Shown here: positions 1 through 15,941 of the stretch, one piece after another
How the letters are laid out: every line of letters begins with the position of its first letter
Numbering within the stretch: the first letter of the stretch is position 1
Assembly: GCA_014729375.1 (NCBI GenBank)
Contig: WJKA01000260.1
Location: forward strand, 1 to 15,941
Length of the DNA: 15,941 bases
Origin: Chitinivibrionales bacterium
Lineage (GTDB): Bacteria > Fibrobacterota > Chitinivibrionia > Chitinivibrionales > WJKA01
Direction: 5' to 3'
The notes under the pieces: model-generated
What the model saw: only the letters and a program-made list of their open reading frames with translations
Told to the model about the DNA's origin: nothing
Database searches by the model: none
Made by a program: the position numbers and the translations under genes

Positions 1-1
1 T

Positions 2-262
2 GTATATGGTTCTCCGCTTGTTTTAAATGATCCATACGGGTTGGGTGTCCACCCTGGCGTTTGGGTACCGATATGCTTCTGGATCATAGAAGAGAGGATC
101 AGGATCTACCGATGTCTGACAGAAGGAAATAACGAAGGTGCGCCTGAGCAATCCCCATCGAGCTTTGAAGGATGTAAAGGCTGTGACTACCATTGCTGTG
201 GAGGACTCGTGTACTCAAATAGTAGTAGATGCTGTTCCGAGTATGAAGATAAACCAAGGTAG
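2..262 (+). CDS. 3' end (partial, continues upstream of window) of an Rhs/YD-repeat polymorphic toxin: core-terminal NPxxxDPxGL-like motif followed by a 58-aa Cys-rich C-terminal tip
   Basis: The frame is open from base 2 and translates VYGSPLVLNDPYGLG-VHPGVWVPICFWIIEERIRIYRCLTEGNNEGAPEQSPSSFEGCKGCDYHCCGGLVYSNSSRCCSEYEDKPR*. SPLVLNDPYGL matches the conserved Rhs core end (NPvnwvDPlGL), after which variable toxin tips begin. The ORF track starts this ORF at 41 only because it uses TTG as a start. A YD-repeat fragment 600 bp downstream supports an Rhs locus. Confidence 0.55.
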   Translation, partial: VYGSPLVLNDPYGLGVHPGVWVPICFWIIEERIRIYRCLTEGNNEGAPEQSPSSFEGCKGCDYHCCGGLVYSNSSRCCSEYEDKPR

Positions 263-281
263 CCAAGGGGAAACTCTTTCA

Positions 282-863
282 ATGCCTAAAGATATAGAAT
301 TCAAAGGACGTTTTTGGCCTGCTTTTCTGGCGACTTCGATTATCCTGACATTAGGATTTGGAACACGTGTATTGTTTGAATTCGGTATTCCGAATCAACA
401 GGAATTGGCAATTTTTCTCCTTATTGAAATCTCTTTAATTGCATTTGCTGCACTGATATCCCTTATCCTGAGGGCTTTCTATGCTGTGAGATTGCGAAAT
501 TCCAAGATACGCCTATTCGATATGATTGGTTTGTCGACTGCGGTGCCCTTAGAATCCATCTACAGCGGGACCTTCAGGCAATTTAGATTTCTTCGCATTG
601 GGGTTCTACGGAGTGGGTACTGGCCGTTGCCTTTACTTATCATGTCCGACGTGCTGAAATCGAACAAGTTCAAGACGAGCATTCAGAATCACCCATCAAT
701 AAGCGAAAATCTTTCAGCTTTCTTTCTCGAGAACCGGTCATTTCACAATATTGCAGAGGGGCGCCATTCTGTCCCCAGGGAAAAACGACTTGAATTTGCA
801 GGAAAGTTTTTGGTTCTTCTTCTTGTGTGGGTGATAGTTGCCTTGCGAACATTGGTTCTTTAA
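282..863 (+). CDS. Hypothetical membrane protein immediately downstream of the Rhs tip; candidate cognate immunity protein (start uncertain: 138/243/282)
   Basis: The long ORF 138..863 overlaps the Rhs tail by 125 nt. The internal ATG at 282 follows AAGGGG (265-270) and lies 20 nt after the Rhs stop (260-262). The product has about 3 hydrophobic helices (FWPAFLATSIILTLGF; LAIFLLIEISLIAFAALISLIL; FLVLLLVWVIVAL). Its position matches Rhs toxin-immunity organisation. No recognisable family. Confidence 0.3.
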   Translation: MPKDIEFKGRFWPAFLATSIILTLGFGTRVLFEFGIPNQQELAIFLLIEISLIAFAALISLILRAFYAVRLRNSKIRLFDMIGLSTAVPLESIYSGTFRQFRFLRIGVLRSGYWPLPLLIMSDVLKSNKFKTSIQNHPSISENLSAFFLENRSFHNIAEGRHSVPREKRLEFAGKFLVLLLVWVIVALRTLVL

Positions 864-1075
864 TAAGGGTTACCAATCATTGTCGGATTCCGAGTCAAAT
901 TTGTAGAGTCACCTTTGGACAGATGCCGGTTGCCTTTTTGCTTTCGGCCACCGATGGCTCTTCATGGCAATACGATTCGCTGGGAAACATGATTTACAAT
1001 GACGACGGCACCGATGAATGGGATTATGAGTATTCTCCGGAAAACCGGCTTATGAGCGATAATACTATTCAATAA
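827..1075 (+). pseudogene. Orphan/decayed YD-repeat (Rhs core) fragment
   Basis: The translation contains two textbook YD-repeat motifs: WQYDSLGNMIY (xYDxxGNhh) and WDYEYSPENRLMS (YxYxxxNRL). It stops after NTIQ with no DPxGL end or toxin tip, so it is too short to be a functional Rhs protein. Confidence 0.5.
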
Positions 1076-1236
1076 TTTCAGCAAAAATGAAGTGCATATT
1101 CTGATGAATTCGTTTTGATAAAAACGCTGCAGCTCAGTGCTGTCCAAAATAAATTGAAATATCGAAAATATTTGTCATTGCAGTGAATATAGCCCGATTT
1201 TTTATCGTAATTGAATCGTAGTTTACAATCTAAGAG

Positions 1237-1414
1237 AATGGAACACGGATGCCACGGATGCGACGGATATTCACGGATTTTGCTTTTATGGTTAAGAAAA
1301 TAGAAGAAAAATGGGCCCATTCATAGAAATTGCAGCCTGATTTTCTTAACTCAGATATTTCCAGACTATTCAGATCCGTGTGAATCCGTCGCATCCGTGG
1401 CATCTGTGTTCCAT
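1237..1414. repeat. Large imperfect dyad-symmetry element: ~40-bp inverted arms (1237-1278 / 1374-1414) made of phased ACGGAT/ATCCGT units, nested inner IR (gttaagaaaat 1291-1301 / gattttcttaac 1339-1350) and central palindrome ATGGGCCCAT (1311-1320)
   Basis: Left arm: aatggaaCACGGATgcCACGGATgcgACGGATattCACGGAT. Right arm, its near reverse complement: ATCCGTgtgaATCCGTcgcATCCGTggcATCtGTgttccatt. The hexamer repeats every 9-10 bp (helical phasing). The core is AT-rich. The small ORFs on both strands here (e.g. the shared peptide SHPWHxCSIL) are artefacts of the symmetry. Confidence 0.7.
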
Positions 1415-1521
1415 TTTGGACAAGACTGGCTGCAGCTATATCTTTCATCATGTGAAAGACCCGGTTCCGTATGCTATTTTTCCCTCTGATGAAAGCAGTT
1501 CTCCATCGGATTCCCGATTTC

Positions 1522-2931
1522 TCAATCCGGCTTCTGTGTCTCTTCAAGAAATTCGATATACAAGCGGTAATTTACCACATGCCGCTTGACAATGAATGTC
1601 GCTCCTGCTCTCAGGAGGATTGTGAAGAACCCGTAACGCAGCACCCGTTTGAAATCCCATACCAGGGCATCAAGTACAATATTTGCAACAAGCATCAATC
1701 CTTCAATAGAAACGCGCCACAACGAGTAGAATGTGCGGTACGCATTCAGCACGTCTTCCTGAAGCATCCAGGGACTGATTGATTTTGGCTGAAAAACAAG
1801 AAACATGCCGTTAAAATATTCCCACCGTGTATGATAGAGACGGTGTTCACCGCATATTTTCTCGTAGAGACGGGTCCCGGGAAACGGCGTAAGGATCATA
1901 AACTGCACGGTGTCGATATGGTGACGGAGCGCAAAATCAACTGTCTCATGGATCGTCTCTCGCGTATCATTGTCTTCACCAAACATGAACATGCCATGAA
2001 TGCTTATCCCTTTTTTATGGATAATATCGATCGCATTTTCTATATCGCTTTTTGTCTGCGATTTGTGAAGCGCTTTAAGGGTGGCATCGTTGATCGATTC
2101 GAATCCGATAAAAAAGAACCGGCACCCGGTCTGTTCCATGCGCTCAATCATTTCCGGATCTCTGGAAATGTCCGACCGTACCTGCGCAGTCCAGGTGATA
2201 TCGAGATTCTCCTGTTCGATCAGATCACAGAGGCGTTGAATACGGTTCCTGTTTGCCGTGAAATTATCATCATAAAAGAAAATATCGCGGGTTGTAAAAT
2301 AGCGCAGCGCATGCCTGATCTCCCGGACAATCCGCTCAGCAGACTGCATGCGGAATTTTTTCCCAAAAATTTTTGTCACCGTGCAGAAGTTGCAGTCGAA
2401 CGGACAGCCGCGGGAGGTCATTACAGGAATAATAGCCATCGATTCGACACCTTCAAGAAGTGAATATTCCACCAGCGGAAGGTTTTCGATATTGTCGATC
2501 GGCCTGCCCCCTATGATTTTTTCTTCATGATCGCGCTCGATAATATCAACAATATTGCCCTCAGCTTCGCCCGTCACCACCGTATCGGCTACTTCAACGA
2601 AATCTTCAGGTACCAGCGATGCGTGAATTCCACCCACAATCACTCTGGATTCCGGGTACACTTTTTTTATCTGATATGCCAGAAGCTTGGCCCTGTTTGC
2701 ACTCACAGTCAATGCTGATAAACAGTAAACATCCGCCTTAATTGTAAAAGGATCAATTTTCCGTGAGAGAATGTTTTCATTGTATATTTTTACCGAATAT
2801 CCGGCATTATGAAGGATTGTTCCGAGATACAGGCAGCCTGTCAAGGGAAGACGCATGTAATTTTCAAAGACATTTGTCTCCGCGCCCGACGGTTCGATAA
2901 AGGCAATCCTTCTGGCATGCCCGGAATTCAT
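1522..2931 (-). CDS. B12-binding (class B) radical SAM protein
   Basis: An N-terminal cobalamin-binding domain (RIAFIEPSGAETNVF..., VIVGGIHASLVPEDF) is followed by a radical SAM core with CPFDCNFC (CxxxCxxC) and a glycine-rich SAM motif (FFIGFES). No SPASM-type extra Cys cluster is present. Start chosen at ATG 2931-2929 (MNSGHARRIAF), which overlaps the upstream gene's stop as ATGA. The track ORF extends 88 codons further, and I read those as non-coding. Confidence 0.85.
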   Translation of the reverse strand: MNSGHARRIAFIEPSGAETNVFENYMRLPLTGCLYLGTILHNAGYSVKIYNENILSRKIDPFTIKADVYCLSALTVSANRAKLLAYQIKKVYPESRVIVGGIHASLVPEDFVEVADTVVTGEAEGNIVDIIERDHEEKIIGGRPIDNIENLPLVEYSLLEGVESMAIIPVMTSRGCPFDCNFCTVTKIFGKKFRMQSAERIVREIRHALRYFTTRDIFFYDDNFTANRNRIQRLCDLIEQENLDITWTAQVRSDISRDPEMIERMEQTGCRFFFIGFESINDATLKALHKSQTKSDIENAIDIIHKKGISIHGMFMFGEDNDTRETIHETVDFALRHHIDTVQFMILTPFPGTRLYEKICGEHRLYHTRWEYFNGMFLVFQPKSISPWMLQEDVLNAYRTFYSLWRVSIEGLMLVANIVLDALVWDFKRVLRYGFFTILLRAGATFIVKRHVVNYRLYIEFLEETQKPD

Positions 2932-3413
2932 CGTGCCCGTTCCGCTATGAGAATGCTTGCGCCCGTAAAAATAAAAACAGTCCACCACAGTTGGGTGCTG
3001 AAAGAAAAGACAAGGATAAATACCGCGGAAATGGAAAGAAGCAGCAGTCCGGTCAAAAGAAAAATATAGCTTTTTCTGCAGAGAAAAAACGCCGCGAAAA
3101 AGGCCAATCCTAAAAAGCCGATAAAAAACGGCCATAAATCCGAAAGAACGGACCATGAGGAAAAATTCGCATACAAGGCCAATCCACTGAAACATACAAG
3201 GTAAATGCCGGGAATAAGATATCCCGGCTCTTGTCTTCCGCGGGCGCTGAATATACCAAGAAATCCAATACCAAGTACGGTTATTATCAAAGGCCAGAGT
3301 TTGTGAATGAATGAAAGCGGAGTAAATGCTTCAACGGCAAGAAGAATGCCAATTGCTATCAATAAAAATGCAAATCGGCCGTTACGACGGGCTTTTTCGT
3401 GGACCTGGTCCAT
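2928..3413 (-). CDS. Small polytopic membrane protein (about 5 TM helices), translationally coupled to the radical SAM gene
   Basis: Start ATG 3413-3411 is preceded by GAGGT with a 5-nt spacer. The protein MDQVHEKARRNGRFAFLLIAIGILLAVEAF... is almost entirely hydrophobic helices. The stop TGA 2930-2928 overlaps the rSAM ATG (ATGA). Confidence 0.65.
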   Translation of the reverse strand: MDQVHEKARRNGRFAFLLIAIGILLAVEAFTPLSFIHKLWPLIITVLGIGFLGIFSARGRQEPGYLIPGIYLVCFSGLALYANFSSWSVLSDLWPFFIGFLGLAFFAAFFLCRKSYIFLLTGLLLLSISAVFILVFSFSTQLWWTVFIFTGASILIAERAR

Positions 3414-3450
3414 AGTGTACCTCAAAAATATCCTGTGTGTTCTACTAATA

Positions 3451-3479
3451 CAATATAACATATATTCATTGCATTTTGA
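3451..3479 (-). promoter_or_regulatory. Sigma70-like promoter for the membrane-protein/rSAM operon (TTCAAA-17-TATATT on minus strand)
   Basis: On the minus strand: TTCAAA (3479-3474), a 17-nt spacer, then TATATT (3456-3451). This lies about 40 nt upstream of the ATG at 3413. Confidence 0.5.
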
Positions 3480-3487
3480 AAAAACTC

Positions 3488-3516
3488 TTGACACCAACCC
3501 GAAAAAGTGCTATATT
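3488..3516 (+). promoter_or_regulatory. Near-consensus sigma70 promoter for the GntR-led operon (TTGACA-17-TATATT)
   Basis: TTGACA at 3488-3493, a 17-nt spacer, TATATT at 3511-3516. This lies about 45 nt upstream of the GntR ATG and back-to-back with the divergent promoter. Confidence 0.6.
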
Positions 3517-3523
3517 TATGGTG

Positions 3524-3546
3524 TAATAGTTAACTATGACAATAGT
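3524..3546. promoter_or_regulatory. Candidate GntR/YtrA operator: 16-bp near-palindrome TAATAGTTAACTATGA plus repeated (C/T)AATAGT half-site
   Basis: The two halves are 7/8 symmetric around TT|AA (3531/3532). The half-site AATAGT recurs at 3525 and 3541. The element sits between the + promoter -10 and the GntR start codon, consistent with autoregulation. Confidence 0.4.
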
Positions 3547-3562
3547 ATAACAGGAATCTCGC

Positions 3563-3964
3563 ATGGCATTCTCTTTTATGCTGAGCAATTCAAGCGGCGT
3601 GCCGTTCTACCGCCAGATCGTTAACCAGGTTATCTACGGCGTTGCCAATGGTATGCTCAAGCCGGGCGAGCGCCTGCCCACGGTACGCCGGCTCGCGGTG
3701 GACCTCCAGGTCAACCTCAATACAATCGCCAAAGCCTATAGCGAGCTCGAGTTGCGGGGCATTCTCAACACGCAGCAGGGCACCGGTACTTTTGTGTCCG
3801 ATAACAATGAAGGGATTGATCCCGGAGAAAAAGAAAAGGAAATAGAGCGCCTGTGCAGCAGGTTTCTTGATGAGGTTGCTGCGATGGGGGCGCGATCGGG
3901 CGATGCAATTGCGGTGCTCAGAAAAATCGAAAATAAACGGAAAAAAGCGACAAGGGGGACTTGA
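3563..3964 (+). CDS. GntR-family transcriptional regulator, short YtrA-like subtype (133 aa)
   Basis: N-terminal winged-HTH typical of GntR: PGERLPTVRRLAVDLQVNLNTIAKAYSELELRGIL. The short C-terminal tail resembles the YtrA subfamily. RBS AGGAA lies 6 nt upstream. Confidence 0.85.
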   Translation: MAFSFMLSNSSGVPFYRQIVNQVIYGVANGMLKPGERLPTVRRLAVDLQVNLNTIAKAYSELELRGILNTQQGTGTFVSDNNEGIDPGEKEKEIERLCSRFLDEVAAMGARSGDAIAVLRKIENKRKKATRGT

Positions 3965-3967
3965 CCA

Positions 3968-4942
3968 ATGGCTAAAACTGCCGACACATATCACGAGCGA
4001 CAGGAATTCAATCCAATGCTCTGGACAATCCGCAAACAACTGTTTGCGCTCCGCCGGTACGCTCTCAACAGCATACTGCTTGTCTGTTCAATCGCAGCGT
4101 TTATCATGTTCAGGCGCACCGGACTGTTTCCGGTATGGATCCAGTCCGCCGCTACTATTCTGTTGCTGTATATCACGTTTTCAATCCGTATCGCGTTTGA
4201 GTGGGAACGTGTCCCTGTTCTTCGTCTTGGAAAACACATTACAACAAAAGGTCCGGGCCTCTTTTTTCTCATTCCTGTTCTGGATATCCCTTATGATTAT
4301 GTTGATTGCCGAATCATGGTAACAGATTTCTCGGCCGAGAAAGTGCTGACAAAAGATGCGGTGCCTGTTTTTGTCGATGCCATAATTTTCTGGATGATCT
4401 GGGACGCGGGCAAGGCAAAGCTCGAGGTCGAGAATTACCGCAATGCAGTCCCGTTAAGCGCCAAGACCGCGCTCCGGGACATTATCGGCAAGACCACCCT
4501 GGCCCGGCTGTTGACGGACCGTGATGAAATCGGACAGGAGCTCCAGAAAATTCTGGATGCCAGGACCAACCCCTGGGGAATCACATCGCTGTCGGTCGAA
4601 ATAAAAGACATTGTCCTTCCCCGGGAACTCGAGGATTCCATGAGCAGGGAAGCGCAGGCCGAACGGGAGCGAAACGCACGGGTGATCCTCGGCTCCGCGG
4701 AAATCGATCTTGCGGAAAAATATTCCCGGGCATCTGAAAAATATAAAAACAACAGCGAAGCATTGACTCTGAGATCGCTCAACCTGTTGCTTGACGCAGT
4801 AAAAAACAGAGGCTCAATGATCCTGGTGCCTTCAGAAGTACCGCACCTGATGAACAAAGCGGTGGCAGCGGCCCTGGCAAAAAAAAACGGCCCGGGCGGT
4901 TCGGACCCGCTGGAAAACCTCGACACCGAAACGGAGTCATGA
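3968..4942 (+). CDS. Stomatin/SPFH (band 7) family membrane protein
   Basis: N-terminal hydrophobic segments are followed by an SPFH domain carrying the stomatin signature TNPWGITSLSVEIKDIVLPRELEDSM (T..WGI.v..VEIkDI.lP), then a charged/coiled C-terminus. The start lies 4 nt after the GntR stop. Confidence 0.85.
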   Translation: MAKTADTYHERQEFNPMLWTIRKQLFALRRYALNSILLVCSIAAFIMFRRTGLFPVWIQSAATILLLYITFSIRIAFEWERVPVLRLGKHITTKGPGLFFLIPVLDIPYDYVDCRIMVTDFSAEKVLTKDAVPVFVDAIIFWMIWDAGKAKLEVENYRNAVPLSAKTALRDIIGKTTLARLLTDRDEIGQELQKILDARTNPWGITSLSVEIKDIVLPRELEDSMSREAQAERERNARVILGSAEIDLAEKYSRASEKYKNNSEALTLRSLNLLLDAVKNRGSMILVPSEVPHLMNKAVAAALAKKNGPGGSDPLENLDTETES

Positions 4943-4943
4943 C

Positions 4944-5144
4944 ATGGATACAGTAGCTGAAATGCCGGTATCGTGCCCGGCTGCACCGCAAAACAATACT
5001 CTCGAAAATCGTTTTCTGATTATGCACATGGTACGCTTTGCACAGTCATTGCAGGGGACCCGCGCCAACCTGCCCGCGTATGGACCGGTTATGACAAAAA
5101 GCGACATGGGTGAAGAAAACAGAAACCACCAAAGGAGCTCATAA
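4944..5144 (+). CDS. Possible small protein (66 aa) translationally coupled between the SPFH and ABC ATPase genes
   Basis: The ATG at 4944 is preceded by GGAG (4933-4936). Its stop TAA (5142-5144) overlaps the ABC ATG (TAATG). No recognisable domain or TM. It could instead be a 200-nt intergenic spacer holding the strong AAAGGAG RBS of the ATPase. Confidence 0.3.
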   Translation: MDTVAEMPVSCPAAPQNNTLENRFLIMHMVRFAQSLQGTRANLPAYGPVMTKSDMGEENRNHQRSS

Positions 5145-5836
5145 TGGCTTTACTGGAATTACAGGAGATCACAAAGACGTTTCAGAAAGGCGAGCGTGAG
5201 GTCCATGCACTGCGCGGGATCGACCTGCTTGTAGACAAAGGAGAATTCCTCGCCATCGTCGGGCCGTCTGGAAGCGGCAAAACTACGCTGCTCAATATTG
5301 TCGGCTGCCTCGATACGCCGTCAGGAGGCAATATCGTATACAACGGCGGGGACCTCGGTGCGATGAATGAGCGGGAGCTTTCGGGATATCGCAAGAAAAA
5401 TATCGCGTTCATATTTCAGTCGTACAATCTTATTCCGGTGCTTACGGTACAGGAAAACGTGGAGCTTCCGCTGGTTATCGAAAAAACTCAGAGCAAAAAC
5501 GAGATGACGAGGCGGTCGCTGGAAATAATTGATACCGTCGGATTAAAGGGTATGGCCGATCGTCTGCCGCGCGAGCTTTCAGGCGGACAGGAGCAGCGCG
5601 TAGCAATTGCCCGCGCTCTTGTTAAAAATCCCCTGGTCGTTCTCGCCGATGAACCCACTGCGAACCTTGATTCGCATACGGCCGAAGACATCATGTCGGT
5701 TATGGAAAAAATGAACCGCGACCTTAATACAACGTTCATTTTCTCAACGCATGACAAGATGGTGCAGGAGCACGCAAAAAGAGTAATTATGCTTCATGAC
5801 GGGCAGGTGTCGTCGGATGAAAGGAAGCAGACATGA
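5144..5836 (+). CDS. ABC transporter ATP-binding protein, LolD/MacB/FtsE-type
   Basis: Walker A GPSGSGKTT; Q-loop; ABC signature LSGGQEQRVAIARAL; Walker B VVLADEPTANLD; H-loop STHD. Perfect SD AAAGGAG lies 6 nt upstream. Confidence 0.95.
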   Translation: MALLELQEITKTFQKGEREVHALRGIDLLVDKGEFLAIVGPSGSGKTTLLNIVGCLDTPSGGNIVYNGGDLGAMNERELSGYRKKNIAFIFQSYNLIPVLTVQENVELPLVIEKTQSKNEMTRRSLEIIDTVGLKGMADRLPRELSGGQEQRVAIARALVKNPLVVLADEPTANLDSHTAEDIMSVMEKMNRDLNTTFIFSTHDKMVQEHAKRVIMLHDGQVSSDERKQT

Positions 5837-7086
5837 ATATGATTGCGCGTATTGCTTTTCGTAATATTATGCGCCACAAACGCCGTACCATTACCTCCGC
5901 GATCACCATCGCCGTGGGAATATGGTTCTATACGTTTATGGATTCGGTGATGGCCGGTCTTGACCGGGGCGGTATCGATAATATGATAGAACTGACGACT
6001 TCCGCGGTGAAAGTGCATACCAGCGCTTACCAGGAGGACAAAGAAGCATTCCCGCTCGACCACGGTATCCGGAACATGAGAAAACTGCGCAAGCTTCTCT
6101 CCGGCAATCCCCGAATAGCCGGAATTGCCCCGCGAACACGATTTATCGGACAGCTCTCCAACTACACCGAGGAAATACCGGTTATCGGAACGGTTATCGA
6201 CCCGGACCTTGACAGCTCGGTCTTTTCACTGGTTTCATACCTGGAAGGCGATTATTTTTCAGCCGGAAGCAGTCGTGAAATAATACTCGGTAAGGATCTC
6301 GCCGAAGAAATGGGAGTGGATATCGGCGGCTATATCACGCTGTATGCACTCACGCGGTACGAGAGCCGCAATGCCGATGAGTTCAAAGTAGCGGGAGTCC
6401 TGAAAACAACCGATCCTGAGCTTAACCGGAGTTCGGTGATGATATCATATGCCGCGGCAAATGAGTTCCTTGACCTGGAAGGACTTGTTACCGAAGCGAA
6501 TGTCGGGCTTATGCGCCGCGTTAATCTCAAAGACATGAAAAATGACGCACGCAAAGTAAAGGAACGGATCGAAACGACGTTTCCCGGTCTTGAACCCTCA
6601 ACCTTTATGGAGCTTGCGGCGGGATTTCTGGAGCTTGCAAAGAGTAAACGCGCGTTCGGTGTTGTCTTCCTGCTGATCCTGCTGGTTATTGCCGCCGTGG
6701 GCATATTCAACTCGGTCCTTATGAGTGTGTATGAACGCATACGTGAAGTCGGCGTGCTTCGTGCCCATGGAATGAAATCCGGCGAGGTATCGGCCATGTT
6801 TGTACTGGAAGGTTTTATGACAGGAGTGCTTGGCTCGATTTTCGGCCTTGTGCTGGGTATTGCAACGAATCTCGTTCTGGTCACGTATGGCTATCCGATC
6901 GACAAGATAGCCGGCGATGTAGTTGTTGACGGTTTCCCGGTCTGGGGCACTATTTACGGAGAGTGGAACAGCGCAACCATGGTTTTTTTGTTTTTCTTCG
7001 GGATTGCCGTTGCTACCGTTGCCGGGATTATTCCCGCGCGCAAGGCGGGTAAAATGGAAGTAACCCATGCACTGAGGTTTGTTTGA
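5833..7086 (+). CDS. ABC transporter permease, FtsX/MacB/LolC-E type (TM1 + large periplasmic domain + 3 C-terminal TMs)
   Basis: The ATG overlaps the ATPase stop (ATGA). The N-terminus IAFRNIMRHKRRTITSAITIAVGI is typical of this family, followed by a roughly 230-aa extracytoplasmic domain and a C-terminal FtsX 3-helix bundle. Confidence 0.9.
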   Translation: MNMIARIAFRNIMRHKRRTITSAITIAVGIWFYTFMDSVMAGLDRGGIDNMIELTTSAVKVHTSAYQEDKEAFPLDHGIRNMRKLRKLLSGNPRIAGIAPRTRFIGQLSNYTEEIPVIGTVIDPDLDSSVFSLVSYLEGDYFSAGSSREIILGKDLAEEMGVDIGGYITLYALTRYESRNADEFKVAGVLKTTDPELNRSSVMISYAAANEFLDLEGLVTEANVGLMRRVNLKDMKNDARKVKERIETTFPGLEPSTFMELAAGFLELAKSKRAFGVVFLLILLVIAAVGIFNSVLMSVYERIREVGVLRAHGMKSGEVSAMFVLEGFMTGVLGSIFGLVLGIATNLVLVTYGYPIDKIAGDVVVDGFPVWGTIYGEWNSATMVFLFFFGIAVATVAGIIPARKAGKMEVTHALRFV

Positions 7087-7121
7087 ACCCTCGTGCAAAA
7101 ATACATTGAAAAGGAAAATAC

Positions 7122-8360
7122 ATGCTCTATTTGCTTAAACTTGCTTTTCGAAATCTCCTGCGCAACACCCGTCGATCATTGCTTGCAGTATTATCGGTAA
7201 TGCTTTCGATTATGTTCATAGTATTTATGCAGGGCATGCTGGGCGGATTTATGGGCTCACTGGTACGGAATTACACCCGCAATGAGACAGGGCATATCCG
7301 GATAGCAACCCGGGATTTTGTCGACAAGGTCCGCTTTTACCCGGTTACCGAAAATATCGAAAACCCGGACTCGCTGATTGCCGGGATCAAGGATGATCCC
7401 GACATTGCGAAGCATATCGATATTATAACCAAACGGATCTATTTCGGTGTGCTTCTGAACAACAGGGGAAACAATAAAAACGCGGTTGCGCTTGCCGGAG
7501 ATCCTGCAACCGAAAAAGACCTGCTGCTGCTTCATAAGTCAATCCTTCCGGGCGGGCGCTATATCAGAAACGAACGCGAAACTATTATCGGTGCCGGTCT
7601 GGCTGAAGCGCTTGATTTCAAGGTAGGAGATACGGTTAAAGTGATGGCCCAGGGAGGCGATTACGCACTTCACTTGCGGAAGTTTGCAGTAGTGGGCATA
7701 TTCGAGTCGGGGCTGAAAGACATGGACGAACGGATATTTCAGATACCGCTCTCCGACGCCGAAAAACTGCTTCGCATGAAAGACGAAACACAGCAGATAA
7801 TACTCATGCTCGACAATTACCATCGCGCAGAACAGGTCGCATCCGCAATTGAGCAAAAGATCGGGACACCAGAGCTTTCGATTCAGCCGTGGCGGGAAGC
7901 CGGAATATACGGCAATTATGTAACGTTGGCCGCAAAAATGTACAACATTATCTACTTCGTAATTGCACTCCTTGGAGCGTTTATCATCGGTAACATAATG
8001 ATGATGGTGGTGCTGGAGCGGCGCCGTGAGATCGGCGTGCTCAAATCAATGGGGCTTTCGCGGATAAAAATCCTGTTTCTTTTCATATCGGAAGGTATTA
8101 TTCTGGGGCTTGCCGGGAGTCTTGCAGGCGTAGCCGGAGGAAGTCTTGTGTCGTGGTATTTTCATATTTTCGGCCTTGATTTCAGTAAAGCGCTGAGCTC
8201 GGTGAATATGCCGATGGACAGTGTGGTCTATACCACAATTGACACGGGGGGATTGGCAGTTGCCGTTGTACTGGGAACCCTCGTATCCGGCCTGGTATCG
8301 ATTATTCCCTCCTGGCAGGCCGCGCGTATGAATGCTGTGAATGCAATAAAAAGCGTATGA
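7122..8360 (+). CDS. Second FtsX/LolC-E-type ABC permease
   Basis: N-terminus LAFRNLLRNTRRSLLAVLSVMLSI with the same architecture. RBS AAGGAAAA precedes the start. It is paralogous to the upstream permease, giving a hetero-permease arrangement as in LolCDE. Confidence 0.9.
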   Translation: MLYLLKLAFRNLLRNTRRSLLAVLSVMLSIMFIVFMQGMLGGFMGSLVRNYTRNETGHIRIATRDFVDKVRFYPVTENIENPDSLIAGIKDDPDIAKHIDIITKRIYFGVLLNNRGNNKNAVALAGDPATEKDLLLLHKSILPGGRYIRNERETIIGAGLAEALDFKVGDTVKVMAQGGDYALHLRKFAVVGIFESGLKDMDERIFQIPLSDAEKLLRMKDETQQIILMLDNYHRAEQVASAIEQKIGTPELSIQPWREAGIYGNYVTLAAKMYNIIYFVIALLGAFIIGNIMMMVVLERRREIGVLKSMGLSRIKILFLFISEGIILGLAGSLAGVAGGSLVSWYFHIFGLDFSKALSSVNMPMDSVVYTTIDTGGLAVAVVLGTLVSGLVSIIPSWQAARMNAVNAIKSV

Positions 8361-8394
8361 TATAGAATTGAAAAACTGTCCTGAGGAGGTTACT

Positions 8395-9129
8395 ATGAAA
8401 ATCACAATTTTGCTTGCTGTCTTGTGCACTGCCGCGACCCTGTATGCTCTTACCGGAGAGGAAATTCTCGAAAAAATGGATAAAAACCGCGATCACAAGA
8501 CAATTATCTATGAAGGCACGATGGAAATCCATATCGATGACGAAGTCCGCACGAAAAAGATGTCGGCGCGGGCAATGAGCAATGATAAAGACAGGGCTGT
8601 GGTGGAATTTATCAATCCTGAAGATGACGGCACCAAATATCTCATGATCGGCGATAATCTCTGGATTTACTTTCCCGGTGAAGAAGATGTTGTCAAGATA
8701 TCGGGCCACATGCTCAAGGAGGGTATGATGGGCTCTGATGTCTCGTATGAAGATGCGCTGGAATCGGATGAGCTGTCGGACACCTATGAAATCCGGCTTA
8801 TCGGTGAAGAAAAAATCGGTGAGTATGACTGCTATGTCATCGAGCTGAATGCAAGAGTCAGGAATGCCCCCTATTTCAAGAGAAAAATGTGGGTGGCCAA
8901 ATCCAATTTTGTGCAAATCAAAGAAGAAATGTATGCAAAAAGCGGCAAACTGCTTAAAACGGCAAATACCCTGGAGATACAAACAATAGGTAACCGGGAT
9001 TTTGCAGTCAAAGTGGAAATGGTGAACAAGCTGCGCAAGAACAGCAGGACTGTTTTTACCATGAAAGATATTACATTTGATAAACCGCTTGATGAATCCG
9101 TTTTCTCGATGCGGTATCTGCGGAGGTGA
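8395..9129 (+). CDS. Secreted LolA-like (outer-membrane lipoprotein-sorting protein family) periplasmic protein
   Basis: Start chosen at ATG 8395 (MKITILLAVLCTAATLYA, an SPI signal peptide) because GAGGAGG lies 5 nt upstream; the track ORF starts 9 codons earlier. The size (~245 aa) and a beta-rich pattern with conserved-looking D/W motifs resemble the LolA-like DUF often found next to FtsX permeases. The assignment is by context and composition, not a hard motif. Confidence 0.6.
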   Translation: MKITILLAVLCTAATLYALTGEEILEKMDKNRDHKTIIYEGTMEIHIDDEVRTKKMSARAMSNDKDRAVVEFINPEDDGTKYLMIGDNLWIYFPGEEDVVKISGHMLKEGMMGSDVSYEDALESDELSDTYEIRLIGEEKIGEYDCYVIELNARVRNAPYFKRKMWVAKSNFVQIKEEMYAKSGKLLKTANTLEIQTIGNRDFAVKVEMVNKLRKNSRTVFTMKDITFDKPLDESVFSMRYLRR

Positions 9130-9202
9130 TGCCGGATACCGGCTACTGGATACACCGGATGGTGAATGGTGGAGCAGGGCAATACACTGCTTTTTGTGTT
9201 GG

Positions 9203-9223
9203 GCATGGCCTTCCAGGCCATGC
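9203..9223 (+). other. Perfect 9-bp stem / 3-nt loop hairpin (GCATGGCCT-tcc-AGGCCATGC) in the LolA-like/OMP intergenic region
   Basis: Seen directly. It is preceded by CTTTTTG and not followed by a clean T-tract. It may be a partial terminator or attenuator, or a processing site. Confidence 0.4.
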
Positions 9224-9313
9224 GTAATAATACAGGATTTTGAATGGAGCTTATAATTTTTTTCCCATAATATTGAGCATTGACCGATGATCACTGAACG
9301 CTGAGTTTCTGAA

Positions 9314-10432
9314 ATGATTTCACTGCGAAACACCCGCACCTTCCTGTTTGCTCTTACCATTATCTGCACAGCGTTTGCTGCAGACAATTCCGGCGGCCTG
9401 CGGCTCCACGGATCGATGTACTCGGACCTGGGTGTTGTGCAGGAATACGATGCGGATGATACGGATACATTCAAGTTTACCGGATTGACAAACCTCTCGC
9501 TCAATTTCAGGAACACCAACCGCAGATACGGAAAAATCGAAGGACTTCTCGATCTGTTCATGCCGTATGGCGTTGCCGCCGACCGGATATTTGAAACAAT
9601 CCCGGATGATGCATTTCCCGACAGCAGTGTCGATGAATTTGTCACGCTGTTCTCCGTACGCGGCTCGCCGCTGCTTCTTGATGTACGCAATTTGTACTTT
9701 TCATTTTATCTGCCGTTTGTCGACATTACAGTCGGTCGCCGGATCATCAATTTCGGCAAAGGGTCCATTTTTTCCCCTGTTGACATTTTTTCATCAGTTG
9801 ACCTTACCGACCTGAATTACCGCCGCTCAGGGAGCGATATTATCAGCCTTCGGTTCCCCTTCGGCTTGCTCTCCGGGTGCGATATTGTTGCGGGCCTTCC
9901 TCTTTTCGACGACTCCTATGCTGCGGCCGCTAAATTGTTTACAACTGTCAAAGGCTTCGATTTCAGCCTGGTCGGGCTCTATAAGAATGCCGGTACCTCG
10001 CCCGCGAAAAATACGCAAACAACTGCAGGGATCGCGTTTAAGGGAGATATCGAGATCGGCGCGTACGGTGAAGCAGTTGCTCATTATGATCATGACAGGG
10101 AAATGCTTTTTTTCGAAGCCATGGCCGGCGCGGATTACTCACTAAGGGAGCGCTGGATATTCACGGCGGAATACATGTACAAGGACCCCGGCTATGCCAG
10201 CGCGCTTCGGGGACAGCATAATGCATTTGGCTCGGTGCAATATGCTTTTAATGATATCATGAATATTTCCACCGGACTGATCGGCACGATTGATGACCGG
10301 CAGGCTGTCGGGATTGTCCGGTATTACTATAATATCCTGCAAAATGTCGACTGGACCGTTTATATTCAGGGCGTCGGCTCCAACGAAATTGCGCTTGTTA
10401 ACTATATGACACGCGTTGAAATAAAATTCTGA
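9314..10432 (+). CDS. Predicted outer-membrane beta-barrel protein (signal peptide, C-terminal ...VEIKF beta-signal)
   Basis: SPI signal MISLRNTRTFLFALTIICTAFA|ADN. The sequence shows alternating hydrophobic/polar beta-strand periodicity throughout and is rich in Y/G/D/N. It ends in the aromatic-terminated pattern V-E-I-K-F typical of BAM substrates. No family recognised. Confidence 0.6.
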   Translation: MISLRNTRTFLFALTIICTAFAADNSGGLRLHGSMYSDLGVVQEYDADDTDTFKFTGLTNLSLNFRNTNRRYGKIEGLLDLFMPYGVAADRIFETIPDDAFPDSSVDEFVTLFSVRGSPLLLDVRNLYFSFYLPFVDITVGRRIINFGKGSIFSPVDIFSSVDLTDLNYRRSGSDIISLRFPFGLLSGCDIVAGLPLFDDSYAAAAKLFTTVKGFDFSLVGLYKNAGTSPAKNTQTTAGIAFKGDIEIGAYGEAVAHYDHDREMLFFEAMAGADYSLRERWIFTAEYMYKDPGYASALRGQHNAFGSVQYAFNDIMNISTGLIGTIDDRQAVGIVRYYYNILQNVDWTVYIQGVGSNEIALVNYMTRVEIKF

Positions 10433-10900
10433 TCCGCGCCGCAAATAGCTGATTATCAGAATCATGCTTCTTTCCGCCAGTTTCTTTGAATTATTTTTGC
10501 AGAATCGACGCTTTTTTATTAGATTATATATAATCCTGCATTCCGCAGTTGAGTGTGGATGATACGTGTAAGATGTTGTGTGAGATCGAATTGTGAAAAA
10601 AGGAGTCCTACCCGGGGAGGTAAGGCGAGGCTTTTCGCAATTCAAGGTTGCGCAACAGCTTACGCCTAGCGCCGCAATTCAACTACGGAATTCAGGATAA
10701 TAATTCAGTAAAAGGAAGGTAGTTCCGGGTGCTGAACGCTCCGGCATAAAGTTGAGGGAGAAATCAGTTCAGTAAAAGGCTTTCTCCAGTAATTTCCTTT
10801 CCTTTTTTCATTATCAGTATGGCAGTTCAGTTATTCAGACTAAATGGCGGTCTGAATGTAACTCTCTGATTAAAAAACACTCACATTTCAAGGGGGGCCT

Positions 10901-13492
10901 ATGAAAAGCCTTATTGCTGTCCTTTTTTCTCTTTCAACAGCCTGGGCGGTGACATTGTATGTATCTCCAGACGGTGATGATTCAAATGACGGCTCCGAAT
11001 CGGGTCCGTTCAAAACATTGCATCATGCCCGGGACGCCATACGGAGCGCAGGAAGCGACGAAAAGATTGTCATTCTGAATGAAGGCAATTATTTCCTCGA
11101 TGAACCGCTCCGGTTTGATGAAAATGACAACGGCACCGAGCAGAACCCGGTAGTATGGAAGGGTGAAGACAACAAAGATGTTGCTGTTTACGGCGGCAGA
11201 AGGATTACCGGCTGGGAAGTGTATCAACAGGTTGAAGGCAAAATGCCGGGAGTACCTCATTACCCGCTCTCCGGCACAATATACCGGGCGCAACTGCCTG
11301 ATCAAAACTGGAAATTCTGGAACCTTGCCGAAAACGGGAAACGCTCGCCGCAGGCCCGGCACCCCAATCACCGGGACCCCCGTCCAAACGGGCATGGATG
11401 GGGCACGCTTCGTCATATCAATGCCGACGGCACACCGGCAAGCAGGACCAGCAATAATTTCAGATATGCCGAGGGATGGCTTCCGGACAACTGGGAATAC
11501 AGCAACGCCAGGATGATTTTCGGTCCCGGGTGGTTTACCGATGTGCGGCCGATAAGCAATGTCGACTATTCCGCCCGTATTATTACCATTTCACCGAGCA
11601 CCAATCCGACCGCTTCGTACTGGGTTGAAGGTGCAAAAGAGTTTATCGACCAGCCCGGCGAGTGGGCAATTTCCGATGACGGCTATGTGTATTACTGGCC
11701 GAAAAATACCCCGATCGATCAACAGGTCATTGTCGGTGGCACAATGACACGCGCAATCGAGTTTATCGGAAGCTCCCCTTCAAATCCTGTCAAGTATATT
11801 ACGCTCGAAAACCTGCTGATATCAACATCTAACTCGACTGATGAAGTCTATTCGAGCAAGACATCGCCGCAGTCACCCGCGGATGAAGACCACGAAAACA
11901 ATTGTGAAATCGATGAAATGCGTCTGGGCCTCGTCCATTTTGAGAATGCCGAATATTGCACAGTACGGTTCTGCAAAATATGGAATGCCGGCACCCAGGG
12001 CGTATGCATGAACTATCACGCACAGCATAATACGGTATATGGATGCTGGATAGAGGGAATCGGGCACCACGGCGTTTTCCTGACCAGCTACTGCTGCTCT
12101 TCGGGCCCGTGGGACAATATCAACAGCTTCAATACTGTCAAGAATAACTATATTCACGATTACGGCAAGCTGATGAGCGGCGTGGCCGGTGTAGGCCTCT
12201 ACCAGAGCGGTGATAATGAAATAACGTACAACGAAATCCGCCGCTGCGCGCGCTATGGCTTGTCGATGAAAGGCCAGCGGTCCGGCGTTTTCGGTGTTAC
12301 ATTGACGGAAGATATGCTTCTCTGCGACCGGAATGTCATGCAGTATAACGATATTTCCCATGTGCTCCATTCGACTGTTGACGGCGGCGCGTACGAGAGC
12401 TGGCATCCCAGCCAGGGAAACATTCTGAAAAACAATGTATTCCACGACCTGTATCACATAACGTGTGCAGGAAGGGGCGGTGACACCAACGAGGACCCTG
12501 CCGGATTCTGCGGTCTGTCGCAGCGACACTGCATGTACCCCGATGCCGGCCCGAATCCTGAAATCGATGACAATGCTGCGTATAACTGTGTCGACATGGT
12601 CAACTGGTATGTCGAGGGGTTCGGCCAGCCGCTCCCGTTCACCAGGTCGGCTGCAAAGCGGATCGCTTCAGGCAGGGGTTTTGACATTGAGGAAATCGGT
12701 CTGCTCTCCGATTTCCCCTGGCACACGCCCGGACAGGACAAAAACGAGTATGAATGGCCGGATGAAATCATCTGGGACCCCGACCTGATCGGCTATTTCG
12801 AAAGCCTGTTCATGAACGGCGACGGGCTTGATGCCGAATATTATTCATCAAGCTCTCTGTCCGGCACGCCGGTCGAAACAACAGTCGAACCCTATCCCGG
12901 TTTCGACTGGACATCGAATAAAAATGTCAGGTTGACAGGATGGGTTGTGCCGCTTTTTTCCGAAGAATACCGGTTCTGCGCAGACGCCACCGGTACGGTG
13001 CGAATCTGGATAGATGATCAGCAGGTGCTGACCGAATCCGCGCCGACCTATCAGAAAGTTCATTTCGGCGATTTTATCCAGCTCCAGGGAGGACAACCCT
13101 GCGCGATAAAAATCGAATCAATCGGTGGAAGCGAACTCAGTATCGACTGGTACAGCCGGACCCAGCCGATCCAGGTTATTCCCCAGTCGCAACTGTTCTC
13201 CGGCAATACTGCCCCCGACCCGGTCGGCGCCGTGAATAGCACGAGGAGCGTTACTCCGCCTTCACTGGGCGTTACTGTCGCAGGAAACCTTCTGTCAATT
13301 GCCGTGCCGGATAATACCGGCCCTGTCAGCATTACGCTGATCAGGCCAAACGGCTCGGCAGCACATACGACACACGGCCATGGTAATGATATGTACCGGA
13401 TCGATGCTTCACCATATGCATCCGGTGTTTACATGATGGCTGTCAGGGCGGGTAATGCAACCATGTTCCGCAAAGTGGTGCTGGGAAAATAG
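10901..13492 (+). CDS. Secreted multidomain protein: right-handed parallel beta-helix (pectate-lyase-like) domain + PA14 domain + T9SS C-terminal sorting domain
   Basis: Signal peptide MKSLIAVLFSLSTAWA. YVSPDGDDSNDGSESGPFKTLHHA is the typical N-terminal cap of beta-helix enzymes. Repeated N.xxHD/G beta-helix rungs follow (NNYIHDYG, CWIEGIGHHGVFL). PA14: DGLDAEYYSSSSL...WVVPLFSEEYRF...IWIDDQ. C-terminus ASGVYMMAVRAGNATMFRKVVLGK matches the T9SS CTD. RBS AAGGGGGG. Confidence 0.85.
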   Translation: MKSLIAVLFSLSTAWAVTLYVSPDGDDSNDGSESGPFKTLHHARDAIRSAGSDEKIVILNEGNYFLDEPLRFDENDNGTEQNPVVWKGEDNKDVAVYGGRRITGWEVYQQVEGKMPGVPHYPLSGTIYRAQLPDQNWKFWNLAENGKRSPQARHPNHRDPRPNGHGWGTLRHINADGTPASRTSNNFRYAEGWLPDNWEYSNARMIFGPGWFTDVRPISNVDYSARIITISPSTNPTASYWVEGAKEFIDQPGEWAISDDGYVYYWPKNTPIDQQVIVGGTMTRAIEFIGSSPSNPVKYITLENLLISTSNSTDEVYSSKTSPQSPADEDHENNCEIDEMRLGLVHFENAEYCTVRFCKIWNAGTQGVCMNYHAQHNTVYGCWIEGIGHHGVFLTSYCCSSGPWDNINSFNTVKNNYIHDYGKLMSGVAGVGLYQSGDNEITYNEIRRCARYGLSMKGQRSGVFGVTLTEDMLLCDRNVMQYNDISHVLHSTVDGGAYESWHPSQGNILKNNVFHDLYHITCAGRGGDTNEDPAGFCGLSQRHCMYPDAGPNPEIDDNAAYNCVDMVNWYVEGFGQPLPFTRSAAKRIASGRGFDIEEIGLLSDFPWHTPGQDKNEYEWPDEIIWDPDLIGYFESLFMNGDGLDAEYYSSSSLSGTPVETTVEPYPGFDWTSNKNVRLTGWVVPLFSEEYRFCADATGTVRIWIDDQQVLTESAPTYQKVHFGDFIQLQGGQPCAIKIESIGGSELSIDWYSRTQPIQVIPQSQLFSGNTAPDPVGAVNSTRSVTPPSLGVTVAGNLLSIAVPDNTGPVSITLIRPNGSAAHTTHGHGNDMYRIDASPYASGVYMMAVRAGNATMFRKVVLGK

Positions 13493-13847
13493 CGGCGGGT
13501 TTCCGGACAATGCAGCCGCTGAACCCGGGTGCAAACACGCGGCACGGCCCTGGAGGCCATGCCGTTTCCGGTCTGCGATTGAATTTGCCGGCAACAGCTT
13601 CGCCGGTACGTGGTCCCGGCGGATGAGTCAATGTGCAGCAGGCAGACACCGCATGCAATGTTGCCCAGCGGGACGCTCACCTCCCCTGCGCGATTCCGCC
13701 GGAGACGGGAATGTGGCGAAAAATAAACGGTGTGGTATCCGGCACGAACAAAGAGTCGTGGCCAATCAGACAAATCAGCACCGTTCAGCATACTTTCCCA
13801 CGCAACACCGTCCCGCGTAACTATCCGAAAAAAGAGGGGGGAAAACT

Positions 13848-13877
13848 ATGAAGAAAAAATGTTGGCTGAACAAATAA
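13848..13877 (+). other. 9-codon mini-ORF (MKKKCWLNK*) with near-perfect SD (AAGAGGGGGG, 6-nt spacer) immediately upstream of a terminator hairpin
   Basis: Seen directly: ATG 13848, stop TAA 13875-13877, hairpin at 13891-13914. It could be a leader peptide, a gene remnant or chance. Confidence 0.25.
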
Positions 13878-13885
13878 GTATTAGG

Positions 13886-13914
13886 AAAAAGCCCGGGACA
13901 TTCCCCTCCCGGGC
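13886..13914 (-). terminator. Rho-independent terminator for the minus-strand PA14 gene (also a possible weak bidirectional terminator)
   Basis: 8-bp GC stem GCCCGGGA/TCCCGGGC with an 8-nt loop. On the minus strand it is followed by TTTTT (plus-strand AAAAA 13886-13890). It lies 26 nt past the stop at 13940. Confidence 0.75.
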
Positions 13915-13939
13915 TTCTGAAAATCTTCACAATCAAATG

Positions 13940-15130
13940 CTACTTGACAGCAGATTCCTTGCGCAGGCGGGCCTTTTTCGAATCAGCCTTCTCTTCTTTT
14001 ATCAAATACTGGCCGCTTGCAGGATTTGTTGTAGTTGCTTTGCGCAAAACTTTGTCGTTGAGTCGCTGTCCTTTCATGTTATATATCGAGTTCTGAACAT
14101 CTTTCTGAAGGTTCAGCGGCGCTTTGGCCTGAAATCGCTGTTCCACGCCGGTCTCGCAGTACGCAGTATCAGGTCCGTATACATAAATAACATTGCATGA
14201 GCCCTCATAATCCTGCGATTTCCTGCCGTCATTGGTCTCAGCCCAGACAATATATTCAACAACTTCCTGTTCCTCACAAGTCACAAATGTTGTCTCATAT
14301 ACCGCCTCCATTGTACGGATATCCTCGCCGTCCGGCTGGCCGTTCTCCTCGAAAAAATCGTAGACATACCAGATTGTATCGGCAGGCTCAACACAGGGTT
14401 TCGGCGGATATTCAAACGAAAGAGTCAACGGTGTCGGCGGATAGTCGTCTCCGGGAGCACAATCAGGATTGATCCACTCTATCTCAAATGCACAAAAATC
14501 TTTTCTTTCGCCGAATGCACTGGCCGGAACAACAACCGAGTCGGTTGAACCGGGAGCTTTCCACCAGAGCTCCGCAATGGAGGTGCCTGTTTTTTCATAA
14601 AAATAAAACTTCAGGTCATGCTTTCCTGCAGTGAGGTTTACCGTTGCCTGATATTCCGATGCCGAAGGAACACCGTCAGTACCCAGCCCCGGATCCAGCG
14701 CTTCATCAATTGTGGTATACATAAAAACGGCTGAGGGATCATCACTGATTATTTCCCCGTCAATTTCAATAAACATGGCTTCGTCGGCCTTTATCGTAAA
14801 CACATAGTCGCCATCCGAGGGGACCAGAAATGAATCAGCGATACCTACGACAATATAGTTGTCGAATTTCCATTGCATCGGATTTGGCATCTTGTTGGCA
14901 AACACATTCGGCCCCGATTCACTGATTGAATCAATCCACTCGGTATCTGAAACAACCGATTCGGAAAGAATCGAATCATACGCCGCAGTTCTGTACCACA
15001 CTGAATCGCTTCCTTTGCCAAAAGCAGTTTCCAACTCATCGGTCCCCGCGACATAGAACTTGATGGAACCGTATGACGAAAACACCATTAAGGCCAGAAA
15101 AGGAATTATAAAACGCACCATCCGTTGCAT
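13940..15130 (-). CDS. Secreted PA14-domain protein with Cys-rich middle region and probable T9SS C-terminal sorting domain
   Basis: Start chosen at ATG 15130-15128 (MQRMVRFIIPFLALMVFSSYG signal peptide) with GAAGGAGG 6 nt upstream; the track begins at a TTG two codons earlier. PA14 motifs: DGDYVFTIKADEAMFIEIDGEII...GKHDLKFYFYEKTG...ELWWKAPG. C-terminus SIYNMKGQRL...ASGQYLIKEEK...KK resembles a T9SS CTD. Confidence 0.8.
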   Translation of the reverse strand: MQRMVRFIIPFLALMVFSSYGSIKFYVAGTDELETAFGKGSDSVWYRTAAYDSILSESVVSDTEWIDSISESGPNVFANKMPNPMQWKFDNYIVVGIADSFLVPSDGDYVFTIKADEAMFIEIDGEIISDDPSAVFMYTTIDEALDPGLGTDGVPSASEYQATVNLTAGKHDLKFYFYEKTGTSIAELWWKAPGSTDSVVVPASAFGERKDFCAFEIEWINPDCAPGDDYPPTPLTLSFEYPPKPCVEPADTIWYVYDFFEENGQPDGEDIRTMEAVYETTFVTCEEQEVVEYIVWAETNDGRKSQDYEGSCNVIYVYGPDTAYCETGVEQRFQAKAPLNLQKDVQNSIYNMKGQRLNDKVLRKATTTNPASGQYLIKEEKADSKKARLRKESAVK

Positions 15131-15222
15131 AAGCAACCTCCTTCGATGAAAAAATGTTATCTCCCGACTGTTTTTGCCACGTTTTTTTTGCTTCTCCCCA
15201 AAAAAAACAATCGTGCTTTAAA

Positions 15223-15251
15223 AATATATAATAGCGCCTGCTATGGTTCAA
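15223..15251 (-). promoter_or_regulatory. Candidate sigma70-like promoter (TTGAAC-17-TATATT on minus strand) for the PA14 gene
   Basis: Reverse complement of 15220-15251 reads TTGAAC catagcaggcgctatta TATATT. It lies about 90 nt upstream of the ATG at 15130 in an AT-rich region. Confidence 0.4.
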
Positions 15252-15599
15252 AATATAAAATATTCGCCCTGTTTGCTTACTAATTAAAAAAAATAAATTA
15301 AATGAATAATTATAACATGTAGCATATCTTGATACCTGTATGCATGCTGCCGACACGGCAATGTACATATTTTGAATGAATAGTAACGAATAAGGTGGGC
15401 CGGTTTCGTCCATAGGGCAATTTTTGTACAATATTTCTGATTTAATGTCCTCGCTGTTTTAAAACAATACGATCGCACCCGAATTGGAATAAATAGAGTA
15501 GCAGGTTAATTATGTCAACTATTTCTTGTTGTTGAATACTGCTGATTTGTGTATATTTACTGATGCCTTTTTACTGAACACCCCCCTTCGTCCTCGGAT

Positions 15600-15627
15600 T
15601 CCTCCCCCTTTACCCCGAGGGGGAGGA
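15600..15627 (-). terminator. 9-bp stem hairpin (TCCTCCCCC-10 nt-GGGGGAGGA) 28 nt downstream of the minus-strand partial gene; no U-tract
   Basis: Seen directly. It is embedded in a polypyrimidine/polypurine mirror tract (ccccccttcgtcctc ... gaggaggaggggg). Confidence 0.35.
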
Positions 15628-15654
15628 GGAGGGGGAACCAATCCTGCATCCGGC

Positions 15655-15941
15655 TCAATAATTCTTGAAATTAAACGTGAGTCCCAGTGCCATTGTCTGT
15701 TTCAACTGGACATCATTTTTATAGGTGTCCGGCTGTTTGTCCCTGTCATAGACAAGCTGTAAATACAGATTAAGCATTATAAGCCGGGTAAAATTGATAT
15801 TCAGGCTGTTTTCCCAGTTAATATCCGGATACCGCCAATCTGCTGCCGTGGTATTATCGTCCGGATTGGCCTCCGCCAGTCCCTCGTAGTCATCCTGATC
15901 GGAATACAATAAAGCTTCATACACCCTCAGGAGGCTTGAAA
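15655..15941 (-). CDS. 3' end (partial; start lies beyond window) of a probable outer-membrane protein
   Basis: The C-terminus ...MALGLTFNFKNY* ends in an alternating aromatic/hydrophobic pattern with a terminal Y, as in beta-barrel OMPs. The ORF runs to the window edge and is rich in D/N/Y/W. Family unknown. Confidence 0.4.
   Translation of the reverse strand, partial: SSLLRVYEALLYSDQDDYEGLAEANPDDNTTAADWRYPDINWENSLNINFTRLIMLNLYLQLVYDRDKQPDTYKNDVQLKQTMALGLTFNFKNY

What the first reader, a model, noticed from the sequence alone, without database searches (positions are those of the whole stretch)
1..1075. Window opens inside an Rhs polymorphic-toxin locus: core end, tiny Cys-rich tip, membrane ORF, then an orphan YD fragment
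The first 13 codons read SPLVLNDPYGL, the hallmark C-terminal end of the Rhs core, after which the variable toxin starts. Only 58 aa follow before the stop. A membrane ORF sits immediately downstream, and 600 bp further on two perfect YD-repeat motifs (YDSLGNMI, YEYSPENRL) appear in an ORF that ends prematurely. That layout (main rhs tip, immunity gene, displaced orphan fragment) is the classic signature of Rhs toxin/immunity diversification.
Basis: partly seen in the sequence, partly recalled or inferred. Interest (0 to 1): 0.6.

Follow-up and report, generated by a model that had tools for sequence, protein, structure and literature searches.

The report
Rhs toxin tip at contig edge
The contig starts in the last 14 codons of an Rhs-type polymorphic toxin gene, followed by a short cysteine-rich tip with no relatives, a three-helix membrane protein that is probably its immunity partner, and a stray scrap of YD repeat; this is an ordinary kind of locus with an unusual, uncharacterised payload.

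Summary
Frame 2 is open from the window edge and reads VYGSPLVLNDPYGL, a full match to the Rhs core-end motif PxxxxDPxGL at nt 14-43. After it come 72 aa (not 58) with 8 Cys, then a stop at 260-262. An ORF with three hydrophobic helices follows, most likely from ATG 282. A YD-like segment of about 40 aa lies at 932-1060, and it resembles the repeats of E. coli RhsA far more than shuffled or control peptides do.

The window is an entire 15,941-bp contig of a Chitinivibrionales MAG, so the upstream YD core cannot be checked. We also cannot tell whether this is a main rhs gene or an orphan module.

The tip has no homologue among 1.84 billion representative proteins. The word-index search found no homologue of the membrane ORF or the YD scrap in 5.8 billion clusters. 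The YD scrap has no core-end motif, no tip and no immunity gene, so it is a vestige and not a classic orphan module.

Relatives conserve the neighbouring radical-SAM gene pair but not this region.

Best reading: an Rhs tip and immunity cassette with non-host codon usage. The payload is possibly membrane-directed, but that is inferred only.

Verdict: new member of a known kind, modest interest.

The parts
2..43 (+). Last 14 codons of an Rhs/YD-protein core (VYGSPLVLNDPYGL). The PxxxxDPxGL core-end and autocleavage motif is at nt 14-43. The ORF runs off the contig edge.
   Evidence: sequence; the only match in six frames, 0.019 expected by chance. E. coli RhsA ends its core with ...NFYQYPLNPVTNTDPLGL. 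PMC3150448 and PMC8636562 define the motif.
44..262 (+). Variable C-terminal tip of 72 aa (8.1 kDa, pI 5.2) with 8 Cys. It has a hydrophobic N-terminal stretch (GVWVPICFWII), a polar linker and a C-x2-C-x3-CC-x10-CC cluster. The TAG stop is at 260-262.
   Evidence: No homologue. No Pfam, NCBIfam, PADLOC or PHROG family. AF2 pLDDT 39.9.
265..271 (+). Shine-Dalgarno-like AAGGGGA, 10 nt before ATG 282.
   Evidence: Other genes on the contig carry similar purine-rich boxes, for example AAGGGGGA 8 nt before the SPFH gene's ATG.
282..863 (+). Candidate immunity gene: a 193-aa basic (pI 10.5) membrane protein with three predicted TM helices and a K/R-rich loop of about 100 aa. GenBank annotates it from GTG 183 as a 226-aa hypothetical protein (GF350_06585, MBD3320743.1).
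   Evidence: Only a self hit in 5.8 billion clusters. No family. No plasmid match.
932..1075 (+). Vestigial YD-repeat remnant of about two repeats (WQYDSLGNMI ... WDYEYSPENRL) ending in a stop. It has no core-end motif, tip or immunity gene. GenBank annotates 938-1075 as a 45-aa hypothetical protein (GF350_06590, MBD3320744.1).
   Evidence: RHS_repeat E 0.014, sub-threshold. (similarity to the E. coli RhsA repeats, 0 of 300 shuffles). (codon usage closer to the host than the tip or membrane ORF)..

Best explanation
The contig begins inside the 3' end of an rhs-family (YD-repeat cocoon) polymorphic-toxin gene.

Inferred mechanism, by analogy with solved Rhs effectors:
- The missing upstream part would encode a YD-repeat shell that encloses the C-terminal tip.
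- The aspartyl-protease plug, whose second DPxGL motif is the one seen here, would cut after the Leu at nt 41-43.
- That cut would release an 8-kDa, 72-residue, 8-cysteine peptide, which is delivered into a competitor cell.

The ORF that follows 19 nt after the stop is the cognate immunity protein, a 193-aa protein with three TM helices. Because the immunity candidate is an integral membrane protein and the tip starts with a hydrophobic segment, the most likely site of action is the target cell's membrane or envelope and not a cytoplasmic enzyme substrate.

The tip and immunity pair looks like a horizontally acquired cassette. The two-repeat YD scrap downstream is debris from an earlier rhs copy or rearrangement at this hotspot.

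Shown: the motif, the ORF layout, the TM segments, the YD similarity, the lack of homologues, the atypical codon usage, and the non-syntenic position.
Inferred: the upstream core, the cleavage, toxicity, immunity, the membrane target and the secretion route.
For: - Motif PLVLNDPYGL sits at nt 14-43 in an ORF open to the contig edge. Chance expectation is 0.019 per window.
- The motif is the published boundary between Rhs core and tip (PMC3150448). The cut follows the second DPxGL, and its Asp is catalytic (PMC8636562). In Tse5 the cut is at Leu1168-Ile1169 (PMC10684867).
- A YD-repeat remnant lies 670 nt downstream on the same strand.
- The layout mirrors E. coli K-12 rhsA, yibA after a 20-nt gap, then the pseudogene yibJ. 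Here the gap is 19 nt and a Shine-Dalgarno-like box precedes ATG 282.
- The tip has no relatives, and the word-index search found none for the membrane ORF. This fits hypervariable toxin and immunity pairs.
- Synonymous codon usage of the tip (-0.13) and the membrane ORF (-0.13) differs from host genes (+0.13 +/- 0.08). The YD remnant scores +0.05. GC of the membrane ORF is 0.43, against 0.44-0.53 for host genes.
- Relatives at 55-63% identity keep the adjacent LiaF-like and radical-SAM gene pair but carry different genes at this position. The region is therefore variable.
- The contig breaks 43 nt before the end of the conserved motif. An assembler would break there if the core 3' end occurs in more than one copy or strain variant (inference).
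- A membrane-acting Rhs tip has a precedent in the pore-forming Tse5-CT (PMC10684867).
Against: - Only 14 residues of core are visible. The first DPxGL motif, about 17 residues upstream, and all YD repeats of this gene lie beyond the contig.
- No profile (Pfam or NCBIfam) scores the core end.
- No related core end was found in metagenome or viral contigs.
- The tip is half the usual size of about 15-16 kDa. It is acidic, and its Cys-rich half scores poorly on host codon usage, while frame 3 is open from nt 120 and scores better there. GenBank's annotation starts the membrane ORF at 183, overlapping the tip by 80 nt, and the partial tip ORF is absent from the protein collection. The 3' half of the tip may therefore not be translated as read.
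- Toxicity, immunity and a membrane target are untested. Both structure models are low confidence.
Confidence: 0.72

Rival explanations
1. The locus is decayed or frameshifted. The original tip ran from frame 2 into frame 3 somewhere in nt 120-260, so the 'membrane ORF' is the rest of a tip of roughly 260 aa with several hydrophobic helices (a pore former). Alternatively the tip is a truncated pseudogene. Under either version the Cys-rich tail is an out-of-frame artefact and no separate immunity gene is present.
For: - Frame 3 is open for 54 codons upstream of ATG 282. My rough estimate of the chance of that, not computed with a tool, is about 0.035.
- Host-trained codon scores favour frame 3 over frame 2 from about nt 121.
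- GenBank calls the frame-3 gene from GTG 183.
- The partial frame-2 ORF is absent from the protein collection.
- A 72-aa tip is unusually short compared with 130 aa in RhsA and 149 aa in Tse5.
Against: - The codon score is confounded by amino-acid composition, because Cys codons are rare. The synonymous-only score does not separate the frames: -0.21 for frame 2 and -0.28 for frame 3.
- A Shine-Dalgarno-like box and an ATG lie 19 nt after the stop, the same spacing as rhsA-yibA.
- The membrane protein reads as a complete unit with an N-terminal TM helix.
- I expect frameshift errors to be uncommon in short-read assemblies. This is my own assumption, and the assembly method was not checked.
Confidence: 0.15
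2. The ORF at nt 2-262 belongs to an orphan (silent) rhs module that keeps only a short stretch of core, and not to a full-length expressed rhs gene. The cassette would then be a stored toxin and immunity pair, or only the immunity gene would be in use.
For: - Nothing upstream can be seen.
- Orphan modules by definition keep the core's 3' extremity with the 10-aa motif, a tip and an immunity gene, and that is exactly what is visible here.
- The locus already contains other rhs debris.
Against: None directly. This is a sub-case of the main explanation, so its 0.3 overlaps the 0.72 given there and the two are not meant to add up. A contig break inside the conserved core is expected in either case.
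Confidence: 0.3
3. The motifs are coincidental and this is not an Rhs locus at all. The region would be ORFan filler between a contig end and the radical-SAM gene.
For: - No curated profile reaches its threshold on any of the three ORFs.
- No homologues exist for any of them.
Against: - The chance of the 10-aa motif is 0.019 per window and of the paired YD pattern 0.0085 per window. Both occur on one strand within 1 kb.
- The YD segment matches many E. coli RhsA repeats (0 of 300 shuffles) and is unique among all six frames.
Confidence: 0.03

Closest known systems
E. coli K-12 rhsA - yibA - yibJ locus (classic Rhs element with downstream tip and immunity remnants)
   Same: The core ends in PxxxxDPxGL (RhsA: PVTNTDPLGL). 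A unique tip follows, then a small gene after about 20 nt (20 nt in K-12, 19 nt here), then rhs-derived debris on the same strand.
   Different: The RhsA tip is 130 aa and YibA is a soluble HEAT-repeat protein. Here the tip is 72 aa and Cys-rich, and the downstream protein has three TM helices. The debris here is a bare two-repeat YD scrap, not a core-end plus tip fragment. There is no sequence homology beyond generic repeat similarity.
Pseudomonas aeruginosa Tse5 (RhsP1) and Tsi5, an Rhs-encapsulated pore-forming toxin (PMC10684867)
   Same: An Rhs cocoon cleaved after the Leu of the core-end motif releases a tip that inserts into the membrane. This is the best functional analogy if the tip here acts on membranes, as its hydrophobic start and membrane-embedded immunity candidate suggest.
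   Different: Tse5-CT is 149 aa (16 kDa), and the paper passages read do not describe it as cysteine-rich (no sequence was compared). No similarity to any solved chain was detected for the tip. Membrane activity here is only inferred.
Orphan rhs-CT/rhsI modules (Poole et al. 2011, PMC3150448; definition in bioRxiv 10.1101/2025.05.08.652813)
   Same: The visible part of the first gene (core 3' end with motif, tip, candidate immunity gene) has exactly the content of an orphan module, so that status cannot be excluded.
Immunity proteins of pore-forming colicins and of the CdiA-CT(EC93) ionophore (from my own knowledge, not tested here)
   Same: These are small integral inner-membrane proteins with several TM helices. 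They are encoded next to a membrane-acting toxin and neutralise it within the membrane.
   Different: No sequence or family match was found. The resemblance is architectural only.

Membership tests
Rhs / YD-repeat polymorphic toxin (Rhs core, TIGR03696-type C-terminal plug) | PxxxxDPxGL motif marking the boundary between the conserved core and the variable tip | tested here: met
   PLVLNDPYGL at nt 14-43 is the only match in six frames, with 0.019 expected. It was matched as a pattern only. Pfam and NCBIfam profiles give no score on 14 residues.
Rhs / YD-repeat polymorphic toxin (Rhs core, TIGR03696-type C-terminal plug) | Two DPxGL aspartyl-protease motifs about 17 residues apart | not testable with these tools
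   Only 8 residues precede the Asp of the visible motif. The first motif would lie beyond the contig edge.
Rhs / YD-repeat polymorphic toxin (Rhs core, TIGR03696-type C-terminal plug) | Long YD-repeat shell (hundreds to more than 1000 aa) upstream, in frame with the motif | not testable with these tools
   The window is the whole 15,941-bp contig. No overlapping contig was found in the genome or metagenome collections, and the protein is not in the contig index.
Rhs / YD-repeat polymorphic toxin (Rhs core, TIGR03696-type C-terminal plug) | Variable, lineage-restricted C-terminal tip after the motif | tested here: met
   The 72-aa tip has no homologue in 1.84 billion representatives. The two listed hits are tandem-repeat artefacts.
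Rhs / YD-repeat polymorphic toxin (Rhs core, TIGR03696-type C-terminal plug) | Small cognate immunity gene immediately downstream on the same strand | tested here: inconclusive
   A 193-aa ORF starts 19 nt after the stop and has a Shine-Dalgarno-like box. Immunity function is untested, and the start codon is ambiguous among 138, 183, 243 and 282.
Orphan rhs-CT/rhsI module (as applied to the fragment at 932-1075) | Retains the 3' extremity of the core, including the 10-aa motif | tested here: not met
   No P....DP.G[LW] occurs anywhere else in the window. The ORF stops at 1073-1075, right after the second YD-like repeat.
Orphan rhs-CT/rhsI module (as applied to the fragment at 932-1075) | Alternative toxin tip plus its own immunity gene downstream | tested here: not met
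   Nt 1076-1521 hold no convincing ORF, only a spacer with 32% GC and a long hairpin.
YD / RHS repeat (Pfam PF05593; NCBIfam TIGR01643) for the fragment at 932-1075 | Scores above the curated profile threshold | tested here: not met
   PF05593 gives 16.2 bits against a cut-off of 22, E 0.014. NCBIfam gives no hit.
YD / RHS repeat (Pfam PF05593; NCBIfam TIGR01643) for the fragment at 932-1075 | Repeat-like similarity to the repeats of a bona fide Rhs protein, with a period of about 20 aa | tested here: met
   15 of about 60 RhsA windows score 30 or more, versus 1.76 +/- 1.83 in shuffles (0 of 300) and a control maximum of 5. The YD-to-YxY spacing is 20 residues.
CBM14 (peritrophin-A) chitin-binding domain, for the Cys-rich half of the tip | Significant sequence or profile match with the six-Cys spacing | tested here: not met
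   The only trace is a phmmer hit to the chitotriosidase CBM (6so0_A) at E 0.23. Pfam finds no CBM_14 hit at E up to 10. From my own recollection of the domain, not tested, the Cys spacing also differs.

The most novel reading that the evidence does not exclude
The 72-residue tip with eight cysteines is a functional payload of a new type: a small disulfide-rich or metal-binding peptide delivered by an Rhs cocoon. It would act at the target's membrane or envelope and be countered by a dedicated three-TM immunity protein. On this reading, Rhs shells can carry bacteriocin-sized or knottin-sized peptides and not only enzymes of about 15 kDa or pore formers.
Probability: 0.15. Interest if true: 0.55.

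Novelty: new member of a known kind. Interest (0 to 1): 0.3.

Why it matters
Rhs tips are a large, open-ended reservoir of antibacterial activities, and most characterised ones are enzymes of about 15 kDa. If this tip is functional, an 8-kDa cysteine-rich tip paired with a membrane-embedded immunity protein would extend the cargo range of Rhs cocoons towards peptide-sized, possibly envelope-acting toxins. It would do so in a poorly studied lineage (Chitinivibrionales, Fibrobacterota).

As it stands, this is one truncated locus in one MAG with no relatives. Its practical value is as an annotation correction: two 'hypothetical proteins' and an apparently uncalled partial ORF are probably an Rhs tip, its immunity candidate and an rhs remnant. 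It also illustrates how polymorphic-toxin loci break assemblies at the boundary between core and tip.

Tried and rejected
- Upstream context. Exact 52-nt searches of genome and metagenome contigs found nothing. Look-ups of window proteins in the contig index found nothing. The window proved to be the whole contig.
- Synteny by proxy. Sixteen loci with the neighbouring radical-SAM gene were fetched. None carries a YD motif, and the one core-end pattern match (L015) lies upstream of the radical-SAM match, in an ORF with no YD motif. Each of the four long loci examined carries different genes at this position.
- Lineage-specific core end. A degenerate DNA pattern for PLVLNDPYGL found nothing in metagenomes. 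The pattern PxxxNDPYGLG in viral contigs gave one hit, a chance match (NDPYGFG in a non-Rhs protein).
- Homology of the tip. The word-index search found nothing. The exhaustive phmmer search gave two hits, P0002 and P0003, which are tandem-repeat translations whose scores are sums of 9-10 weak stretches, so I rejected them. PDB sequences gave only non-significant hits, including a CBM14-like one at E 0.23, also rejected. Plasmid tblastn found nothing.
- Homology of the membrane ORF and the YD fragment. Only self hits were found. Plasmid tblastn found nothing for the membrane ORF. PADLOC and PHROGs gave nothing significant.
- Structure. Single-sequence AF2 models had pLDDT 39.9 for the tip and 56.2 for the membrane ORF. 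These are too poor for fold searches, so none were run.
- Frame discrimination in the 138-262 overlap. The codon log-likelihood favours frame 3 but is confounded by Cys content. The synonymous-only score cannot separate the frames.
- Locating the YD scrap within an Rhs protein. The best RhsA alignment falls at residues 1157-1179, just before the C-terminal plug, but other repeats score almost as well. This stays undecided.
- Promoter and terminator scan of nt 1-1700. Nothing above shuffle expectation.

Full report
**What is in the sequence.**
- Frame 2 is open from the first base and reads VYGSPLVLNDPYGL, then 72 further residues and a TAG stop at 260-262.
- PLVLNDPYGL (nt 14-43) fits PxxxxDPxGL at every fixed position. 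This is the peptide that separates the conserved Rhs core from the variable tip (PMC3150448; PMC8636562).
- It is the only such match in the six-frame translation of the window. First-order Markov simulations of the window give 0.019 per window.
It weighs 8.1 kDa, has pI 5.2 and carries eight cysteines at tip positions 11, 24, 44, 47, 51, 52, 63 and 64.
- The tip has a hydrophobic start (GVWVPICFWII), a polar linker and a C-x2-C-x3-CC-x10-CC cluster.
- For comparison, E. coli K-12 RhsA ends its core with ...NFYQYPLNPVTNTDPLGL, followed by a 130-aa tip.

**The downstream ORF.**
- Frame 3 is open from nt 120 to 863. Candidate starts are GTG 138, GTG 183 (the GenBank choice, 226 aa, GF350_06585 / MBD3320743.1), ATG 243 and ATG 282.
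- ATG 282 lies 19 nt after the tip's stop and 10 nt after an AAGGGGA box, which resembles the ribosome-binding sites of other genes on the contig. The rhsA-yibA gap in E. coli is 20 nt. I therefore favour a 193-aa product.
- The product is basic (pI 10.5) and has three strongly hydrophobic segments: two near the N-terminus and one at the extreme C-terminus, around a K/R-rich region of about 100 aa. A low-confidence AF2 model is all-helical.

**The YD fragment.**
- In frame 2, nt 932-1075 read ...SATDGSSWQYDSLGNMIYNDDGTDEWDYEYSPENRLMSDNTIQ*. The two YD-like motifs are 20 residues apart, which I recall to be about the usual YD-repeat period.
- Both motifs depart from the consensus, so 'perfect' overstates them. 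The first has G-N-M for G-R-L and the second has YS for YD.
- Pfam RHS_repeat scores 16.2 bits (E 0.014), below its cut-off of 22. NCBIfam reports nothing.
- I ran an independent test against the repeat core of E. coli RhsA. Fifteen of about 60 fifty-residue windows gave a Smith-Waterman score of 30 or more. Shuffles gave 1.76 +/- 1.83 (0 of 300 reached 15), and 63 control peptides from other genes of the contig reached at most 5.
- A scan of all six frames of nt 1-1600 shows this is the only YD-like stretch.
- It has no core-end motif and no tip. No ORF follows it, only a spacer with 32% GC and a long hairpin.
- Published usage requires an orphan module to keep the core's 3' extremity with the 10-aa motif, an alternative tip and an immunity gene. 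This fragment is therefore a vestigial remnant and not an orphan module.

**Context.**
- The self hits show that the window is a complete 15,941-bp contig of a Chitinivibrionales MAG. The decisive check, an upstream YD core, therefore cannot be made. Exact and degenerate DNA searches and contig look-ups found no extension or close relative.
- The rest of the contig is ordinary. It carries a B12-binding radical-SAM enzyme, a LiaF-like membrane protein, an SPFH protein, a MacB/FtsX-type ABC transporter with a LolA-like protein, and two PA14 proteins.
- Relatives at 55-63% identity keep the LiaF-like and radical-SAM gene pair, but each of the four long loci examined carries different genes 3' of it, and none carries Rhs genes. 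Nt 1-1521 is thus a variable region.
- Synonymous codon usage of the tip and the membrane ORF (both about -0.13) is unlike host genes (+0.13 +/- 0.08). The YD remnant is closer to the host (+0.05). GC is slightly lower as well.
- This matches the known pattern of foreign tip and immunity cassettes attached to native cores (PMC8636562).
- The contig starts 43 nt before the end of the motif. An assembler would break there if the core 3' end is present in several copies or variants (inference).

**Homology.**
- The tip has no relative in the word-index search or in an exhaustive phmmer scan of 1.84 billion representatives. The two listed proteins are tandem-repeat artefacts.
- The membrane ORF and the YD fragment hit only themselves.
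- Pfam, NCBIfam, PADLOC, PHROGs, PDB sequences and plasmids add nothing significant.
- A CBM14-like resemblance of the Cys cluster (E 0.23) is not supported by Pfam, and I rejected it.
- AF2 models are too poor for fold searches.

**Mechanism.**
- By analogy with solved Rhs effectors, the missing core would form a YD cocoon enclosing the tip. The C-terminal aspartyl-protease plug would cut after the Leu of DPYGL. In Tse5 the cut is at Leu1168-Ile1169, and in Rhs1 the Asp of the second motif is catalytic.
- The released peptide would then act in a competitor cell.
- The immunity candidate is membrane-embedded and the tip begins with a hydrophobic segment. This points to the membrane or envelope as the site of action, as for the pore-forming Rhs tip Tse5-CT. 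The tip, however, is half the usual size, acidic and cysteine-rich, so this step is inference only.

**Rivals.**
- A frame 2 to frame 3 shift or decay, so that the Cys-rich tail is not real and the membrane ORF is part of the tip. Frame 3 is open from nt 120 and scores better on host codon usage. That score is confounded by Cys content, and the synonymous-only score does not discriminate. I give this about 0.15.
- The visible gene is itself an orphan module and not the main rhs gene. This cannot be distinguished here.
- Chance motifs, about 0.03.

**Verdict.** This is a genuine Rhs-type tip and immunity locus, cut by the contig edge, with an ORFan payload and an rhs remnant. It is a new member of a known kind and of modest interest. 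The interest would rise only if the small Cys-rich tip proves to be a functional toxin of a new class.

Noticed in passing
window 1237-1415 (arms 1237-1278 and 1374-1415): A 42-nt inverted repeat, 90% complementary, with a 95-nt spacer. Each arm carries an ACGGAT-type submotif four times. It folds at -91.9 kcal/mol (z = -10.8). It lies between the YD remnant and the convergent radical-SAM gene. It matches no Rfam family (best WsnRNA46, 23 bits against a gathering score of 65), I saw no obvious target-site duplication by eye, and it is absent from the other fetched loci. It may be a MITE-like element, an unusually long bidirectional terminator, or a rearrangement scar.
   Followed up: partly
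window 1522-3413 (- strand); loci L001-L009: A LiaF-TM-like small membrane protein and a B12-binding radical-SAM enzyme lie side by side. The radical-SAM gene has relatives at 53-63% identity in Chitinivibrionales, Fibrobacterota, Lentisphaerota and Elusimicrobiales MAGs. The adjacent membrane gene was confirmed in the four long loci examined (L003, L005, L007, L008). The function of the pair is unknown.
   Followed up: partly
window 5144-10432: An operon-like run of a MacB/FtsX-type ABC transporter (an ATPase plus two permeases with MacB periplasmic domains), a LolA_like protein and a 372-aa protein with no Pfam match (9314-10432).
   Followed up: no
window 10901-13492 (+) and 13940-15130 (-): Two PA14-domain proteins. 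The first is 863 aa with a right-handed beta-helix. They may be secreted proteins acting on polysaccharide.
   Followed up: no
window approx. 15660-15941 (- strand): A partial ORF runs off the right contig end and finishes with ...GLTFNFKNY*. The terminal aromatic residue resembles the C-terminus of outer-membrane beta-barrel proteins.
   Followed up: no
proteins P0002 and P0003: The only 'significant' hits of the exhaustive phmmer search are translations of tandem DNA repeats. Their scores are the sum of 9-10 weak matches to tip residues 7-32. Short queries can be misled by such summed repeat scores.
   Followed up: yes
window 2-262: The 5'-partial Rhs-tip ORF is absent from the protein collection, whereas the two downstream ORFs are present as MBD3320743.1 and MBD3320744.1. 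The public annotation therefore probably does not call the tip and so misses the Rhs nature of the locus.
   Followed up: partly

Follow-up and report, generated by a model that had tools for sequence, protein, structure and literature searches.

A solitary heptamer-array palindrome of a Chitinivibrionales bacterium belongs to a repeat family linked to genes for putative GxxExxY nucleases

Among dispersed palindromic repeats that have their own enzyme, it is mainly the REP/RAYT system of Proteobacteria that is well understood. Another kind of short repeat, the MITEs (e.g., Correia/NEMIS and Nezha), goes back to DDE insertion sequences, and free-standing homing-endonuclease genes include PD-(D/E)XK ones such as I-Ssp6803I. 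A REP is a palindrome of 20–40 bp, one end of which bears an unpaired tag, GTAG or CGTC (PMC3733652), and RAYTs are described as typically single-copy. The GxxExxY proteins (PF13366 / TIGR04256) appear in a survey of the PD-(D/E)XK superfamily with the function ‘Unknown’ and with ‘multiple transfers’ between Bacteria and Archaea (PMC3424549). In the literature as far as it was searchable, we found incidental mentions of this family only and none linking it to repeats; likewise, no paper was retrieved with exact 16-mer strings, and no link was found between PDDEXK and REP/REPIN. Our analysis connects a hairpin repeat that occurs across phyla to PF13366 / TIGR04256. The palindrome from which it started looks inert when taken alone; its value is that it led us to a very widespread and apparently undescribed family of repeats, and that it suggests a candidate substrate for a large nuclease family.

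Architecture and surroundings of the window element

The window, that is, the whole stretch of DNA analysed, is a contig of 15,941 bp from a Chitinivibrionales (Fibrobacterota) MAG. It contains a palindrome of 179 bp (1237–1415), in which two inverted arms of 42 nt (1237–1278 and 1374–1415), 90% complementary and 95 nt apart, flank a 95-bp core. Each arm carries four (C/G)AC(G/A)GAT heptamers 9, 9 and 10 bp apart, which confirms the dyad-symmetric layout that the sequence-only reading had described. On the + strand the left arm begins with the outer flank AATGGAA, followed by CACGGAT at 1244, CACGGAT at 1253, GACGGAT at 1262 and CACGGAT at 1272 (AATGGAA-CACGGAT-GC-CACGGAT-GC-GACGGAT-ATT-CACGGAT). 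The right arm mirrors it on the − strand with ATCCGTG at 1374, ATCCGTC at 1384, ATCCGTG at 1393 and ATCTGTG at 1402, and then TTCCATT. The mirror motif ATCCGT that had been proposed for this arm is therefore present in three units, but the outermost one, at 1402, reads ATCTGT. Similarly, the units are regularly spaced, although ‘helically phased’ overstates their arrangement since the period is 9–10 bp and not 10.5 bp.

The core (1279–1373, without strand) is 95 bp of non-coding DNA. It holds an inner inverted repeat, GTTAAGAAAAT at 1291–1301 and ATTTTCTTAAC at 1340–1350, which is 100% complementary as had been noticed earlier, as well as a nested palindrome. This palindrome, previously described as central, extends from ATGGGCCCAT (1311–1320) to the full 12-mer AATGGGCCCATT (1310–1321), but its centre is displaced by about 10 bp, on the left side of the point about which the arms are symmetric. 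Chance is ruled out as the source of the architecture: the pattern ACGGATNNNACGGAT, which spans two phased units, has five matches in the window at no more than one mismatch versus 0.10 expected, a number reached by 0 of 200 shuffles, and the element strand folds with −82.1 kcal/mol compared to −42.8 ± 4.2 kcal/mol for shuffled sequences (z = −9.4). A second copy of the element was not found in the 15.9-kb window.

Directly at the right arm a one-sided tail, ATTTTGGACAAGACTGG, covers 1413–1430 on the + strand; its shorter form is TTTTGGAnAAGnCTG. We read the tail as a lineage-specific extension of the element or, alternatively, as a preferred target sequence. On the other side of the palindrome, an inverted-repeat search and alignment detected an inverted copy of the tail (CAGTGCTGTCCAAAAT at 1135–1150, with GCTGCAGC at 1126–1133), which is adjoined by an 86-bp stretch with degenerate CGAT-type units. 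We tentatively regard the segment 1126–1236 (− strand) as a possible decayed neighbouring element in inverted orientation. The junctions of the palindrome itself, TAAGAG before AATGGAAC and TTGGAC after GTTCCATT, show no direct repeat and hence no target-site duplication.

The element lies in the spacer between convergent genes, 162 nt past the stop at 1075 and 107 nt past the stop at 1522. Its left neighbours are two ORFs (138–863 and 827–1075) without Pfam or NCBIfam match, whose translation shows YD-repeat-like strings. To the right follow the convergent gene of a B12-binding radical SAM (rSAM) protein (1522–3195), for which an exact look-up returned no record, and genes for SPFH, ABC/FtsX and beta-helix/PA14 proteins. 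Two ORFs that overlap the element (1078–1320 and 1230–1547, both on the − strand) match no family. The position between convergent ORFs and the very stable stem-loop would suit a bidirectional terminator or mRNA 3′-end stabiliser of the Rhs-like and rSAM transcripts, in which the repeats would be incidental. However, a scan with the intrinsic-terminator consensus gave no site spanning the element, and the stem is far longer than that of a typical terminator. The only T run after the stem consists of four T on the + strand, with none on the − strand that carries rSAM, so that termination, as suggested by the sequence-only reading, would be a side effect at most.

The closest related contig, also from Chitinivibrionales (L121, 17 kb), is syntenic with the window only towards the ABC/FtsX genes; on the other side of the rSAM gene, where the element lies, synteny is absent. 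It contains two heptamer-array hairpins with CGCYGAT-type units and the same architecture as in the window. After each of them comes TATTTTGGAnAAGnCTG, which is also the tail found 3′ of the right arm in the window (common string TATTTTGGAnAnnnCTG). Two like hairpins with the same tail indicate that the heptamer-array family is dispersed in this lineage.

Distribution and conservation of the arm motif

We scanned one genome per species with the arm pattern CACGGATN3ACGGATN3ACGGAT (19 fixed bases) and obtained at least 120 loci, compared to about 4 expected by chance according to our own arithmetic (1.2e12 positions). Among the matches listed, the bacterial sources are Verrucomicrobiota, Planctomycetota, Acidobacteriota, Bacteroidota, Chloroflexota, Leptospirales, spirochaetes, Nitrospirota, Nitrospinota, Armatimonadota, KSB1, Gemmatimonadota and Desulfobacterota as well as a few Bacillota and Cyanobacteria, and the archaeal ones are four MAGs (two Methanoperedens, one Methanosarcinales, one Thermoplasmatota). 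A few of the listed matches are coding tandem repeats (e.g., L003 and L102). Most listed loci are short intergenic hairpins in which a loop separates an ACGGAT array from an ATCCGT array. Frequently, two arms lie close together in inverted orientation and share the 9, 9, (10) spacing as well as conserved outer flanks; the cores show no conservation. The inner distance between arms ranges from about 12 to about 500 bp when genome loci and gene-selected loci are pooled.

The family is defined by inverted arms, each with three to four CRCNGAT heptamers (CACGGAT in the window) at a period of 9–10 bp. The window element belongs to it: each arm has at least three units at this period, the arrays are inverted, the outer flanks AATGGAA and TTCCATT form part of the palindrome, and CRCNGAT fits all units except the pair GACGGAT/ATCCGTC (1262/1384). 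Two arm subtypes can be distinguished. A three-unit type, ‘tTtaAC-CACGGAT’, occurs in PVC bacteria and Acidobacteriota, whereas a four-unit ‘GAA-type’ with 9, 9, 10 spacing has the consensus ATaGAA-CACGGAT.aCACGGATt..ACGGATt..CACtGAT (27 arms from other genomes). The window arms are of the GAA-type and are 88–92% identical over 36–41 nt to arms of Methanoperedens, Methanosarcinales, anammox bacteria and Nitrospirae. The core between them resembles none of the 120 listed loci; private nested palindromes are also seen in other long family members (e.g., L011 and L109). Rfam gave no match in the window at the gathering threshold and merely generic hairpin matches below it, and no family was found for the hairpins of 18 related loci. 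The heptamer-array element is apparently undescribed in the literature and in the Rfam families that could be searched.

While the heptamers are conserved, the 2-nt spacers between them are complementary between the two arms in about 55% (outer) and about 32% (inner) of cases. Including the fixed C, overall spacer complementarity is 58% versus 48% for shuffled partners. Stem covariation was therefore rejected, as the spacers are not kept complementary. Since the spacers are free to mismatch and the heptamers are kept, it is the heptamer sequence that is conserved and not the stem as such, which points to sequence recognition.

This conservation, and the occurrence of the same heptamer across phyla including archaea, would be left unexplained if the element were a terminator. 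Solitary hairpins do lean towards convergent (21) over divergent (11) spacers, and GAA-type arms elsewhere often have an A-run before and a T-run after them, both in keeping with a role at transcript ends. In PVC-type copies, however, the runs are the wrong way round, with a T-run before the stem and an A-run after it, and arrays specifically flank one nuclease gene family (see below). Overall, we consider it unlikely that the window element exists as a terminator or 3′-end stabiliser.

With short phased repeats in its two arms and an AT-rich core between them, the element could also be taken for an iteron-type origin or for a set of operators bound by a transcription factor or partition protein of the host, and an origin was among the functions initially proposed. 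The 15.9-kb contig, however, has no rep, par or initiator gene. The repeats sit on inverted arms, and the same arrays are found at many chromosomal intergenic sites, in some genomes several times per 8 kb, where they adjoin unrelated housekeeping genes. Moreover, the plasmid database yielded one weak match (Runella) and viral contigs none. An origin or operator array thus seems scarcely credible.

Linkage of arrays to GxxExxY genes

In the 120 listed loci the arms neighbour ordinary, diverse housekeeping genes, and an all-against-all clustering of the ORFs near them revealed neither a transposase nor another enriched family. The largest apparent cluster was made up of spurious ORFs reading through the arms themselves and was discarded. 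The only recurrent small ORF adjoining the arms encodes a GxxExxY protein (TIGR04256, PF13366 PDDEXK_3) and was seen at three of these 120 loci (L075, L085 and L112).

A reverse test used 79 metagenome loci that had been chosen only because they encode a GxxExxY protein, a sample that is phylogenetically narrow (70–89% identity to one seed). Arms with at least three exact units were 14-fold denser within ±150 bp of the GxxExxY gene than in the remainder of these loci (1.06 vs. 0.076 per kb). GxxExxY loci that first seemed to be free of arrays carry CGCGGAT variants, and with the relaxed unit CRCRGAT, phased arrays were detected at 70 of the 72 evaluable genes, at 49 of them on both sides, compared to 2 of 37 control ORFs. 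Further GxxExxY genes sampled from Bacteroidales and Treponema contigs likewise have flanking arrays in every case (11/11), with this architecture but built from lineage-specific units (CACAGAT, CACGAAT, GCGAAT, AGGAAT). The linkage of arrays and GxxExxY genes is thus tight and near-universal. It rests on the three-unit PVC type and on the Bacteroidales and Treponema variants; four-unit arms of the GAA-type were not observed beside the sampled GxxExxY genes.

Two geometries are found. Either a full hairpin ends 15–17 bp before the ATG and the next arm or hairpin begins 6–30 bp past the stop, or the gene is located within the loop, with an inner distance of 437–500 bp. The full form of the family is therefore a unit of about 540–610 bp with a GxxExxY gene of 120–130 aa inside a hairpin or between two hairpins. 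Loops longer than 300 bp hold either this gene or non-coding DNA, and an apparent 572-bp loop (L123) turned out to be two separate hairpins around a gene fragment. Solitary hairpins are far more numerous than gene-carrying units: about 97% of the sampled arms, like the window copy, have no GxxExxY gene. A profile search for the gene gave no match anywhere in the window, nor did hmmsearch with its filters off reveal a remnant in the core. The 17 kb of the Chitinivibrionales relative likewise lack the gene, no decayed remnants were detected in loops of intermediate length, and viral contigs contain no GxxExxY relatives.

Most of the 11 Bacteroidales and Treponema genes are wedged between co-directional operon genes (hisG/hisB, POR subunits, ilvD/ilvB, two epimerases), and the gene and its ribosome-binding site lie within the loop. 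Together with the long and stable stems, this arrangement would be compatible with arms that act at the RNA level. As in rRNA intervening sequences, they would form a stem for processing of the RNase III type, by which an inserted selfish ORF is insulated from host transcripts or cut out of them; in the window, the stem would have lost its ORF. Neither the conservation of the heptamers nor solitary copies at sites that look untranscribed would be explained in this way. Furthermore, a constant co-orientation of the units with their neighbours holds in Bacteroidales and Treponema but fails in the Verrucomicrobia sample and was dropped as a general rule. We regard a purely RNA-level function of the arms as very unlikely, although such a role is compatible with, and not exclusive of, the reading that we favour.

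GxxExxY proteins are 120–140 aa long, with D68 and K80 invariant and E78 nearly so, in a D...ExK arrangement. The AlphaFold model is confident (mean pLDDT 94.7) and predicts a compact PD-(D/E)XK nuclease fold. Its nearest solved folds in Foldseek are Cas4 SSO0001 and lambda-type exonucleases, generic PD-(D/E)XK neighbours with TM-scores of about 0.55–0.62, and the catalytic domain of I-Bth0305I is a weak fold match; a search of PDB sequences with the GxxExxY profile returned none.

Several observations bear on mobility. The hairpin–gene–hairpin units of about 540–610 bp occur in unrelated contexts, and the homology between copies begins and ends sharply at the outer arm edges, as for the two copies of L123 compared to L127. 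The units of L187 and L191 are 92% identical over 609 bp, and between L144 and L171 the flanks are conserved and the unit is inverted. Solitary hairpins are duplicated within single contigs (L041 and L040); an empty-versus-filled site polymorphism for a solitary hairpin was not found. In Treponema, the number of left-arm units differs between strains (one vs. three).

A classical MITE, that is, a deletion derivative of an insertion sequence with a DDE transposase whose arms carry subterminal transposase-binding repeats, would likewise have terminal inverted arms with phased short repeats, a variable core and many dispersed copies, and a DUF772 transposase fragment is indeed present in the variable region of the Chitinivibrionales relative. 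However, about 200 loci contained neither a long autonomous element that has these ends and codes for a transposase nor an inward-facing arm pair 1–3 kb apart around such a gene; the sole cargo found between arms is the gene of the 120-aa putative nuclease. Target-site duplications were absent from the window, and none was seen at the unit junctions of L123, L127, L187 and L191. A derivation from a DDE element appears highly improbable. Nevertheless, the MITE or recombination-site option came nearest to our results among the readings offered at the outset, as the arms resemble recognition modules of a dispersed, mobile-type repeat with related copies in the contig of a Chitinivibrionales relative; what found no support is the target-site duplication and the DDE parent. 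A cognate transposase or Rep protein, which the sequence-only reading had suggested looking for, did not emerge, since no transposase is enriched near the arms and the contig has no rep gene.

Possible mode of spread and comparison with known systems

It is quite likely that the window segment 1237–1415, probably with the tail to about 1430, is best explained as a solitary, gene-less member of this very widespread heptamer-array family. The solitary hairpins could be non-autonomous copies, similar to MITEs or REPINs, that spread as hairpins, as the duplicates in L041 suggest. Alternatively, they may be solo relics that lost the gene by recombination between two flanking hairpins. In the mechanism that we propose, the nuclease or a partner protein would recognise the heptamers as cis sites, the nuclease would act on the arrays or on the extruded hairpin, and the element would subsequently spread by copying that relies on the homology of the arms. 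The copy in the window would be inert in its convergent spacer, any terminator or RNA-stabilising effect being secondary.

The near-universal linkage, the conservation of the unit sequence but not of spacer pairing, and the homogeneity within arrays favour the view that the heptamers serve as recognition sites of the nuclease and that the nuclease drives the spread. The linkage of array and gene does not, however, prove that the nuclease acts on the arms, which could instead serve RNA processing, insulate the inserted gene or be an insertion target. Likewise, the homogeneity of the units could stem from replication slippage, because unit number varies between the Treponema strains. The narrowness of the main gene sample and the lack of GAA-type arms beside the sampled genes also speak against this view. 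We therefore put forward only tentatively, as a possibility somewhat less probable than its opposite, that arrays and GxxExxY nuclease together constitute an unrecognised class of prokaryotic mobile or selfish element that is not based on DDE, HUH or recombinase enzymes, in which the nuclease would recognise CRCNGAT units or the hairpin or cruciform and break-induced copying would proceed through arm homology.

If so, such elements would have left large populations of gene-less hairpins across most non-proteobacterial phyla and some archaea, and a large family so far listed as unknown would gain a function. A functional link would reveal a novel route by which small selfish DNA spreads, and it would account for thousands of intergenic hairpins that lack annotation in Verrucomicrobiota, Planctomycetota, Bacteroidota, Acidobacteriota and other phyla. 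The nuclease hypothesis is directly testable because the sequence of the candidate substrate is known. Moreover, the hairpins can interrupt operons, can differ in unit number from strain to strain and can occur together with local inversions and indels, which makes them relevant in practice to annotation, assembly and strain typing.

Among described systems, free-standing homing-endonuclease genes resemble the GxxExxY genes as small selfish nuclease genes between conserved host genes, sometimes inside operons. In contrast to the heptamer family, we know of no homing-endonuclease genes that are flanked by short-repeat arrays or have left large populations of gene-less hairpins. The intervening sequences of 23S rRNA are similar to GxxExxY units in that a small ORF lies in a long inverted-repeat stem within a transcribed region. 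Their ORF encodes a four-helix-bundle protein and their location is rRNA-specific, both unlike GxxExxY units, and to our knowledge heptamer arrays have not been reported in them. MITEs share with the heptamer family a non-coding sequence of 100–300 bp, terminal inverted repeats, variable cores and high copy numbers; the heptamer family differs in its internally repetitive arms and in that neither a target-site duplication nor a parental DDE insertion sequence was found.

The closest analogue is REP/REPIN with RAYT. In both cases short intergenic palindromes are dispersed in many copies, often as inverted pairs, and tandem and convergent spacers are favoured (PMC3733652 and PMC3116915). In both, the enzyme gene is flanked by the repeats, and most copies are located far from it. 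The heptamer family cannot be counted among the REPs or REPINs, however, because it has neither a GTAG/CGTC tag nor an HUH transposase: the window element has 42-nt heptamer-array arms without a terminal GTAG, and its only CGTC is paired, inside ATCCGTC at 1384–1390. Furthermore, GxxExxY genes are present in several copies within single contigs, unlike RAYTs, and the same heptamer occurs in many phyla as well as in archaea, unlike REPs. Whereas the RAYT is an HUH/Y1 transposase, the only gene found to be flanked by the heptamer arrays encodes a predicted PD-(D/E)XK nuclease.

Surroundings of the palindrome within the window

To the left of the intact heptamer-array palindrome (window 1237-1415), positions 1126-1150 read GCTGCAGC...TGTCCAAAAT, which corresponds to an inverted copy of the tail together with the GCTGCAGC found downstream of the right arm (1413-1436). 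Degenerate ATCG/CGAT units occur in the 86-bp stretch between this inverted tail copy and the intact palindrome. Judging from its sequence, the region 1126-1236 may represent a second, decayed element which faces tail-outward and adjoins the intact one.

Further to the left, two overlapping ORFs on the plus strand (window 138-1075) had no matches in Pfam or NCBIfam. YD-repeat-like strings (YDSLGNMIYNDDGTDEWDYEYSPENRL) appear in the frame-2 translation of the same segment and would fit the "decayed Rhs fragment" proposed in the sequence-only reading. On the right side of the palindrome, the radical SAM ORF (window 1522-3195, minus strand) comprises 557 aa. Because its homologues are shorter (465-490 aa) and cover only ~83-85% of the ORF, the first ATG is probably not the true start, which would lie ~85 codons farther downstream. 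In L121, a contig of a Chitinivibrionales relative which carries two related hairpins, the start of the radical SAM gene is overlapped by the gene for a LiaF-like membrane protein.

Variation and rearrangement of the arms in other genomes

In the anammox MAG locus L040, three CACTAAT units come after a CACGGAT arm, spaced 10 bp apart and oriented like the arm (1380-1440 and 2410-2470, minus strand), and the whole CACGGAT/CACTAAT stretch of ~110 bp is duplicated at a distance of 1 kb. By sequence, CACTAAT is a further heptamer variant inside one element of this locus. Single arms are also found in tandem in two loci from the heptamer-array scan: L034 contains three copies with a period of 157-159 bp (3954-4294), and L108 contains four that repeat every 77 bp (2408-2663). 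Therefore, hairpin arms can belong to larger tandem repeats.

The left arm also differs between strains of one Treponema species, in which it precedes a GxxExxY gene located in the hisG-hisB interval (arm at ~2460-2500 in L201-L210). Three CACAGAT units are present in eight of the ten contigs; a 20-bp deletion in L201 leaves one unit, and the first unit of L210 is changed to CTCAGAT. Between two related metagenome contigs, the GxxExxY unit and its arms are inverted relative to conserved flanking genes (L144 2404-3038 versus L171 2279-3008), which is consistent with either inversion through the arms or re-insertion.

Other repeats and RNA families

Two hairpin-bearing loci also contain matches to the Acido-Lenti-1 RNA (RF01687) above the gathering score (L018 5924-5969 and L041 64-109), neither of which overlaps the hairpins. 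The variable region downstream of the radical SAM gene in L121 harbors, near a DUF772 transposase fragment, six to seven direct copies of (T)GCTCTGACA(A) at ~20 bp spacing (10390-10520). The array resembles iterons and bears no relation to the heptamer hairpins. Orthologous sites in two further contigs (L136 3920-4010 and L140 2620-2960) contain another kind of palindrome, with arms built from repeated 6-7-nt units (GTGAAGC, GTGAAAC, CGTAAAA); its loop measures 47 bp in one contig versus 297 bp in the other. Thus, there may be a broader class of palindromes with arms made up of tandem repeats.

Follow-up and report, generated by a model that had tools for sequence, protein, structure and literature searches.

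The seven genes at 3563-10432 of the window (the whole 15,941-nucleotide stretch of DNA analysed here) form a composite envelope module, which on balance we take to be an operon under its own repressor that encodes a trans-envelope exporter for hydrophobic or amphiphilic cargo. Judged from the sequence, the gene set would most likely move a greasy cargo out of the inner membrane and, by way of a small periplasmic carrier, to a dedicated outer-membrane channel. It is a variant of already described systems, with close cousins known, and not a new kind of system; what is new here is a barrel family that has no Pfam model, a swap between ABC and MMPL engines, and a conserved predicted GntR operator at the promoter. 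All seven genes lie on the plus strand in the order GntR, slipin, LolD-like ATPase, permease 1, permease 2, PF17131 carrier and barrel. The module was first noticed in a sequence-only reading; its existence is confirmed, and the overall interpretation given there is supported in part. The features are as follows.

3488..3516, plus strand: predicted sigma-70-type promoter (TTGACA, 17 nt, TATATT, extended -10 TG)
3522..3541, plus strand: predicted GntR operator, inverted repeat TGTAATAGT-TA-ACTATGACA, immediately 3′ of the -10
3563..3964, plus strand: YtrA-like GntR repressor, 133 aa (wHTH at residues 16-78, short C-terminal part)
3968..4942, plus strand: stomatin/slipin-family SPFH membrane protein, 324 aa (Band_7, 2.7e-30)
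4943..5143, plus strand: spacer of 201 nt with a non-conserved 66-aa ORF (4944-5144)
5144..5836, plus strand: LolD-like ABC ATPase, 230 aa (ABC_tran, 2.7e-33)
5833..7086, plus strand: type VII ABC permease 1, 417 aa (MacB_PCD and FtsX, Pfam)
7122..8360, plus strand: type VII ABC permease 2, 412 aa (MacB_PCD and FtsX, Pfam)
8395..9129, plus strand: secreted LolA-fold carrier of family PF17131 (LolA_like / TP_0789-like; 7.6e-56), 244 aa from the ATG
9130..9313, plus strand: spacer of 184 nt with a hairpin, GCATGGCCT-TCC-AGGCCATGC, at about 9204-9224, T-run absent
9314..10432, plus strand: outer-membrane beta-barrel, 18-stranded, 372 aa, of the family without a Pfam model

The engine has the architecture of LolCDE: a separate ATPase, and MacB_PCD and FtsX domains in two permeases, about 25% identical to each other, that align over their full length to the lolCE model. 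The ATPase retains an intact Walker A, signature, Walker B and H-loop in translation, and among NCBIfam models it comes closest to LolD (TIGR02211), whose cut-off of 307.75 its 227.5 bits do not reach. The permeases score 113.5 and 138.6 bits against lolCE (TIGR02212, cut-off 362.45), and a search of the PDB placed LolF and LolE nearest to both (1e-18 and 2e-18 for permease 1, followed by YtrF at 1.6e-15 and MacB at 3e-6; 7e-22 and 2e-15 for permease 2). This part had been suggested to be built like LolCDE or MacB; the MacB pattern of a fused ATPase with a membrane-fusion protein (MFP) and TolC was not found. Membership of the MacAB-TolC group was considered and rejected, given the separate ATPase, PDB matches to MacB of only 1e-5 to 1e-6, and a porin-like barrel. 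No HlyD or OEP gene (MFP, TolC) occurs in the window, as had been claimed for the module, nor in those related loci for which gene calls were listed. The Hook of LolC (P167-P179) is a beta-hairpin that recruits LolA. At the corresponding region, an alignment to E. coli LolC/LolE at about 20% identity gives a six-residue deletion and no sequence conservation in both permeases and their orthologues; an apparent shortening of the Hook by six residues relative to E. coli LolC, which bears on how the carrier would dock, was counted against the export reading.

The carrier belongs to PF17131 (189.1 bits, cut-off 30) and begins with a signal peptide, MKITILLAVLCTAATLYA/LTGEE. Its AF2 model (pLDDT 89.4) shows the open beta-sheet and the lid helices of the LolA type, and in Foldseek reaches TM 0.81-0.83 to 9tp6 (P. 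gingivalis LolA3), 4z48, 3bk5 and 3buu; the LolA-like assignment survives a structure-based check, with PF17131 as the family. Canonical LolA was rejected as an identity (TM about 0.40-0.48, 10-14% identity to LolA structures). Residues 100-122, the most conserved stretch, form the lower-confidence helical lid of the model. The nearest solved relative, LolA3 of P. gingivalis, does not have the LolA arginine and binds LolB weakly or not at all (PMC13103446).

The assignment of an outer-membrane barrel likewise passes a fold check. The protein has a signal peptide, a C-terminal aromatic residue and an antiparallel barrel of 18 strands, the fold of OprD/Occ, AlgE, Wzi and maltoporin, and on its model it is a porin-like 18-stranded channel, apparently weakly related to DUF1302. 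By fold it is no counterpart of LolB, for which, or for an exit pore, it had been suggested to stand in, and an Omp85 (BamA/TamA) identity, a 16-stranded barrel as claimed for BBJ25, was also rejected. The periplasmic turns of the model are short and an obvious docking site is absent, which counts against the export reading. The family comprises about 2,000 representative clusters, and its genes were always found beside PF17131. DUF1302 (PF06980, gathering threshold 23.2 bits) has no match in the barrel of the window; 11 of 46 family members match at E<=1 (best 0.004), and a Ralstonia member scores 19.8 bits, below threshold, across the region of the GRQ motif, which suggests a distant relative of DUF1302 and not a member.

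The core of ABC ATPase, two FtsX permeases, LolA-like protein and barrel keeps its gene order in all fetched loci with sufficient flank, which span four phyla (Fibrobacterota, Cloacimonadota, Delongbacteria and Spirochaetota), at 35-75% protein identity and with varying flanks. Conservation as a block, raised earlier as a check for an order that began with the stomatin, is borne out for these five genes, but in some loci the stomatin/GntR leader is exchanged or missing. A Ralstonia plasmid carries the same four parts rearranged, with a fused permease, and there the barrel profile picks up a ‘hypothetical protein’ (hhalign probability 99.1, E 8e-19). In L011 and in L037, the latter from the cultured Chitinispirillum alkaliphilum, an MMPL engine is followed by a PF17131 gene and a barrel-family member, and in L008 such a pair lies near MMPL genes. 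The pairing of LolA-fold protein and barrel is fixed, and the engine swaps between ABC and MMPL/RND. Several copies occur per genome (L018 and L022 belong to a single MAG, and L008, L009 and L011 hold second pairs), and the local repressors are of three families: GntR here, HTH_34/MarR-like in L001 and, according to PMC10434189, TetR in Bacteroidota. Multiple copies under three kinds of repressor fit inducible efflux better than housekeeping sorting.

The arrangement had been thought undescribed, yet an engine with a LolA-superfamily protein and its own barrel, and with neither MFP nor TolC, has already been published for four systems. AmeABCD of Castellaniella defragrans is one, with a deletion phenotype, lower monoterpene tolerance (PMC6394551); together with the Pseudomonas DUF1302/DUF1329/BNR/RND cassettes (10.1101/2020.07.04.188060) it is inducible and handles hydrophobes. 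The resemblance extends to the sub-threshold DUF1302 similarity of our barrel and to a carrier near 4z48, deposited as a DUF1329-family protein, but here the engine is a type VII ABC and not an HAE3 RND, the barrel has 372 aa as against 605 and the carrier 244 as against 451, no BNR/Ycf48-like AmeC is present, and the leader is GntR-slipin. Borrelia burgdorferi BBJ23-BBJ29, an analogue published in silico (PMC13078400), combines a type VII ABC, a LolA-like protein and a predicted outer-membrane barrel in one cluster for which export of non-polar ligands was proposed; it differs in a homodimeric permease, two TPR proteins and a BBJ25 barrel described as Omp85-like. Neither BBJ25 nor BBJ29 matched our barrel profile significantly (hhalign probability <1%); BBJ29 aligns to it only at the GRQ..G.G motif, which is at best a hint. 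The TetR-ABC-MMPL-‘lipoprotein-sorting protein’ operons of Bacteroidota (P. gingivalis PG1175-81 and its P. intermedia counterparts; PMC10434189) share a PF17131-type carrier (9tp6 being the nearest solved, at TM 0.81) and a local repressor, with 13- to 136-fold induction in low iron, and have ‘hypothetical protein’ genes after the sorting-protein gene (P. intermedia) or beside it (PG1175-81). The lack of a LolB pairing for LolA3 (PMC13103446) is a further point of resemblance. Their engine is MMPL and their repressor TetR, however. The fourth analogue, Thalassolituus TOL_3187/8, is induced by C28 alkane (PMC6304351).

Cargo would be taken up by a mechanotransmission step of the ABC and permeases, as in LolCDE, and would enter the hydrophobic groove of the carrier, which may deliver it to the barrel for release at the cell surface or insertion into the outer membrane. 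A lipid, pigment, solvent-like compound or amphiphile is a more likely cargo than bulk lipoproteins. The outward direction is suggested solely by the known behaviour of the type VII ABC and RND families, and the P. putida DUF1302/DUF1329 phenotypes on fatty esters, counted against export, have also been interpreted as catabolic (10.1101/2020.07.04.188060).

Regulation appears to be local. The promoter scores 11/12 in a consensus scan, and in an alignment of nine GntR-led loci its -35 hexamer is invariant and its -10 conserved. The putative operator, which would overlap the promoter, follows the pattern TGTAMTR-N6-YAKNACA, with one exact site in the window (0.14 matches expected at <=1 mismatch). 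A further 10 GntR-led loci have the pattern too, once each and at the same position 5′ of the regulator gene; it is absent from all fetched loci without a GntR gene. The regulator itself (Pfam GntR, 1.1e-13) is 67-72% identical to those of L007, L008, L009, L011 and L025, and its top NCBIfam matches are the YtrA-type Rv1152 and PmtR, both under their cut-offs. Together with a wHTH, a short C-terminal part (about 50 aa defines the subfamily), the first place in an ABC operon and the conserved predicted palindrome at its own promoter, these matches uphold the original YtrA-type call. Bound to the operator, the GntR protein would block transcription until a ligand or membrane signal freed the site. 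B. subtilis ytrABCDEF and S. aureus pmtR-pmtABCD have the same plan, a short YtrA-like GntR gene first in an ABC operon with a palindromic operator at its own promoter, and YtrF is among the nearest solved permeases, but the hosts are monoderm, LolA-like protein, barrel and slipin are lacking, and the NCBIfam scores here fall below the cut-offs.

The second gene encodes a protein named ‘slipin family’ by NCBI (Band_7, 106 bits, cut-off 23.6), with two hydrophobic stretches at about residues 34-50 and 54-76; stomatins and slipins have an N-terminal hydrophobic hairpin ahead of Band_7. In prokaryotes the usual operon partner of a stomatin or slipin is NfeD. No NfeD gene stands beside the slipin gene in the window, L007, L037-L039 or L042, where the partner is always a GntR gene, and the slipin gene comes invariably right after it. 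The protein, co-produced with the repressor, would face the cytoplasm like stomatin. It could be built into the pump itself, as a cage that encloses the ABC transporter from the cytoplasmic side and gates or clusters it: human stomatin cages enclose membrane transporters (PMC12407830), human stomatin is the nearest solved protein (3.5e-40, ahead of PH stomatin at 8e-37 and QmcA at 3e-26), and GntR-slipin lies immediately 5′ of the exporter genes in at least 10 fetched loci. We consider such a cage unlikely, however. The closest relative, L001, has identical flanks but a 223-aa membrane protein and an HTH_34 regulator in place of GntR and slipin; Cloacimonadota loci have neither gene; the pair also precedes modules driven by the unrelated MMPL engine; and on the Acidobacteriota contig L042 it stands alone, with no exporter nearby, so that the constant companion is the regulator and not the pump. 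GntR and slipin are thus an exchangeable leader and not the fixed machine parts they had been taken for, and direct contact between stomatin and permease, as in the physical coupling previously proposed, is not the most economical reading.

Most likely the slipin serves control or the organisation of a membrane domain, either by partnering the repressor or by marking a membrane patch; a role as structural subunit is less likely. As a tentative and rather doubtful extension, GntR-slipin may be a previously unrecognised two-gene switch, in which the slipin senses the state of the bilayer or a build-up of lipidic cargo and holds or releases the YtrA-type repressor. If so, the downstream LolA-like/barrel exporter, whether driven by ABC or by MMPL, would be switched on in this way, and a bacterial stomatin would gain a defined role in signalling; the switch would also account for the translational coupling of the two genes, the slipin travelling with regulator and not engine, the in-situ replacement by another pair of membrane protein and small wHTH, and the existence of the pair on its own.

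We regard it as improbable that the module is a second, specialised Lol pathway, in which the ABC extracts a subset of lipoproteins (surface-exposed ones, for example), with the PF17131 protein acting as their chaperone and the barrel as the outer-membrane component that flips or inserts them. The permeases are nearest LolF/LolE, the ATPase nearest LolD and the carrier has a LolA fold; lipoproteins were favoured by the authors of the BBJ23-29 study (PMC13078400), and the module is found in Spirochaetota and the FCB group, where surface lipoproteins are frequent and no outer-membrane flippase for them is known. In comparison with LolCDE-LolA(-LolB) of E. coli (LolDF elsewhere), a separate ATPase, a heterodimer of 4-TM FtsX-type permeases with periplasmic domains and a soluble LolA-fold partner are shared. 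Every Lol equivalog score, though, is far under its cut-off, the PF17131 carrier reaches only TM ~0.45 to canonical LolA, the partner at the outer membrane is an 18-stranded integral barrel where LolB is a lipoprotein, and the Hook appears not to be conserved (in an alignment at ~20% identity). A ligand-type repressor of its own and several paralogues per genome would be unusual in protein sorting, MMPL/RND engines drive the same carrier-barrel pair, characterised HAE3 members (HpnN) move lipids (cited in PMC6394551), and LolA3 lacks the LolA arginine and is not a LolB binder (PMC13103446).

Just as improbable, in our view, is a tripartite efflux pump with the LolA-fold protein as static adaptor, one that replaces the MFP and bridges the permease periplasmic domains to the barrel, so that substrates are expelled directly outside. 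AmeB and AmeC have been proposed to act in this manner (PMC6394551), the genes of carrier and barrel are neighbours in every case, an MFP gene is missing, and the fusion of a LolA-like domain to an MMPL protein in Thalassolituus (PMC6304351) fits a fixed assembly; a shuttle and a static bridge would fit the sequence alike. A monomer of ~25 kDa is small for spanning the periplasm, however, the lidded hydrophobic groove is typical of carriers (fold match; PMC13103446), and the porin-like barrel, with its short periplasmic turns, has no TolC-like periplasmic tunnel. A chance neighbourhood of independent genes, for which two intergenic gaps of ~200 nt might speak, can be dismissed, as it is refuted by synteny: the order is kept in four phyla at 35-75% protein identity while the flanks change.

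For the exporter operon preferred here, a single transcript, earlier deduced from gene spacing, is plausible given one strong predicted promoter with its operator (3488-3541), though the spacing argument had missed the gaps of 201 and 184 nt. The former is probably non-coding: tblastn found no counterpart of its 66-aa ORF in related loci, an Rfam search of the spacer gave no match, and in L007 the slipin-ATPase gap is merely 34 nt. In the latter a consensus scan found no terminator-like site, and the fold has z = -2.05. The gap between carrier and barrel genes ranges in relatives from <10 nt to ~400 nt, and the hairpin-bearing version here could permit separate or attenuated expression of the barrel.

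The seven open reading frames of the plus-strand module at 3563-10432 were recovered at the coordinates proposed in the sequence-only reading. Pfam matches were obtained for GntR (1e-13), Band_7/SPFH (3e-30), ABC_tran (3e-33), MacB_PCD with FtsX in each of the two permeases, and LolA_like PF17131 (8e-56); the last frame, the barrel, had none. The nearest NCBIfam model to the ATPase is LolD, at 227.5 bits against a cut-off of 307.75, and to the permeases lolCE, at 113.5 and 138.6 bits against 362.45. These proteins are Lol-like in architecture, yet not Lol equivalogs. Among solved structures the permeases match LolF/LolE best (1e-18 to 1e-22), followed by Bacillus subtilis YtrF (1.6e-15), with MacB at about 1e-6 only. 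Neither a membrane-fusion protein nor a TolC family member was found among the genes of the module or the window, in agreement with the earlier description. The tight spacing from which a single transcript had been proposed is correct for four junctions, but two gaps had been overlooked, one of 201 nt that separates the SPFH gene from the ABC gene and one of 184 nt ahead of the barrel gene. A 66-aa ORF at 4944-5144, all that the first gap contains, is treated as non-coding, since it has no tblastn counterpart across the fetched loci and the spacer is only 34-74 nt long in most relatives; no remnants of an HTH_34 gene or of a 223-aa gene, as found in the closest relative (L001), were detected in this region. 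A consensus scan of 9130-9313 was negative for an intrinsic terminator or promoter, finding only a hairpin without a T-run, and an Rfam search of the gaps at the gathering threshold revealed no riboswitch or known RNA; there were no tRNAs.

The sequence-only reading had asked whether the block is conserved and whether structure would bear out the LolA-like and barrel assignments, and both assignments stand, as does the block from the ABC gene to the barrel. The order ABC-FtsX-FtsX-PF17131-barrel is colinear in all of the fetched loci with sufficient flanking sequence (about 28), the core proteins being 35-75% identical whilst the surrounding genes vary. One of the tblastn matches of the barrel to plasmids, all of them weak, led to a Ralstonia pickettii plasmid, where PF17131, an ABC gene and a fused double FtsX permease are found with a 'hypothetical protein' that matches the barrel profile (probability 99.1, E 8e-19); its score against DUF1302 is 19.8 bits, for a cut-off of 23.2. 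The engine also varies: in one related locus (L011) an ABC-driven module is followed in tandem by an MMPL-driven one. The carrier and barrel therefore form the constant unit. Engine (ABC or MMPL) and control module are exchangeable, as the leaders vary and both engines occur. The MMPL-driven carrier and barrel module of L011 occupies 11107-15978, directly 3′ of the ABC-driven one, and MMPL genes are also found near the ABC-driven module in two further loci, L008 (589-3486 and 10724-13345) and L010 (6564-8549). A short MMPL fragment in L008, at 10724-10969, separates two modules and looks like the remnant of a rearrangement.

The AlphaFold2 model of the carrier (pLDDT 89.4) superimposes on P. 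gingivalis LolA3 (9tp6), 4z48, 3bk5 and 3buu with TM scores of 0.81-0.83, compared with only about 0.45 for canonical LolA. The best-conserved stretch, ISGHMLKEGMMGSDVSYEDAL, forms a helical lid of lower model confidence. The 372-aa barrel protein, which is identical to NCBI 'hypothetical protein GF350_06635', begins with a signal peptide and ends in phenylalanine, and with 45 homologues supplied its model is confident and all-beta (pLDDT 89.4, pTM 0.81). An invariant family motif (D137, GRQIxN.GKG, SP.D.F, R171, G173, D175) maps in the model to a well-ordered 30-residue loop joining strands 5 and 6. The predicted position of this loop is that of the porin constriction loop L3, which would place it within the lumen. 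Homologues are present in Chitinivibrionales, other Fibrobacterota, Cloacimonadota, Delongbacteria and Spirochaetota, and a profile search of 1.84 billion representatives yielded 2,059 clusters at E<=1e-3 and 888 at E<=1e-10. No Pfam model covers the family, with sub-threshold DUF1302 matches in 11 of 46 members. Homology to Borrelia BBJ25 or BBJ29 was rejected, profile-to-sequence hhalign giving probabilities below 1% with both the original profile and one broadened with spirochaete, paralogous and Ralstonia members. BBJ29, a gene of 'unknown function' directly 3′ of the LolA-like BBJ28 on B. burgdorferi lp38 (L036, 12008-13009), aligns with the family at one place only, the signature GRQ..G.G motif (E 0.07-0.23, short of significance and not counted as homology); it may be the true counterpart of the barrel.

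The genes 5′ of the core are of more than one kind. A GntR and slipin pair precedes it in the window and in L007, L008, L009, L011, L025, L039 and L041, and in the five of these loci that were compared (L007, L008, L009, L011 and L025) both proteins are 67-73% identical to those of the window. L001, the closest relative (barrel 60% and carrier 75% identical, with the same flanking genes on either side), instead has a 223-aa multi-pass membrane protein and an HTH_34/MarR-like regulator, a leader also seen in other Chitinivibrionales and Spirochaetota loci; Cloacimonadota loci have neither type. Searching from the slipin, we found the GntR-slipin pair in the cultured Chitinispirillum alkaliphilum (L037), followed by an MMPL-PF17131-barrel module, and in L038, 5′ of a reordered module. 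In a Bryobacteraceae contig (L042, 7595-8924) the pair stands alone: its surroundings lack exporter genes out to 8 kb, and a related but variant palindrome lies upstream, which suggests that the pair forms an independent unit. L041 has an extra 383-aa protein (9044-10195), without a Pfam family, encoded between its slipin and ABC genes; comparison with the barrel family excluded it as a member.

The pattern of the regulatory region follows the GntR gene rather than the engine. Two elements were identified in the window:

Upstream of the GntR gene: best promoter match of the region in a consensus scan, TTGACA, 17 nt, TATATT with a TG
3522-3541: inverted repeat TGTAATAGT-TA-ACTATGACA, immediately past the -10

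Across nine aligned GntR-led loci neither the -35 hexamer nor the repeat varies, and the -10 is conserved, with ABC or MMPL engine alike. The motif occurs once as an exact match in the window, where 0.14 matches are expected at up to one mismatch; each GntR-led locus has one copy, and all fetched loci without a GntR gene lack it. This is the signature expected of autorepression by a YtrA-type GntR protein, as predicted from sequence. The slipin gene starts 3 nt past the GntR stop codon; in several relatives the two genes overlap. The slipin itself is nearest to human stomatin among solved structures (3.5e-40) and has a stomatin-like hydrophobic hairpin at the N-terminus, so that, by homology with stomatin, the SPFH domain should face the cytoplasm. 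As the slipin tracks the regulator and no single engine, and can be replaced by another membrane protein with a small winged-helix regulator, we infer that it is more likely to serve control or to mark out a membrane domain than to be in fixed contact with the permeases. A literature search joining GntR/YtrA with SPFH, slipin or stomatin found no paper.

Lipoproteins, LPS and phospholipids apart, the movement of hydrophobic molecules across the periplasm of diderms is poorly understood. Going by what is established for type VII ABC transporters (LolCDE, MacB, FtsEX, YbbAP; PMC12646458), the permease pair would pass ATP-driven motion on to its periplasmic domains, pulling substrate from the outer leaflet rather than carrying it through the membrane. 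Since its invariable neighbours are a LolA-fold protein with a lid and a dedicated barrel, the simplest model would be a relay that runs from the inner membrane through the carrier to the barrel. The exchange with MMPL engines, the local repressors of three families and the several copies per genome favour inducible export of a lipid or another hydrophobe over the housekeeping sorting of lipoproteins. Published analogues likewise point to inducible hydrophobe export: deletion of AmeABCD reduces monoterpene tolerance (PMC6394551), C28 alkane induces TOL_3187/8 (PMC6304351), low iron induces the Bacteroidota operons 13- to 136-fold (PMC10434189), and LolA3 does not pair with LolB (PMC13103446).

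The module had been proposed as the strongest candidate for an undescribed system, but its general design has already been published for AmeABCD, the Pseudomonas DUF1302/DUF1329/RND cassettes, Borrelia BBJ23-29 and the P. gingivalis LolA3 operon. What appear to be undescribed in searchable papers are the ABC-driven version, in which a heterodimeric LolE/F-like permease is combined with this barrel family, the strictness of the carrier-barrel pairing, the engine swap (ABC/MMPL) and the GntR-slipin leader with its predicted operator. The locus is a member of a large exporter class, spanning several phyla, whose LolA-fold carrier and private barrel take the place of the MFP/TolC duct and whose inner-membrane engine is a type VII ABC or MMPL/RND protein. 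A barrel family of about 2,000 clusters without a Pfam model, the fixed carrier-barrel pairing, and the precise promoter and predicted operator make this class experimentally approachable, with Chitinispirillum alkaliphilum offering a cultured MMPL version and Ralstonia an ABC version. That a stomatin should be tied to a repressor of the YtrA type was not expected, and it offers a concrete lead on what bacterial slipins do, which has long been unclear.

The module is flanked in the window by the following genes:

1522-3195, minus strand: B12-binding radical SAM protein; best sub-threshold matches HpnJ, BchE and 'lipid biosynthesis B12/rSAM'
2928-3413, minus strand: LiaF-like membrane protein
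10901-13492, plus strand: secreted 863-aa right-handed beta-helix/PA14 protein
13940-15136, minus strand: 398-aa PA14 protein
15658-15939, minus strand: DUF3078 protein, end only

The radical SAM and LiaF-like genes are divergent from the operon and lie beside the exporter elsewhere only in L001; a cargo tied to the radical SAM protein was dropped, this neighbour being absent at the other loci. The radical SAM gene probably starts further downstream than the annotated long ORF, near 2931, as in L001. The beta-helix/PA14, PA14 and DUF3078 genes are syntenic with L001 and probably have no relation to the exporter; between the barrel gene and the first of these three is a 468-nt gap (10433-10900), with a promoter-like site at 10505-10534 in the consensus scan. 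Finally, the stretch between the first ORF and the radical SAM gene, apparently non-coding, contains a 42-nt inverted repeat (1237-1278 and 1374-1415; arms 90% complementary and 95 nt apart), which could be a large hairpin or the remnant of a small mobile element.
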